From Vulgatibacter incomptus (GTDB lineage: Bacteria > Myxococcota > Myxococcia > Myxococcales > Vulgatibacteraceae), in assembly GCF_001263175.1 (NCBI RefSeq), contig NZ_CP012332.1, positions 3,614,220 to 3,678,219 of the forward strand: DNA of 64,000 nt. Reading direction: 5' to 3'. The notes beneath the pieces are model-generated. The model saw only the letters and a list, made by a program, of their open reading frames with translations. It did not search any database and was not told the DNA's origin. Shown piece by piece: positions 1 to 64,000 of this stretch. Both the position numbers and the translations under genes were made by a program. The number at the start of each line of letters is the position of its first letter. Positions within the stretch are counted from its first letter, which is position 1.

Positions 1-1
1 G

Positions 2-723
2 CCGAATGACTTCCTCGCCGGCCTCGCCATCGTGCTCGCCTCCATGGCGATCGGCGCGGCCGTCCGCTATCGGGCCCGTGTGCGCGAGCATGAGGTCGAG
101 CAGGCAAAGGCGAGCGAGCGCGAACGGATCGCCCGGGACCTCCACGACTCGGTGGCCCACCACGTCTCCGCGATCGCCATCCGAGCGCAGGCCGGCCTGG
201 CGTTGGCGCCGACGAACCACGAGGCCGCTGTCGACGCGCTTCGCGTCATCGCGACCGAGGCCTCGCGCAGCCTCGCCGAGATGCGGTCGATCGTTCGGTT
301 CCTGCGCGAAAGCGATTCGGCCGATCTCGCGCCTACCCCTCGCATCGCCGACCTGGAGCGTCATTTTGCCGATCGGTCGGCCGGCGCGCCATTGGTCGCC
401 ATCGACATCTCTGGCGACGTCGACGGCCTCTCGCCCACGGTCTCCGCGGCCGTCTTTCGGCTCGCTCAGGAGTCGATCACGAACGCCCGGCGGCACGCGC
501 GGAACGCGACCCGGATCCAGGTCGAGGTCGCCGCCGACGAGGCGTCGGTGCGCCTTCGAATCTGCGACGATGGCGATCCGTCCACCTCCGCGACGGGGGG
601 CTACGGGCTGACCGGCATGAGCGAGCGAACGGCGCTCCTGGGCGGCTCCTTCCGAGCGGGGCCGAACCCCGAGCGCGGCTGGACGGTGGCCGCCGAGCTG
701 CCCCGGCGAGGAACGAACGCGTG
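2..723 (+). CDS. Sensor histidine kinase, C-terminal part (HisKA_3 dimerisation/phosphoacceptor plus HATPase_c). The 5' end is truncated by the window edge.
   Basis: The frame is open from nt 2 and the hydrophobic helix continues upstream. It has an H-box 'LHDSVAHHVSAIAIRAQAG' typical of NarL-type kinases and a C-terminal ATPase G-box-like 'GGYGLTGMSERTALLGG'. The stop overlaps the start of the downstream LuxR-type regulator. Confidence 0.8.
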
Positions 724-1365
724 AACATTCGAGTGATCGTCGCCGACGACCAGGAGATCGTCCGCACCGGACTCCAGCTGATCCTCGACGCCCAGCCCGG
801 CATCGAGGTGGTGGGCGTCGCCGCAGACGGCGAGCGGGCCGTGGAGCTGGCCCTCGAGCTTCGCCCCGACGTGTGCCTCGTCGACATCCGGATGCCCGGC
901 GTCGACGGAATCGAGGCGACCCGACGCCTCGCGGGCTCGAACATCGCGGTCGTCGTGATCACCACCTTCGACCACGACGACTACGTGTACGCCGCACTGA
1001 AGGCAGGCGCCCGCGGCTTCCTGCTGAAGGACGCCGGCCCCGAGCTGCTGGCCCAGGCAATCCGCGCCGCCGCGAGAGGCGACGCCCTGATCGCCCCGAA
1101 CATCACCGCACGGCTCCTCTCCTCGTTCGCCGCCGCTCGGCCCGACGCGCCGCGACCGAAGCCGAGCGACGACCTCACCGACCGGGAGGAAGAGGTCCTT
1201 CTCTGCGTGGCCCGGGGGCTGACCAACGACGAGATCGCAGGCGAGCTCCGCATCAGCCTCAGCACCGCCAAGAGCCACATCGCCAGCCTCATGAACAAGC
1301 TCGGCGGCCGCAACCGGGTCGAGCTCGCGATCTGGGCCTACGAGAGCGGTCGCATCCGGGTCTGA
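721..1365 (+). CDS. NarL/LuxR-family response regulator (REC plus LuxR HTH)
   Basis: The N-terminus 'IRVIVADDQEIVRTGL...VCLVDIRMPGVDGIEA' is a receiver domain. The C-terminus 'LTDREEEVLLCVARGLTNDEIAGELRISLSTAKSHIASLMNKLG' is a LuxR HTH. There is a 4-nt overlap with the upstream kinase. Confidence 0.9.
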   Translation: MNIRVIVADDQEIVRTGLQLILDAQPGIEVVGVAADGERAVELALELRPDVCLVDIRMPGVDGIEATRRLAGSNIAVVVITTFDHDDYVYAALKAGARGFLLKDAGPELLAQAIRAAARGDALIAPNITARLLSSFAAARPDAPRPKPSDDLTDREEEVLLCVARGLTNDEIAGELRISLSTAKSHIASLMNKLGGRNRVELAIWAYESGRIRV

Positions 1366-1464
1366 CTGGCCGAAAGTACGACGCCGCCGTCCACCTTCCG
1401 GCCCAGTCGGATTTGACCGTTGGGCCAATGGGTTCGCGGCCGCGCGCTCGATATCTCGTCGGCC

Positions 1465-2139
1465 ATGACTCGAACGGCCGGCAAGCGAAGCAAATCTCCC
1501 TCACCGTGGCGCGTGCCCGCGCTCCTGATCGCGCTGAGCGTGATCCCGATCGTCGGCGGCGCCGCGCGCGTGGGCGAGCTGGCTGGCAATCCGGCCGTCA
1601 CGGAGGAGAACGCGCGGTTCGTCGCGGCCCCCATCCCCGTGGTGCTCCACATCGTCGGCGCTAGCCTCTGGTCCCTGCTCGGCGCGTTCCAGACCTCCCC
1701 TGCCGTTCGCCGCCGCAACCCTGGCTGGCACCGCAAGACGGGCCGCGTGCTGGCTCCCCTCGGGCTCATCGTCGCCTTTACGGGCCTATGGATGACCTGC
1801 TTCTATCCGCGAGCCGCCTTCGACGGCCCGCTGGTCGATCTCTTCCGGTTCGCGGCGGGCTCGGCGATGGCCATCTCGATCGGCCTCGGCATCTCGGCGA
1901 TCCGACGGCGTGACGTCTTCGCGCACGGCGCCTGGATGATTCGCGGATACGCGATCGGCCTCGGCGCCGGCACGCAGGTCCTCACCCACATTCCCTGGTT
2001 CCTGTTCCCCGGCATCCAGGGCGAGCTCAGCCGAGCGCTCTGCATGGGCGCCGGCTGGGCGATCAACGTCGCGGTGGCCGAGTGGATCATCCACAGGCGG
2101 TCCTTCCTTCGGGCGCCCTCCCCCCTCGCGATCCGATGA
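1465..2139 (+). CDS. Integral membrane protein (DUF2306-like, several TM helices)
   Basis: ORF with multiple hydrophobic helices (LLIALSVIPIVGG..., LAPLGLIVAFTGLWMTCFY..., GAGWAINVAVAEWII). The ATG at 1465 is preferred over the upstream in-frame start at 1420. Confidence 0.6.
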   Translation: MTRTAGKRSKSPSPWRVPALLIALSVIPIVGGAARVGELAGNPAVTEENARFVAAPIPVVLHIVGASLWSLLGAFQTSPAVRRRNPGWHRKTGRVLAPLGLIVAFTGLWMTCFYPRAAFDGPLVDLFRFAAGSAMAISIGLGISAIRRRDVFAHGAWMIRGYAIGLGAGTQVLTHIPWFLFPGIQGELSRALCMGAGWAINVAVAEWIIHRRSFLRAPSPLAIR

Positions 2140-2161
2140 CCGAAGCACGAAAGGAACACAT

Positions 2162-2527
2162 ATGTACCGCCGTCTGGCCGCTATTGCCGTGCTCGCCTCC
2201 ACGCTTCTCTCCACCGGTTGCGCCCTGCGCCTGACCAATTTCTCTATTCTCTCCACGAAGAACAAAATGCTCGACGCCGACTCGGAGCGAGGTGAAATGG
2301 TCAAGGGATTGGACTGCGTTCCGGTCGTCCTGGTCCATTGGGGCGAGCCCAGCCTGGAGGCGGCCATCAACAAGGCGATCGAGAGCGCGGGGCCGGGCTA
2401 TGACGCCCTGATCGATGGCGCGGTCTACCACCGCTACGAGTACGTCTTCTTCGGGCGCGACTGTTGGGAGGTCGAAGGAATCGCCGTATCCCGCGCGACC
2501 ACCACCAAGACGACTTCGGGGCTCTAG
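2162..2527 (+). CDS. Small lipoprotein
   Basis: The RBS 'aaaggaacacatATG' is strong. The signal peptide has a lipobox, 'MYRRLAAIAVLASTLLSTGC'. Length 121 aa. Confidence 0.6.
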   Translation: MYRRLAAIAVLASTLLSTGCALRLTNFSILSTKNKMLDADSERGEMVKGLDCVPVVLVHWGEPSLEAAINKAIESAGPGYDALIDGAVYHRYEYVFFGRDCWEVEGIAVSRATTTKTTSGL

Positions 2528-2539
2528 CAGGCCCCGAAG
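2514..2539 (+). terminator. Stem-loop overlapping the lipoprotein stop codon (9-bp stem CTTCGGGGC / GCCCCGAAG, 8-nt loop). It has no U-tract.
   Basis: A perfect inverted repeat seen directly in the sequence at the gene end. There is no T-run, which is usual for intrinsic terminators in high-GC genomes. Confidence 0.25.
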
Positions 2540-2542
2540 CCC

Positions 2543-3598
2543 TTGCGTAGACCGAGCTCGTCGAAGGACAACAGAGGCATGTACCTCGTCGCTCACGCCT
2601 CGCGCCGAGCGCGGCTGGCGCTCTGCTCTTTGGACGCGCACATGATCCCTGAAAACGAGCTTCACGCCTCCCTTCGCTACCTGGAGTCCGACGAGGCCCT
2701 CGAGAGCCTCGCCGCCGACGCCTACTGGCCAAAATGGGACTCGCCGTGGTGGCAGATGCGGCTCCTCCACGAGCTGGGCGAGACGAAGCTCATCCCGAAG
2801 GCCGCGATCCGTGCCCACGTCGAAGCGCTCGACCGCATGCCGGTGAAGTTCTTTCCGATCGAGCCGGGCGAGCTGCCTGACGGCGTCGACCCGTTTCGCG
2901 GCACCCCTTGCCACTGCCAGCTCGGCACCGTGTACCAGGTGCTCTCTGCATGGGGAGTCGACGTCGACCGCGAGCTTCCGTGGATACGGAGCTGGCTGCT
3001 GCGCTACCAGATGCCCGACGGTGGCCTCAACTGCGACAGCGACGCATACCTCGTGAAGAACGAAGTTCCGAGCTCGATGGTCGGCACGATCTCCGCCTTC
3101 GAAGCGATCTTGCTCCACACCCCGAGGCAGTGGACGGCGGAGGAGCGAGCCTTTCTCGAACGGGGCGCCCAGTTCTTGATCGAGAGACGCCTCGTGCTGG
3201 GTTCCTCCACGCGCCGCAACGCCGCAGAGCGCGCGAGCGCCGAGCTATGGCCGCAGCTCTGCTTCCCACGCTTCTACTTCTACGACGTGCTTCGCGGGCT
3301 GTCCGCGCTCCTCGCCTGGTCCGAGAAGGTCGGCCAGCCACCGCCTGAAGCCGCCCTCGAGGTCGCCTCCACTCTGCGCGCGCGTTTTCCCGACGGCGAC
3401 GTTCGCATCGGGCGCCAACCTTTCGTCGGCAACACGCGGGGTCGAGACGCGAACGGGGTATGGGAGCGCCGTCCAGCGGCGCAGTTCCCACTTTTGGTGA
3501 GCGTCAGCGAAGCGGGTCGGGTGTCACCGTTCCTCTCCCGCGAGTGGGCCCAGGCGGAGGCGCGAATCGCAGCCCTGTCCGCAAAACACGGCCCCTGA
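2543..3598 (+). CDS. Hypothetical protein, possibly a prenyltransferase / terpene-cyclase-like alpha-alpha toroid repeat protein
   Basis: Long ORF with coding-like codon usage. It has 'QMPDGGLN' and several W-rich repeats that recall QxxDGGW motifs. The alternative start is the ATG at 2579. The function is not secure. Confidence 0.45.
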   Translation: MRRPSSSKDNRGMYLVAHASRRARLALCSLDAHMIPENELHASLRYLESDEALESLAADAYWPKWDSPWWQMRLLHELGETKLIPKAAIRAHVEALDRMPVKFFPIEPGELPDGVDPFRGTPCHCQLGTVYQVLSAWGVDVDRELPWIRSWLLRYQMPDGGLNCDSDAYLVKNEVPSSMVGTISAFEAILLHTPRQWTAEERAFLERGAQFLIERRLVLGSSTRRNAAERASAELWPQLCFPRFYFYDVLRGLSALLAWSEKVGQPPPEAALEVASTLRARFPDGDVRIGRQPFVGNTRGRDANGVWERRPAAQFPLLVSVSEAGRVSPFLSREWAQAEARIAALSAKHGP

Positions 3599-3620
3599 CC
3601 GGCCCGAAGGATCGACAGCC

Positions 3621-3720
3621 AGCCCAACGGATCTCGCCCTGAGGCCCAGCTTCGCCCCAGGGGAAGCGTGCGCGGCCACCGCCTAGGGCGCCTGGGCCTG
3701 AGGCGTGCATCCGTCGAGGT
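3621..3720 (+). pseudogene. Remnant of a lysR-family gene (3' fragment)
   Basis: About 32 nt are identical and about 50 nt diverged relative to nt 5918-6000 inside the intact LysR gene (acggatctcgccctgaggcccagcttcgcccc...). There is no intact ORF here. Confidence 0.4.
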
Positions 3721-3782
3721 CGGCCGGGCGTGACCGAGGCCACGTGCCACGCTAGCGGTAACGACGACGAAGGACCCATGGT

Positions 3783-4514
3783 ATGAGGAGTGCGATGACC
3801 TTCAACGTTAACGTCTCGACCGGTGGGCGGCGCTCGGCTCGACCCGGTGCACGGCCGACACTTCGTGCGCTTCTCTTGACCATCCTCGCAGGCACGATCG
3901 CATCGGGATGTTCGGGCTGCTCGAGGAAACTGCAGGAGAAGGGGTTGCACCAGCACGCACTCAACATGTGCGATGCGCTGACCCACGAGAGTCCGAGCTC
4001 TTGTCGAGCGGAGGTCGAGCGCAGATTCCCCGAGTGCGGCCGGCCGTTTCTCGACATGGAGACCAACTTCGAAGCCTACGCAGAGTGCTTGGGGTTCGTT
4101 CTCCCAAAGGCCGACTCGACGCCCGCTCTATTCCTGGGCGAATGCGGGGCGCCTTTCATTTTGGCGAAGGTCTCGATTTCGCTGGCGACGACCGCTCGAA
4201 CGGACGGGAGCGAACCCCGCGAGTTGGGTGGCCGGACGCAGTATGTCTCCAAAACGCCCCTGCTCAGCAAACCAGATCTAACCCATCTTCGCCTCGAAGA
4301 GCACGGAGGAGTGCGCTTCGTCCTACTAGAGGTCTCCGAGGAAGCGGCCCAAAGGCTCGAAGCAACCACCCGGGCCAACATTGGGGAATCCTTGCTGATT
4401 GCGGTGAACGGATTCGAGATTGCGCCGGAAATTACTTCGGCCATCTCCTTCGGACCGGGGCTCTTCCTGGCTGCACCGGACGCAGAGATTCAGGAATTGT
4501 GTCGAGACCCCTGA
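3783..4514 (+). CDS. Hypothetical lipoprotein sitting in a lower-GC patch
   Basis: The signal peptide has a Cys lipobox (LTILAGTIASGCSGC). It is 243 aa. Its GC is visibly lower than its surroundings (many AAC/TTC/AAA codons). Confidence 0.55.
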   Translation: MRSAMTFNVNVSTGGRRSARPGARPTLRALLLTILAGTIASGCSGCSRKLQEKGLHQHALNMCDALTHESPSSCRAEVERRFPECGRPFLDMETNFEAYAECLGFVLPKADSTPALFLGECGAPFILAKVSISLATTARTDGSEPRELGGRTQYVSKTPLLSKPDLTHLRLEEHGGVRFVLLEVSEEAAQRLEATTRANIGESLLIAVNGFEIAPEITSAISFGPGLFLAAPDAEIQELCRDP

Positions 4515-4634
4515 GTCGCTCCTATGGCGAAGGCAAAGGGCATTCGACGACGGCTGCCCCCCGGTTCCGACCTCAGGCCTGTCCGCAGACACCGTCCCTG
4601 ATTGGCCCGAAGAATTCTCGGAAACGTGGAGCCG

Positions 4635-5447
4635 TCACGCGTCGGCCGAAACCTCGATCCATAGCGCAGCAGCCGCCTCGGTAGCCGCGGCCACGGCGAC
4701 GCTTCCGGCGTGGACCTCCGCGCCCTCCCCCTTCTCGAGCCGCAGGCCGCTCGTCAGCGCAACGGGCGCGTCCATCGCGAGCAGATAGCCCGCGCGCCTC
4801 GGGGCGACGTCCAGTCGCTCCTCGCGCCCGGCGACGAGGTCGAGCCACCAGACCTTCGCCGGTGAGCGCATCGGCATGCCGTCGTCGCCAGCGACGAGGT
4901 GCCGCCCGCCGGCGGGAGCGAACGGGATCTCCCGGTGGAAGTACCGGGCCTCTCCGCCGTGCTCGTTCGGCCGGAACCAAATCTGCAGCATGTGCGTCTC
5001 GCCGTCCGTGTCGTTCCCTTCGGCGTGAACCATTCCGTTCCGCGCCGAGATGAGCTGCGCCTGGCGCGCACGAAGCGTCGCGCCGTGCTCCTGATCGCCA
5101 TGGTGGCTGAGCTCGCCCCGGACGACGAGGCTGAGGATCTCCATCTCGCGGTGCGGATGGAGGGGGAAGCGGGAGCTCGGAGCGAAGGTCGCGTCCGCCA
5201 GGACGAGGAGCGGCCCGAAGGGGCGCCCGGCGCCGGCGTTCGGGCCGACCGTGGCGACGAAGTGGTCGCGCAGGTGAAGCCACGAGAGCTTGGTAGTGGG
5301 GAGAGACGACAACGGACGATGCTTCGGATCGGCCACGGGAGGGACTCCGGGAGAAGGGTTGCAGCCCAGGGCGGTCAAGGCGAGCCAACCGCTCGCCGCC
5401 TTGACGAAGGCTCTGCGCGAGATGCGCTCGTCGAGTTCTTCGCTCAT
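4635..5447 (-). CDS. Pirin-family (cupin) protein with a Tat signal
   Basis: 'RRAFVKAASGWLALTALG' is a twin-arginine signal. The pirin/cupin core reads 'FPLHPHREMEILSLVVRGELSHHGDQEHG...HAEGND'. It is divergent from a LysR gene. Confidence 0.8.
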   Translation of the reverse strand: MSEELDERISRRAFVKAASGWLALTALGCNPSPGVPPVADPKHRPLSSLPTTKLSWLHLRDHFVATVGPNAGAGRPFGPLLVLADATFAPSSRFPLHPHREMEILSLVVRGELSHHGDQEHGATLRARQAQLISARNGMVHAEGNDTDGETHMLQIWFRPNEHGGEARYFHREIPFAPAGGRHLVAGDDGMPMRSPAKVWWLDLVAGREERLDVAPRRAGYLLAMDAPVALTSGLRLEKGEGAEVHAGSVAVAAATEAAAALWIEVSADA

Positions 5448-5490
5448 GTCCTCTCGAATATCGCCGGCAGGTCGCGTTGAACATGCGCGC

Positions 5491-5513
5491 GGACGCACAT
5501 AGGATGTGCGTCC
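5491..5513. promoter_or_regulatory. Perfect 10-bp inverted repeat (GGACGCACAT-agg-ATGTGCGTCC) abutting the LysR start codon, in the pirin/lysR divergent intergenic region
   Basis: Seen directly in the sequence. Both its position and its palindromic form fit a LysR autoregulatory or operator site. Confidence 0.4.
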
Positions 5514-6329
5514 ATGCACGCATCGTGGGACGACATCCGGACGATCGAGGCGCTGGTCCGAACCGGAAGCCTGGCCGCCGCCGCACGTGAGCTCTCGCTA
5601 CGGCACACGACCGTCTCCCGCCGCGTCGAGGCGCTCGAGCGATCGCTCGGGATGCAGCTCTTCCTCCGTGGAGCGCGCCTGCGACCCACGCCCATGGCGC
5701 TCTCGATCGCGGAGCGCGCCAGCGAAATGCGGAGCCGCGCGCACGAGATCGAAGGGCTCGTCGAGAGGGAGCGCCGGCGGGGCGAGGGCAGGCTCGTCGT
5801 CACGACCAACGAGGTCCTCTCCCCGCTGCTGTTTGGCGCGCTCCGCGCGGCAGCGCTCGACGTCCAGGTCGACGTCGTCGTCACGGACATCGAGAGGGAG
5901 CTCGAGCCCGGCGTGACGGATCTCGCCCTGAGGCCCAGCTTCGCCCCGGGCGGAAGCCTGCGCGGCCAAAGCCTCGGACGCCTGCGCCTCGGCATCTACC
6001 GGACCCGCCACGCGCGGGAGGAGTGGATCCTGCCGTCGGAGAGCCTTCGCTCTCGAGCGTCGATGAGGTGGTGGAGCGCCATCCCCGACGACGCGTCGTC
6101 GCGCCTCACCTGCGACTCACTCTTCGCCATGCGCGAGGCCTGCGTCGCCGGGCTCGGCCGCTGCGTCATCCCTTCGTTCCTGGCCGAGGGCGACTCGCGC
6201 CTCGAGCGGGTGCGGGAGGTAGAGGGGGGCACGCCGGTGTGGCTGCTCTCTCCGCCCGCCAGAGGATCGAGTCCGTCGATGCGAGCCCTCGCCGCGGCGC
6301 TACGCGCGATCCCCGGCGCCTGGGCCTGA
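5514..6329 (+). CDS. LysR-family transcriptional regulator
   Basis: The N-terminal wHTH 'IRTIEALVRTGSLAAAARELSLRHTTVSRRVEALERSLGMQLF' is classic LysR. It is divergent from the pirin gene. Confidence 0.85.
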   Translation: MHASWDDIRTIEALVRTGSLAAAARELSLRHTTVSRRVEALERSLGMQLFLRGARLRPTPMALSIAERASEMRSRAHEIEGLVERERRRGEGRLVVTTNEVLSPLLFGALRAAALDVQVDVVVTDIERELEPGVTDLALRPSFAPGGSLRGQSLGRLRLGIYRTRHAREEWILPSESLRSRASMRWWSAIPDDASSRLTCDSLFAMREACVAGLGRCVIPSFLAEGDSRLERVREVEGGTPVWLLSPPARGSSPSMRALAAALRAIPGAWA

Positions 6330-6478
6330 GGATTGATCGAAGCGCCCGATCGGAGTCGGTCCTGACGGAATTCAGGGAGGTGCGAAACGGGGCCGTGTCC
6401 ACGAGCCGATCGTTCCGGCCTCGAGCTTGACACGTCGATCACCGCGTGAGACTGGCGCGCACTTCGAACCTGGGATCG

Positions 6479-8583
6479 ACATGCACGTACACCTCCGTAT
6501 CGCCGTACCGCTCTGGCTCCTTGCCCTCTCGACCACTGGCTTCCTCGGATGCGGCAGCGCCGACGATACGTCGCACCAGGGAGGCAGCGGCGGCGAGTCA
6601 GGCACCTGCTCGGTGGGTGAAATCAGGTGCGCCGGACAGATCCCGCTGACGTGCAACGCCGAGGGCGCCTGGGTCGCCGGAGAGGCCTGCGAATTCGCCT
6701 GCGTCGAAGGCGACTGCACCGGCGAGTGCGTGGCCGGAAGCGAGCGGTGCGACGGACTCGTCCCGCAGCGCTGCAACGCCGAAGGCGCCTGGGTGACCGG
6801 AGAGGCCTGCCAATTCGCCTGTAGCGGGGGAGCCTGCGCCGGCGGGTGCGCGGCGGGAAGCGAGCGGTGCGACGGACTCGTCCCGCAGCGCTGCGATTCG
6901 GAGGGCGCCTGGGTCGCCGGCGAGGCCTGCGAGTACGCCTGCAGCGCGGGCGCCTGCATCGGCGCGTGCGTGCCTGGGAGCACGCAGTGCGACGGCCTCA
7001 TCCCCGAGACCTGTAACGCCGAGGGCGTCTGGGTAGCCGGCGATGCTTGCGAGTACGCCTGCAGCGCGGGCGCCTGCATCGGCGCGTGCGTGCCTGGGAG
7101 CACGCAGTGCGACGGCCTCATCCCCGAGACCTGTAACGCCGAGGGCGCCTGGGTCGCAGGGGATGCCTGCGAATTCGTCTGCACCGAGGGCGGCTGCACC
7201 GGCGAATGTGTGCCCGGGACCGGGCGGTGCGAGGACCTGATCCCCGAGACCTGCAGCGCAGAGGGCGCCTGGGTCGCCGGGGATGCCTGCGAGTTCGTCT
7301 GCGCCGAGGGCGACTGTGCCGGCGAGTGCGTGCCCGGGACCGGGCGGTGCGAGGACCAGATTCCCGAGACCTGCAGCGCCGAGGGCGCCTGGGTCGCCGG
7401 GGACGCCTGCGAGTTCCTGTGCACCGCAGGCATTTGCACCGGCGAATGCGCGCCTGGCGATCAACGGTGCAGAGACGCTTCGACGGTTGAGACGTGTGAC
7501 GCCACCGGGAGCTGGGCCGCGACCACCTGCCCGTATTCCTGCTCCGCTCGGCTGAACCAGTGCGCGTGCGACCCCGGCTATGTCGGCGACGGCTTTGCCT
7601 GTACGCCGATCGACTTCTGCAATGCTCTTAACGGCGGATGCTCGCCGCAGGCGACGTGCTCGCAGGTCGGCGCCACGCCGACCTGTTCCTGCAACCCGGG
7701 GTTCTACGGCGACGGGTTCTCGTGCACCGTCCCCGTGACGCTCATCGACGAAGGTTTCGACGACATCTCACAGCTCCCAGCGCGGGGCTGGTCGTTCGAG
7801 AACCTGAGCGCTCCGCCCGGAATCGTCTCCTGGTTCCAGGGCAACAACGTTTCCAACGGAGGCCCGTTCGATGCCTTCGACGGGAATGCGAACGGCTACA
7901 TCGGCGTGAACTTCAACAGCACCGCGGGCTCCGGAACCATCAGCAACTGGCTCGTCTCGGAGCCGGTGAATTTCGGAGGACAGGCAGCGCTCTCGTTCTA
8001 CACACGTGCGGCGGATGGCCCGACCCGCTACGCCGACCGCATCGAGGTTCGGGCCTGCCCGCAGCTACCCTGCGCCCTGCCAGAGGACAGCGGCTCCGTC
8101 GGCGACTACTCGATCCTCCTCGGCGCGGTGAACCCGACGCTCGTCTCCAACGGCTACCCCTCCGCCTGGACGCGCTTCGAGTACACCAACGCCGCCGGCA
8201 TTCCCTGGTCGGGCAGCGGCCGCTTCGCGATCCGATATTTCGTCACGAACGGTGGCCCCACCGGGGCCAACAGTGACTACATCGGCATTGATCGGCTCGT
8301 CATGTCGGCAGGTGCCCCCGCGTATGCGGTGGGCGGCGTCGTGAGCGGCCTGAACGCGGGCACCGTCGTCCTTTGGCTGAACGGGAGCGAGCTGCTGACG
8401 GTCACCGGGGACGGGGCATTCTCGTTCTCCCACAGGCTCGACAGCGGCACGCCCTGGTCTGTCCGCGTCCATCAGCAGCCCCCGGGCCATTTCTGCACCA
8501 TCACGACCTACGCGGGAACGATCGCGGCGGCGGACGAAGGCAGCGTCCACGTCGCATGCGTGCCGGAATCTCCCGTGCGGTGA
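6479..8583 (+). CDS. Secreted/lipo Cys-rich repeat protein. It has about eight 40-aa 'C..G..RC.G..P..CNAEGAWV.GEAC.F.C..G.C.G.C' repeats, EGF-like modules and a C-terminal choice-of-anchor-J-like beta domain.
   Basis: The signal peptide with Cys ('LALSTTGFLGCGS') follows the GTG/ATG at 6479; the ORF track starts earlier at 6427. The repeats are near-identical at DNA level. 'CACDPGYVGDGFACTPIDFCNALNGGCSP...CSCNPGFYGDGFSCT' is EGF-like. There is an inverted paralog at 50743-52572. Confidence 0.8.
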
Positions 8584-8636
8584 TCGCCCTGCGGGCCTCG
8601 CTGATGCAGCCCGCGAGGCCGATGGTGGGTACAACG

Positions 8637-9818
8637 CTATCGGGGCAGCGCAGCGGCTGGGACTCCGGTCGAAACGACCGGCCGCTGCTCGCCCGTCTCC
8701 CACGGAATTGCCGGCCACCAGCGCTCGACCGCCGGCAGGGTGTCCGGCTCGAAGGACTGGCCCGGCCGCGGCGTCACCACGGTCGACTCCGATCGCGCGG
8801 CGGCCGTCAGCGTGCGCTCCACCGGCTCGGTCCAACCGTGGTACGCGAGCTCGAGCAAGCCCCAGTGGATGGGGAGCAGGACACGACCGCGAACCATGCG
8901 GTGGGCCATCACCGCTTGCTCGGGCCCGAGATGCCAGTCCGGCCACGTGGGGTGATACTGGCCCGCTTCGATCATGGTGAGGTCGAACGGACCGAGCTTC
9001 GCGCCGATCTCGTTCATCGCCGGAAAGAGGCCGGTGTCGCCAGAGAAGTAGACGCGATGCTTGCTGCCGACGAAGGCGTAGCCTGCCCAGAGCGTCGCGT
9101 CTTTGTCGAGGACGGTGCGACCCGACGCGTGGCGCGCCGGTGTGGCCACGATCGAGAGGTCGCCGATCGGCGTCGACTCCCACCAATCGAGCTCAACGAT
9201 CCGAGCTTCGGGGATGCCCCAATAGGCGAGGTGCGCACCGACGCCCAGCGGCACGATGAACGTCGTGTCCCAGCTCTTCATCGCGGCGAGCGTGGGGTAG
9301 TCGCAATGATCGTAGTGGTCGTGCGAGATCACGACCGCATCGATGTGCGGAAGGTCCGCGAGCGGCACGAGCGGCTCGAACCACCGCGTGGGTCCGATGC
9401 CGTCGATGGGTCCTACCCTCTCGCTCCAGACCGGATCGGTCAACACGCGATACCCGTCGATCTCGACGAGCGTGGTCGAGTGCCCGAGCCACGTGACGCG
9501 CAACCCCGAGGGCGGCGCCTGGGCGAAGGTCTTGGGATCGACGGGGCTCGTCGGCATCGGTTCCGCGGGGCGGCGCGGCGGACTCGGATCGCGCATGGCC
9601 GCGAGCGATCTCCAGAGATCGTTCACGAGCGGCTCGGGATTCTCGAAGTGGCCGTCCTTCCACTGCGGCGAGTGCACCATGCGCTCGCGCCGAGCGCCGG
9701 TGGCCCGATGACCGAACGCGGTCCAGCCGTCGATCACAGCGAGCACGATGGCCAAGAGAAGTGCGGCGCCCGTCCAAACGAGGACCATGCGAACCACGCG
9801 ACCGATCTTCGCCATCAC
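8637..9818 (-). CDS. MBL-fold metallo-hydrolase (NAPE-PLD / beta-lactamase_3-like) with an N-terminal TM anchor
   Basis: 'TWLGHSTTLVEIDGYRVLTDPVW' and 'VVISHDHYDHCDY' (HxHxDH metal motif). There is an N-terminal hydrophobic segment. Confidence 0.8.
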   Translation of the reverse strand: MMAKIGRVVRMVLVWTGAALLLAIVLAVIDGWTAFGHRATGARRERMVHSPQWKDGHFENPEPLVNDLWRSLAAMRDPSPPRRPAEPMPTSPVDPKTFAQAPPSGLRVTWLGHSTTLVEIDGYRVLTDPVWSERVGPIDGIGPTRWFEPLVPLADLPHIDAVVISHDHYDHCDYPTLAAMKSWDTTFIVPLGVGAHLAYWGIPEARIVELDWWESTPIGDLSIVATPARHASGRTVLDKDATLWAGYAFVGSKHRVYFSGDTGLFPAMNEIGAKLGPFDLTMIEAGQYHPTWPDWHLGPEQAVMAHRMVRGRVLLPIHWGLLELAYHGWTEPVERTLTAAARSESTVVTPRPGQSFEPDTLPAVERWWPAIPWETGEQRPVVSTGVPAAALPR

Positions 9819-10408
9819 GACTTGCCTGCGAGCGGCGCGCAGATCGCACGCGCGGCCACGCCGAAGCGTTCGCAGAAATCCTGGCGCGATGCGGCGAGAT
9901 ACTTGAGGCCGCGCGCTGTCGCGTGGAGCACGTCGGCGAGCTGACGCGCCGAGAGGCCCGCGCCCTTGTAGCCTGCGACGAGTCCGCTCGAACGAATGGC
10001 CTTGGTGACGGCTTCTACGAAGCGTTCATCGTAGTCGGCGACGATTGTTCCGACGACCTCTTTGCTCGCCTCCACGAGATCCGAAGCGCCTGCGCCAAAG
10101 AGCCCGACGTACCTGCCGGTCCACGCGTCGAAAGCCCCGACAAGCCGAGCTTCGAACGGCTGATCGGATCTCGCGAGCGCCTCGGTCACCCCTTCGAGCG
10201 CGTCGCTCAGAATGGTCTGCAGAGCCTCGCGAAAGAGATCTTCCTTCGTCGCGAAGTGGAGGTAGAGCCCTTGCCTCGACACGCCGGCCGCCCGCGCGAC
10301 CTCGTCCATCGACGTCTTTCGGAAGCCGTAGCGTGCGAAGACGCCGAATGCTGCCTCGAGAAGCTTCCGCTTCCTCGCCTGATCCCCTGCGTTGGACTCG
10401 GTTGTCAT
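9815..10408 (-). CDS. TetR-family transcriptional regulator
   Basis: N-terminal HTH 'LLEAAFGVFARYGFRKTSMDEVARAAGVSRQGLYLHF'. There is a 4-nt overlap with the downstream MBL gene. Confidence 0.85.
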   Translation of the reverse strand: MTTESNAGDQARKRKLLEAAFGVFARYGFRKTSMDEVARAAGVSRQGLYLHFATKEDLFREALQTILSDALEGVTEALARSDQPFEARLVGAFDAWTGRYVGLFGAGASDLVEASKEVVGTIVADYDERFVEAVTKAIRSSGLVAGYKGAGLSARQLADVLHATARGLKYLAASRQDFCERFGVAARAICAPLAGKS

Positions 10409-10414
10409 AGTGGA

Positions 10415-10450
10415 CCAACTTGACAGTAAGTGACCACCTTGTCAAGTTGG
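10415..10450. promoter_or_regulatory. Candidate TetR operator: perfect 11-bp inverted repeat CCAACTTGACA-N14-TGTCAAGTTGG in the tetR / nmrA-like divergent intergenic region
   Basis: Seen directly in the sequence, between the two divergent start codons. Confidence 0.45.
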
Positions 10451-10476
10451 CCCCAGATAGGCGAAAGGACGACGAG

Positions 10477-11172
10477 ATGAAGGTCATTGTTTTCGGGGCC
10501 ACTGGCATGGTCGGCCAGGGCGTACTGCGTGAGTGCTTGCTCGATCCGGGTATCACCGAGGTCGTCGTGGTTGCTCGGAGCTCGACGGGTCAGACGGATC
10601 CGAAGCTCCGCGAGATCATCGTGCCCAACGTCGGCGACCTCTCGGCGATCGAGCGAAATCTCACCGATCTCGACGCTTGCTTCTTCTGCCTCGGCGTCTC
10701 CTCGGCCGGCATGAACGAAGAGGCCTACCTGCGCGTCACCTACGACATCGCCGTCTCGGTGGCCAAGACGCTCGCGAAGACGAGCCCGCAGATGACGTTC
10801 GTGTTCGTGTCCGGCGCCGGCACGGACAGCACGGAGAAGGGTCGCGTCATGTGGGCGCGCGTGAAGGGAGCGACGGAGAACGCCATCCTCGCCCTTCCCT
10901 TCGCCGCTTCCTACGCCGTGCGTCCCGCGTTCATCCAGCCGCTCCACGGCATCAAGTCGAAGACGAAGCTCTACCGAGCCATCTATGCCGTCCTCGCCCC
11001 GCTCACTCCGGTCTTCGACGCCCTCATCCCTGGCTCGGTGACGACCACGGAGCGCGTAGGCCGCGCGATGATCCGCCTTGCTCGCGAGGGCGCCCCGAAG
11101 CGCGTGCTCGAGCGCAAGGAGCTCGACGCGCTCGGACGAGTCGGCGCCCAGAAGGCCGCGAAGGTGACCTAA
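10477..11172 (+). CDS. NAD(P)H-binding NmrA/SDR-like (atypical SDR) protein
   Basis: 'MKVIVFGATGMVGQGVL' is a Rossmann GxxGxxG. It is divergent from tetR. Confidence 0.8.
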   Translation: MKVIVFGATGMVGQGVLRECLLDPGITEVVVVARSSTGQTDPKLREIIVPNVGDLSAIERNLTDLDACFFCLGVSSAGMNEEAYLRVTYDIAVSVAKTLAKTSPQMTFVFVSGAGTDSTEKGRVMWARVKGATENAILALPFAASYAVRPAFIQPLHGIKSKTKLYRAIYAVLAPLTPVFDALIPGSVTTTERVGRAMIRLAREGAPKRVLERKELDALGRVGAQKAAKVT

Positions 11173-11194
11173 GGGAGCACGCCCGCCCGACGGT

Positions 11195-11617
11195 TCAGCT
11201 CGAGACGTCGCGGAAGCCCTCGAGCATGGACTGGATCGTGTCCCGGGCTGTGCGAAAGCGCGTGAGCATCTCCTCCCGCGAGAACGACGGGTCCTTGCTC
11301 GCCGGGTCGGGGATCGGCCAGTGCAGCCTCCGAGCCTTGCCGAGGAACATCGGGCAGACTTCCTCGGCGCAGAGCGTGATGACCGTGCCCACGTCGGCGG
11401 CGTCGATCGTTTGAACCGACTTCGAGTGGTGCGTCGTCAGGTCCACGCCGACCTCGCGCATCACCTCGATGGCGTACGGGTTCACGCTGGACGGCTCGCT
11501 GCCGGCGCTCTGCACGCCGATGCGCGAACCGAACAGCTTGCGTGCGAGTCCCTCGGCCATCTGGCTGCGCGCGGAGTTGGCGACGCAAAGGAAGAGGATC
11601 GTCTTATCGGCGTTCAT
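11195..11617 (-). CDS. arsC: Arsenate reductase, LMW-PTPase family (thioredoxin-coupled ArsC)
   Basis: '[18 protein letters not shown]' is the CX5R P-loop. It is last in the arsR-acr3-arsC operon. Confidence 0.85.
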
Positions 11618-11620
11618 CGT

Positions 11621-12736
11621 TCAGGCCCTGCTCTCGGGAGCGCCCGGTACAGCACATGCGGGTGCCGCGACCTCGAGCGAGGTGCTGGGAAAGAAGCGAC
11701 GCTGCGCCCAGAGGGCGACGTTCACGAGGCCGATGAGGACGGGCACTTCGACGAGCGGCCCGATCACGGCGGCGAAGGCTGCCCCGCTGTGGATGCCGAA
11801 GCTCGCGATGGCGACGGCGATGGCGAGCTCGAAGTTGTTGGACGCTGCGGTGAACGAGAGCGTGGCGGTTTGCTTGTAGTCGGCGCCAACGCGCTTGCTC
11901 ATGAAGAACGACACCGCGAACATGACCACGAAGTAGATGAGCAGCGGGACCGCGATCCGCAGGACGTCGAGCGGCAACTGGACGATGGCCTCGCCCTTGA
12001 GCGAGAACATCACGACAATCGTGAAGAGCAGGGACACCAGCGTGACCGGCCCGATCCGCGGCACGAAGCGCGTCTCGTACCACTCGCGGCCCTTCGCGCC
12101 GACCAGCGCGCGCCGGGTGAGGAAGCCCCCGGCGAAGGGGATGCCGAGGTAGATGGCGACGCTCTTGGCAATGTCCACGATGGTGATGTCGATCACCGTG
12201 GCCTCGAGCCCGAGCCAGGTCGGCACGAGCGTAGCGAAGACGTACGCGTACACCGAGAAGAAGAGCACCTGGAAGATGGAGTTGAACGCGACGAGTCCGG
12301 CGCAGTACTCGGTGTCGCCCTTGGCGAGGTCGTTCCACACGATCACCATCGCGATGCAGCGCGCGAGGCCGATGAGGATGAGGCCGAGCATGTACTCGGG
12401 CTTGTCGCGCAGGAACACGACCGCGAGCCCGAACATCAAGAGCGGGCCGATGAGCCAGTTCTGCACCAGGGACAGCGTGAGCACCCGCTTGTTGCGGAAG
12501 ACCTTCCCCAGCTCCTCGTAGCGAACCTTCGCGAGCGGCGGGTACATCATCAGGACGAGCCCGATCGCGATAGGAATCGAGGTCGTCCCTACGCTCATCC
12601 CGTTCAGGGCGGTCGTAAAGCCCGGAGCTACGAAGCCGAGCGCGATCCCGAGCGCCATCGCCGCGAAGATCCAAAACGTCAGGTAGCGATCGAGGAACGA
12701 GAGCTTGCCGAGTAGTCCGGCATTCGTGTTGGTCAT
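11621..12736 (-). CDS. acr3: Arsenite efflux transporter, ACR3 family
   Basis: Ten-TM bile/arsenite/riboflavin fold, '[28 protein letters not shown]...'. It lies between arsR and arsC. Confidence 0.9.
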
Positions 12737-12798
12737 TGGGTGTCAGTCTATTTCGCCTATCGGCGATGAACGATTAAACAGGCGAACGAAACCCGGCA

Positions 12799-13146
12799 TC
12801 ACAGGCCCCCGACGAGGGCCCGCAAGCGCCGGAGCGCGCTGGGCTCGATGCAGTAGCAGACACGTGGCCCATCCACCTCGCCGCGGATGAGGCCGGCCCC
12901 CTTCAGCACCTTGAGGTGCTGCGAGACCGTGGACTGCGCCAGGGGCAGCTCCTCCACGATGTCGCCGCAGATGCAGGCGTCCTTGCGGATCAGGATTCGG
13001 AGGATCTTCACGCGCGCCGGGTGGCCGAGCGCTTTGGCGAGGCCGGCGAGCTCTTCGTCGGCCTCGTCCCCTTCGACGGGCCTGAGGTCCGACTGGTCAT
13101 TGGCTGGCGGGCAGCAAGGCTCGGTAGCCTGGTCGGCGCTTCTCAT
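12799..13146 (-). CDS. arsR: ArsR/SmtB-family metalloregulator
   Basis: '[52 protein letters not shown]' is the HTH, with an 'ACICGD'-like metal site. Confidence 0.8.
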
Positions 13147-13236
13147 CGTAGTTCTACGATAAACGGATAGCCTAGGTCCGTCAACCCTGCGCCAGGGTCG
13201 ACCGGCGGAGAATCGAAGACCAACCTTCGAGCGAGG

Positions 13237-14097
13237 ATGACCCAGCGCCGATCAGCCCACGATGGAATCGCGCCGACGAGCGATCGCGCTACGGTCGCCT
13301 TTCTCCAGTGGGCGCTCCCGCGGATCGGGCTCCGGTGGGGAGGTTACCGCAAGGTGCGGGGCACCGTTCGGAAGCGGCTCGTGCGCCGCCTTCGGGCGCT
13401 CGGCCTACCAAATCTAAGCGCGTACCGCGCGCACCTGGACGCCCACCCCGACGAGTGGGGCATCTTCGAGACGATGTGCCGGATCCCGATCTCGCGCTTC
13501 TATCGCGATCGGGCCGTGTTCGAGCGGCTTCTGCACGAGGTCCTGCCTGCGCTGGCGAGCGCCGCGGCCCGCGAAAAGAGATCCTCCGTGCGCATCTGGA
13601 GCGCCGGTTGCGCATCCGGCGAAGAGCCGTACACGATCGCGATTCTCTGGCACCTCGCGATGGAGCCGGCGCGTCCGGCGCTCGACCTCCTCGCTACCGA
13701 TGTGAGCGAGGAGATGATCGCGCGGGCCGAGCGCGGCATCTACCGCGAGAGCAGTCTCCGAGAGCTGCCCATGCGGCTCCGCGAACGCGCATTCGTTCGC
13801 GAGCCCAGCGGTCAGATGCGTGTCCGCGAAGAGCTGCGCCGAGGGATTGTGTTTCGGCGAGAAGACCTCCGAGCTTCGATGCCCGAGGGGCCGTTCGATC
13901 TCATCCTCTGCCGAAACCTCGCCTTCACATACTTCGACGAGCCAACGCAGCTCCGGATCGCCAAAGATCTCGTCGCGCGCCTCCGGAGCGGCGCCGCCCT
14001 CGTAGTGGGTAGTCACGAAGCGCTGCCCGCCGACCTGCCGGAAGTCGTGAGGCGCGCTCCGAGCATCTACGAGCGCCGACCCCTCGGCGCTCCCTAG
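13237..14097 (+). CDS. CheR-type SAM-dependent methyltransferase (stand-alone)
   Basis: '[19 protein letters not shown]' is the CheR SAM-binding motif. It is divergent from arsR. No che genes are nearby. Confidence 0.75.
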
Positions 14098-14188
14098 GGT
14101 CGAGGCCCCTTCCCAAAAAAGGGCTCGCTCGCCGCTTGGCTGGCGCGGAAGCACGATCATCGTGTGCTCAAGGACGCCCCTGCGACTC

Positions 14189-14848
14189 TCAGTCGGGTGC
14201 GGGATCCACTCGGTCCGCGGCGGCCCCCGGGGGCTCGCCGAGGAACTCGACCCACTCGCGCTTGATGCAGGGATAGTGCTTCGCCGCCTCGGCGAGCGAG
14301 AGGAACGCCTTCAGGCTCTTCTCGAAGCGGGCGTGCAGCGCCGGGTCGGCGAGCTCGTCTCCTTCGAACGCCTTGTGTGCCATCGAGAGGGAGAACATGT
14401 CGGGGTAGATCCGCGCTCCCTGGTGCTCGAGCGGAACGCGCAGCGCCCATAGGCCTCGATTCCCGCCGACGAGCGAGGGGGACGCCGAGAGGAGCATTCC
14501 GTGGCGCCCGTCGAAGGGCTGGGGACGGAATCGCGAGGTCCAGTCGATCAGATTCTTGATCGTGCCCGGCATCGAGGCGTTGTACTCCGGTGACGAGATG
14601 ACGAACGCGTCGCTCTCGAGGAGCCTGCGCTGCAGCTCGCGTGCGCCGGGGGGGATGCCGTCGCGGGCCTCCCCATCGCCGTCGTAGAGCGGGACGTCGA
14701 AGTCGTGCATCGACGCAAGGTCCACCGAGGCGCCCGCACGCTCCGCGACGCGGGCCGCGAGCGCGGCGAGCTTTCCGTTGAGCGACTCGCGCCGAAGAGA
14801 CGCCGAGAACACGAGCACCTTGAGGCCGGGCGAAGGTCGATTTTCCAT
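14189..14848 (-). CDS. NAD(P)H-dependent FMN reductase (flavodoxin-like; ArsH-like cannot be excluded)
   Basis: 'LKVLVFSASLRRESLNGKLAA...SPEYNASMPGTIKNLIDW' is an FMN_red fold. Confidence 0.75.
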   Translation of the reverse strand: MENRPSPGLKVLVFSASLRRESLNGKLAALAARVAERAGASVDLASMHDFDVPLYDGDGEARDGIPPGARELQRRLLESDAFVISSPEYNASMPGTIKNLIDWTSRFRPQPFDGRHGMLLSASPSLVGGNRGLWALRVPLEHQGARIYPDMFSLSMAHKAFEGDELADPALHARFEKSLKAFLSLAEAAKHYPCIKREWVEFLGEPPGAAADRVDPAPD

Positions 14849-14863
14849 GGCTGCTCCCTTGGC

Positions 14864-15559
14864 TTACGCGAGGTCGAAGAGTAGCGCCTCTGCGGGCTCC
14901 CGTGCGGCGATCACGAGACGTTCCTCTTCCGACACGGCGGCGCCATCGCCAGCCCGCAGCTCCACGCCGTTCAGCTCCACGATCCCGCGCGCGACCTGGA
15001 GCCAGGCATGCCTGCCGGGAGCGATCTCGTGGGCCACGCTCTCGCCCTCGGAGAGGAGCGTGCCGAAGATCTTCACGTCCTGGTGGATCCGGAGCGAGCC
15101 CTGCTCGCCCGTCGGCGAGACCAACACGCGGAGCACGCCTCGCCGCTCCTCCTCGGAGAACGCCTTCTGCTCGTAGCCTGGAGGGAGGCCGCCCTTCTCC
15201 GGGAGGATCCAGATCTGGAGGAAATGGACCTCCTCGTCAGAGGGATTCGTTTCGCTGTGCATCACGCCGGTGCCGGCAGTCATCCGCTGCACCTCACCCG
15301 GTCGCAGCACGCCCGCGGAGCCCGTGCTGTCGCGGTGCTCCAGCGCCCCGGACAGGACATAGGAGATGATCTCCATGTCGCGGTGGCCGTGGCGTCCGAA
15401 GCCGTTGCGGGCCTCGACCCGATCCTCGTTGATCACGCGAAGCGCCCGGAAGCCCATGTGCTTCGGGTCATGGTAGTCCGCGAACGAGAAGGTGTGGCTG
15501 CTCCGCAGCCAACCGTGATCGGCGTGTCCGCGGTCCGTGGCTCTCCGAATCGTCAGCAT
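14864..15559 (-). CDS. Pirin-family protein
   Basis: 'FSFADYHDPKHMGFRALRVINEDRV...HGHRDMEIISYVLSGALEHRDS' is a canonical pirin N-terminal cupin. Confidence 0.85.
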   Translation of the reverse strand: MLTIRRATDRGHADHGWLRSSHTFSFADYHDPKHMGFRALRVINEDRVEARNGFGRHGHRDMEIISYVLSGALEHRDSTGSAGVLRPGEVQRMTAGTGVMHSETNPSDEEVHFLQIWILPEKGGLPPGYEQKAFSEEERRGVLRVLVSPTGEQGSLRIHQDVKIFGTLLSEGESVAHEIAPGRHAWLQVARGIVELNGVELRAGDGAAVSEEERLVIAAREPAEALLFDLA

Positions 15560-15714
15560 GTTCTCTCCTTGGATCTGCGACGCAGCTCGCGCCGCAGCGC
15601 TTTCGTCGTCTCAGGCACCAACCTGGTCGAAACTAGCTTCGTTCTCTCATCTGCACTAGTCTTCGACTTGGCAACCGACTGTTGCCATGGCAGCAACAAA
15701 ACCAGAGGCACGCC

Positions 15715-16629
15715 ATGGACCTCAACGACGTCCTCACCTTCGCCCAGGTCGTACAGTCCGGCAGCTTCACCGCCGCCGCCCGCAAGCTGGGCATCCAGAA
15801 ATCGGGCGCGAGCCGGCGGGTGGCGGCCCTGGAAGAGAGCCTCGGAACGAGGCTCCTGCAGCGTACCACCCGCGCGCTACGGCTCACGGACGAGGGCCGC
15901 GTCTTCTACGACCACTGCTTGCGGGCGCTCGCCGAGCTGGAGGATGGGAAGCTGGCGCTCGGCGGGATGGTGGCCAACCCGCGCGGCGTGCTCCGGGTTA
16001 CCGCCCCGCTCTCCTTCGGGTTCGTCGGCCCGATCGTCGCGGAGTTCCTCCAGCGCTGGCCCGAGATGGAGGTCGAGCTGGTCTGTACCGACCGCGTGGT
16101 CGATCTCGTCGAGGAGGGATTCGACGTCGCGATCCGCGCGGGAACGCTTCCCGATTCGTCCCTCATCGCCAGGCGAATCGGCTCACTGCCCCGCTTCCTG
16201 GTCGCGAGCCCGTCCTACCTGCGGCGGAGGCGGCCGCCGCGCCAGCCGGCCGATCTCGCCACGCACGACTGTGTGTCGTTCGGAACGCGGCGGTCCCCCT
16301 GGCTCCTGCAATCGGAAGGAGAATCGATCGAGGTCTCCGTCTCCTCACGTCTTTTGGTCAACGACTTCGATCTCCTGCGCCAAGCGGTCGTCGCTGGCCT
16401 CGGCATCGGCCTCCTCCCGGAACCCGACTGCGTGCTCCCCCTCACCGAAGGCCGGCTGAAACAGCTCCTCCCGGCGTGGACCAGCGTCGACACGCCGATT
16501 CACGCGGTCTATCCGAGCTTGCGACACCTATCGTCCAAGACGAAGGTCTTCGTCGATCACCTCCAAGCTCGGATGGGCCAGCCGCTCGAGCGATCCATCA
16601 ACCGGACGCAGGATCCCGCGTCCGGTTGA
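15715..16629 (+). CDS. LysR-family transcriptional regulator
   Basis: 'LNDVLTFAQVVQSGSFTAAARKLGIQKSGASRRVAALEESLGTRLL'. It is divergent from pirin. This is the second LysR-pirin pair in the window. Confidence 0.85.
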   Translation: MDLNDVLTFAQVVQSGSFTAAARKLGIQKSGASRRVAALEESLGTRLLQRTTRALRLTDEGRVFYDHCLRALAELEDGKLALGGMVANPRGVLRVTAPLSFGFVGPIVAEFLQRWPEMEVELVCTDRVVDLVEEGFDVAIRAGTLPDSSLIARRIGSLPRFLVASPSYLRRRRPPRQPADLATHDCVSFGTRRSPWLLQSEGESIEVSVSSRLLVNDFDLLRQAVVAGLGIGLLPEPDCVLPLTEGRLKQLLPAWTSVDTPIHAVYPSLRHLSSKTKVFVDHLQARMGQPLERSINRTQDPASG

Positions 16630-16688
16630 GGCGGAAAGAAGCGGCGCCCGCCCGTAACCTTCACGTTGGCGTGAGCGCGAAGAAGCGC

Positions 16689-18182
16689 TCAGAAGACCGT
16701 GCCGTGTTCCACGCGCAGCGACCGCGTCGTGACGTGAGCAGCGAAGGTGTCGTCGTGGGTGACCAGCACGACGGCGCCTGGATACCCCTCGAGCGCCGCC
16801 TCCAAGCGCTCGACGCTCGGCAGGTCCATGTGGTTCGTTGGCTCGTCCATCACCAACGCCCAGACCTGCCCAGCGAGTGCCTCAGCGAGCACCAGTTTCC
16901 TCGCTTCTCCCGGCGAGAGGTGAGCGGCCTGGGCTCGGAGCACGCGCTCGGGCTCACTGCCCAGCGCGGCGAAGATCGACAGGACGCGACCGCGCTCTTC
17001 GGGTTTGAGCCCGTGAAGGCGCGCCAGGGCTTCGGCCTTCGCTGCGTCCGAGAGCTCTTGGGGCAGGTACAGCATGCGCTCGCGTCGGGCGTAGGACGCG
17101 ACCAGCGCTTCGAGCAGGGTGGTCTTCCCCGCTCCGTTGGGCCCCTCGATGCGCACGCGGTCCTCGCGACCGATCGTGATGCGAACATCGTAGAGCACGG
17201 GATGTTCGCCACGCAGCACGACGTCCTCGCCCACGTGGAAGAGGATTGGGCTCGGGGCACGTTCGAAGGTCGCGAAGATCTTCCCTCCGAGCGTCGGATC
17301 TCGCTCCACGGTGGGGACGTCCCGCTGGGCGCGATCCAGCTCCGTGCGAGCGGCCGACGCGACACGCCCCGCTTTCGACGCAGCCCACTGTGCCTTCGTG
17401 GTCGCGAGGATTCCGCGAGCGTCGCTGTCGTGCCGATTCTTCATGCGCGCTCGCGTACTCGCGCCCTTCGACGCGGCGGCCTGCGTCCGACGTGCCGCGT
17501 CGAGTTGGGCCTCCGCAGCGCGCACCCGATCCTGCGCAGCCGCGTGCGCCGCGTATTGCTCGGCTTGCGCCTGCTCCCAGAGCGCCTTGGCGTCGGAGAA
17601 GCGCCCTGGCCACAGCGTCACGGTGTTGCGGTGGATGCGGAGCGTTGCGGTGGTGAGCGCGTCGAGGACGGCGCGGTCGTGGGAGACGACTACGCCCAGC
17701 CCCGTGAATCGCCGCAGGGCTCCAAGCAATCGCTTTCGCGCGTCGACGTCGAGATGGTTGGTCGGCTCGTCGAGGAGCAGAACGTCGGGTTCGCGGGCGA
17801 GCGCGGCGCCGATCTGCCATCGCTTCCGCTCGCCGGGCGAGAGCGTCGCCCAGCGATCGAGCTCGCCGGGGTCGAGCGAAAGGCGTCCCCGCAGCTCGGC
17901 CGCGACGCCGTCATCCCGTGCAGCGAGGGCGTCGATGTCTTCATCTCGGCCCTCCACTTCTTGCCGGCAGTACGCGACGACGGCGTTCTTCGGTGTGAGG
18001 ACGACGGTGCCTTCGTGTGGGGCCCGCTGGCCAGCGAGGATAGAGAGCAGCGTGGTCTTGCCAGCGCCGTTGGCGCCGACGAGCCCATAGAAGCCGCCGT
18101 CGAGCGTGAGGGAAACTGATTCGAAGATGGGAGCAGACGCCGCCCAAGCGACGCTGACTCCGTGCAATCGAAGCACGGACAT
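16689..18182 (-). CDS. ABC-F family ATPase (two ABC ATPase domains, no TMD)
   Basis: There are two Walker A sites, 'GANGAGKTT' and 'GPNGAGKTT'. The signature/linker region is charged ('AQAEQYAAHAAAQDRVRAAEAQLDAARR'). Confidence 0.85.
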   Translation of the reverse strand: MSVLRLHGVSVAWAASAPIFESVSLTLDGGFYGLVGANGAGKTTLLSILAGQRAPHEGTVVLTPKNAVVAYCRQEVEGRDEDIDALAARDDGVAAELRGRLSLDPGELDRWATLSPGERKRWQIGAALAREPDVLLLDEPTNHLDVDARKRLLGALRRFTGLGVVVSHDRAVLDALTTATLRIHRNTVTLWPGRFSDAKALWEQAQAEQYAAHAAAQDRVRAAEAQLDAARRTQAAASKGASTRARMKNRHDSDARGILATTKAQWAASKAGRVASAARTELDRAQRDVPTVERDPTLGGKIFATFERAPSPILFHVGEDVVLRGEHPVLYDVRITIGREDRVRIEGPNGAGKTTLLEALVASYARRERMLYLPQELSDAAKAEALARLHGLKPEERGRVLSIFAALGSEPERVLRAQAAHLSPGEARKLVLAEALAGQVWALVMDEPTNHMDLPSVERLEAALEGYPGAVVLVTHDDTFAAHVTTRSLRVEHGTVF

Positions 18183-18363
18183 GAATCACTCCAAAACCCA
18201 GGCGCACAGCTACCGTGCGCGGTTCGTTCGAGAGGACGACGTTCGTCCTCGAAGCGGATGGGGATCGGGTGACTCAGGCCATAATAGCGCTGGCCGGACC
18301 AGCGCGCGCCGTATGTAACACGCGCTCTACTGGATTGCAGCCCGTTCTCGGGGCCAGGCGGCC

Positions 18364-18921
18364 TCATCGTCGAGGTGCTCCGCGAGGCCGCGGTCCCTTC
18401 GGTCCCGTACGGGGAGCGGCGCTGCCCATCTTGCGAAACCCGGGGTGGACGCCGGGCGTGAGCCCTTGTTCGTCCGCGATGCGCGAGAGAAGATCGGCGA
18501 GTGTCCGGCGCTCGTCGTCGCTCAGAGCGGCGCAGAGCGCAACCTGGTGGGCTCGCGCGACCCGTCCGATTGCCTCGAGCGACTCCTGCCCCTTGTCGGT
18601 GACGAAGAGCCGATAGGTGCGCCGATCGTCCGGGTCGTCGCGGCGCTCGAGCAGACCGCGCTCATCGAGCTCGTCGAGGAGGATCACGAGGCGGCTCGGG
18701 AGGATGCCGAGCATCGTGCCAAGCGCCCTCTGGCTGATGCCCGGCGCTCCTGAGAGGGCGCGGAGAATCCCAGCGTGCGGCGGCGAAAGGCCCAATGCGG
18801 CCAGGCGCTCTGCGAACATCGACGCAGCGTGAGCGCCGACCTGTGCAACGAGGAAAGCGGCGCCACTACCCCCGCGTGGGGGGCCGGCGCTCGGACCAGA
18901 GCTCTTCACCCCAAAGATCAT
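18364..18921 (-). CDS. MarR-family transcriptional regulator
   Basis: 'GILRALSGAPGISQRALGTMLGILPSRLVILLDELDERGLLERRDDPDDRRTYRLFVTDKG' is a winged HTH. Confidence 0.75.
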   Translation of the reverse strand: MIFGVKSSGPSAGPPRGGSGAAFLVAQVGAHAASMFAERLAALGLSPPHAGILRALSGAPGISQRALGTMLGILPSRLVILLDELDERGLLERRDDPDDRRTYRLFVTDKGQESLEAIGRVARAHQVALCAALSDDERRTLADLLSRIADEQGLTPGVHPGFRKMGSAAPRTGPKGPRPRGAPRR

Positions 18922-18987
18922 AGCGCGACCAAACGATGTGATCTACGATTCGTTCATCGCATGAACGATTCTATAGGAGCACTACTG

Positions 18988-19727
18988 ATGACCGAGCCGC
19001 ATCCGAAATCCCTGCCGGACGCGCGTCACCGCGGACCACCGCTCGCTGCGGTTGCAGGCATTCATGTCGTTCTCTTCGTCGCAAGCCTCGTCGTGGCCAC
19101 GGCGCTGGCGGGCGGCGCTCATTTCCCATCGCCGTTTCAACCGCCGTTGCTCTCGAAGGCCTATTTCGCCGAGCAGGCGCAGGCGGTCGGCGTTGGCGCC
19201 TTCCTGCAGTTCGGCGCCGCCGTGCCGCTCGGGATCTTCACCGGGAGCATCGTCAGCAGGCTTCGCTTTCTGGGCGTGGAGGTGGCGGGCGTGTTCATCG
19301 CGCTCTTCGGAGGATTTGCCGCCGCCCTTCTGCTCGCGTCGTCGGCGCTCGTTCAGTGGGTGCTTTCGCAGCCCGCGGCTTCCGTGAACGACGACGTCGT
19401 GCGAGCACTCCACTTGCTCGCGTTCGCGCTCGGGGGCCGGGCTACGTGGTGCCGATGGGGCTTCTCCTCGCCGGCATCGCGATCACCGGCGGGCTTCACC
19501 GGCTAATCCCGAAGTGGCTCATGTGGTCTGGCATCGCGCTCGCGGCGATCGCCGAGCTCTCGACGCTCAGCCTGGTGCTCCCCGTCTTCGCGTACCTGCT
19601 CCCGCTCGCGCGCTTTCCGAGCTTCGCCTGGTTGATCGTCGCCGCGTTGCTCCTTCCGAGTACGCGAAAGCGCTCAATCTCACGGCCTGCGGCGGCAAGC
19701 GCGGCACTCGAAATCTACGGAGGTTGA
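18988..19727 (+). pseudogene. Multi-TM membrane protein with a frame shift at a G-run (about nt 19436-19446)
   Basis: The hydrophobic protein continues from frame 1 (ending '...LAFALGG') into frame 0 ('GPGYVVPMGLLLAGIAITGG...'). The switch is at 'cgggggccggg'. It is either a genuine frameshift or a sequencing indel. Confidence 0.45.
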
Positions 19728-19729
19728 CG

Positions 19730-20509
19730 ATGACTCTTTCTATCAGCGGGTCTCGGAATGGCGTCCTCGCGAACAAGGTGGCCCTCGTCCTCGGAGCGAG
19801 CCGCGGCATCGGAGCCGCCACGGCGCGAGCGCTTGGCCGCGCGGGTGCCGACGTGGTCGTGGCAGCACGTGATGCCGTCGCGCTCGAGGCGGTTGCGTCG
19901 AGCATCCGAGAGGAGGGCGCTAGAGCCATGGCCATCCCGACGGACATCCTCGACGACACTCAGGTTGCCCGCGTCGTCGCGCGGACGGTCGAAGCCTTCG
20001 GTGGACTCGACGTCGCCTTCAACAACGCTGGCTCGGGTCATCTACCCGCCCCGTTGGCCGACCTCACCGTGCAAGACTTCGACGACGCCATCGGGATCAA
20101 CCTGCGCGGCATCCTCGTCGCGATGAAGTTCGAGCTCGGCGCAATGCTCGCTCGCGGCGGCGGGTCGATCGTCAACATGTCCTCGACCGCCGGTCTTCAG
20201 GGCGTCCGAGGCATGAGCGCCTACTCCGCCACCAAACACGCGATCATCGGAGCGACGAAGAGCGCGGCGCTCGACTATGCCGCGAAGAACATTCGACTGA
20301 ACGTCGTCGCGCCTGGGCCCATTCTGACGGATCGACTGCGCGCCTTGCCGGTCGAGCGCCGTGCCCCTATCGAACGCGCCGTACCCATGGGTCGTGTCGG
20401 CCTCGTCGAAGAAGTCGCGAGCACGGTCGTCTACCTCGCTTCCGACGCCGCCGCCTTCGTGACCGGCGCGGTGCTCCCGGTCGACGGCGGTCGCGCCGCC
20501 GGCGCTTGA
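19730..20509 (+). CDS. SDR-family oxidoreductase
   Basis: The RBS 'ggaggttgacgATG' is strong. It has 'VALVLGASRGIGAATARAL', 'NNAG' and an 'YSATKHA' catalytic Y-x3-K. Confidence 0.85.
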   Translation: MTLSISGSRNGVLANKVALVLGASRGIGAATARALGRAGADVVVAARDAVALEAVASSIREEGARAMAIPTDILDDTQVARVVARTVEAFGGLDVAFNNAGSGHLPAPLADLTVQDFDDAIGINLRGILVAMKFELGAMLARGGGSIVNMSSTAGLQGVRGMSAYSATKHAIIGATKSAALDYAAKNIRLNVVAPGPILTDRLRALPVERRAPIERAVPMGRVGLVEEVASTVVYLASDAAAFVTGAVLPVDGGRAAGA

Positions 20510-20625
20510 GGGGTGGAGGGTGACGTCCGTCGCGGCATAGCGTGCGCTGACGAAGAACTAGCCAGCCGCAACGGGCGCGCCTCACCAACAAGGAACGGAG
20601 TAGAGTCCCTCGCAGAAGGAGTTAC

Positions 20626-21420
20626 ATGACGACCTGGAGCAGCGCCGTCTGCAAAGCGAGCGGTATCGACATCCACTACCTCCGAACCGGAGGCGCCAAG
20701 CCTCCTGTCGTCATGCTTCACGGCTTGATGGGTAGCGGCGCCTGCTGGACTCCCGTGGCGCGCGCACTCGAGGGTGAGTTCGATGTCGTCATGCCCGATG
20801 CCAGAGGACACGGCGATTCGAGCGCGCCGAATCTGGGTTATCGATACGGCGATCTCGCGAGCGACGTCGTGGACCTGATCCGCGGGCTGGAGCTCTCGTA
20901 TCCGGTCCTAGTCGGCCACTCCATGGGCGGCATGACCGCTGCCGTTGCGGCGAGTCGGGGAGAGGGGCAGCTCCGCGCCCTCGTCCTGGTCGACCCGACG
21001 TTCTTGAGCCCCGAGCGCCAACGCGAGGTCCATGCGAGCGACGTCGCCGAACAACACCGCCAAGCCCTCGGATTCCAGAAGTCTGAGCTCGTCGCGCAGG
21101 CGCGGGCCCGGAGCCCGCGGCGTTCGCCCGAGCTCATCGAGCTCCAAGCCGAGGCCAGACTAAAAACCTGCCTGAGCGCCTTCGACGTGCTCACGCCGCC
21201 AAACCCCGACTATCGCGAGGTAGTGCGCGCGATCGACGTCCCGACCCTGCTCGTCATCGGCGACAGCCCCGTCGTCACGCTCGAGATGGCAACGGAGCTG
21301 TGCGGCATCAACCCATGCGTACGCATCGAGCAGGTGCGAGACGCCGGCCACGGCCTTCCGTTCGATCAGCCCGAGCGCCTCGGTGAGCTGCTCGCGTCGT
21401 TCTTGGCTGACCTGACGTAG
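20626..21420 (+). CDS. Alpha/beta-hydrolase fold protein
   Basis: 'VVMLHGLMGSGACW' and a 'GHSMGG' nucleophile elbow. Confidence 0.8.
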   Translation: MTTWSSAVCKASGIDIHYLRTGGAKPPVVMLHGLMGSGACWTPVARALEGEFDVVMPDARGHGDSSAPNLGYRYGDLASDVVDLIRGLELSYPVLVGHSMGGMTAAVAASRGEGQLRALVLVDPTFLSPERQREVHASDVAEQHRQALGFQKSELVAQARARSPRRSPELIELQAEARLKTCLSAFDVLTPPNPDYREVVRAIDVPTLLVIGDSPVVTLEMATELCGINPCVRIEQVRDAGHGLPFDQPERLGELLASFLADLT

Positions 21421-21632
21421 GCACTGTCCCCGTCTTCGCTCTATGGGATGCTCAAGGACAGATTCGGAGTGACTTGGGTGCTCGACGTCACTATCCCCTA
21501 CAAGGACTCCTGAACCGCAAAGCTCCTTCAACAGGAGGCAGACATGCCGCGCCCGCTCGCGTACAGCCTGATCAGCGCCCCTTCGTCTTTCTCACGAGCA
21601 TCGTCACTCATCCTCGTGAAAGTGCGGCAGCG

Positions 21633-22199
21633 ATGACGGACGGTGCACTCACGTTTGCGTCGCCCCGCGAGTTGGAGACGTGGCTCGAGGCGAACCACGA
21701 CAAGGAGCGCGAGCTCTGGGTGCGCATCTTCAAGAAAGACACGGGAACGCCGTCGGTGACTTGGCAGGACTGCGTCGTCGCCTGCCTCGCGTGGGGATGG
21801 ATCGACGGTGCGAAGCGGTCGCTCGACGAGATATCGTTCCTACAGCGAATCACGCCGCGTCGTTCGAAGTCGAGCTGGTCAAAGAAGAACTGGGAGCACG
21901 CCGAGCGCCTCATCGCCGAGGGCCGAATGCAGCCCTCAGGCTTGGTCCACGTCGAGGCTGCCCGCGCCGATGGGCGCTGGGAGCAGGCCTACGCGGGCTC
22001 GGCCGAGATCGAGCTACCCGACGACTTCCTTCGCGCGCTCGACGAGAGCCCCGCCGCCAAGAAGTTCTTCGCGACGCTCAAGCGCCAGGAGGTCTACAGC
22101 ATTTACCATCGCCTCCAGACCGCGAAGCGCCCCGAGACGCGCGCGAAGCGAATGGCGGCGATCCTCGCGACGCTGGCCGAGGGGCAGTCCCTTCCCTGA
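21633..22199 (+). CDS. YdeI/OmpD-associated family protein (DUF1801-like)
   Basis: 'WLEANHDKERELWVRIFKKDTGTPSVTWQDCVVACLAWGWIDGAKRSLDE...RITPRRSKSSWS' matches the YdeI bacteriocin-protection family architecture. Confidence 0.65.
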   Translation: MTDGALTFASPRELETWLEANHDKERELWVRIFKKDTGTPSVTWQDCVVACLAWGWIDGAKRSLDEISFLQRITPRRSKSSWSKKNWEHAERLIAEGRMQPSGLVHVEAARADGRWEQAYAGSAEIELPDDFLRALDESPAAKKFFATLKRQEVYSIYHRLQTAKRPETRAKRMAAILATLAEGQSLP

Positions 22200-22257
22200 C
22201 GATCGAAGAGTGAGGAACGTCGCGCTCCGGCAACAACGAGCAAATCGACCGTAAGAC

Positions 22258-22400
22258 TTACACAGCGAGTGCGCGCACCGGAGCGCGAGCTCCGCGGGAC
22301 ACCGTGGGTTGTGAAAGCTGCGGGCGCTCGGCCAGCTCGCCCGCCGTGAGCGGGCCGTGCAGGCGGATCCTCAGCAGCAGCGACACTCTTCGTGACGAGT
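22258..22400 (-). pseudogene. About 100-bp fragment of a MarR-type HTH gene (homologous to nt 39020-39125 of the HTH-GNAT gene)
   Basis: The minus-strand translation '...LLLRIRLHGPLTAGELAERPQLSQPTVSRGA' compares with 'LLMTIRLHGPITVGELAERLQLAQPTVSRAL' at 39.1 kb. The DNA is also similar. There is no full ORF. Confidence 0.4.
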
Positions 22401-22512
22401 CGTCTCTCGCGGGAGACGTGCGAGCGCGCGGCTCCGGGACCAAAGGTTCCAGGGGCCGTCGTCCTACTGCGCGAGTCGAGGGCGCGAAACGGAGAACGCC
22501 GGCCTGGTTAGA

Positions 22513-23748
22513 ATGGAGAGAATGCGACCCGGACCAACGAAGAACGACAAGCGATCCCTCCCGCCCGGCGGCACCCCTGACCTCCAGGACGCCACTTCGG
22601 ATCCTCGCGGCAAGGCCAGGAGCGCGCGCTCCGACAGGCCCAAACGTCGGAGGCGCAGGGTGCGCCTGCCAGGCCCGACCTTCCCCGGGTCCCCCGCTGG
22701 GATCGAGAGCACGCCGCTCGTCGACGTACCCCCTGAGCCAGGTGCCGTCTCGATCAGCTGCGTCGACTATGGGCCCGACCGCGCGAGCGCCTTCGACGTT
22801 CCGGACCTGGAGGCCTTCCTCTCGCGGCCCAGGCCCGAGTGGTCGGCGGTGCGGTGGGTGAACGTGGCTGGCCTCCATCCCCAGGTCATCAACCGATTTC
22901 GCCAAGCCTACGGCTTCCACACGCTCGCGGCCGAGGACGCACTGAAGGTCCCGCAACGCCCCAGGGTCGAGCCATATCCCGACTTTCAGTTCATCGTCGC
23001 CAGCATGTTCCGGCAGGTGGACGGCAAGTTCACCTCGGGTCAGGTCAGCGTCTTCTTCTATGGGAACATGCTCCTCACCTTCCAGGAGGAACCGGACGGC
23101 GCCGAGGCGTGGTCGACGATCCGGCAGCGTATCCAAGCATCAGGCTCCACCCTGCGACAGGGTGACGCCGGCTTTCTCCTCTATTCGATCCTCGACGCCC
23201 TGATCGATCACATCTTCCCGGTGGTCGAGCACTACGGTGACCTCTTGGAGACGCTGGAGGATCGGATCATCGAAGAGCCAACCACCGCACTCTCGGGGGA
23301 GCTCCACTCCGTCAGGCGAAAGCTGCTGGAGCTTCGGCGGATGATCTGGCCGATTCGGTTGATGATCCACGACCTGCAATCCAGCGATTCCCCGAACCTC
23401 TCGTCGACGGTGCGCACCTATCTTCGGGATGTGCACGAGCACTCGGTCCAGCTGATCGACGTGATCGAGACCTACCGTGACATGGCCTCCGGCATGATCG
23501 AGCTCTACCTGTCCGCAGTCTCGTACCGGATGAACGAAGTGATGAAGGTCCTCACAATCATCGCCACGATCTTCATCCCGATCACCTTCCTCGCGGGCGT
23601 GTTTGGCATGAACTTCAAGGTGATGCCCGAGCTGAACTGGGAGTGGGGCTACGCGCTCTTCTGGCTGATCTGCATCGTCACCGTCGTCGGGCTGATCCGG
23701 TTTTTCCGCCGCAAGGGCTGGATCGGGGAGGGCCAGGTGTCGAAGTAG
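22513..23748 (+). CDS. corA: CorA-family magnesium/cobalt transporter (with an Arg/Pro-rich N-terminal extension)
   Basis: The C-terminus reads 'IIATIFIPITFLAGVFGMNFKVMPELNWEWGYALFWLICIVTVVGLIRFFRRKGWI', which includes the GMN motif and two TM helices. The start codon is uncertain. Confidence 0.75.
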   Translation: MERMRPGPTKNDKRSLPPGGTPDLQDATSDPRGKARSARSDRPKRRRRRVRLPGPTFPGSPAGIESTPLVDVPPEPGAVSISCVDYGPDRASAFDVPDLEAFLSRPRPEWSAVRWVNVAGLHPQVINRFRQAYGFHTLAAEDALKVPQRPRVEPYPDFQFIVASMFRQVDGKFTSGQVSVFFYGNMLLTFQEEPDGAEAWSTIRQRIQASGSTLRQGDAGFLLYSILDALIDHIFPVVEHYGDLLETLEDRIIEEPTTALSGELHSVRRKLLELRRMIWPIRLMIHDLQSSDSPNLSSTVRTYLRDVHEHSVQLIDVIETYRDMASGMIELYLSAVSYRMNEVMKVLTIIATIFIPITFLAGVFGMNFKVMPELNWEWGYALFWLICIVTVVGLIRFFRRKGWIGEGQVSK

Positions 23749-24084
23749 CTGCGCTCGACACGACCGGGGAGCAGCTCCATACGATCGGTCCCTCCACATC
23801 CGTCGGCGCTCGAGCTCGGCGTCGCTCGGCCGGCATCACGGCGGTATTCTGGCGGCGTGTCCTGCGATCGCTGGTGGCACCAGCGGACGACAAGACCGTC
23901 TTCCTCGAACCGCGAGTGCCGCAGATCGTCGGCACCCGCTTGCTTGCCGGGAGCCCCGATGCAGCTCGGACTCGACCTCGCGCACCCCGGGACCACCGAA
24001 GATCAGCTCTCTTGCAGTGGCTTTGGATCGACGGCCGTCTTACGACTCGATGGATCGCTGGATTTCCATATGATGTTCGCCGCT

Positions 24085-24250
24085 AGGTCCACGAACGCGC
24101 CGCCCTGCTCGCTTCTTCGGCTGGGAGAGGAGCGAACGAAGGAGAGCTGCTTTTTCGTGGATGAAGTGCGCGCGGAGGCTCGCCGGTTCCCCTTGCCAGG
24201 GAGATTGCCGCCTGCTCGCTCCTCGGGGCGCCTGCGCACGCGCTGGCAGT
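24085..24250 (+). repeat. Copy A of a roughly 150-bp non-coding repeat (about 85% identical to 30275-30440)
   Basis: Manual alignment of the conserved core: gccctgctcgct(t)cttcggctgggag.g.agcgaacga.ggag.gtgcttt..gtggatgaagtgcgcgcggagg.tcg.cggtt.c...gccaggg...ttg.cgcctgctcgctcc.cgggg.gcctgcg.acgcgc. Confidence 0.5.
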
Positions 24251-24339
24251 AGGTCCGATGAGGGAGTTCCTGCGTGGGTAAGGGCCGAAGTGGGCTTGAT
24301 CCGCCCTCGTGGACCTCCTGTGGGAGGGTGCGGTGAGTG

Positions 24340-27300
24340 TCACGGGTGCCGTGCAACCACCGCGGAGTCGAGCAGCACGAAGAGATCGGAGAGATCCTGT
24401 CGAGCCTGCGCGGGCGCCGAGCCGAACACGACGGCGACGTAGCGGAGGAGTTTTCCGCCGACCGTACGTTCGATGATCGCGCAGTCGTGACTGAAGCTGT
24501 CGTCGCCGAAGCCGATCTTCGAGGCGAGCGTGTCCGGCGCTCGCCCCACAGCGGTGAGGGCGGTTCGTGCGTAACTGCCGATGCCACCACCCATCTGATT
24601 CATGAGCGCACGCATCTCGGTCGACGAGGAGCTACTCAGGAGCTTCCCATTCGCCATCGCGGTAAGAAGTCGCGACACCTGCAACGCGTTGCCGACGAAG
24701 TTGCTCTTGCTGCGCCCTTGCGCCGTGGCCCACCGAGGTGTGAGGGCGATCCCCGCTGCGTTCGAGGCCTTCTCCGCTGCGTTCCTTACCCAGTCGTGAC
24801 CGTCGTAGTCTCCGGAGATCCACAGGCCTTTGCTCGTCGCCGCATCGAAGTATCCGGACCGGGCGAGCACTCCGTTGAGATAGAAGTAGCCAAGCGCGAG
24901 GATGCAATTGCTCGCTGCTTGATTGTTCGACCAGCGCATCATCGTGCGCATCCATTCGTGGAACAGGCCGGTCGGAGCTCCGTTCTCGCCGACGGCATCG
25001 ATGCTCGCGTCGGAGACCATGGGTGAGGTGATTGAGAAGTCGACCACTCCCGTCGGAGAGACCGTGAAGATCCGGTCGAATTTGGGAACGGTCACGTCCT
25101 GGTTGTTCCCAAAGCTCGTCGTCGACTTCGTGGGGAACATCGCCTTGAGCTTCGGTCGCCACGCGTTCTCGATGACCCCGAAGATCGCGGGCGCCGCGAA
25201 GGGCTCACCGTTCGCCTTCGCCGCATCGACGAACGCCTGCACTCGTTCTCGCAGCGCGAACGCCGCGTACATCACGCAGAGTTTCATGAGACTGCCGACG
25301 AAGACCATCTCCTCCTCGTGAAGGCCGGCGAACGCCGCGCTCGCCGGAGCGCCTGTGACGTCGGCCAGTCCCGCGCAGAGATGGTTCGCCGTGCTGACGG
25401 TGACAGGCGCGAACGCCGTGGTCATCGAAGGGTCGTTGCGCACGAGATTGACGACCCCAGGGGGAGGGAACGGATCGATCGCGTCGGCCCACGCCGGAAC
25501 GGGGACCGGTGCCGCGCCGCCGCCCATCGCGGCGCCACCACCACCACCACCTCCTCCCCCGCCATCGGCCGCGCCGCCCTTGAGGGCCGTCTTGACCAGG
25601 TCGCCCGCGGGCATGCCGAGCGGACCGTAGAGGGCCTTGTTGAACGCCGCGGCGCCGTCACCCCCAATCGCGCCCGCTATCGGCGCCGACGTCCCCGCCC
25701 CGCTCTCCCCGCCTCCGCTCCCGCCGCCGCCGCCGCCGATCGGAACGCTGCCGTCGGCCCCCGCGGCAGCGCTCGCCGCAGCCGCGTCGCGTTTTTCGCC
25801 GTGTGCGACCCGCGCGGCTTCCGCAGTGACGCTCTGATTGGCGCCCCCGCTCGACGGCGCACCGAGCGCCGCCTTCACGATGTCCGCCGCGATCTGACCC
25901 ATCGCTACCGACTTCTGCATCTCGGCGCGCATGTTCGAGCTCGCGACCTCGGCGGCCGCAGTCGCAGCGTCGATCGTGCCCTGCGCCACTTGACCCGCGA
26001 GATTCTGCGTGCCGGCCAAGCCGCTCATGTCGCGGAACATGTTTCCGTTCGACACGGCCGTGAGCACCGCTCCGAGCCCGGCCGGATCGGGCAACGACGT
26101 CGGCGTGACGATGTTGAGCACGGGCTGACCGAGCTGTCCCGGTCGGAGGTCCTCCGAGGTGGCGCGCGAGCCGGTCGAGACCGGCGCGATCTCTGGCAGT
26201 GTGAGCGGGATCGGAGAGTCCTGCCAGTTCCAGAAGCGCGTGTACTCGAGCTTCTCGGCGCTGTTGGATCGACCCAGCACCGCCTCGGCGAACACTCCAT
26301 TCGTGGGAATGGGGATGACGCGCGAATCCGGCTCGACTCCAAAGTCGAAGCCTCGGTTCTTCAACAGGTCGCTCCACGTCGCCTGGCGCCCGTCTTCCGT
26401 CACCCCCGAAGGCTCATCGGGATCGACGGGGGCGCGCAGGACGAGGAAGTTGCCGGCCACAGTGAGCACCTTGGGCTCGACCTGATCGATCACGGGGCGA
26501 CCGTTCCAAGTGAATTCGCTGAGCAGGAGCACGAGCGTCGCACTGTCGAGGGACCGGGCGATGGCCTGCGCATAATGCGCGTTGTTGGCCTGCAGATGGG
26601 CCAAGAGCTCGCGTCTACGATCAGCCTGGTCGGTGCGGAACTTCGCGACCTGAGTGACGGCCGTGCCGAGCTCCACTGGCACGGAGGGCAGCGTGAAACG
26701 GCGGCCGAGATAGGCGCACAACAAGGTCATCTGGCCCGATCCCTGACTCCCTTCGCTACGCGACGCGTAGATCCCATCGAGCTCACCCATGCGCACGCCC
26801 GCTGGGAGATCGACGCGGCCATTCACGACCGTGAGATCGACGTCCGCGGCAGCCGAGTCGACGCGATCGAGGCGCAGATTGGTCACCGTGACGCCCTCGA
26901 AGCTGATCGCGAGGAGCTCGGTTTCATCCGGCACGAACAACGAGTCGGAGCCGGGTCGCACGATAGGGCGCGCGACGAAGCGCGAAGCGCTGGCGAGCTC
27001 GGCTCGGTCCCAGGCACGCACACGAATCCCTACAGTTTCGGGCGGGACCTCGGTAGCCGTGGCAGGCGCGACCGTCGCCGCGGCCGTCGGCTCGCTCTTC
27101 GCGATCATGCTTGCACGAAGAACGGCACTCATCTTCACCAGATCGGGACGTCCAGAGGGCACGACGATGCGCGAGCTCGTTGCGCTGATTTCGACGGCAG
27201 ACGTGTCGTCGAGCAAGAGCTCGAGCGCGCGGCGGTTCAGCGCCGCGCGCCCGAGAGCACCGCGGAAGCGCTCGACGTATTGCGCACCCAAGGGGCCGGC

Positions 27301-28611
27301 GAAGTCGAGGCGCTCCATCGGAATGAAGAGACAGCGCTCGGCTCGATGCAAGCGCGTCGCCACCCGATACACCTGAACGATCTCGTAGTATTGAATCGTC
27401 AGCGCGTGCATGTGGTTGTAGTTCGCCACGATGCGGGTGCTGACCTGCTCGTGTTCGCTCTGTGAGACCTCGCGCACCGCGGTCGCGCGGCGATTGCGGA
27501 CCGACGTGCTGTGCTGCTCCGTGCGGTCGTTGATGTTCTGCTGCATGGAAGCCGCCACCGAGCGATTGCCCACCGACCACGAGGAGGAGCTCGCCGTCGT
27601 GTCCGTCGTGGCCCCCTGCAACGACCCCGAGGCGTCCCCGCTCGCCCAGAGACTGGTCAGAAAGCCCGTTCCGACGGAAGCTTGCGCGCTGTAGCTCGTG
27701 GAATCCGCATGGGAGGAGGAGGTCGATCCGCCTTCTTGCATTTCGCTCGCTACAGCGTCCTGGACTTCGCTGAGCGCACGCGTGTGAAGCGCCGCGGAGG
27801 CGAGCTCCTCGGTCTCGCTGATGGTTTCCGACGATGTCGCGCTCGTTCGACGAGCCCAGTCGACGATCGCGATGCGGGTCGCCTCTCCTGGAGCGAGGGC
27901 GAGCGAATGCAGGAGGTGACCGAACGTGATTCCCTGCGCGTACCACGACTGTGAGTACGTCATCAGCGCGCCGATGGCGGGCTTCGTGAAGCCGTTCCGA
28001 TCGGCGAGCACCGCGTCGAGCGAGACGCCACCGTCGAGTGGCCTCGTTCCCTGCCCCGTCGTCTCGTTCATCTGCAGCATGACGAGTGTCGTGTAGTAGA
28101 CGCGCTCCGTCGGAAACTCGCCAAAGGTCGGGCGCAGCTTCTCGGTCAGGATCGCGTCCCGGTCGTCCATGCTGCCGCCAATTGAGCCGCTCACGAGTCG
28201 CTTGGCGAATAGATAGGGAGGCCACTGCGCGAAGTCGCGAAGGGTCGTGACGTTCAACGCCTGGCTGATCGCCGCGGCTTGAGCCGGGTCGAGCATGCGG
28301 AGCGCAGCGAGAGGCAGCGTGCCCATCGCCTCCACCGACTCGATCGCGATCGCATCGTCCAACAGGTCGCCGGGCGCCATTCCGTACTGGGCGGCAGCCC
28401 CCATCTCGTCCTTCGCGAACGCGGCGACGCGCGCGGCGGCGAAGAGCCGCGAGCAGCCGAGATCGAAGATCGTCTTGATGCCGAGAGGTGCCAAAGCCGT
28501 GGCGGCATCCGGCGACACGGAAAGCAGTTCGGTGAAAGGCTGTTTGAGCAACTCGGACGCATCGAGATGCGCGCTCGTCGAGCGCACGAATTCGCCAGTA
28601 CCGTTCATCGC
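24340..28611 (-). CDS. Giant multidomain protein (about 1420-1449 aa). It has an N-terminal roughly 1050-aa region of unknown function with a Ser/Thr-rich alternating segment, then a poly-Gly linker, then a C-terminal serine-hydrolase domain of the beta-lactamase/transpeptidase superfamily.
   Basis: The ORF is continuous, with no signal peptide. The Gly-rich linkers are 'GGGGGSGGGESGAG' and 'GGGGGGGGGGAAMGGG'. The C-terminal domain has 'GSLMKL' (SxxK), a downstream 'YLN' (YxN) and 'KIGFG' (KxG), spaced like class C/PF00144 enzymes. An alternative start is at 28689. Confidence 0.7.
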   Translation of the reverse strand, partial: AMNGTGEFVRSTSAHLDASELLKQPFTELLSVSPDAATALAPLGIKTIFDLGCSRLFAAARVAAFAKDEMGAAAQYGMAPGDLLDDAIAIESVEAMGTLPLAALRMLDPAQAAAISQALNVTTLRDFAQWPPYLFAKRLVSGSIGGSMDDRDAILTEKLRPTFGEFPTERVYYTTLVMLQMNETTGQGTRPLDGGVSLDAVLADRNGFTKPAIGALMTYSQSWYAQGITFGHLLHSLALAPGEATRIAIVDWARRTSATSSETISETEELASAALHTRALSEVQDAVASEMQEGGSTSSSHADSTSYSAQASVGTGFLTSLWASGDASGSLQGATTDTTASSSSWSVGNRSVAASMQQNINDRTEQHSTSVRNRRATAVREVSQSEHEQVSTRIVANYNHMHALTIQYYEIVQVYRVATRLHRAERCLFIPMERLDFAGPLGAQYVERFRGALGRAALNRRALELLLDDTSAVEISATSSRIVVPSGRPDLVKMSAVLRASMIAKSEPTAAATVAPATATEVPPETVGIRVRAWDRAELASASRFVARPIVRPGSDSLFVPDETELLAISFEGVTVTNLRLDRVDSAAADVDLTVVNGRVDLPAGVRMGELDGIYASRSEGSQGSGQMTLLCAYLGRRFTLPSVPVELGTAVTQVAKFRTDQADRRRELLAHLQANNAHYAQAIARSLDSATLVLLLSEFTWNGRPVIDQVEPKVLTVAGNFLVLRAPVDPDEPSGVTEDGRQATWSDLLKNRGFDFGVEPDSRVIPIPTNGVFAEAVLGRSNSAEKLEYTRFWNWQDSPIPLTLPEIAPVSTGSRATSEDLRPGQLGQPVLNIVTPTSLPDPAGLGAVLTAVSNGNMFRDMSGLAGTQNLAGQVAQGTIDAATAAAEVASSNMRAEMQKSVAMGQIAADIVKAALGAPSSGGANQSVTAEAARVAHGEKRDAAAASAAAGADGSVPIGGGGGGSGGGESGAGTSAPIAGAIGGDGAAAFNKALYGPLGMPAGDLVKTALKGGAADGGGGGGGGGGAAMGGGAAPVPVPAWADAIDPFPPPGVVNLVRNDPSMTTAFAPVTVSTANHLCAGLADVTGAPASAAFAGLHEEEMVFVGSLMKLCVMYAAFALRERVQAFVDAAKANGEPFAAPAIFGVIENAWRPKLKAMFPTKSTTSFGNNQDVTVPKFDRIFTVSPTGVVDFSITSPMVSDASIDAVGENGAPTGLFHEWMRTMMRWSNNQAASNCILALGYFYLNGVLARSGYFDAATSKGLWISGDYDGHDWVRNAAEKASNAAGIALTPRWATAQGRSKSNFVGNALQVSRLLTAMANGKLLSSSSSTEMRALMNQMGGGIGSYARTALTAVGRAPDTLASKIGFGDDSFSHDCAIIERTVGGKLLRYVAVVFGSAPAQARQDLSDLFVLLDSAVVARHP

Positions 28612-28910
28612 CATCCCCCGGGCGAGTCTACCGATTCGCCGCGCATGCCAGTCAGATCGAGCTTGGCAGCGCCGCCGCATCGTACCCACGGCACGCGTCG
28701 CTCACCAAGCGACCGGCGCGTCGTGACGAGCGGGCTCGTCGAGAGCACGACGCTCGACGCTCGAGGGTGTTGGGAACGGTACAATGGCAGACGCACCCGG
28801 AACGTCGAGCTCGGACCGCCGGGTCTCGATCCGGCTGACGTCGGGGAGATCGTCCACAAGCCGATTCAGGCGGCGCTCGAGATCGAGCGCATCTTCCTCT
28901 CTGCGCGCGA

Positions 28911-29540
28911 CTACTTCGAGCTCGGAGTACGAGGCGTGGGCCGCTCGAACGCCTCTCGCGCTCGCTCGACTTGGGGCCAGATCACGCACTCCGGGATGTG
29001 GTCGTTGAGAAGCCCCATCGCCTGCATGAAGGCGTAGACGGTCGTCGGGCCCACGAACTTCCACCCGAGCTTCTTCAGCGCATCGGAGAGCGCGTTCGAC
29101 TCCTGCGAGGTCGACTGGGTCTGCGCGTGCTCTGGGCGATGTGACGTTGGCTCGTACGCCCAGACGAAGGCTGCCAACGAGCCTTCCTTCTTCACGAGCT
29201 CCTTGGCCTTCTGCGCGTTGTTGATGACGGCTTCGATCTTGCCACGATGTCGAACGATGCCTTCGTCGCCGAGGAGCCGCTCGACGTCGCGCTCGGTGAA
29301 CCGAGCGATTCGATCGAAGTCGAAGCCGTGAAACGCGCGTCGAAAAGCTTCGCGCTTTGAGAGGATCGTCCGCCAGCTCAACCCAGACTGAAAGCCCTCG
29401 AGGCTCAGCTTCTCGAAGAGCCGGCGATCGTCTGCAACGGGGAATCCCCACTCGTGGTCGTGGTACTCGAGGAACTCCGGGGCGGCCGCGCTCCATCGGC
29501 AACGCGCCAATCCGTCGGGGCCGATGAAGGTGCTGGTCAT
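28911..29540 (-). CDS. tag: DNA-3-methyladenine glycosylase I
   Basis: The hallmark 'EYHDHEWGFPV' is present, with 'LSLEGFQSGLSWRTILSKREAFRRAF' and Zn-binding Cys/His positions. Confidence 0.85.
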   Translation of the reverse strand: MTSTFIGPDGLARCRWSAAAPEFLEYHDHEWGFPVADDRRLFEKLSLEGFQSGLSWRTILSKREAFRRAFHGFDFDRIARFTERDVERLLGDEGIVRHRGKIEAVINNAQKAKELVKKEGSLAAFVWAYEPTSHRPEHAQTQSTSQESNALSDALKKLGWKFVGPTTVYAFMQAMGLLNDHIPECVIWPQVERAREAFERPTPRTPSSK

Positions 29541-29669
29541 GCAGCCCCCACGAGGAAGTACAGGTAGCGTTCGGGCAACTCGAGGTGCGGGCCTCGTCGC
29601 CAAGCTCTCCCGCTGCACCGCTCGCCTTCCTCGCGATGCTCCACCGCCTCTCGCCACTCGAGCTTTCGG

Positions 29670-30173
29670 TTAGCCATACTGGAAGCCGGGTTTGCTCTGC
29701 CCGATTTCTATGATGTAACCGTCGGGATCGCGGATGTAGCATCGCGTCTCGCCGTACTTCTCTATTGGTTCTGTAAGAAACGTCGCTCCCCTACTCCGCC
29801 AGAGTCTATAGCACGCATGAATATCTGCGACGCGGATATTCATGAAGCTACTGACCTCATCAGGGTCGGGAGGGGGTCGGAGCGTCACGGTCGGCTTGTC
29901 GGGTGTTGGACCGCCCCCGACGTTGAGAATAAGCCAAGTGTTTGCGATCTTGATGTACGGCGGCGCGCCTTCCTTGTCGCCTCTGCTCACGACTTTGCCG
30001 CCGAACACCTTTTCGTAGAACTGAACGGATCGATCGAGGTCGGACACGGTGAGAAAGTGCGTGACGGTGAACCCCTCGTGCGGCGGCATCTGAAAGCTCG
30101 ACTGCTCGACTCGTACTTCATCCATTTCTGGCTCCAATCCATCCACGACGCGAGCTTGACGTTTGACGGCCAT
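29670..30173 (-). CDS. VOC (glyoxalase/bleomycin-resistance/dioxygenase) family protein, in a lower-GC patch
   Basis: 'FTVTHFLTVSDLDRSVQFYEKVFGG...YIRDPDGYIIEIGQ' is the VOC fold. Codon usage is noticeably AT-richer than its neighbours. Confidence 0.75.
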   Translation of the reverse strand: MAVKRQARVVDGLEPEMDEVRVEQSSFQMPPHEGFTVTHFLTVSDLDRSVQFYEKVFGGKVVSRGDKEGAPPYIKIANTWLILNVGGGPTPDKPTVTLRPPPDPDEVSSFMNIRVADIHACYRLWRSRGATFLTEPIEKYGETRCYIRDPDGYIIEIGQSKPGFQYG

Positions 30174-30274
30174 GCGGGGTCAGTGGAATTGCCGAGTCAT
30201 CAATCTATCCATCTGCACGCAGCCGCCAGCTTGCTTCAAAGTATTCATGGGGCAATTTTCGCGCACCACTTGAC

Positions 30275-30440
30275 CATCATGCGGCCCTGCTCGCTCTTTC
30301 GGCTGGGAGCAAAGCGAACGACGGAGGGTGCTTTTGAGTGGATGAAGTGCGCGCGGAGGATCGGCGGTTTCCGTAGGCCAGGGTGGTTGTCGCCTGCTCG
30401 CTCCACGGGGGGCCTGCGAACGCGCGGCAACCTCCGCGGG
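30275..30440 (+). repeat. Copy B of the roughly 150-bp non-coding repeat (see 24085-24250)
   Basis: Same orientation as copy A. Together they bracket the giant-protein / tag / VOC segment. Confidence 0.5.
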
Positions 30441-30520
30441 ATCGCAAGGCCGTCGTAGTGGACGCCAGGCGACACGTGGTATCGGGCTACGTGCGCTCCT
30501 CAAATGCCCGCGAGGAAACG

Positions 30521-31138
30521 ATGACGAAGCTCGACTACAAGAAGACGCTCAAAGACCTGTACGCGCCGCCATCCAAGAATGTGGTTCGGGTCGTCGTGCC
30601 TCCGCTCCGGTACCTGATGATCGACGGCCACGGAGACCCGAACACGGCTCCCGCCTACCAGCGCGCCGTCGAGTGCCTGTACAGCGTCTCGTACACGATC
30701 AAGTTCGCCGTCAAGCGTGGATCGGAAGGCACCGACTACGGCGTCATGCCGCTCGAGGGGCTCTGGTGGGCCGACGACATGGCGTCGTTCTCAGTCGAGA
30801 GGAAGGCCGACTGGAAGTGGACGATGATGATCTTGCAGCCCGACCTGGTCGACCGAGAGACGGTCGAGACCGCTATCGGGGACGTTCGGCGCAAGAAGCC
30901 GCTCGCCGATCTCGACCTGCTGCGCTTCGAGACGTTCGACGAAGGCGTGTGCGCACAGACTATGCACCTCGGGCCGTTCTCCGAGGAAGGCCCGACGATC
31001 GCACGCGTGCACGAGTACATTGCCGCGAACGGCAGCTTGCGGGGCAAGCACCACGAGATCTACCTGTCCGACATCCGAAAAGCCGACCCGAGCCGCTGGA
31101 AAACGGTGATTCGTCAACCCATGAAGGAATCACGGTAG
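30521..31138 (+). CDS. GyrI-like small-molecule-binding domain protein
   Basis: The RBS is GAGGA. 'GPFSEEGPTIARVHEYIAANGSLRGKHHEIYLSDIRKADPSRWKTVIR' is a typical GyrI-like C-terminus. Confidence 0.75.
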   Translation: MTKLDYKKTLKDLYAPPSKNVVRVVVPPLRYLMIDGHGDPNTAPAYQRAVECLYSVSYTIKFAVKRGSEGTDYGVMPLEGLWWADDMASFSVERKADWKWTMMILQPDLVDRETVETAIGDVRRKKPLADLDLLRFETFDEGVCAQTMHLGPFSEEGPTIARVHEYIAANGSLRGKHHEIYLSDIRKADPSRWKTVIRQPMKESR

Positions 31139-31298
31139 CGCGCACGCGCTCATACGACCGCGAGCGTCCTGGTGCGGCAGAGGGGAGGAGGATGTCTCCA
31201 TCTGCTGGATACACCCCCACCAGAGAGTACGGACTCCCACGGTCCGTCGAACTCTCCCACCTGCGACTACCGTTCGACCCGCTTCACCATCCCCTGGC

Positions 31299-32704
31299 TC
31301 AGTCACGTACCTCGGGGAGGACGCTGTTGACTGCCGCCCGACCCTTGTCCGTCGCGGTGACCGTCTCGAGGAGCTGGACGATGTTCGAGCCGAGCTTGGC
31401 GCCGAAGGTGTCCATCAGCGACCGGGCCCCGCTCTGCACATCGGAACCGTTGGCGACGATGGTCATCTTCGCTGCGGACATCGCCTGGGCCAGCGCGATG
31501 CCCACGGCTTGGTCGGCCTTCACCTGCTCGATGGTCACCAGGTACTTCTGGTAGCCCTCGTCCTTGCCGATCTTCTCGGCCAAGGTGATCTGCGCGGTGA
31601 CTGGCGCCATCAGCATCTTTTCCTGGGCCTCGGCGTTTGCCTTGCCCTTGGCCGCGATGCCTTCCGCTTCCCTCATCGTCGCCGCCAGCGCGCCCTCCGC
31701 CTTGGCCGCGATTCCTTCCGCTTCCCTCATCGTCGCCGCCAGCTCGCCCTCCGCCTTGAGCTCGACGACCTTGCGCGCTGCCTCCGCGTCGACCACCTGC
31801 ATCTCAGCGGCCCTCCGCGCGGCGATGATGGCGGTCTCCTTCTGGATCTCGGCCTTCTTAACCTCCTGGACCTTCATGACCTCCATCTCCCGCTCGGCGG
31901 TGGTCTTGGCGGAGGCCTGGACCTCCTGCTTGGCCTTCTCCCGCTCGATACCGACGATGCGCTCCTGCTCCGCGGTACGGATGCCGATCTGCTGCTTCTT
32001 CTCCTGCTGACGAAGCTCGATCTCCCGGGAAGCCTCGATCTCGGCTGCTTCCGCGGCCCGGTTGTTCTCCGCCACCGCTACACGGGACTCCTTGTCGATA
32101 CGGGATTTGTCCTTCTCCATGATCTTGGAGATGACCTCGGAGCCCCTCGCATCCCGGATGTCCATGAACTCGATGGTCTTCACGGTCGTCACGCCCCACT
32201 CCCTGAGCTGAGAATCCACCTCTCCGGTGAACGCTTGCCCAAGGGATCCGCGGGCTTCCATGATCTCCTCGAGGGTGTGGGTTGCCAGGATGCGTCGCAC
32301 GGAACCCTGAAGGATGGCCTTCAACTGATTGGCGAGCTCCTGGTAATGGTCGATCCGCGTAGCTGCCATCGACGAATCGCTGATGCGGAAGAACGACGTT
32401 ACGTCCACCACGAAGGGCAGACGGCGGGAATCGTACGCCTCGTAGTCCGTGAGGCTGACGCTGAAGTTGGCTTCAGGCAGGCGGCTGACGACGACACCGA
32501 TGATCGGGAGCCAACTCGGCCAGGCGTAGTAGACGTTGCCAGACTTGCTGCTGCGGCCGTAGGAGACGGCTCCCGCCTTCGACTGGACGATGTGCACCAT
32601 GTTGGTGGGTACCACCGTACGCAGCTTGAGGATGGTGATGGTGAGGACCGCGAAGGCGAACAGAGGGACTACGATCACACCAACCGCAACAACTGGAAAC
32701 ATAC
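31299..32704 (-). CDS. Flotillin / SPFH (band-7) family protein
   Basis: N-terminal membrane hairpin 'MFPVVAVGVIVVPLFAFAVLTITILKL', an SPFH core, a long Glu/Ala-rich coiled coil with a 48-bp tandem duplication (EAEGIAAK.AEGALAATMR x2), and a flotillin C-terminus. No NfeD partner was found upstream. Confidence 0.8.
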
Positions 32705-32994
32705 CGTCTTCTCCGACGTGAATTTCAACTTCATGTACTTGTTCTACCCGTGGATCGAACGGCCTTCGTCGAGATCCGCCCGCACCGTAGGTCGGATCGC
32801 CAACGCCCTCGGTTGCTTCGGGGCCATGGCCGATCTGACCACTATTCAACCATGGAGATCCATACGCCGGGGAAACTTCTCCATCACTGAGCGTCCTATC
32901 GGCCGGACGGGGACGCTCAAGCCCGCGAGAAGCCTCATCTCGGCACGCGGCGAAACGGCTTGCCCCGCTGGGGCGCTCGGGCAAGGCTGGTGAC

Positions 32995-34140
32995 ATGGCG
33001 CACGCCGCCCCTCCGAAGACGCGCCGTTGGGTGCCCCTGCTCGCCGTGGCGTCGCTGGCCATCCTCGCGACGACCGTCTTCGCCGTTGGTTTGAACCCCT
33101 CCACCACGGAGCACCTCTCGGTCATGGGCGATGACGATGCAGTCCAGGTGCACATCGGCGAGCAGAATCGACGAGGCACCACCAAGGCTGACCACATCCC
33201 CGCGTACCGCGCGCGGTTCGACCGCGACCCGACGCCCGAGAACGGCTTCCTCCTTGCCCGCCTCCTCCCGGCAGCGGAGTCGGAGGCTCTGGTCCTCCGC
33301 CTCCTCGCCGATCACCCCTACAACCCGTGGTTGCTCCGCCTGGGCGCAAGGCACCACCTGCGCGCGAGGCGCTGGAGCGAGGCGGTGCGCGCCTACGAGA
33401 GGCTCGTCCAGGTCTCGCCCGCCGACATCGTCAAATCGTTCGAGCTGCGCGCCACCGCTCTCGCGGGCGCAGGCCGTGCGGAGGAAGCTCTGTGGCTTGC
33501 GGACCGGCTTCCTCTCGGTGGCGCTCACTTGAGGGTGGCGCTCACCTACGCCCGACTGGTCAAGCTCGTCGGCGCCGGGGACCCGAGCGGCTACGTAAAG
33601 CGTGTGTCCCAAAGCGAAACGCTGCCGCCTGGCTTCCTCGCGAGCTTCGAGACCCTCACCGGAGGCGACGCCCTAGCCGAGATCACCGCCATCGCAGGGG
33701 CGCCCGAGCGCAAGGCCCGTATGGTCGAGCGCGAGGCGCTGCGCAAGCCGTGGTCGGCTCTCGCGCTCCTCGCGCAGGCGCCCGAGGGGACCGCCGGCGA
33801 GCTCGACCTGGACGTCGCGGTCCTCCTCCTCGGCGCCGCTGAGGGCGCGAAGCTTTCCCGCGTACGCGACCAGCTGGTCTCCGCGCTCGAGGAACACGGC
33901 CCGCCGTTCCTCGACTACATCCGCACCGGAAGAGAAAACTCCGCCACCGACGAGCTTCCGCCCGCGGGCCTCGCCGCCATCCACGTTGCCCGCGCGTTGA
34001 CATTGGATGGGAGCGAGCGCGACGCCCTGCTCTCACTCGCGAGGCAGGAAGACCCGCTCCGCGGCGTGCCCAGTCTCGCGGCGGAGGAGCTCGAGGGAAA
34101 GGCTCCCAGGAGCACCCCTTCCAGCAGCAAAGGGAGCTGA
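32995..34140 (+). CDS. Membrane-anchored TPR-like / hypothetical protein
   Basis: Signal-anchor 'WVPLLAVASLAILATTVFAV'. It is Ala/Leu-rich and helical-repeat-like. It is divergent from flotillin. Confidence 0.55.
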   Translation: MAHAAPPKTRRWVPLLAVASLAILATTVFAVGLNPSTTEHLSVMGDDDAVQVHIGEQNRRGTTKADHIPAYRARFDRDPTPENGFLLARLLPAAESEALVLRLLADHPYNPWLLRLGARHHLRARRWSEAVRAYERLVQVSPADIVKSFELRATALAGAGRAEEALWLADRLPLGGAHLRVALTYARLVKLVGAGDPSGYVKRVSQSETLPPGFLASFETLTGGDALAEITAIAGAPERKARMVEREALRKPWSALALLAQAPEGTAGELDLDVAVLLLGAAEGAKLSRVRDQLVSALEEHGPPFLDYIRTGRENSATDELPPAGLAAIHVARALTLDGSERDALLSLARQEDPLRGVPSLAAEELEGKAPRSTPSSSKGS

Positions 34141-34141
34141 C

Positions 34142-34936
34142 GTGCCGTTCACGCTCGCTGAGGCGGTAGAGGAAGTCGAGAATGCGACCGTCGCCGCCAT
34201 CTGGCGCCAGCCCGATACGGTCATCGTCGAGCGTCCGGGTTGGTACCAGTTCACGACGGCGTCCTCGCGGCTGTACTGGATGAACGGCGTCGCACGCTCC
34301 GTCCTGAGCTCCGAGGAGGCAGCGGAGGTCGTCGGAAGGACGGTCGCCGCGTATCGTTCCGCGGAACTTGGATTCCGGTGGACGCTTGGCCCCGGCGCCG
34401 CACCCGCCCATCTCGCCGAGCTGCTCGAGCGAGAGGGCATGCGGTTGATGTTCGTCGCGAGGGGCATGGTCGCCGACGTGCCGACTCTCGAGGTGAACGC
34501 TGGTCCCGGCGTGATCGTGGAGCGCGCGACGTTGGCCAACGTCGACGATTACGTCCGCGCAAGCGCCGCTGGATGGGGAAACACGACCGAGGCGGCACGC
34601 GAGATCCGCGCGAACATGATCCGGAGTCTCCGGGATCCGTCGAATCGAACGCTCTACTACATCGCCCGTGTCGACGGCGTGCCGGCAGGTTCCGGTGGCT
34701 TGCTCCCACTCGCCAGCTCCGGCTACCTGCTCGGGAGCAGCGTCGACCCGGAATACCGCGGCCGCGGCGTCTACCGCGCGCTCGTCGCGGCACGCGTGGC
34801 GACCCTGCGGGAGATGGGGCTCCCGCTCGTGACCATCCTGGCGAGCTCCGAGACGTCGGCTCCGATCTGTTCGAGGCTCGGCTTCGAGACCGTGTGCGAA
34901 GCTCGGATCTACGCCTGGGAGCCGAGCCAGGACTGA
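34142..34936 (+). CDS. GNAT-family N-acetyltransferase
   Basis: 'AGGGAG' RBS followed by GTG. 'VDPEYRGRGVYRALVAARVATLREMGLPLVTI' is the acetyl-CoA binding motif A. Confidence 0.75.
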   Translation: MPFTLAEAVEEVENATVAAIWRQPDTVIVERPGWYQFTTASSRLYWMNGVARSVLSSEEAAEVVGRTVAAYRSAELGFRWTLGPGAAPAHLAELLEREGMRLMFVARGMVADVPTLEVNAGPGVIVERATLANVDDYVRASAAGWGNTTEAAREIRANMIRSLRDPSNRTLYYIARVDGVPAGSGGLLPLASSGYLLGSSVDPEYRGRGVYRALVAARVATLREMGLPLVTILASSETSAPICSRLGFETVCEARIYAWEPSQD

Positions 34937-34985
34937 CTCGCGACCTCGAGGCCGATCGGCCAGCGATCGAGAGTACGCTAGCGCC

Positions 34986-36137
34986 GTGAGCGAACATCCT
35001 TTCGATCTCGTGACCGAAGCCGACCTCCGTAGGCGACAGAGCGCGAAGTGGCGCGTGTACCCTTCGGATGTCCTCCCCGCGTGGGTGGCGGAGATGGACT
35101 ATCCGATCGCTGGGCCGATCCAGCGGGCCCTCGGCGAGGCGCTGGCGAACGACGACGCCGGCTATGCCGATCCTCGCGGCCTCGGCGATTCGTTCGCACC
35201 GTGGGCGCGCTCGACGTGGGGCTGGGACGTCGCTCCAGGAGACGTCAGGGTCGCGCCGGACGTGGTCACTGCGATGGCGGAGATCCTCGGCGTCGCGACG
35301 AGACCTGGCGACGGCGTCGTCGTCGACCCGCCGGTGTACGCGCCATTCGCAGAGACCATCCGGCGCTTGCACCGGCGCGTCATCGAGACTCCGCTCGCGC
35401 GGGTCGAGGGCGGCTATCGCCTCGACCTCGACGCGATCGAACATGCCTATGCCGACGGAGCGCGCGCGCACCTACTCTGCTCGCCGCACAACCCGGTCGG
35501 CCTCGTGCACGAGCGCGAGACGCTGGCGGCGGTCGCCGAGCTCGCTGCGCGCCACGGGGTCCTCGTCGTGAGCGACGAGATCCATGCGCCGATGACCTAC
35601 GGCCCAGCGAGGCACATCCCTTTCCCGAGCATCTCCGAGGATGCCGCGCGTACCTCGGTGGTGCTCTCCTCCGCGTCCAAGACCTGGAACATCGCCGGCC
35701 TCAAGTCGTCGGTGATGGTCGCGTGCCATGACGACACCCGCCGCCTGCTCGCGAAGCTGCCGGCGGAGCTGGCGTACCACGCGGGTCACCTGGGCGTGCT
35801 CGGGGCCCGCGCCGCGTTCGAGGACGGTGCAGACTGGCTCGCGGAGACGATGCGGATCCTGGATCGGAACCGTCGTCTTGTCGCCGATCTGTTGCGCGCG
35901 CACCTTCCGCGAGCGCGCTACGTCGAGCCCCAGGCGGGCTACCTCGCCTGGATCGACTGCACCGGTCTCGGCCTCGGGCCCGATCCGGCGAAGGTCTTCC
36001 TCGAGCGGGGTCGCGTCGCTCTTTCTTCAGGCCTCTCCTTCGGTGCCGGGGGCGAGGGCTTCGTTCGCGTCAACTTCGCGACGACGCGCACGTTGCTCGA
36101 GGAGGCCATCCGGCGGATGGCCGTCGCCTTGGCCTGA
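34986..36137 (+). CDS. PLP-dependent C-S lyase / aminotransferase (MalY/PatB-type cystathionine beta-lyase)
   Basis: 'QSAKWRVYPSDVLPAWVAEMDYPIAGPI' and the Lys region 'VLSSASKTWNIAGLKSS'. Confidence 0.8.
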   Translation: MSEHPFDLVTEADLRRRQSAKWRVYPSDVLPAWVAEMDYPIAGPIQRALGEALANDDAGYADPRGLGDSFAPWARSTWGWDVAPGDVRVAPDVVTAMAEILGVATRPGDGVVVDPPVYAPFAETIRRLHRRVIETPLARVEGGYRLDLDAIEHAYADGARAHLLCSPHNPVGLVHERETLAAVAELAARHGVLVVSDEIHAPMTYGPARHIPFPSISEDAARTSVVLSSASKTWNIAGLKSSVMVACHDDTRRLLAKLPAELAYHAGHLGVLGARAAFEDGADWLAETMRILDRNRRLVADLLRAHLPRARYVEPQAGYLAWIDCTGLGLGPDPAKVFLERGRVALSSGLSFGAGGEGFVRVNFATTRTLLEEAIRRMAVALA

Positions 36138-36254
36138 ACTCGTCAGCCGGCGACCGCGTCCTTCTCGGACGTCGGAGTGATTACACTGGCGGGCGTCGAC
36201 GACGGCACGCACGGCTGATCGGCCATCGGCGATCTCCTACGAGGAGCACGGCAC

Positions 36255-36902
36255 GTGCACGATCGTCCCGGTACCCGCCTCTTTGCACGAATTCCAGCGC
36301 TCGAGCGGCTCGAGGCACGCCTCCTGGCCCACGGCCATGCGCCCTATGAGCGGGCGGTGGAGCCCTGGAAGCAGGAGCTGTTCGGCCAGCTCTCCGGCGA
36401 CGTCCTCGAGATCGGCGCGGGAGCCGGCGCCAACCTGGAGCTCCTGCCCGCCGCGATCCGCTACTCCGCCCTTGAGCCCAACGCCTTCTCCCGCGAGCTC
36501 CTCACGCGCAAGGCGGCCGAGCTGGGGCGCGCTGCGACCGTGGTCGGGGGAAACGCGGAGCGCCTCCCGTTCGCCGACGAATCCTTCGACGCGGTCATCT
36601 GCTCGCTGGTCCTCTGCACCATCCACCACGTCCCCCGCGCCCTCGCCGAGGTGAGGCGGGTTTTGCGCCCGGAGGGTCGCTTCGTCTTCGTCGAGCACGT
36701 GATCGCGCCGCAGCGCAGATGGCTCCGGGCCGTGCAGCACGCGGTGAAGCCGCTCTGGTACGTGGTTGGAAACGGATGCCGGCCGGACCGCGACACCGCT
36801 GCCGCCATCGCCGCCGCCGGCTTCTCCCGGACCGAGCTGCAGCACGTGCGGATGCCGGTGCCGGTGGTCGGGCCCCACCTCGTGGGCTACGCGATCCGTT
36901 GA
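36255..36902 (+). CDS. Class I SAM-dependent methyltransferase (Methyltransf_11-like)
   Basis: GAGGAG RBS followed by GTG. 'VLEIGAGAGANLELL' is motif I and 'FDAVICSLVLCTIHHVPRALAEVRRVLRPEGRFVFVEH' is motif post-II. Confidence 0.75.
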   Translation: MHDRPGTRLFARIPALERLEARLLAHGHAPYERAVEPWKQELFGQLSGDVLEIGAGAGANLELLPAAIRYSALEPNAFSRELLTRKAAELGRAATVVGGNAERLPFADESFDAVICSLVLCTIHHVPRALAEVRRVLRPEGRFVFVEHVIAPQRRWLRAVQHAVKPLWYVVGNGCRPDRDTAAAIAAAGFSRTELQHVRMPVPVVGPHLVGYAIR

Positions 36903-36958
36903 TCGCCCGATGGGCGAGGCCGGTAGCTTGACCAGCGGCGGGCTCTAGTAAAGAATTC

Positions 36959-36984
36959 GTGACTAGCCGACCGAGTTAGTCACG
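36959..36984. promoter_or_regulatory. Inverted repeat GTGACTA-N12-TAGTCAC in the AT-richer leader of the fic gene
   Basis: Seen in the sequence. It lies in a locally AT-rich stretch (taaagaattcgtgactag...) just upstream of the Fic ORF. Confidence 0.3.
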
Positions 36985-37037
36985 TGGCCGTTACTAGCGA
37001 CGCGGCTGGTCAAACAGACGTCACGAGCGAGGCCGAG

Positions 37038-38228
37038 ATGCCGAAGCGAGCCACCGGGCGATACGAGCGGACCACGGTCGGCGGAGAGGAGGTCGCGGCG
37101 TTCATCCCGCTCGCGCTTCCACCCGCAGACCCACCGCTCGCGATCGGCTCGGCGTTGGCGGATCGCCTGCGCGCTGCCGAGCAGGCGCTCGTCCGACTCG
37201 AGCTCGCGGGTGAGATGGTGCCGTCCCTCGACTGGTTCATCTACGCGTTCGTCCGCAAGGAGGCAGTCGTCTCGTCGCAGATCGAGGGCACCCAGGCCAC
37301 TCTCGTCGACCTGCTCGCGTTCGAGGCGCAGGCGAGCACGGACCAGGCAGCCCCGCCGAACGCAGATGTGGAGGAGATCTGCAACTACCTCGACGCCCTC
37401 ACGTACGCGCGCGAACAGCTCGCCGATCCGACCGGCCTTCCGCTCTCGATGCGTCTCTTGAACGGAGCTCATGATCGGCTCATGCGTGGCGTGCGCGGCG
37501 CCGAGAAGCAGCCCGGCGACGTCCGCCGAAGCCAGAACTGGATCGGCGGCAGCCGCCCCGGAAACGCCGCCTACGTCCCGCCGCCGCCCCACGTACTTGG
37601 CGAGGTCCTGAGCGCGTTCGAGAACTACCTCCACACCGAAGACACGCTGCACCCGCTCGTGCGCGCGGGCCTGCTCCATGTGCAATTCGAGACCATTCAC
37701 CCGTACCTCGATGGCAACGGCCGGATCGGGCGCCTGCTCGTCACCCTGCTGCTCGAGCACTGGAAGTTTTTGACGAAGCCACTGCTCTACCTGAGCCTGT
37801 TCTTCAAGCGGCACCGCGACGAGTACTACCGGCGGCTGAACGCGGTCCGCGTCGAAGGCGATTGGGAGGGCTGGCTGGCCTTCTTCCTCGACGGTGTCGC
37901 GACGATCGCCGACGAGGCCGTCGCCTCCGCACGTGAGCTCTTCGCGTTGATTGCCGACGATCGCGCCCGCGTGCTCGCGCTCGATGGAGTGTCGATCGGC
38001 GCGCTGCGCCTCTTCGAACTGCTTCCGCGCCACCCGATCGTGAGCGTCGCCTCCGTTACGAAGTTCGTCGAGACGAGCAAGCCGACGGCGATCCGCGCGA
38101 TCGAATTCCTCGTCGCCACCGGAGTGCTCGTCGAGTCGACGGGCAAGAAACGAGACCGCTCCTTTGCCTACCGCGCCTACCTGGATCGGCTCAAGGTCGG
38201 CACGGAGTTAGCGCGCCCCTCGCGGTAG
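37038..38228 (+). CDS. Fic/DOC-family protein (Fic_N plus Fic core plus C-terminal wHTH)
   Basis: The Fic motif 'IHPYLDGNGRIGRLLVTLLL' (HPFx[DE]GNGR) is present. The Fic_N region reads 'VRKEAVVSSQIEGTQATLVDLL'. The ATG at 37038 with a GAGG RBS is preferred over the GTG at 36984. Confidence 0.8.
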   Translation: MPKRATGRYERTTVGGEEVAAFIPLALPPADPPLAIGSALADRLRAAEQALVRLELAGEMVPSLDWFIYAFVRKEAVVSSQIEGTQATLVDLLAFEAQASTDQAAPPNADVEEICNYLDALTYAREQLADPTGLPLSMRLLNGAHDRLMRGVRGAEKQPGDVRRSQNWIGGSRPGNAAYVPPPPHVLGEVLSAFENYLHTEDTLHPLVRAGLLHVQFETIHPYLDGNGRIGRLLVTLLLEHWKFLTKPLLYLSLFFKRHRDEYYRRLNAVRVEGDWEGWLAFFLDGVATIADEAVASARELFALIADDRARVLALDGVSIGALRLFELLPRHPIVSVASVTKFVETSKPTAIRAIEFLVATGVLVESTGKKRDRSFAYRAYLDRLKVGTELARPSR

Positions 38229-38280
38229 GAGCGCCGATCGCGTTCCCCCAGCGTCCGCCTCATCCACGCGTCGAGCCGTT

Positions 38281-39243
38281 TCAGCGTGACGTGCTCGGCC
38301 GGTACGACATCGCCACGTCGCACCGCTCGTAGCGCGCCCCGAACTGGCGCATGATCTCGGCGTCGTGCACGAAGCCGACCTTCTCGTAGAGATGGATGGC
38401 CGCCGCGCACTTCTCGTTGGTCAGCAGATAGACCTTGGCGAAACCCAGGCTGGAGGCCCGCTCCAGGGTCTTGGCGAGCAGGAACTCGCCGATCTTCAGG
38501 CCCCGGGCGCTCTTCAGGACGCCCATCTTGGTCAGCTCGACCCAGCCGTCCTTGGACACCATCAGGGCGCAGGTCCCGACCACGCCCAGCTCCGGCGTCT
38601 CGGCGAATAGGACCATCCCGCCCTTGTCGAGGATCAGCTCGCGCGGCTTCGACAGGAGCGCGATGTCGTTCTCCTCGAGGGCGAACATGTCCTCGATCCA
38701 CTCCGCGTTGATCCGATAAAACGCGTCGGCCAGGTCGTCGGAGAAGTCGCGCGCCCACATCGTGGGCGGACCGGCGGCCTCGATCCGGCTCAGCAGCGAG
38801 GCCTCGGCAAGCCGCGCCTCCACCCTGGCCAGGCTCTGCATGAAGTCACCCGATAGCCCCTCGATCAGCGAGGCGGCGGCGGGCTCGATGCGCGGCAATA
38901 GCTGCGTCTGGATGCGGGCCACCAGGGCCTCGCCGCTCTCCGTCAGCGCCAGGCGTTTCGAGCGCTGATCGCCCGGCGAGGGCCGCGCTTCGACGAAGTC
39001 CTTGAGTGTCCCGAGAGCGCGGGACACCGTGGGCTGGGCAAGCTGCAGGCGCTCGGCCAGCTCGCCCACCGTGATCGGGCCGTGCAGGCGGATCGTCATC
39101 AGCAGCGACATCTGGGCCGGCTGGACCGGAAGGTCCAGCGATCGGGCCACATCGGCGGCGTCGGCCTGCATCCGCTCGGCCAGGCGCTTGAGCCTGCTGC
39201 CCAGGAAGCCCACGCCAAGCCCTGCCAGAAGATCGACTTCCAT
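38281..39243 (-). CDS. Bifunctional MarR-type HTH regulator / GNAT N-acetyltransferase
   Basis: GGAGG RBS. The N-terminus 'MSLLMTIRLHGPITVGELAERLQLAQPTVSRALGTL' is an HTH. The C-terminus 'LGVVGTCALMVSKDGWVELTKMGVLKSARGLKIGEFLLAKTLERASSLGFAKVYLLTNE' is GNAT. Confidence 0.75.
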   Translation of the reverse strand: MEVDLLAGLGVGFLGSRLKRLAERMQADAADVARSLDLPVQPAQMSLLMTIRLHGPITVGELAERLQLAQPTVSRALGTLKDFVEARPSPGDQRSKRLALTESGEALVARIQTQLLPRIEPAAASLIEGLSGDFMQSLARVEARLAEASLLSRIEAAGPPTMWARDFSDDLADAFYRINAEWIEDMFALEENDIALLSKPRELILDKGGMVLFAETPELGVVGTCALMVSKDGWVELTKMGVLKSARGLKIGEFLLAKTLERASSLGFAKVYLLTNEKCAAAIHLYEKVGFVHDAEIMRQFGARYERCDVAMSYRPSTSR

Positions 39244-39408
39244 GCCCGCCTCCAATCCATAGCGCGCTATATAACTGAGGGGGAGCAACTGCAAGAGGGC
39301 CGAGCATCTGAACTGCGCGCCTCACCCACAGGTGGGCAAGGCCTCGGGCGGCGGGCGGTGGAGACAAACCGTCTTCAATTCAAAACATGTTGCAGGCAAC
39401 ATGTCCCC

Positions 39409-39822
39409 GTGCGTGCCAGAGCCTTCGAGCGCGAAGTTGAGCTGTTCCGCCAGCATGGCGGCAGCCTCCGCATGTCCGAAGCACTGCGCCTCGGCATCAA
39501 CCCGAAGACGCTCTACGCCATGAGAGACGCGAGCGTCATCGAGCCCGTCGCCCGAGGGCAGTACCGGCTCGCGTCCCTCGAACCGCTCGCGCGTCCCGAC
39601 CTGGTCACCGTCGCGGCGCGCGTTCCAAAAACCATGCGCGCGCGACGAAGCGGCCGCTTCAGGAGCTGCCTAACCGAAGCTAGGCCGGACGGGCCCGCGG
39701 CGGCTCTATTGGGCAACTGGCCACGCCATCGGAGAGGGCCAATAGAAAACCGTTGCAACTTTACGACCTTGCGCGCGCGTTCGCAGCTCCCCATCGGCCA
39801 TCGCCGCGTCCGTGGCCATTAG
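39409..39822 (+). pseudogene. AbiEi-like (type IV TA antitoxin N-terminal domain) gene fragment
   Basis: 'FEREVELFRQHGGSLRMSEALRLGINPKTLYAMRDASVIEPVARGQYRLAS' matches the AbiEi_4 N-domain pattern. The rest is degenerate and short. No AbiEii partner is present. Confidence 0.4.
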
Positions 39823-40265
39823 AGCCCTTGCGCCGGGAACCTACCTCTCCTCTAACCTCTGCCGAATCAACTTGGACGCCCGAGCGGTGATCGCGGGCGC
39901 CTTTCGCTGTTCTTGACCCGCGCCACCGTCTCCGAAAGGTTCAACGGAGCTCGGAATCCAAAAAACGAATCACTCACGGCGTTAGGCGACAGTTGGATTT
40001 GGCCGGTCGATTACCGCGAGGTTCAACGGCGAGAGCCTCGTTCAGGTTCTCGCCGGGGCGCTCGCGTAGGCGCGTCCTCGGTTACGTCCCACTGTGCACG
40101 AGAGGTGCACGCCCCGGCAATCGGGTTCGCTTGTGGCCTGGTGGATCGGCCTTCCCCTGTGATGACTTCACGTGGCATGTGTAGAGGGCCGATGCCCTTC
40201 GACCAACCCACCGACGCGATGCCCCTTCAAGGCTCCGCGCACCCGCGTGCTGTGGAGGATTCGCC

Positions 40266-42058
40266 ATGAACCGCGAGGAGTGGGAGATCCTTCGCGAGGG
40301 GTGGGCCTTCGAGGCGAAGCTCGCGCAGGGCCGTGATGGTCGCGGCGAGTTGCCGGCGTCGTTCTGGGAGACCTACAGCGCGTTCGCGAATACCGACGGC
40401 GGCGTCATCGTGCTCGGCGCTGCCGAGCGCAACGACGGCTCGCTCGAGGTGCGCGGCATCGCCGACCTCGACAAGGTCGAGCGCGAGCTGTGGAACAACC
40501 TTCAAAATCCGCAGAAGGTGAGCGCCAACCTGCTCACTTCGTCGAGCGTTACGCGCGAGGAGTTGGACGGGCATCAGCTCCTCGTCGTTCGAGTCCCGAA
40601 GACCACGCGCACCGCGCGTCCCGTGCACCTGAACGGATCGCTTGAGCGATCGTACCAGCGCGTTCACGAGGGTGATCGCCGCATGCGACCCGAAGTGGCG
40701 CGTCGCAGGTCGCCGACTCGATCGTCGATCGAGACTCGACCGTCGTCGAGCACTTCACAGAAGCTGACTTCGATCGTGAAAGCGTGCGTCGCTACCGCAG
40801 CCTCTTCGCGTCGAAGCGCCCCGAGCACCCGTTCGTCACCGAGGACGACACCGGCTTTCTCCGGCAGATCGGGGCGCTCAAGGCGGTACGCGGTCGGACC
40901 GATTTGGGCCTGACGCTCGGCGGGCTGCTGGTACTCGGCCGCGAACTTTCTATCCGCGAACGCTTTCCGCATTGGCACCTCAGCTACCGCGAGCTGCCGG
41001 CCGAGGTGGGCACGGATCTGCGGTGGGTAGATCGCGTCTCGTCGGACGGCTCGTGGACCGCCAACCTCTTCGAGTTCTACACGCGCGCGGTGCTCAAGCT
41101 CTACGAGGGGCTCAAGGTTCCCTTCGCGCTCGAGGGCGGGCAGTTCCGCGTCGACGAGACGCCTGCACACAAGGCGGTGCGCGAGGCATTGGTCAACACG
41201 CTGATTCACGCCGACTACGAAGGGCGCTCGGGCATCCGAGTGTTGCGCGATCCCGCTGGCTTCGAGTTCATCAACCCGGGCCTCCTGCTCGTGACGCCCG
41301 ACCAGGTTTGGAAGGGCGGCGTGAGCGAGCCACGCAACCCGCTCGTGCAACGCCTTTTCGGCTTCTTGCAGCTCGGCGAGCGCGAGGGCTCGGGTGGCCC
41401 TGCGATCCTGCGCGCGTGGTCGGAGCAGCACTGGCGCACGCCAGAGCTCGTCGAGGACGTCGAGAACTCCGAGCTTCACCTGAAGCTGCGGCTCGTGAGT
41501 CTCCTTCCGGAGGCGTCGATCGACGCCGTGCGCGCTGCGGTAGGAGCCGCCTTCGAGGCGCAGGATGAACTCGGCCGGGTCGCGCTCGTCACCGCTCACG
41601 CCGAGAACGGCGTGATGCACGCGCGCATCGCCGGGCTCACGACGGCGCATCCGCGCGACATCACGATCAAGCTCCAGGAACTGGTCCGCAAGGGGCTACT
41701 CGTCGCCAGCGGGCCTGCCCGGACGAGGCGCTACGCCCTCCCGGTAGGCACCGTGGAAAGCTCCGAGGAAAGTTCGCAGGGCTCCGAGGAAACCTCCGAG
41801 GAAAGCTCGGCAGGCACCGAGGAAACCCGTGGCTGGAGGGCCATGTCCGACCAGCTCGACGCGGTAGTGGTGTTCTGCACCCCAGCTTGGAGGACGCTCC
41901 CCGAGATCGCCACTGAGCTCGGCCGTCAGCCTAGCACCGTCCGCACGATGTACTTGAGGCCGCTGCTCGGACGCGGCGCGCTGGTCCGCAAGTACCCTGA
42001 CAACCCGCGTCACCCGCATCAGGCCTACCGAGCTGCGAACGCGAATGAGCCGACGTGA
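40266..42058 (+). pseudogene. AlbA_2 (Schlafen-like) plus HATPase_c_4 plus C-terminal HTH putative regulator (RecG-like 'ATP-binding protein'), frameshifted near nt 40700
   Basis: The N-part in frame 0 reads 'FWETYSAFANTDGGVIVLG'. After about 40700 the protein continues in frame 2 ('...ADSIVDRDSTVVEHFTEADFDRESVRRY... ALVNTLIHADYEGRSGIRV'). The C-terminus has a wHTH. Confidence 0.6.
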
Positions 42059-42444
42059 CGGCCGCACCTCCAGGACCGCGCTTGCCGCGTCTCGTGATTG
42101 GATGCCGACGGAGGCGACCAAGCGGTTGCTCGGGAGAACTGCGGCGGCGCTCGTGGTGAAGATGACCGCGTCCGCGTGCCCGATTTCGATCGCTCTTCGC
42201 TGGGCGCGATCCTCGACGGCTGGCTGAGCGGCCCGCCTAGTCGAGCCGCTGATCCCGCGGACGGGAGATCTTTGAGGACCTAGAACATCAACCTCGAAGC
42301 CTACATGGGCGACGCTCTCCGCGTCCTCGAAGGATCGGTACCTCGAGCTTGCTCCGAAATACTGGCGCGACCGCCTGCCGCCCTTTGGGATCTTGTCCCC
42401 GCCGGGTAATCTGTGCCCGCCCCAACCGCCCGGAGGCCGTCCGC

Positions 42445-43962
42445 TTGAACCCCGCCTCGCCCCCCTTGCGCCTGTTCGATCAGGTTCAGGCCTTTCAGTA
42501 CGTCGTGGCGGAGAAGGCCCCGATTTACCGGGCGATCGTCCAGGTCTTCTCCGAGGCCCGGCACCACTACGTCATCGAACTGCGACCGGCCGAGGTGCTC
42601 GACCGGATTCGCGCCGCCGGGATCTTCGTCGCGCTCGGGCCGGACGAGACGCTCGACTACTACCTCGACATGCTCGTGAAATGGGGCAACCTCGCCTCGG
42701 CGCAAGACTCAGCGACCGTGACGAGGCTCGAGGACTTCTATCGCAAGCGACTCCTCTATCGGCTGACGCCAGCGGGAGAGGCGGCACATCGAGCGGTCGC
42801 AGAGGTCGAAGATGCGATCGGCCGCTCGGGTAGGCTCCAGGCTTCGATGCTCGTCAAGATCCGCGACGAGCTCCGCGAGCTCACAGGTGACCGTGAGCCA
42901 TCGGAGCTGGTCGTCGGCCTCCACGACCTGAACGCGGCGTTCGAATCGCTCACGGAGGAGGCAAACCGATTCATCGGTGACCTCGATCGGCCAACTGGGG
43001 CCAAGCGGATGGACGAAGAGCGCTTCACCTTCTACAAGCGGGCGCTCCTCGCGTACATCCACCGCTTCGTTGGCCAGCTCCGACTCCTGGGAGACGAAAT
43101 CCGCGCGTTGATCGATGGGATCGACGCTGAGGCGCTGATCGATCGCGCGCTGCCCGGTGCCGAGCTCCCGCCGGCACGGGACGACGCGGATCCACGGGCG
43201 GACTGGCGCGCGGAGTGGCTGGCGCGGTGGACGGGGATCCGCGCATGGTTCGTGGGCACCGCCAGCTCGATGCCGACCGTGGAGCGGCTCGCGGCCGTCG
43301 CGGTCGAGGCGGTCCTGGGCCTCACGCGCTCGCTGGGTCGGCTGAGCGGCGCGAGCGCCCGCTCGATGGATCGCGCCGCGGACTTCCGCGTCCTTGCGCA
43401 CTGGTTCGGCCGTTGCCCTGACGATCGCGCGGCGCACGGCCTCTGGCACGCGGCGTTCGGCCTCTCGACGGGGCGACACTTCCACCTCGAGTCCAACGTC
43501 GAAGGCGCGCCATCCTGGTGGGATGCGGCCCCAGTTGAGGTCCCGGTGCGGCTGCGCGAGCGGGGCCAGGTCGCCGTCGCCACCGGCCGGGCGGGCGCGA
43601 TCCCGGACTACAGCGCGGCGCGGCAGTGGCTGGAGCAGAAGCGCAGGCAGGAGCGGGCGCAGCTCGACGCGGCGATCCGCCGGCTCTCGGGCGAGTTCGA
43701 GCTGCGGGACGTCGGGCGCCTCGACCCCGCCGAGTTCGATCTCTTCCTCGCCCTCCTCGATCAGGCGCTCGCCGCCCCGAAGGAGGGCGACGGCTCGCAG
43801 TCGGCCCGCACGATCGACGGGCGCGTCAGGATCCGCCTGACGCCGCCAAAGGATGACGAGCTCGTGGTCCTCGAGGCGCCGGGAGGCCGACTATGGTGCC
43901 GCAACCACCACCTCGAGGTGTCCGCCGTCGAGGGCGCGGCCTGGCGCTCGGAGGCCCGATGA
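42445..43962 (+). CDS. jetA: Wadjet type II JetA-like protein (TIGR02677/DUF2397-type), first gene of a four-gene operon
   Basis: GGAGG RBS plus TTG start. It is about 505 aa. Its stop overlaps the next start (ATGA). Position and size fit the conserved TIGR02677-78-80-79 neighbourhood. Family assignment is by context and was not verified by search. Confidence 0.6.
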   Translation: MNPASPPLRLFDQVQAFQYVVAEKAPIYRAIVQVFSEARHHYVIELRPAEVLDRIRAAGIFVALGPDETLDYYLDMLVKWGNLASAQDSATVTRLEDFYRKRLLYRLTPAGEAAHRAVAEVEDAIGRSGRLQASMLVKIRDELRELTGDREPSELVVGLHDLNAAFESLTEEANRFIGDLDRPTGAKRMDEERFTFYKRALLAYIHRFVGQLRLLGDEIRALIDGIDAEALIDRALPGAELPPARDDADPRADWRAEWLARWTGIRAWFVGTASSMPTVERLAAVAVEAVLGLTRSLGRLSGASARSMDRAADFRVLAHWFGRCPDDRAAHGLWHAAFGLSTGRHFHLESNVEGAPSWWDAAPVEVPVRLRERGQVAVATGRAGAIPDYSAARQWLEQKRRQERAQLDAAIRRLSGEFELRDVGRLDPAEFDLFLALLDQALAAPKEGDGSQSARTIDGRVRIRLTPPKDDELVVLEAPGGRLWCRNHHLEVSAVEGAAWRSEAR

Positions 43963-45140
43963 GCCGCCTCGTCCAGGTGCTCGAGGACGACGAGCGCGCA
44001 CAGCGCGTCGCGGCGATCCGCGCCCTGCTCGCGTCGCCCCTCCTGTCGGCCTCGAGCGACCCGGAGATCTTCCGAACCGTCGTCCGGCAACGCGCGTACC
44101 TGACCGAATGGTTCGCGAGCCATCCGGGCTGGCGGCTGGTGATCGATCCCTCCGGCGGCTACGCGCGCCTCCACAAGGTCCCCGGGCGCAGCGACACGAC
44201 GAAGCCGGCCCGCCGGGCCGACGGTACGCCGTTCGATCGCCGGCGCTACGCGCTCCTGTGCCTCACGCTCGCGGCGCTCGACGACGCGCCGGTGCAGACC
44301 ACCGTCGGCCGTATCGCCGCCCTCGTCGAGGAAGCCAGCGCGGACGACGAGGAAGGGGTCGCCTTCGATCCTTCGCTCGCCGCTGAGCGGCGGGCCTTCG
44401 TCGACGCCCTGCGGCTGCTCGTCTCGCTGGGCGTCCTGCGCGTGCGGGACGGAGACGCCGATCGCTACGCGCATACGCGGGAGGGAGACGCTCTCCTCGA
44501 CGTAAACGAGCGCGTGCTCGGCCAACTCCTTGCGGCGCCGATCCCTCCGGTCTTCGCCGGGACCCCGGAGGGCATGCTGGACGAGCAGCTCCCGGACACG
44601 GACGAGGGCCAGCGGCTCTCGGCCCGCTACCGGGTGATCCGCCGCCTGCTCGAGGATCCCGTGCTCTACTACGACGACCTCGACGCGCGCGCGTTCGACT
44701 GGCTCGATCATTCCCGTGGCTTTCTCTACGCCCTCCTCGAGGACGACGTCGGGATGCCGATCGAGCGCCGCAGGGAGGGCCTCGCCGCCATCGATCCGGA
44801 GGGCCTCGTTACGGACGAGCGCTTCCCCGACGGCGGCTCCACCGTCCGGCACGCGGCGCTCCTCCTCGCGTCCCACTTGGCGAAGCAGGGGGAGCGGGAC
44901 GTGGCCGTGGAGCGCGGAGCGCTCGTCGAGGTCGTCACCGCGCTTCAGGCCGATCATTCCGAGCGCTGGAGCAAGCAGTACTCCGCCGACGAGCAGGGGG
45001 CGGCGCAGCTCTGCGAGGAGGCCGTCGCGTTGCTCGAGGCCTTCGGTCTGGTGCGGCACGAAGGCGATGGGCGCCTCCGCGTCCGGCCGGCCGTCGCGCG
45101 CTTCTCGCCCGGCGAGCCGAAGAAAAAGAGGGCACGATGA
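43959..45140 (+). CDS. jetB: Wadjet type II JetB-like protein (TIGR02678/DUF2398-type)
   Basis: 393 aa. There are ATGA overlaps at both ends. It is acidic, as kleisin/MukE-like subunits are. Confidence 0.6.
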   Translation: MSRLVQVLEDDERAQRVAAIRALLASPLLSASSDPEIFRTVVRQRAYLTEWFASHPGWRLVIDPSGGYARLHKVPGRSDTTKPARRADGTPFDRRRYALLCLTLAALDDAPVQTTVGRIAALVEEASADDEEGVAFDPSLAAERRAFVDALRLLVSLGVLRVRDGDADRYAHTREGDALLDVNERVLGQLLAAPIPPVFAGTPEGMLDEQLPDTDEGQRLSARYRVIRRLLEDPVLYYDDLDARAFDWLDHSRGFLYALLEDDVGMPIERRREGLAAIDPEGLVTDERFPDGGSTVRHAALLLASHLAKQGERDVAVERGALVEVVTALQADHSERWSKQYSADEQGAAQLCEEAVALLEAFGLVRHEGDGRLRVRPAVARFSPGEPKKKRAR

Positions 45141-48100
45141 AAGTCCCGCTCGACCTCCCCGTCGCAAGCACCGGACGCTGGCAGCTCCTGCGCGCCGGCA
45201 TCCAGAACCTCTGGGAGTACGACGACCAGCGCTTCGTCTTCCACCGGGGCCGGCTCCTCCTCCGCGGACAGAACGAGTCCGGCAAGACGAAGGCCCTCGA
45301 GGTCCTCCTCCCCTTCCTCCTCGACGCAAACCTGCAGCCGAGCCGCCTTGATCCCTTCGGCAGCACGTCCCGCTCCATGCGCTGGAACTTGATCGGCGAC
45401 TGGAACCCGGAGGCGAACACCTCGATCGGTTACGTCTGGCTGGAGCTGGGGCGGGTCGAGAACGGCGAGACCCGATACTGCACCGTCGGCGCCGGGCTGC
45501 GGGCCCGGCGGGCCTCCACCGACACCGACGCCTGGTACTTCCGAACCTCTCAGCGGATCGACGTGGACCTGCTCCTGGTGGAAGACCGGCTCCCCCTCGA
45601 GCGCCCCGCCCTCACCAAGGCGATCGACGCACGCGGCCAAGTCTACCAACAGGCTGCCGAGTACCGGCGCGCCGTGAACGACGAGATCTTCGGCATGGAG
45701 GAGGAGCAGTACGGGTCGTTGATCGACGCGCTCTTGCAGCTCCGGCGCCCGCAGCTCTCGAAGAAGCTGGATCCCGAGGAGCTCTCGCAGATCCTCTCGG
45801 CGAGCTTGCCACCCCTCGATCGCACCGTCGTCGCGTCCCTCGCCGAAGGCTTCGAGCGGCTCGATAAGCACCGACTGGAGCGGGACGACGTCTCCGCCAC
45901 CCTCCAGACGTTGCGCCGCTTCCGGAAGGTCTACGAACGCTACGTCGCCTCCGCGGTGAAGGCCGCGGCGAAGGATTTGACGACCGGCGAGAGCTCCTAT
46001 CACATAGCCCGGGAGTCCCTGCGCAAGGCCGAGGAGGAGCTGGAGGCGCTCTACGGCGAGAGGAAGGCACTCGCCGGGGAGATCGCCGCGCTCGACGCAG
46101 AGCGACAAGAGCTCGCCGCCCGGCTGGCGGCCCTGCGCTCTTCCGACGGGTTTCGCGCGGTCGAGCATCTCGCGGATGCGGAGAGGCTGGCCCAGCAGGA
46201 GGAGACGCGGGCCCAGCGCGAAGGGGTCCTCGCGGCGAAGGACCGCGAGGCGGAACGCGTCGCCACGGCGCGGCTGGGCGAGGCCGAGAAGGAGAGGGTG
46301 GACCAGGGGAAGCGGGCGGAGGCCGCGCGGCGGAGCACGGCCCGGGCTGCAGAGGATGCATCCCTCGGCCAGGATCACGCCGGGATCGACGAGCTGTTCG
46401 ATCGGGGCGAGCTCGAGGCGGCGGCGAGCGCGATTGAGAGCTTGCACGGACGGCGCGAGCAGCACCTCGCCCGTCTGCGCAAGCTCGAGGACGCGGCACT
46501 GGATGCGCGCAAGCGCCGTGACCGCGCAGCGCAGGCGTTTAGCGACGCAACGGATCGTGCGGCGGATTTCCGCGACAGGCTCGACCGGGCGGAGAAGCAG
46601 GCGCAGGCGGTTCGTTCCGAGCTGGAAGATTCGATCGGGCGCTGGTCGCGAGGGCTACGGGTGCTCCTCCTCGACCCCGACGACGTGCGCGAACTCGCGC
46701 CCCTCGAGACGCCGGAGCGGGTGAGGCGCGCCGAGGAGGCCACGCGCAAAGCCCTCGGCGACCACCTGACGGCCGCGAGGCTCGAGCTCGAGAAGGTGAA
46801 AGAGGAGCTCGAAGATCGACGACGCGAGCACGACGAGCTGGCGGCCCTCACCCACCGGCCTCCGTCGGCGCCCGCGTGGAGGGCCCCGCGCCCGACCGAC
46901 AGGCCCGGCGCGCCGCTGTACCTGCTCTGCGACTTCGACGACGGCGTCGACGAGACGGTCCGGGGCGCGATCGAAGGCGCGCTCGAGGCGGCCGGCCTCC
47001 TCGACGCCTGGGTCGAGCCTTCCGGAGGTCTGCTGGACGCCGACACCTTCGACCTCGTGCTCTCACCCGCGCCGCTCGAAGGCAGAACCCTTCTCGACGT
47101 CCTCCGTCCGATGGAGGGTCCCGTTCCGGCGCCGGTGGTGGAAACCCTCCTGAGCTCGATCGCGCTTACGGACGACGGGCCCGGCGGAGAAGAGAGCTGA
47201 GTCTCCACGAACGGCCGCTTCGCGCTCGGACCGCTCCACGGCACCAACCGCAAGGCAACTCCGGAGCTCATCGGCACTACGGCGCGCGAGCGGGCGCGAA
47301 AGCGGCGCCTCGCCGAGCTCAAAGCGGCCATCGGGGGACTGGAGGAGAGCCGCGCCTCCAGAGCGCTGATCGTCGACGGGATCGAGGGCAGGCAGCGGCT
47401 CCTCGGTGAGGAGCTGCGCTCGTTCCCCGAGCTGCAGCCGCTGCACACGGCCCTCGCGAAGGCGGCGGCCGAAGCGCAGAACCTGCAGCGGGAGCGGGCG
47501 CAGGTCGAACAGGCGGCGGTCGAGAGCAAACGTGCCGAGACCGCGGAGGACGCTGCGCGGGAGGCGCTGCGGGCCGAGGGCGCGAAGCTCGAGCTCCGCG
47601 ACTGGGTGGACCGGCTCGGAGATCTAGGGCGTCTGACCGGCACGTGGGCGGTCCGCGCCAGGGAGGCGCTCGAGGCGTCGAGGCGCCTCGCGGACAGGCT
47701 GGCCACACTCGAAGAGCGGGAGGCGACGCGGGCGGCAGCGGCAAGCCGGGCGGACGAGTCCGCGGCGCGAGCGGCCTCTTGCGCGGACGAGGCGCGAGCG
47801 CTCCGCGCGACAGCGAGCGCGCTCCGCGATGCGCTGGGTGCCACCAGAGACGAGCTCCTCGAAGAGATCCGGCGGTCGGAGCGGCGGTCGAAAGAGGCCC
47901 GCGAGGAGCGCGAAGACCGCGCGGCTCGCGAAAAGGAGCTCATCGAGCGGGTCGGAGCCGGCAGCGCGACGGTTCAAGAGCGAACCGGCCGCGTTTCGGA
48001 GCAAGACGCGAAAAGGCGAACGGCCGAGCTGGTTTTTCGTGGGGTCGCCGAGCGCGGGCTCCTCGCCTTCGTCGGCGTGGAACCGGAGCGAGCGGCCGAG

Positions 48101-49126
48101 GCGTGGAGCTACACCGACGTGCTTCAGCTTGCGCGCCGGGCCGACGAGGCGACCGGATCGATCGACTGCTCACCCGACGCGAGGGATCGGGCGCGGGACC
48201 GGGTGGGCGACGCGCAGACCGACCTGACCCGGGGGATGCGGGGCGAAATCCGGATCCAGGGCCGGCAGATCGCCGGGATCCTGGAGTACACGGCGATCTG
48301 GGCCGGCCGCACCCAGGGGGTGCTCGAGCTGGAGCGCAACCTGGACGCAGACGTGCGGAGCCGGGACGAGCTGCTCGGGAAAGAGGAGAACGAGATCTTC
48401 GAGGCCTTCCTCTCGGGGGAGACGCACACCCACCTGCGAAACAGGCTCCGCGAGGCGAGCGCGCTCGTGAAGCGGATGAACGACCAGCTCGCCGCGCGCC
48501 CCACCTCCTCGGGCATGCGCATGCGCCTCAAGTGGGAGCCCGGCGAGGAGTCGCCCACGGGGACGAGGGAGGCGATTGATTTGCTCCTCCGCGCAAATCA
48601 CCTCCTCTCCGAGGCCGACCGGACCGCGCTGCGCACTTTTCTCCAGCAGCGCCTCGCGGAGGCGCGGGAGAACGACGGCGCCGGATCCCTCGAGGAGCGA
48701 ATGATGCTCGTGCTCGACTACCGCGGGTGGTTTCAATTTCGAGCGGACTTCTGCGACGCGGTCGGGACCTGGACCCGGCTCAGTCGGAAGACGCACGGCG
48801 CCGGCTCCGGCGGGCAGAAGGCGGTGATGCTGCACCTGCCGCTCTTCGCCGCCGCGGCAGCCTTCTTCGAGTCAGCGGCGAAGACCTCCCTGCGGTTGAT
48901 CGCGCTCGACGAGGCCTTCGCCGGCATCGACCGCCCGACCCGCGGTCAGCTCATGGGCCTCCTGGCTGAGTTCGACCTCGACTTCGTGATGACGTCCTTC
49001 GAGGAGTGGGGCTTCTTCCCACAGCTCGATGGCATCGCCACCTATCACTTGGCGCGGGAGAGGGGAATGCGTGGCGTGTACGCGGAGCGGTTCGTCTGGG
49101 ACGGCACGGAGCCGAGGCGGGCTTGA
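45137..49126 (+). pseudogene. jetC: Wadjet JetC-like SMC-family ATPase (TIGR02680-type), 1329 codons, interrupted by an in-frame TGA at 47198-47200
   Basis: N-terminal Walker A 'LLLRGQNESGKTKALEVLLPFLLD'. The middle is very long Arg/Glu/Ala coiled coil. The C-terminus has 'LRLIALDEAFAGID' (Walker B/D-loop). The same reading frame stays open on both sides of the TGA. Confidence 0.65.
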
Positions 49127-50373
49127 GCGCAGACAGGGAGAAGATCCGGACCCTCCTCGGAGGGCCGCGCTACGAAACGCTTTTCCGAGAGGCCCGCAAG
49201 CGCCGCGAGGAGGACGGCCGCGAGGCGCGGGCGTTCACGCTCCGGCGCGCGAACGTTGACGAGCGGAGGGCCGCCGCCGATCTCTTCGGGTGGCCCCTCG
49301 TGCCTAACGGGACCATCCGGATCTCCCTCGATGAGCTCGATCGGCAGCTTCGCGCGAGTGCCGTCGAAGCCGGGCTCGACGAGGTGCTCGAGGCCCTTGG
49401 AGGCCCGCTCGTCAATCGGCGCGCGCTGCGGGCCGCGACCGCGATCGAGCGGGAGCTGCTCTGGGAGGGAGCCGCGCGAGCGGTCGGGGAGCGGCCGGAG
49501 CTACGGGCGTGGCTCGACGACCTTCGGAGACACGGTCTCGTGTCGCGAGCGGCGCACGCCTTGAGCGTGGGCGAAGAGGTTGTGCTCGAGCGAGCGATCG
49601 CCGCCGCATCTCGGCTACCCGCGTCGGGCCTCGCCCTTGCTGTGCTCGCGGCGGAGACCACGGGGGACGCTCACGCGCTCGACGCCGGAAGCCCTCTTGG
49701 CGGACTCGTTCTGCGAGCCGCGGCCCGCATCGCCGGCTGGCACGAGCCGCCGTCCACTGCAGCGCCCAGACGTGCCCTCTGGGGCGAGGTCGGCATCGTC
49801 TGCGATCCCCTCTCGGCGCAGGTTCTCGTCCTCGGCCTGTGCCTGCAGGGCGAGGGGAGGCTCTCGCGCCGGTTGCGGGACGCCGCGCTCGACGGGGAGC
49901 CCCAGCGTCTCACGCTCCGCGAGATTGGCGGTCGGGATCTTCGGCCGGATCCGGCGGGCGAGATTTTCGTCTGCGAGAACCCGAGCGTCGTCGCCGCGGC
50001 GGCCGATCGTCTGGGCGCTCGCAGTGGGCCCCTCGTGTGCACCGAAGGCGTCCCCTCCACCGCCGCCCTGGGCCTGTTGCGCGAGCTCGCCCGCGGCGGC
50101 GCAAGGCTGCGGGTCCGGGGAGACTTCGACTGGGCCGGCCTTCGAATCGGCGGGCAGGTACTCCGGGAGGCGGGAGGCCAGCCCTGGCGCTTCTGCGCCG
50201 ACGATTACCTGGCCAGCCTCGGCACCGGCGCCGGCCGCGAGCTCGAGGGCGCTGCGGGCGCCTCGCCCTGGGACCCGGCCCTGGCGAGCGCTATGGCGCG
50301 GCACGGCACGGCAGTGTACGAGGAGCAGCTCCTCGACCTCCTGCTCCGGGATTTAGAGGTCGGCTCGTCGTAA
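49123..50373 (+). CDS. jetD: Wadjet JetD-like protein (TIGR02679/DUF2399) with a C-terminal Toprim-like domain
   Basis: A TTGA overlap with the jetC stop. 'IFVCENPSVV' (Toprim Glu) and 'VRGDFDWAGLRIGGQV' (DxD) fit a topo-VI-like Toprim. Confidence 0.6.
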   Translation: MSADREKIRTLLGGPRYETLFREARKRREEDGREARAFTLRRANVDERRAAADLFGWPLVPNGTIRISLDELDRQLRASAVEAGLDEVLEALGGPLVNRRALRAATAIERELLWEGAARAVGERPELRAWLDDLRRHGLVSRAAHALSVGEEVVLERAIAAASRLPASGLALAVLAAETTGDAHALDAGSPLGGLVLRAAARIAGWHEPPSTAAPRRALWGEVGIVCDPLSAQVLVLGLCLQGEGRLSRRLRDAALDGEPQRLTLREIGGRDLRPDPAGEIFVCENPSVVAAAADRLGARSGPLVCTEGVPSTAALGLLRELARGGARLRVRGDFDWAGLRIGGQVLREAGGQPWRFCADDYLASLGTGAGRELEGAAGASPWDPALASAMARHGTAVYEEQLLDLLLRDLEVGSS

Positions 50374-50440
50374 CTAATGCACGAGCCCGGCTGCCCGGGC
50401 GCGACTCGCCGTGCCGCGGAGGCCGTCGGTGCGCTAGTAG

Positions 50441-52572
<2,132 letters not shown>

Positions 52573-52681
52573 AGTGACCTCGACTGAACGTTTGCATCAA
52601 AGGCTCAACCACGAGCGTCGTCATTGTCAAGGGCTGGAGCGTCAGGATGATCGAGAGGGCTCCCGGTGAGCGATAAGCCGA

Positions 52682-53329
52682 TCAAATGGGCTCCGCCCGA
52701 TGCCCACCCACGAGGTAGAGGCGCTCCCGCATGTCGATGCCGCTCGCGCGGGACTGTGGCCCCTCCGTGCGGCGATCCTCGAGGCGCTCCACCGCGGGGA
52801 AGTAGCGACGCAACTCATCCTCGCCCACCGAAAAGGGCGGACCTGCCATCCGCTCCTGCGGGTACTCGAAGCAGATCACCAGGCCCGGCGCGTCCTCGCC
52901 CGCCAGCTCGCGCAGGTGCGCGGCGTAGCGCGGGCGAAGCTCAGGCGGGAGCGCGACGATCGCCGCTCGATCGTAGAAGGCGGTGATCGCTCCGACGTCC
53001 TCCGGGCGGGCGTCGAAGAAGTCGCCCTGGAGGATCGTGATCCCGCCCGCCGAGCGCTCCACCAACGCGCCGCGCGGCGACGGAGCGGCCTCGAGGCCGT
53101 GCTCCCGAAAGAACTCCTCCGCGGCGGCCTCGGCCAGCTCGATCCCCACGACCTCGTGGCCGAGCGAACGCAGGTACGCCATGTCCTCCGTCTTTCCGCT
53201 CAAGGGGACGAGCACGCGGCCGGGAGGGCCGAGTGCCCGGGCGTGAGAGACGAGGAGATCGTTCGGGCGCCCTTCGTGAAAGCCGATCCGTCCTTCGCGC
53301 CAGCGTGACAGCCAGAATTCCGCATCCAT
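52682..53329 (-). CDS. Thiopurine S-methyltransferase (TPMT) family protein
   Basis: 'MDAEFWLSRWREGRIGFHEGRPNDLLVSHARAL...VLVPLSGKTEDMAYL' is a TPMT N-terminus. The upstream 256 codons of the ORF are the antisense shadow of the patatin gene. Confidence 0.75.
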   Translation of the reverse strand: MDAEFWLSRWREGRIGFHEGRPNDLLVSHARALGPPGRVLVPLSGKTEDMAYLRSLGHEVVGIELAEAAAEEFFREHGLEAAPSPRGALVERSAGGITILQGDFFDARPEDVGAITAFYDRAAIVALPPELRPRYAAHLRELAGEDAPGLVICFEYPQERMAGPPFSVGEDELRRYFPAVERLEDRRTEGPQSRASGIDMRERLYLVGGHRAEPI

Positions 53330-53487
53330 CCCCACAGCATAACGATCGATGCGGGACAGAACGAGAGCGAACGGCGCCCAGGCGCAGTCGACGACCCCCT
53401 CGGCATTCTCGGTGGTTCGGGCGGTCTGGCCCGACCGTGGGCAAGGCCCTGTTGAATTCCAAATGCCAAACGTCGATCTTCGACAGG

Positions 53488-54255
53488 ATGACGATGTCCG
53501 CCCTTGGAACGAGAACTCTCGCCGAATGGCTCGCCGAGGAGCCATTCGCGCTGGCGATGTCCTCCGGATTCTTCTCCTTCTACGCCCACACCGGGTTCTT
53601 GGCGGCGCTCGAGGACGCCGGCCTGACGCCCGCGCGCGTCTCGGGATCGAGCGCAGGAGCGCTGGTCGGGGGCGCCTGGGCCGCGGGCGTCGACGCACCC
53701 GTGCTGGCTGCGGAGCTCGAGCGGCTCGAGCGGCGAGACTTCTGGGACCCGGGCTTCGGGCCCGGGCTCCTTCGCGGCCGCCTGTTTCGCGAGAGGATCG
53801 AAGGTCTCCTACCCGCCGAGACCTTCGACCGTTGCCGTGTGCCGGCGGCCGTCTCCGTCTTCGACGTACGCTCGCGCAAGACGCGCGTGATCGAGATGGG
53901 ACGACTCGGCCCGGCGATCTGCGCGTCGTGCGCCGTCCCGTTCCTTTTCCAGCCCGTGCGGATCGAAGGCCGGTCCTACTTCGATGGCGGGATCCTCGAT
54001 CGGCCCGGTCTCGCGGGGATGCCGCCCAGCACCCCTCGGGTGCTCCACCACCACATCGCCTCGCGCTCACCGTGGCGGATGAGCGCCGAGCCGCCATCGA
54101 GGCAGGGCATGCTCTCCTTCGTCATCGACGGGCTCCCGCGCTCCGGACCCTTTCGACTCGAGGAAGGGCGGCGCGCGTTCAGCCTCGCCCGAGAAGCGAC
54201 GAGGCGGGCCCTCGACCAGCCCGTGAGGGATGAAATCCTCCGTGTGCGGGCCTGA
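53488..54255 (+). CDS. Patatin-like phospholipase
   Basis: 'GTRTLAEWL...MSSGFFSFYAHTGFLAALEDAG' (oxyanion hole), 'GSSAG' (GxSxG) and 'DGG' (catalytic Asp). Confidence 0.8.
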   Translation: MTMSALGTRTLAEWLAEEPFALAMSSGFFSFYAHTGFLAALEDAGLTPARVSGSSAGALVGGAWAAGVDAPVLAAELERLERRDFWDPGFGPGLLRGRLFRERIEGLLPAETFDRCRVPAAVSVFDVRSRKTRVIEMGRLGPAICASCAVPFLFQPVRIEGRSYFDGGILDRPGLAGMPPSTPRVLHHHIASRSPWRMSAEPPSRQGMLSFVIDGLPRSGPFRLEEGRRAFSLAREATRRALDQPVRDEILRVRA

Positions 54256-54397
54256 CGCCCTGTCCACGACGCGTGTCGTGCGCATGGCGGCTTGCCGTCA
54301 GCCGTACTCTCGCACTTCCAATTAGCTACCTTCTCGGCTCATAAGGCATCGCCACCGCCCCCGACGCGAACTCCAGCCGACTCCCCCGCCACGTTGG

Positions 54398-57300
54398 CTA
54401 TTGGACCTGCAACCCGCCGAGGAGCACCTGGTAGCCTGCCGCCCTCGCGTAGTGGGTCGCTGCGATGAACGAACCCCGTCGGGACGGATCGGTCGGCGGC
54501 CCGCCCACGGCGCCGACAGGCGCGCGGAGATCGACGCTGATGAATCCGGATGCGTATGCGGCGGCGAGCGACGGATCGGTGATCGCCACGCGCTGCGATA
54601 CGAGCGGGAAGGTACCGAGGTTCGTTGAGAGCGCCGTCACCTGCTCTTGCTCGTCGAACTCGAGGATCTCTCGGACCGGCAGCGGAAAGCCGGTCGGCAC
54701 GGAGCCGCAGGTGAACGCCGACAGCACCTCAGGCGATTCGCGCCAGACGACGAAGCTCGTCTTCCCGTCGGCGAACGCACCAAAGAGGCTACTAGGCGCG
54801 ACGTTGTTGATGAACCGCGCCTGCCACGCGGTGCCGAGCGGCTCACGGTTGTCGCTCGCGTCCCACGAGACGAACTTGCCGTAGAACGTGGGCCTGCCTG
54901 CAGTCGTCGTAGCCGAGTCGGTGGAGCTCGCCTGAACGTGCACCAACGTGTCGGCGACCGAGACCTTCTGGTTGCGGTCGATGATCGTGTACGTCCCGGA
55001 GAGGTAGTTCTGGTTGGTCGCGTCGCCGATGCCGCCGTTGCCGAAATAGCCGACGTCGCCGGGGACTCGCTGCGTGCAGTTGTTGACGGTGTCGAATGTG
55101 ACGTAGCCGCGCGCAGTCGCGTCCCCGTGCGGGGCGCCGGCGCACTTGCCGTCGAAGCGCAGAGGCGATGCTTTACCCGTGTGCGCGCTCACGAGATCCT
55201 CGATGGCGGCGGCAGAGAGACGCGCTGGGGGGAGCTGGCCAGTGCAGCTCGCGAAGTTCATGTCCTGCGAATAGTCACCTTTGGGCGAAATCCCGTCGTT
55301 CGGGTCCTGACCCGTGCTCGCCGTGAGGTCGACGAGCCCCTTCTGGAAGAGCCACCGCAGGTCGACGAGCGACGAATCATAGCCGGTCAAGTAGACGTTG
55401 AAGCGGTGCGTGGGGAGGCCGTAATCGGTCCACAGGGTCGCGTGGACGAGCACCGCCGACGCGAACAGGTTGACCAGACGAATCTGCGTGTTGACCCCGT
55501 TCGGGTCGACGGTGTCGACCTCGAAGTGCGGGACGAGCAAGGTCGCCGCCGGGGCCACGTCCGAGACCCCGATGGCCGGGGACTTGGTCGGCACAAAGGT
55601 ATTTGTGCCCACGTCGAACACCCCGTCCTGGGGCGGCATCGAGTGATGCGCTCGCGTCGCGCTGTCGACGGCGACCGCCGCGAGGTTCGTACCGAACCTG
55701 GAGAGCGTGCCGTTGCGCGAGCCGGGGTAGTGGATGGCCATCGCGTACGACTGCGCAGCGGCCGGATCGGACGAGGGCCCGCCCGGCGCCGGCGCCATGT
55801 TGCTCGAGAACACGAGGGTGCCGTTCTTGGACGTGACGGGGATCGTGCTGCCGCCGACACGCGTGCGCGTCACGTCGATCTTGAAGGGCTGCGTCGCCGA
55901 CAGCTCGGTCACGCCCTCTTGCATATCGAACGCCAGGAGGCCTTCGCTGCCGAGGGGATAGGTGCTTGGCGGCGTGCCGCACGTGAATGCTTCCTGGCTG
56001 ACGCGCGAGTCTCGCCACACGATCACGTCGGTCTCCTGCGTGGTGAAAGGGATCTCCCAGACCGTCGAGAGAGGCTCACGGTTGTCGGCGGCGTTCCAGC
56101 CCACGTAGCGCCCGTAGAAGGTGTAGCGCCCAGCGGTCGAGGTACGCGCGTCCGACGCGCTTGCCTCAATGTGAACGGCTGGCTGCGCCTGCACGTGAGG
56201 GGTGGCGGCGTCGATAAAGAAGAAGTCGCCGAGCAGGTAGTTCTGGTTCGTCGCGTCCCCGGTTTCGCCCGCACCGAAGTAGCCGGGCATCGACGGAACG
56301 CGCGGCGTGCAGTTGTTCACAGTGTCGATCGTGACGTAGCCGCGGGCGATCGTGTCGCCGTGGTCGGGGCCCGCGCATTTGTCGCCGAGCATCGCCGAGG
56401 ACTTCCCGGTGAGGGCCGACGTCAGGCCCGCGATGCCGTCTGCTGTGAGGTTCGCCGCCGGCAACACGCCGTGGCACGTTGCGTAGTTGATGTCTTGCGA
56501 GAAATCCCCCCGCGGGCTGATCGTGTCCGCCGGATCCTGACCGGCGGTGGCCGTCTGAGGGACTCTGCCGTTGACGAAGAGCTCGCGCAGGCTGATCGAC
56601 TCCACATCGTACCCGGTGAGGTAGACGTGGAAGTGATGGACGGGAACGCCCATCTCGCTCCAAATCGTGACGTTGGTCAGCACCGACGCCGAGTTGGAGT
56701 TCTGGACGGTGATGATCGTGTCGTTCTTGCCGGCGCCGGTATCCACCTCGAAATAGGGATAGAGCAGCGTGGCAGCGGGCACGTTGTCGAGCGTGCCGAT
56801 GGCCGCGTCGGCCGGAAGCGCCGTGAAGAGAACGCCTACACCGAATGGCAGCGCGAGAAGCTCGGACCAAGAGCTTTTGGTCATCTTCTGTCCTGCACGG
56901 CGGCGTCGGAGGGCCAGGTCTACGAACGCGAAGAGCGCGAACAAGCCTGCGGATCCATTCCCGCCGCGCGCATTGCAGCCGCAGCCGCTGTCGGCGGGTG
57001 GCTTGCTGGTGCCGGGGGCGCCTCCATCGTCCTTCTTTACGAGCGAACAGTCTTTGGCGCACTTGCCGCCAGCGGTCCCATTGCGTTCGCCCTCGTCGCA
57101 CTGCTCACCCGGGTCGACCTTTCCGTCGCCACACGGGTTGACAATGGTGACCGTGCCATCGCTGGGTGAGCCCGCCGCGTAGACAATGGTCGGCGCGATC
57201 GTCGCGATGACCGTGCTGTCGTTCGGCGCATCCCGGGTCGGCACCACGTCGACAGTGGCGGAGGCAGCTCCCTCCGGAATCGTGATGAGGCCGTCGAGTG

Positions 57301-58045
57301 GCGCATACGCGCTCGCTTCGGCAGTGCCGGAGACCGTGTACTTGACAACCAATGCATCGGTCATGTCACCAGTGCGAGCAAAGGTGAACTGGCCGGGCTT
57401 CCCCCCCACGACGGCTGTCGCCTGGCTTGCGGAGACGGTGACGAGCGGCAAGGGACAGGGCAAGTCGAGCGCCCAGCCGTCAATCGCCCCACTGCCGTAT
57501 CCGGCGCTGTCGGAGACGCGCAAGCTCCACGCTCCCTCGCGGCCCTTGCTGTTCAAGGTAGAGAGTGGATTGAGCGGCAAGAGGTTGCCGGAGATCGAGG
57601 GAAACGTCTCTTCGCACTCGCTGGTGCCGGGTGTAGTGGCGCCATCGCTGAAATGAACCTCGATGTCCTCGCCAGCACAGCCGTGGAGATTGCCGGCGGC
57701 GACGCCGGGCCTATCCATCAGCAAGACTTCCGTCCCGTCGGGATGAATTACGCTCAGGGTCAGATCCCCGACCCATTGATGCGAGAGTTTCACGCGCACT
57801 CCCGTCGCAGCGATGGGCGCTTGCGGGTCGCACTCGCGGGGCATCACGTTCAGCGATGATATGACGGTCTGGTTGTCCGGCACGAGTGCGTCGCAATTGG
57901 TCGAGGGCGGCGACTCGCCGCAGCTGTAGCGCTGCGCGGGCACGCGCGCAGGCGCGAACGCGGAGACGGCAGCGATGGCGACGGCCAGGGCGCTTCGAGC
58001 ACACGTGAACCACGACGAGCCGACCGATTCGATGAGTGGGTGCAT
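54398..58045 (-). CDS. One continuous ORF that appears to fuse two secreted proteins. Part (i), about 58045-56900, has a signal peptide, a P/proprotein-convertase-like beta domain, a Cys-rich myxo repeat and a MYXO-CTERM tail. Part (ii), about 56894-54398, has its own signal peptide and two tandem roughly 300-aa domains of unknown type.
   Basis: Part (i) has 'VKLSHQWVGDLTLSVIHPDGTEVLLMDRPG', 'CGDGKVDPGEQCDEGERNG' and 'SGCGCNARGGNGSAGLFALFAFVDLALRRRRAGQK'. It is followed, with no stop codon, by 'MTKSSWSELLALPFGVGVLFTALPADA' and then the repeats 'ATLLYPYFEVDT...' and 'ATLLVPHFEVDT...'. Confidence 0.6.
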   Translation of the reverse strand: MHPLIESVGSSWFTCARSALAVAIAAVSAFAPARVPAQRYSCGESPPSTNCDALVPDNQTVISSLNVMPRECDPQAPIAATGVRVKLSHQWVGDLTLSVIHPDGTEVLLMDRPGVAAGNLHGCAGEDIEVHFSDGATTPGTSECEETFPSISGNLLPLNPLSTLNSKGREGAWSLRVSDSAGYGSGAIDGWALDLPCPLPLVTVSASQATAVVGGKPGQFTFARTGDMTDALVVKYTVSGTAEASAYAPLDGLITIPEGAASATVDVVPTRDAPNDSTVIATIAPTIVYAAGSPSDGTVTIVNPCGDGKVDPGEQCDEGERNGTAGGKCAKDCSLVKKDDGGAPGTSKPPADSGCGCNARGGNGSAGLFALFAFVDLALRRRRAGQKMTKSSWSELLALPFGVGVLFTALPADAAIGTLDNVPAATLLYPYFEVDTGAGKNDTIITVQNSNSASVLTNVTIWSEMGVPVHHFHVYLTGYDVESISLRELFVNGRVPQTATAGQDPADTISPRGDFSQDINYATCHGVLPAANLTADGIAGLTSALTGKSSAMLGDKCAGPDHGDTIARGYVTIDTVNNCTPRVPSMPGYFGAGETGDATNQNYLLGDFFFIDAATPHVQAQPAVHIEASASDARTSTAGRYTFYGRYVGWNAADNREPLSTVWEIPFTTQETDVIVWRDSRVSQEAFTCGTPPSTYPLGSEGLLAFDMQEGVTELSATQPFKIDVTRTRVGGSTIPVTSKNGTLVFSSNMAPAPGGPSSDPAAAQSYAMAIHYPGSRNGTLSRFGTNLAAVAVDSATRAHHSMPPQDGVFDVGTNTFVPTKSPAIGVSDVAPAATLLVPHFEVDTVDPNGVNTQIRLVNLFASAVLVHATLWTDYGLPTHRFNVYLTGYDSSLVDLRWLFQKGLVDLTASTGQDPNDGISPKGDYSQDMNFASCTGQLPPARLSAAAIEDLVSAHTGKASPLRFDGKCAGAPHGDATARGYVTFDTVNNCTQRVPGDVGYFGNGGIGDATNQNYLSGTYTIIDRNQKVSVADTLVHVQASSTDSATTTAGRPTFYGKFVSWDASDNREPLGTAWQARFINNVAPSSLFGAFADGKTSFVVWRESPEVLSAFTCGSVPTGFPLPVREILEFDEQEQVTALSTNLGTFPLVSQRVAITDPSLAAAYASGFISVDLRAPVGAVGGPPTDPSRRGSFIAATHYARAAGYQVLLGGLQVQ

Positions 58046-58168
58046 TGATCGGTTACAGTACGCCTGAGCAATACCGCCCACAACCGAAATCAATGCGCTC
58101 TCTCGATTCGGTTCGAGGTCGCGTTCGACGGAGAGTCGGGCACCGGATGGAGCGCGAAGGCCGACGAA

Positions 58169-59602
58169 TCAGCGCGTCGCGCCGACCGTCCAGACCTTGA
58201 GCGCGCCTTGTGAGGCGCAGGCGTCGGTCTCGCTGAGGCCGTCGCTCTCGCCCGCGAACGAGGCAAGGAGCTCGTCCTTGCCGTCGTGATTCAGATCGAC
58301 GCAGCGCACTCGGTAGCCTCGGCAACCTTCGTGGCCGGCGTTCGGCACGCGGAGGTCCTGCGTCACGAAGCCACGACCGTCCGCGGCGAAGAGCGAGATG
58401 GTGCCGTCGTCGCGCGCGACCGCGAGGCTCCTGCCTGCGTTGACGCCGTCGAAGTTGCATACGGCGAGGGCCGTGTAGCCGTTGCGCGATTCCTCGCGCG
58501 CGATCTCACGGCGCTCGAAAGTTCCCATGCGATTGAAGAACACATCGACGCCGACGAACCAGGTTTCGCCTTCGCTTTGCGCGTACGCTACGACCAGATC
58601 GTCGCGTGAATCGCCGTCGAGGTCCGCGAGCGCCACCGAGCGGATGAGTCCGCGCTCGCGCAGGCCGTCGAGAGGCACCGGAACGAACGCTCCAGCGGCC
58701 CATCGAAAGAGCACACGCGTCTCACCAAGAGTATTCGATCCGACGGCCAGGTCTTTCATGCCGTCGCCGTCGATGTCTCCGAGCGCGAACGAGTCGCCGA
58801 ACAGACGGTCGAGGGCGGTCGTCGCGAGCGCATCGAGTTTCCAGTCGCGTTGCGCATTTCCGGGCCCGTTCCGGCCTGTCAACGTGAAGAGACGAACCCC
58901 GAGGGAAGTGGCGCCGCGATCCGATTTGGACGGAGGTCTCGGGCCGTCGCTCAGTGCGAGGATCGCTTGGCGGCCGTCGTCACCCAAGTCAGTCGTGAGG
59001 AGCGTGCGCGAACCGAAGGGAGCTCCGACCTCGAGATCGAGCCCGCGCCCGAGCGACGAGAAGTGCCCATGGCCATCATGACGAAACGCGGCGACGCCCT
59101 TCAAGTGCACCGCGAAGGCGAGGTCCAGCACCCCGTCGCCGTCGAGATCCGCCGCGCGCACGTCACCGTAGTCGAAGTCGACGGGCGGAAAGGTCGCCTC
59201 TTTCCACGCGCGCCAATTGCCATGACCGTCGCCGAGGTAGATTACCGGCCGCAACGGGAACGTCTTGCGCGCAGGGCCGTGCACGATGTCGAGCTCGCCG
59301 TCGCCGTTCAGATCGGCGACGTCGAAGCCGTTCCGCCACTGGCCGGCCGCGGGCAATCCTTGGTCGAACCCGGTTACCGTGAGCCGCTTCGTCGAAGGGA
59401 GGTCGACCAGCGACGGGCCCGGTGTCGACACCGACGCCGACACCATCGTCGGCGCTATGCCAGACGGGCACGGATGCGCCTCGTCGCACGAGCCGTCGAT
59501 CTGCGGAGACTGACGACCTTCGCTGCGAATGACGGCGAAGGTCGCGGCGAGACCGGCCATTGCAAGGGCCGCAACCAACGCGAGTCGAACAGGGGAGCTC
59601 AA
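58169..59602 (-). CDS. FG-GAP / VCBS-repeat protein (integrin-alpha-like beta-propeller), secreted
   Basis: Repeated 'DLNGDGELD', 'DLDGDGVLD', 'DIDGDGMKD', 'DLDGDSRDD' and 'DLNHDGKDE' Ca-binding FG-GAP motifs. A signal-like 'SSPVRLALVAALAMAGLAATFAV' follows a TTG start. The start is uncertain. Confidence 0.7.
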   Translation of the reverse strand: MSSPVRLALVAALAMAGLAATFAVIRSEGRQSPQIDGSCDEAHPCPSGIAPTMVSASVSTPGPSLVDLPSTKRLTVTGFDQGLPAAGQWRNGFDVADLNGDGELDIVHGPARKTFPLRPVIYLGDGHGNWRAWKEATFPPVDFDYGDVRAADLDGDGVLDLAFAVHLKGVAAFRHDGHGHFSSLGRGLDLEVGAPFGSRTLLTTDLGDDGRQAILALSDGPRPPSKSDRGATSLGVRLFTLTGRNGPGNAQRDWKLDALATTALDRLFGDSFALGDIDGDGMKDLAVGSNTLGETRVLFRWAAGAFVPVPLDGLRERGLIRSVALADLDGDSRDDLVVAYAQSEGETWFVGVDVFFNRMGTFERREIAREESRNGYTALAVCNFDGVNAGRSLAVARDDGTISLFAADGRGFVTQDLRVPNAGHEGCRGYRVRCVDLNHDGKDELLASFAGESDGLSETDACASQGALKVWTVGATR

Positions 59603-59836
59603 AGCGCGGGCATTGTACCACGCGCGGTCACAGGGCCCCGCGGAAAGCGCTGGCACGAGGCAGCCCGCACCTCCGACCGGCGATGGGTCTACGCGCCCGA
59701 CAACTTGTCCAAGGGAAGGAGACAGGCTGTCCGATTCGACGAGGTCCTCAAGCAGGCCAAGGCCGACCGCCGGACCGCCGGACCGCGTGGCTGGTCCCTC
59801 GCGTCCGCCGTCCACCATGTGTCGTCCGCCGTGCGC

Positions 59837-60457
59837 CTACCGCTTCCGGACGGCGTAGGTCAGGTGCGTCACCCTCGGGGAGGGTTCCGAGTGGACCGGC
59901 ACCAGGGCCACGCGACCCGCGTCCACGCCCTCGAACAGGCGGATTCCGGAGCCGAAGAGCACGGGCGACAGTGCGATCGAGAACTCGTCGATCAGGCCGG
60001 CGTTCACGTACTCCACGATCGTCGCGCCGCCGCCGGCGATGCGGACGTCGCGGTCGCCGGCGGCCTCGCGGGCCTGGCCGAGCGCGGACTCGATGCCGTC
60101 GTTGACGAAGTGGAAGGTGGTGCCGCCCGGCCGCTCCCAGGGATCACGCTTCTCGTGCGTCAACACGAAGACCGGCGTGTGGAACGGCGCCTCCTCCGGC
60201 CACGCGTGCTCGCCGGCGTCGAACATGCGCTTGCCCATGACGCTCGCGCCGGTGCGCTCGAACGTCTCCCGCACGATGTCGTTGTCGCGACCCTCCTCGC
60301 CGCCCTCACCGAGCTTCAGCCTCTCCCGGAGGTACCGCTGCGGGAAGAGCCACTGATGGAGCTCCATCCACTGCTGCCCCATCAAGTCCTCGGGGGACTC
60401 GGGCGCGATGAACCCGTCCAGCGACATCGAGACACTGAAGAACACCTTACCGGCCAT
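59837..60457 (-). CDS. Dihydrofolate-reductase-like (RibD_C) family protein
   Basis: 'KVFFSVSMSLDGFIAPE' and '...IAGGGATIVEYVNAGLIDEFSIALSPVLFGSG'. Confidence 0.75.
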   Translation of the reverse strand: MAGKVFFSVSMSLDGFIAPESPEDLMGQQWMELHQWLFPQRYLRERLKLGEGGEEGRDNDIVRETFERTGASVMGKRMFDAGEHAWPEEAPFHTPVFVLTHEKRDPWERPGGTTFHFVNDGIESALGQAREAAGDRDVRIAGGGATIVEYVNAGLIDEFSIALSPVLFGSGIRLFEGVDAGRVALVPVHSEPSPRVTHLTYAVRKR

Positions 60458-60963
60458 CAGCCCTCTCCTCCCTTCCGAACGCCTTCGGTGACATAGGCAG
60501 CGAGGTTGTTCAGGGTCTGCTGGCCGCCCTCGATCGCGTGGTATTTCTCGACCGCCACGTCGCGCAGCTCCTTGGTGGGGAACACCGTGCGCATCTCGAT
60601 CCGGGTCGCCGCGCCGTCGGGCTCGAGCGTCAAGACGGACACGAAGGCGTTCGGGTCGTCGCGGAACTCACCGTGGAGCAGCGCGATCCGCTCCGGAGGA
60701 ACGATCTCGGTCCAGGTGATCCATTCGCTGTAGTCCGTCCCGTCGGGACCGTGCATCACGAAGATCCACTCTGCGCCGACCCGGAACTCGAAGGACTGCG
60801 TGGTCGTGGTGAACCCCTCCGGCCCCCACCACCGCGACAGGTGCCGGACCTCGGTGAACGCCTCGAACACCAGCTCTCGTGGGGCGTCGATGATCCGGGA
60901 GATGACGATCTCGCGGTCGGCCGTCGCGGACTGCGCCGGCGCTCCTCTTCCTGTCGCGCTCAT
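60457..60963 (-). CDS. SRPBCC / AHSA1 (activator of Hsp90 ATPase)-like protein
   Basis: 'IVISRIIDAPRELVFEAFTEVRHLSRWWGPEGF' is an Aha1-like START fold. It is co-oriented with and overlaps an ArsR gene. Confidence 0.7.
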   Translation of the reverse strand: MSATGRGAPAQSATADREIVISRIIDAPRELVFEAFTEVRHLSRWWGPEGFTTTTQSFEFRVGAEWIFVMHGPDGTDYSEWITWTEIVPPERIALLHGEFRDDPNAFVSVLTLEPDGAATRIEMRTVFPTKELRDVAVEKYHAIEGGQQTLNNLAAYVTEGVRKGGEG

Positions 60964-61307
60964 TCGTGACTCCTCTTCCTGGCCTGCTTCAGGTCCTGCA
61001 CGTAGGCGTCCAGCCGGCCGAAGCTCTCGTTCCAGAACCGCTCGAACCCGCCGGTCCACTCGTGGATCGCCCGCAACCCTCGGGCGTCTAGGCCGTACAC
61101 GCGCTGCTTGCCTTCCTTGCGGTCCCGCACCAGCCCGACCTCTCGGAGAACCCGCAGGTGTTTGGACGCGCGCGGCTGGGTCATCCCCATCTCCCGCGCC
61201 AGCTCGGTCACCGGCCGCTCACCCGACCGCAGGAGCACCAGCATCTCCCGGCGCTGCGGTTCGGCGATCGCGTTGAAGACGTCCGACGTCGTCGCTGCTC
61301 GTGCCAT
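60960..61307 (-). CDS. ArsR/SmtB-family transcriptional regulator
   Basis: 'FNAIAEPQRREMLVLLRSGERPVTELAREMGMTQPRASKHLRVLREVGLV'. Confidence 0.75.
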   Translation of the reverse strand: MARAATTSDVFNAIAEPQRREMLVLLRSGERPVTELAREMGMTQPRASKHLRVLREVGLVRDRKEGKQRVYGLDARGLRAIHEWTGGFERFWNESFGRLDAYVQDLKQARKRSHE

Positions 61308-61463
61308 GACGACCATCATATGCCCATATAGGCACGCGTCAAGTCGAGATGGATCAGGGACGCGTACCGGCTCTGCTACATCCGGGGGCCCGAAGGACTC
61401 CTCATGGGGCTCGCGCCTCGCTTCCTCTTGCATTCCACCAATCTGCGCTCGATACTGAGCCAC

Positions 61464-61829
61464 ATGGTTCAGCATTGGAGTGACCGCCTCGATGCCTCGT
61501 TCGCCGCGCTCTCGGACGCGACCCGGCGCGGCGTTCTCGACCAGCTCGGACGTGCAGACGCTTCGATCTCGGACCTTGCCGAGAAGTTCCACATGACCCT
61601 CACGGGCATGAAGAAGCACGTCGGCGTTCTGGAGCAGGCCGGGCTCGTGACCACGGAGAAGGTCGGGCGCGTGCGGACTTGCAGGCTCGGCCCCCGCCGA
61701 CTCGAGGAAGAGACGGCATGGATCGAGAGGTACCGCAAGCTCTGGGCCTCACGTTTCGACGAGTTGGACAACGTTCTCGAGGAACTGACACGGAAGGAGA
61801 GAGTCGATGGACGCAAGAATGGAAAATGA
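61464..61829 (+). CDS. ArsR/SmtB-family transcriptional regulator
   Basis: 'FAALSDATRRGVLDQLGRADASISDLAEKFHMTLTGMKKHVGVLEQAGLV'. Confidence 0.75.
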   Translation: MVQHWSDRLDASFAALSDATRRGVLDQLGRADASISDLAEKFHMTLTGMKKHVGVLEQAGLVTTEKVGRVRTCRLGPRRLEEETAWIERYRKLWASRFDELDNVLEELTRKERVDGRKNGK

Positions 61830-62319
61830 GCCCACCTCCATGAAGAACCCCACGATGGTGGAACGGAAGTCCGAGCGTGAGCTCGTCGTCACGCGAACCT
61901 TCAACTGCCCGGCGCGCATCGTTTTCGAGGCGTGGACCAAGCCGGAGCTGTTCAAAAGGTGGTGGGTACCGAAGTCGTGTGGCCTAAACCTGGTTTCCTG
62001 CGAAATGGATGTTCGAGTCGGGGGCGGCTACCGCCTCGTTTTCCAGATCGATGCCTCGAATTCCATGCCGGTCTTCGGGAAGTACATCGAAGTGACGCCG
62101 TACTCGCGCCTCGCGTGGACCAACGAGGAAGGCGGTGAAGGCGGGGCCATCACCACGGTGACCTTCGAGGAAAGAGAAGGCAAGACGTTGATGGTCATGA
62201 GCGACCTCCATCCCTCGAAGGAGGCTCTCGACGCTGCCGGCACCGGGTCGGCCGATGCGACGGTCGAGACGTTCGAGCAGTTGGACGAGCTTCTCGTCAC
62301 TCTGGGCGCAAGCGCGTGA
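61807..62319 (+). CDS. SRPBCC / AHSA1-like protein
   Basis: 'RELVVTRTFNCPARIVFEAWTKPELFKRWWVP'. This is the second ArsR-SRPBCC pair, divergent from the first. Confidence 0.7.
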   Translation: MDARMENEPTSMKNPTMVERKSERELVVTRTFNCPARIVFEAWTKPELFKRWWVPKSCGLNLVSCEMDVRVGGGYRLVFQIDASNSMPVFGKYIEVTPYSRLAWTNEEGGEGGAITTVTFEEREGKTLMVMSDLHPSKEALDAAGTGSADATVETFEQLDELLVTLGASA

Positions 62320-62570
62320 CGCTCATGACGTAGGTAGGCGGCCGATCAAACGGCCGCCCTGCGTGCGCTGGTACGAGTCGTACATCGTACGGGTGGCCGG
62401 CGTCGTCCGCGACTACCGCTGGCCGTGGCTCGTCCCTGAGCGTGGTTCGTTCCCGCCAGAGCGCCTCTCCATCGGTCGAATACCCGTCGCCGTCGGCGGA
62501 AGGCGGGCATCCGAAAGGGCCGGCGTCGTGAGAAGCTCCCGGGACGATCGTCGCGAAGGGGGCATCCCTG

Positions 62571-63308
62571 GTGGACGGGACCAAGGGCAGCGGAGCGAGG
62601 GTCGACGGCGGTCGAGTTCCCTTCCTCAACATCGACCTCGGCGAGCTCCCCGAGGAGCCGATCGAGCTCTACGAGTACGCGCAGCTCGCCAACATCGCCT
62701 GCGGTGGACATGCCGGCGACGCAGCGTCGATGAATCGCGCGCTGCGGCGATGCATGCGCTCGAGAGTTCGCGCGGGCGCGCATCCCTCATACCCGGACCG
62801 CGAGCACTTCGGACGGCGCAGCCAGGCCGTCACGCCTGCAGCCCTGCGCTCGGAGGTCCGCACACAGTGTGAGGGCCTCGCGGTCGTCGCCCGCGACCTC
62901 GGGATCGTGATCGAGGCGGTGAAGCCCCACGGCGCGCTCTACCACGATGCAAACCGGGACTCCGAGCTGGCGGCCGCGTTGATCGCCGGCGCCGTGGACG
63001 TCCTCGGCGGGATCACGATCCTCGGCCCTCCAGGTGGTGCGCTCGCCTCGTCGGCTTTGGCGGCAGGGCTCGCCTTCGCACGAGAGGGATTCGCCGATCG
63101 AGGGATGCTGCCGAGCGGCGAGCTCGTCCCGCGCGACCAACCGCACGCCCTCGTCGGCGATCCCGCGCTCGCCGCCGCACAGGCGGTTCGACTCGCGGCG
63201 CTCGGACGATACGACACGCTCTGTGTCCACGGCGACTCGCCCGGCTCCGTCGCGATCGCGCGGGCCGTGCGGGAGGCGCTCGATGCATGGGCGAGCGCCA
63301 CGCCATGA
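62571..63308 (+). CDS. pxpA: 5-oxoprolinase subunit A (LamB/YcsF family)
   Basis: 'NIDLGELPEE...LANIACGGHAGD' and 'VKPHGALYHD' match the LamB/YcsF family. The start is not certain. Confidence 0.8.
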   Translation: MDGTKGSGARVDGGRVPFLNIDLGELPEEPIELYEYAQLANIACGGHAGDAASMNRALRRCMRSRVRAGAHPSYPDREHFGRRSQAVTPAALRSEVRTQCEGLAVVARDLGIVIEAVKPHGALYHDANRDSELAAALIAGAVDVLGGITILGPPGGALASSALAAGLAFAREGFADRGMLPSGELVPRDQPHALVGDPALAAAQAVRLAALGRYDTLCVHGDSPGSVAIARAVREALDAWASATP

Positions 63309-63901
63309 CGAACGTCACGCCATTCGGAGACGGAGCGTTTCGGGTCGCGCTTCCCGAACGTGTGGAGCCGCGCATTGCGCTCGAGTCTTTGCGCAAGGTC
63401 CCAGGCGTCGTCGACGTCGTGGTGAGCGAGACCCACGCCTGTGTGACCTTCGATCCCCGTGGCCCGATCCCCGACCTTTCGACCGCGCTGGATGTGGCGG
63501 CACGGCCGATGGCCCGAGAGCCGGGGAGGCTGGAGATCGTGCAGATCCGCTACGACGGTCCTGACCTGGACGCGGTCGCCACTTTCGCGGGCCTCTCGGT
63601 CGAGGAGGCGATCGCGCTCCACCTGTCCCGCACCTACGAGGTGCGGGCGGTGGGCTTCCTCCCCGGCTTTGCATACCTGGGCGACACGGATCCGAGGATC
63701 GCGGCACCGCGGCTGCCGAACCCCCGCCCGCGCGTCCCCGCCCGTTCCGTCGGGATCGCGGGCGATCGCACCGGGATCTACCCGTTCGCCTCGCCCGGCG
63801 GCTGGCAGCTCGTCGGCACCGCGATCGACTTCGAACCCTTCGACCCCGACTCGGGAGCGCGGCTCCGACTCGGAGATCGGGTCCGGTTCGTCCGTGTCTG
63901 A
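63305..63901 (+). CDS. pxpB: 5-oxoprolinase subunit B (KipI / allophanate hydrolase subunit 1-like)
   Basis: ATGA overlap with pxpA. 'YEVRAVGFLPGFAYLG' and 'GIAGDRTGIYPFASPGGWQLVGT'. Confidence 0.8.
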   Translation: MTNVTPFGDGAFRVALPERVEPRIALESLRKVPGVVDVVVSETHACVTFDPRGPIPDLSTALDVAARPMAREPGRLEIVQIRYDGPDLDAVATFAGLSVEEAIALHLSRTYEVRAVGFLPGFAYLGDTDPRIAAPRLPNPRPRVPARSVGIAGDRTGIYPFASPGGWQLVGTAIDFEPFDPDSGARLRLGDRVRFVRV

Positions 63902-64000
63902 GCAGGCGGGTCATCTCGAGATCGTCTCCGTGAGCGGACTCGCGACCGTGCAGGACGCCGGCAGGCTCGGCTTCATGGATCAGGGGGTTCCGCCCGGCGG
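63894..64000 (+). CDS. pxpC: 5-oxoprolinase subunit C (KipA-like), 5' end only (runs off the window)
   Basis: 'LEIVSVSGLATVQDAGRLGFMDQGVPPGG' is a typical PxpC N-terminus. A GTG start overlaps the pxpB stop. Confidence 0.6.
   Translation, partial: MSEQAGHLEIVSVSGLATVQDAGRLGFMDQGVPPG

What the first reader, a model, noticed from the sequence alone, without database searches (positions are those of the whole stretch)
54398..58093. Stop-less junction between a MYXO-CTERM protein and a downstream secreted protein; tandem pair of an unrecognised roughly 300-aa domain
The sequence '...SGCGCNARGGNGSAGLFALFAFVDLALRRRRAGQK' is a MYXO-CTERM sorting tail and should be a protein C-terminus. It runs straight, with no stop, into 'MTKSSWSELLALPFGVGVLFTALPADA', which is a new signal peptide. 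Two homologous domains of about 300 aa follow, beginning 'ATLLYPYFEVDT...' and 'ATLLVPHFEVDT...', each with conserved Cys, 'YLTGYD' and 'GDATNQNYL'. I do not recognise them. This is either a recent fusion through loss of a stop codon, or a base-call error. The P-domain ('VKLSHQWVGDLTLSVIHPDGTEVLLMDRPG') suggests a protease-associated partner.
Basis: seen in the sequence. Interest (0 to 1): 0.65.

Follow-up and report, generated by a model that had tools for sequence, protein, structure and literature searches.

The report
Conserved fusion with internal sorting signals
Two neighbouring genes for exported proteins in a myxobacterium have merged into one, keeping the first protein's membrane-anchor tail and the second protein's export signal in the middle; several related genomes share this merger, so it is not a sequencing error, and the second half consists of two copies of a widespread protein domain that no database describes.

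Summary
The minus-strand ORF 54398-58093 has no stop between a MYXO-CTERM-like tail (GCGC, hydrophobic helix, RRRR; aa 368-399) and a signal-peptide-like segment (aa 400-430, A-D-A|AIGTLD). Two homologous units follow, about 400 aa each rather than 300, and 47% identical.

It is neither a base-call error nor a recent accident. At least five other sequences, from Labilithrix luteola and several metagenome-assembled genomes and contigs, are 74-88% identical over the repeat half (67-84% over the full length in the genome loci) and keep the same in-frame junction. The Cys motif, RRRR and AxA site are invariant in them. RefSeq already annotates the 1215-aa protein.

In more distant genomes the two halves are separate, tightly coupled genes in the opposite order. 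There the repeat protein has its own N-terminal signal peptide and the P-domain protein has a true C-terminal MYXO-CTERM. A homologous FG-GAP gene usually sits next to them.

Most likely the precursor inserts as a two-helix hairpin, and signal peptidase I and myxosortase cut it into two extracytoplasmic proteins. This is inferred, not shown. Rare internal MYXO-CTERM fusions are already noted in the literature (MXAN_5598), so the kind is known.

The repeat domain matches nothing in Pfam or NCBIfam and has no PDB sequence match. Only a ~100-aa TM1070/ASRT-like beta-sandwich core is recognisable. The family holds about 2,200 clusters at 50% identity.

The parts
54398..58045 (-). Fused gene (1215 aa from M17, stop at 54398-54400). 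It is the same as RefSeq WP_082343234.1, 'proprotein convertase P-domain-containing protein', of Vulgatibacter incomptus. The mechanical ORF extends to a TTG at 58093.
   Evidence: The orthologs start at the equivalent Met.
57932..58045 (-). N-terminal signal peptide (aa 17-54, 'MHPLIESVGSSWFTCARSALAVAIAAVSAFAPARVPAQ').
   Evidence: Hydrophobic peak at aa 29-52. It aligns with the N-termini of the orthologs. The cleavage site is inferred.
57464..57802 (-). Proprotein-convertase-type P-domain (aa 98-210).
   Evidence: PF01483, E = 1.4e-7, 31.9 bits against a cut-off of 21.
57140..57454 (-). Beta-rich module after the P-domain (aa 214-318), probably Calx-beta-like or Ig-like.
   Evidence: The window protein itself gives no Pfam hit here. 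The homologous stand-alone partner in L007 gives a weak Calx-beta hit (E = 0.0024). Beta strands are predicted in the full-length model. The assignment is inferred.
57044..57136 (-). One cysteine-rich acidic 'myxo disulfide' repeat (aa 320-350, 'CGDGKVDPGEQCDEG...').
   Evidence: TIGR02232, 17 bits, below the 20.8 cut-off. The stand-alone partners in L007 and L009 carry 4-7 clear copies at 192 and 107 bits.
56897..56992 (-). Internal MYXO-CTERM-like tripartite sorting tail (aa 368-399): the GCGC motif, the hydrophobic helix 'SAGLFALFAFVDLAL', and RRRR.
   Evidence: TIGR03901 covers profile positions 1-33 of 34 at 17.6 bits, under the cut-off of 20. CGC and RRRR are invariant in the six fused orthologs. 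The position corresponds to the true C-terminal MYXO-CTERM of the stand-alone partners, which score 30.8 and 30.1 bits.
56804..56896 (-). Short basic loop (AGQKMTKSS) followed by an internal signal-peptide-like segment (aa 400-430) with an A-D-A|A site. The relic start codon ATG (M404) lies at 56882-56884.
   Evidence: It aligns column for column with the N-terminal signal peptides of the stand-alone homologs P0008 and P0009, '...AHA|VIGTLD'. AxA is invariant in the fused orthologs.
55574..56803 (-). Repeat unit 1 of the uncharacterised ~400-aa secreted domain (aa 431-840).
54401..55573 (-). Repeat unit 2 of the same domain (aa 841-1231).
   Evidence: It is 47% identical to unit 1, E = 1e-106. 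It keeps all the family-wide conserved polar residues and the four Cys.
58169..59818 (-). Upstream FG-GAP/VCBS repeat protein gene. The span given is the maximal ORF of 549 aa; the real start is probably about 80-100 codons further in. It is a conserved neighbour and was inherited together with the fused gene.
   Evidence: PF13517, E = 7e-24; PF01839, E = 1.6e-17. A homolog lies directly upstream in L001, L002, L005 and L006 at 71-87% identity, and is adjacent to repeat-domain genes in about 20 of 79 loci.

Best explanation
This is a real, evolutionarily stable gene fusion of two functionally linked exported proteins.

**Ancestral state.** It is still seen in Polyangia, Sandaracinaceae and another myxobacterial genome, and in Acidobacteriota and Dokdonella. 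There is a tightly coupled gene cluster with three parts:
- an FG-GAP protein;
- one or two genes for a novel ~400-aa secreted domain, each with its own signal peptide;
- a P-domain protein carrying a C-terminal sorting tail, which is MYXO-CTERM in Myxococcota and looks IPTL-CTERM-like in Acidobacteriota.

**The fusion.** In the lineage shared by Vulgatibacter incomptus and Labilithrix, the P-domain gene came to lie in front of the tandem-domain gene and the two reading frames merged. The sorting tail and the signal peptide ended up side by side in the middle of one 1215-aa precursor.

**Proposed mechanism (inferred).**
1. The N-terminal signal peptide starts Sec export of the P-domain half.
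2. The MYXO-CTERM helix stops transfer, leaving RRRR and the basic loop in the cytoplasm.
3. The next hydrophobic segment, oriented N-in and C-out, restarts translocation of the 800-aa tandem-domain half. The junction therefore forms a two-helix hairpin that obeys the positive-inside rule.
4. Signal peptidase I cuts after A-D-A (aa 430) and releases the tandem-domain protein with the conserved mature N-terminus AIGTLD.
5. The Cys motif is lipidated and cut by myxosortase MrtX. [quoted passage not shown]

The net result would be two mature extracytoplasmic proteins made in 1:1 ratio from one gene. They probably act together with the FG-GAP protein at the cell surface. The P-domain protein would be the anchored subunit, and the novel domain would be a ligand-binding (possibly carbohydrate-binding) or catalytic head.

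**About the confidence figure.** The single value covers the whole statement. Taken separately, I put the claim that the fusion is real and conserved at about 0.97, and the two-protease processing model at about 0.5.
For: **Shown**
- There is no stop at the junction.
- The same in-frame junction occurs in P0002-P0006 and in L002, L003, L005 and L006.
- Within the variable junction (54-60% mean identity), CGC, RRRR, the two hydrophobic stretches and AxA|AIGTLD are invariant.
- The internal Met is lost in L. luteola (ATG to ACG) and deleted in P0004. The downstream half therefore cannot depend on its own initiation at that codon in those lineages.
- The internal hydrophobic segment aligns with the N-terminal signal peptides of the stand-alone homologs.
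- The stand-alone P-domain partners end in bona fide MYXO-CTERM, at 30.8 and 30.1 bits, directly followed by a stop.
- The two modules are adjacent and coupled in unfused genomes of three phyla: an ATGA overlap in L020, a 17-nt spacer in L009, and one TAG plus 27 nt in L007.
- The FG-GAP neighbour was inherited together with the fused gene.
- AF2 models the junction, aa 304-435, as non-globular with pLDDT < 50, while both repeats fold confidently.

**From the literature**
- MYXO-CTERM consists of a Cys motif, a transmembrane helix and a cytoplasmic Arg tail. [quoted passage not shown]
- Rare internal MYXO-CTERM motifs exist (MXAN_5598) and are proposed to be processed.
- Sorting tags have been reported to work when internal. 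All three points are from PMC11980579.
- V. incomptus is one of the MYXO-CTERM-positive proteomes used to define myxosortase (bioRxiv 10.1101/2023.06.07.544157).
Against: - No cleavage has been observed. Every processing step is inferred from sequence.
- The internal tail scores just below the TIGR03901 cut-off, at 17.4-19.8 bits.
- In V. incomptus and P0004 the first helix is four residues shorter than in the other orthologs. In V. incomptus it is only about 15 residues long and contains an Asp.
- After signal-peptidase cleavage, MrtX would face a tail about 31 residues longer than usual, carrying a second helix. Whether it accepts this is unknown.
- AF2 predicted no helices at the junction, although that region is of low confidence.
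- The function of the novel domain, and any physical interaction between the two halves, are untested.
Confidence: 0.6

Rival explanations
1. The hairpin is an uncleaved membrane anchor. The former sorting tail and signal peptide now serve only as two transmembrane helices, holding both periplasm-facing halves in the inner membrane as one bitopic protein. Neither myxosortase nor signal peptidase processes it.
For: - The MYXO-CTERM HMM score lies below the cut-off.
- The first helix in V. incomptus is short and contains an Asp.
- The tag is not C-terminal, which is the defining position for the family.
Against: - A simple anchor would need neither the CGC motif nor the small-x-small A-x-A site followed by the conserved mature N-terminus.
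- Yet these are invariant across six fused orthologs, while the surrounding junction has diverged to 54-60% identity.
- Sorting tags have been reported to function when internal (PMC11980579).
Confidence: 0.2
2. There are two products through internal translation initiation. Ribosomes start independently at M404, which has an AGGA 6 nt upstream in the window. This would make the tandem-domain protein as a normal secreted protein, with the read-through fusion as a by-product.
For: - An ATG is kept at this position in the window, L002, L003, L005 and P0005.
- An AGGA lies 6 nt upstream of it in the window.
- The ATG carries a TGA in the +1 frame, which looks like a relic of an ATGA gene overlap.
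- The original GenBank annotation called an 848-aa product from this region.
Against: - Because the upstream frame has no stop, every ribosome translating the P-domain half must continue. The fusion is therefore always made.
- L. luteola has ACG at this position and no start codon there, and P0004 has the segment deleted, so internal initiation at this codon is not conserved.
- The 848-aa GenBank call starts inside the transmembrane helix and looks like a gene-caller artefact. RefSeq replaced it with the 1215-aa protein.
Confidence: 0.12
3. It is an artefact or a pseudogene. A sequencing or assembly error, or a very recent inactivating mutation, removed the stop or shifted the frame between two genes.
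For: - In the +1 frame the junction reads ...QDRR* with the TGA overlapping the ATG. A single-base indel just upstream could therefore interconvert an overlapping gene pair and a fusion.
Against: - The same frame and junction occur in a second complete genome (L. luteola) and in several independent metagenome assemblies.
- Both halves are under clear purifying selection, at 68-80% mean identity.
- No unfused P-domain-then-repeat arrangement was found in any locus.
Confidence: 0.02

Closest known systems
Internal MYXO-CTERM in Myxococcus xanthus MXAN_5598 (Guo, Haft & Wall, mBio 2025, PMC11980579)
   Same: - It is a presumed fusion of two genes that leaves a MYXO-CTERM motif in the middle of one ORF.
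- The N-terminal part is a surface protein, and the C-terminal part also has to be exported.
- The authors propose that the N-terminal part is still processed and anchored on the surface. They note that such internal motifs are rare.
   Different: - The partners differ: an adhesin plus an outer-membrane beta-barrel/OmpA, like TraA/TraB, against a P-domain protein plus a soluble tandem domain here.
- Here the fusion is documented in several genera of two classes, and the cleavable signal peptide visibly survives.
- Here the gene order is reversed relative to the unfused relatives.
- Processing has not been shown experimentally in either case.
Canonical MYXO-CTERM / myxosortase (MrtX) sorting, e.g. 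TraA
   Same: It has the tripartite tail (GCGC motif, transmembrane helix, Arg cluster) after a Sec-exported surface protein that carries myxo disulfide repeats. The host belongs to the Myxococcota and is counted among the MYXO-CTERM-positive proteomes.
   Different: The tail is followed by 832 further residues instead of the C-terminus. The HMM score is 17.6 bits against a cut-off of 20.
Non-C-terminal tripartite sorting signals processed by their sortase: the LPXTG work of Navarre & Schneewind 1994, and the Haloferax volcanii ArtA substrate of Abdul Halim et al. 2017. Both are known here only as cited in PMC11980579; the papers themselves were not read.
   Same: A sorting tag can still be recognised when sequence follows it.
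   Different: They involve different enzymes and signals. As far as I recall, which I did not verify, the downstream part is not a second secreted protein with its own signal peptide.
Polyproteins cut at internal signal peptides: Bradyrhizobium japonicum FbcH, the cytochrome b/c1 precursor (Thony-Meyer et al. 1991), and flavivirus structural polyproteins.
   Same: One precursor contains a membrane-spanning helix of the upstream protein, followed by a signal sequence for the downstream protein. Signal peptidase separates the two.
   Different: In those cases the upstream partner stays an integral membrane protein. Here it is predicted to be released from its helix by a second, intramembrane protease and lipid-anchored.
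TM1070 / ASRT beta-sandwich superfamily (PDB 1nc7 and 2ii7; De Souza, Iyer & Aravind 2009, PMC2739507)
   Different: It covers only about 100 of 413 residues. Sequence identity is 6-10%, and there is no Pfam ASRT hit. The remaining ~300 residues, with four conserved Cys and the invariant residues E449, D496, D590, D670, R672 and R694, have no counterpart.

Membership tests
MYXO-CTERM sorting domain (TIGR03901) | Short signature motif with an invariant Cys (generic GCGC) | tested here: met
   'SGCGCN' at aa 369-374. CGC is invariant in all six fused orthologs.
MYXO-CTERM sorting domain (TIGR03901) | Transmembrane helix directly after the motif | tested here: met
   There is a Kyte-Doolittle peak at aa 380-396. 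The helix is short, about 15 residues with one Asp, in V. incomptus. It is about 19 residues in P0002, P0003, P0005 and P0006.
MYXO-CTERM sorting domain (TIGR03901) | Arg-rich cluster after the helix | tested here: met
   RRRR at aa 396-399, invariant in the orthologs.
MYXO-CTERM sorting domain (TIGR03901) | Located at the extreme C-terminus of the protein | tested here: not met
   832 residues follow it. In the stand-alone homologs from L007, L009 and L020 the tail is followed by a stop within 5-7 residues.
MYXO-CTERM sorting domain (TIGR03901) | HMM score at or above the curated cut-off (20 bits) | tested here: not met
   The score is 17.6 bits over profile positions 1-33 of 34. The fused orthologs score 17.4 and 19.8 bits, and the stand-alone partners 30.8 and 30.1 bits.
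MYXO-CTERM sorting domain (TIGR03901) | Host encodes myxosortase MrtX, and the tail is cut by it | not testable with these tools
   V. incomptus appears among the MYXO-CTERM-positive proteomes in Haft's analysis. I did not look for mrtX in the window, and cleavage needs an experiment.
Sec / signal peptidase I signal peptide (internal copy, aa 400-430) | Positive n-region, hydrophobic h-region of about 10-15 residues, and small residues at -3 and -1 | tested here: met
   K403 and K406; 'LLALPFGVGVLFTAL'; A-D-A|A. This was judged by inspection, because no SignalP-type predictor was available.
Sec / signal peptidase I signal peptide (internal copy, aa 400-430) | Homologous in position to genuine N-terminal signal peptides of family members | tested here: met
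   It aligns with the N-termini of P0008 and P0009, 'M..LLLWAVLSLPLAAHA|VIGTLD'.
Sec / signal peptidase I signal peptide (internal copy, aa 400-430) | Located at the N-terminus of the translated product | tested here: not met
   403 in-frame residues with no stop precede it. The internal Met is not conserved.
Proprotein convertase P-domain (PF01483) | HMM score above the gathering threshold | tested here: met
   31.9 bits against 21, aa 98-210.
Kexin/furin-type proprotein convertase (peptidase S8 plus P-domain) | A subtilisin-like catalytic domain N-terminal to the P-domain | tested here: not met
   There is no Peptidase_S8 hit, nor any other peptidase hit, anywhere in the 1231-aa ORF at E <= 1. 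Only about 40 residues lie between the signal peptide and the P-domain.
ASRT / TM1070 superfamily | A beta-sandwich of about 110-125 aa recognisable by the family's sequence profile | tested here: not met
   None of the 33 repeat-family sequences scanned gives a Pfam ASRT hit. A PDB sequence-profile search finds neither 1nc7 nor 2ii7.
ASRT / TM1070 superfamily | Structural similarity of the fold | tested here: inconclusive

The most novel reading that the evidence does not exclude
The most novel reading that the evidence does not exclude has two parts.

- **The junction.** It would be a selected 'two-signal hairpin' that lets one precursor be cut by two different membrane proteases, signal peptidase I and myxosortase. 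That would deliver a lipid-anchored P-domain subunit and its soluble partner in fixed 1:1 stoichiometry.
- **The gene set.** The FG-GAP, novel-domain and anchored P-domain genes would form a previously undescribed cell-surface module, possibly glycan-binding or glycan-processing. It is found in Myxococcota and Acidobacteriota, and in one Dokdonella genome. The ~400-aa domain would be its functional head; the family has about 2,200 clusters at 50% identity and no annotation.
Probability: 0.35. Interest if true: 0.6.

Novelty: new member of a known kind. Interest (0 to 1): 0.45.

Why it matters
**As a test of sorting-tag position.** This is a natural experiment on whether a 'C-terminal' sorting tag must really be C-terminal. 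The internal MYXO-CTERM is conserved and followed by a retained, cleavable-looking signal peptide. That gives the myxosortase field a clean substrate for testing recognition of internal tags and the order of cleavage. It is a second, better-conserved example beside MXAN_5598.

**As a link between modules.** The fusion and the conserved neighbourhood act as a Rosetta stone. They link three modules: the FG-GAP protein, the P-domain anchor protein, and a large unannotated domain family common in Thermoanaerobaculia and Myxococcota. This gives the family a context and makes it a candidate for a Pfam or NCBIfam entry and for structural work.

**As an annotation point.** The GenBank 848-aa call is wrong and the RefSeq 1215-aa call is right. 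The name 'proprotein convertase P-domain-containing protein' hides two thirds of the protein.

Tried and rejected
- **AlphaFold-database fold search.** The afdb50 library was not installed, so predicted-structure relatives could not be surveyed.
- **BFVD viral structures.** There were no matches at E <= 0.001. PHROGs gave nothing for either repeat. Only the C-terminal Peptidase_S74 domain of some single-domain homologs is phage-like.
- **Protein search with the N-terminal half (aa 55-403).** It returned only two unrelated weak hits and missed even the known orthologs, probably because low-complexity words saturated the candidate list. I characterised the partner proteins from the fetched loci instead.
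- **The look-up of encoding contigs for P0006.** It is not on record. The L. luteola locus came from the genome scan instead (L006).
- **Promoter and terminator scan of 54100-60100.** It found fewer hits than the shuffles and was uninformative. The 7-bp inverted repeat it found at 56865-56882 has a mismatch in the one ortholog I checked by eye (L002), so I treated it as chance.
- **Protease idea.** There is no peptidase signature anywhere. The family-wide invariant residues include no Ser or His.
- **Programmed frameshifting onto the +1-frame TGA at the junction.** I considered and dropped it. There is no slippery site, and the TGA is absent in L. luteola.
- **Literature.** A search for bacterial polyproteins with internal signal peptides gave nothing useful. 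PMC5350275 (Abdul Halim 2017) is not held.
- **Full-length AF2 model.** It gave pTM 0.69. The tool returns no contact or PAE output, so docking of the P-domain half onto the repeats could not be judged.

Full report
**1. What is in the window**

The region 54398-58093 holds one uninterrupted minus-strand ORF of 1231 codons, counted from a TTG. '...SGCGCNARGGNGSAGLFALFAFVDLALRRRRAGQK' (aa 369-403) continues in frame into 'MTKSSWSELLALPFGVGVLFTALPADA' (aa 404-430), and the ATG lies at 56884-56882.

The window comes from Vulgatibacter incomptus. The C-terminal 848 residues are identical to GenBank AKU92743.1. The 1215-aa product that starts at M17 (58045) is identical to RefSeq WP_082343234.1, 'proprotein convertase P-domain-containing protein'. 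The fused reading frame is therefore already annotated as one protein in RefSeq. The original GenBank call, which starts inside the hydrophobic helix, is a truncation.

**2. Domain content**

| Feature | Residues | Evidence |
|---|---|---|
| P-domain (PF01483) | 98-210 | 31.9 bits, cut-off 21 |
| 'Myxo disulfide' repeat (TIGR02232) | 320-350 | 17 bits, just below cut-off |
| MYXO-CTERM (TIGR03901) | 368-399 | 17.6 bits over the whole model, cut-off 20 |
| Repeat units | 431-840 and 841-1231 | no family hit at E <= 1 |

- Pfam finds only the P-domain, and nothing at all downstream of aa 430.
- Outside the folded domains, the only strongly hydrophobic 15-residue windows are aa 29-52 (N-terminal signal peptide), 380-396 and 409-435.
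- The two downstream units are 47% identical over 376 residues, E = 1e-106.
- Their period is about 409 aa, so the units are about 400 aa rather than about 300.

**3. Not an error and not recent**

A protein search with aa 404-1231 found five other full-length fused proteins of 1191-1220 aa, 74-88% identical over that query. They carry the P-domain. They come from Labilithrix luteola, a Labilithrix sp. MAG and metagenome contigs. The genome scan added 'Myxococcales bacterium 68-20' and a fragment; there full-length tblastn identity is 67-84%.

The alignment shows that every one keeps the same sequence of features:
- the N-terminal signal peptide, P-domain, beta module and Cys-rich repeat;
- then [S/G]CGC, a hydrophobic stretch and RRRR;
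- then a short basic loop and a second hydrophobic stretch;
- then A-[E/D]-A|AIGTLDNVPAATLL.

Mean pairwise identity among the six fused proteins varies by region:

| Region | Mean pairwise identity |
|---|---|
| N-terminal signal peptide | 0.40 |
| P-domain half | 0.68 |
| Sorting tail | 0.60 |
| Loop plus second hydrophobic segment | 0.54 |
| Repeat 1 | 0.76 |
| Repeat 2 | 0.80 |

The junction thus evolves as signal sequences do, with free sequence but fixed physicochemical features, and the diagnostic residues stay invariant.

At the DNA level the Met codon at the junction is kept in the window, L002, L003 and L005 and is also present in the P0005 protein. In each of the four loci it carries a TGA in the +1 frame, which may be a relic of an ATGA gene overlap. 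In L. luteola it has become ACG, and in P0004 it is deleted. Translation through the junction is therefore the conserved mode of expression.

Vulgatibacter and Labilithrix belong to different classes of Myxococcota. I did not resolve whether they share the fusion by descent or by lateral transfer. Only the FG-GAP gene is syntenic around it.

**4. Where the two halves come from**

More distant homologs of the C-terminal half (at most 47% identity) fall into three groups:
- stand-alone tandem proteins of 760-910 aa;
- single-domain proteins of about 455 aa;
- single domains followed by PKD, Big, Calx-beta, BACON, DUF11, alpha/beta-hydrolase, NHL or Peptidase_S74 modules.

The stand-alone proteins begin with a normal signal peptide. 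It aligns exactly with the internal hydrophobic segment of the fused protein, for example 'MRRLVRLLVWLAALWAPVSAHA|VIGTLD'.

In six unfused loci the repeat gene(s) are directly followed on the same strand by a homolog of the N-terminal half, which is 27-41% identical. These loci are L007 (Polyangia), L009, L020 (Sandaracinaceae), L022 (Thermoanaerobaculia), L038 (Acidobacteriota) and L055 (Dokdonella).

- In the Myxococcota that partner ends in a genuine C-terminal MYXO-CTERM. It scores 30.8 and 30.1 bits in L007 and L020, and GC_trans_RRR scores 20.5 bits in L009. An example is '...DSGCGCRTAGGSSATLAWGALLWAGLALGRLRRRRASRRR*'.
- In L038 the partner ends in an IPTL-CTERM-like tail that is sub-threshold at 15.8 bits. 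By eye the L022 tail looks similar, but no sorting-signal model matched it.
- The gene pairs are tightly coupled: an ATGA overlap in L020, a 17-nt spacer in L009, and one TAG plus 27 nt in L007.
- A homolog of the window's upstream FG-GAP gene (58169-59818) is adjacent in all of these loci except L038, and in about 20 of 79 loci overall. It tracks the fused gene in identity: 86-87%, 71%, then about 40%.

The ancestral unit is therefore an FG-GAP gene, the repeat gene(s), and a P-domain gene with a sorting tail. In the Vulgatibacter/Labilithrix lineage the order of the last two is inverted and they are fused. The fusion is derived, arose once, and is not a simple stop-codon loss between genes in their ancestral order.

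**5. How the junction most likely works (inference)**

The tail and the signal peptide have complementary topologies. The first is a stop-transfer helix with a cytoplasmic Arg cluster. The second is an N-in, C-out helix preceded by Lys residues. Together they form a hairpin that obeys the positive-inside rule and places both large halves outside the cytoplasm. Cleavage after A-D-A by signal peptidase I would free the tandem-domain protein with exactly the mature N-terminus that its stand-alone relatives have.

[quoted passage not shown] Under that model the P-domain half would then be matured as usual.

The same paper makes three relevant statements:
- MXAN_5598 is interpreted as a two-gene fusion whose N-terminal part is still processed;
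- there is evidence that sorting tags function when they are not C-terminal.

The kind of feature is therefore known, and this is a further, well-conserved example.

Precedents for signal-peptidase cleavage at internal signal sequences after a membrane helix include the B. japonicum FbcH precursor and flavivirus polyproteins. I cite these from my own knowledge and did not verify them here.

The strongest argument for retained processing is the invariance of CGC and AxA in an otherwise drifting linker. The main caveats are these:
- the HMM score is sub-threshold;
- the first helix in V. incomptus is short and contains an Asp;
- the tail that MrtX would have to accept is longer than usual.

The full-length AF2 model (pLDDT 73.5, pTM 0.69) leaves aa 304-435 unstructured with pLDDT < 50. 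That fits a flexible, non-globular junction but says nothing about membrane helices.

**6. The unrecognised domain**

A model of unit 1, built on 33 sequences, is confident (pLDDT 88.7, pTM 0.89) and almost all-beta.

- Foldseek agrees, and nothing reaches E <= 0.001.
- The TM1070/ASRT superfamily consists of beta-sandwiches predicted to bind sugars, including extracellular versions (PMC2739507).
- Only about a quarter of the unit is explained this way.
- There is no hit in Pfam, NCBIfam, PHROGs, PDB sequences or BFVD.

A profile search of 1.84 billion representative proteins finds 2,176 clusters at E <= 0.001 and 1,064 at E <= 1e-30. In the genome scan the family is mostly found in Thermoanaerobaculia and other Acidobacteriota and in Myxococcota, with members also in Candidatus Binatia and Dokdonella.

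Across 299 domain instances the following are at least 85% conserved:
- PxATLLxP[YH]FEV;
- W478 and YLTGxD;
- four Cys (540, 573, 595, 705);
- GYxTxD590, N618, TFY, D670-x-R672, W693-R694 and D723.

Both units in the window keep them. A conserved set of carboxylates and arginines would suit either a ligand-binding site or a catalytic site, and I cannot tell which. The associated domains and signal peptides indicate an extracellular or cell-surface role.

Some single-domain homologs end in the Peptidase_S74 intramolecular chaperone typical of trimeric phage tail spikes. This hints that the domain may oligomerise.

No peptidase domain is present in the protein, in the neighbours scanned, or in the family members scanned.

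**7. Verdict**

The 'error or recent stop loss' interpretation is replaced by a conserved, derived fusion of two functionally linked genes that retains both sorting signals.

The internal-tag phenomenon has a published precedent, so I rate it a new member of a known kind. The added value lies in three things:
- the clear evolutionary reconstruction;
- a testable two-protease hairpin model;
- a large unannotated domain family with conserved FG-GAP and anchored P-domain partners.

Interest is moderate, at 0.45.

Noticed in passing
window 54647-57169 (+), also 56166-57101 (-) and other long ORFs: A stop-free 840-codon ORF lies antisense to the fused gene, and many other long overlapping ORFs occur in off-frames. 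This is the usual artefact of about 66-70% G+C and not evidence of genes.
   Followed up: no
window 56882-56950 (start of GenBank AKU92743.1): The original GenBank annotation (AKJ08_3130, 848 aa) starts at a codon inside the MYXO-CTERM hydrophobic helix, and that call does not cover the P-domain half. RefSeq re-annotated the locus as one 1215-aa protein.
   Followed up: partly
window 56865-56882: A 7-bp inverted repeat (GACCAAGAGCTTTTGGTC on the + strand) overlaps codons 404-410, right after the relic ATG. It was flagged by the terminator scan. The L002 ortholog has a mismatch in the stem, so it is probably chance.
   Followed up: partly
window 50743-52572 (-): A 609-aa ORF has a hydrophobic N-terminus ending in '...AWGQLGC', so it may be a lipoprotein. 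About six tandem Cys-rich ~35-40-aa repeats follow (one EGF_3 hit, E = 4.7e-7), then a C-terminal beta-rich region. It is another secreted or surface protein of unknown function.
   Followed up: partly
window 52682-54255: Judged from the translations, two convergent genes lie just downstream of the fused gene. One looks like a patatin-like phospholipase (+ strand, ending at 54255, with a 'GSSAGA' motif). The other looks like a thiopurine-methyltransferase-like gene (- strand, 'MDAEFWLSRWREGRIGFHEG...'). If so, the fused gene is the last gene of its transcription unit. Neither was scanned against a family library.
   Followed up: no
L007 8415-8470: In this Polyangia MAG the repeat gene and the P-domain gene are in the same frame, separated only by one TAG and 27 nt. 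A single substitution would create a fusion in the opposite order to the one in the window.
   Followed up: partly
L038 8300-10408 and L022 6147-7295: In Acidobacteriota the P-domain partner ends in an IPTL-CTERM-like tail instead of MYXO-CTERM: '...AIPTLSFWMMFLLAAALAAAAL...' and '...VPALSPMMLMLLGGLLGLAGMLVL...'. L038 also carries a choice-of-anchor U domain. The anchor type changes with phylum while the partner protein stays. Only L038 gave an HMM hit, and it was sub-threshold at 15.8 bits.
   Followed up: partly
P0055, P0064, P0065, P0067, P0068, P0075, P0083, P0105 (homologs): A subgroup of single-domain homologs carries a C-terminal Peptidase_S74 'chaperone of endosialidase' domain. This is the self-cleaving trimerisation chaperone of phage tail spikes, which suggests that the novel domain can be presented as a trimer.
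   Followed up: partly
window 56909-56950 versus P0002, P0003, P0005, P0006 (alignment A1, columns 392-406): The sorting-tail helix is four residues shorter in V. incomptus and P0004 than in the other fused orthologs, and in V. incomptus it contains an Asp ('LFALFAFVDLAL'). This might weaken membrane anchoring or alter recognition by myxosortase.
   Followed up: no
L008, L010, L011, L013, L014, L019, L052-L054, L079, L080: Many Acidobacteriota loci carry three consecutive copies of the repeat-domain gene, and several genomes have multiple such loci (for example MFD09368.bin.2.205 and MFD01213.bin.1.234). The family is strongly expanded in Thermoanaerobaculia.
   Followed up: no
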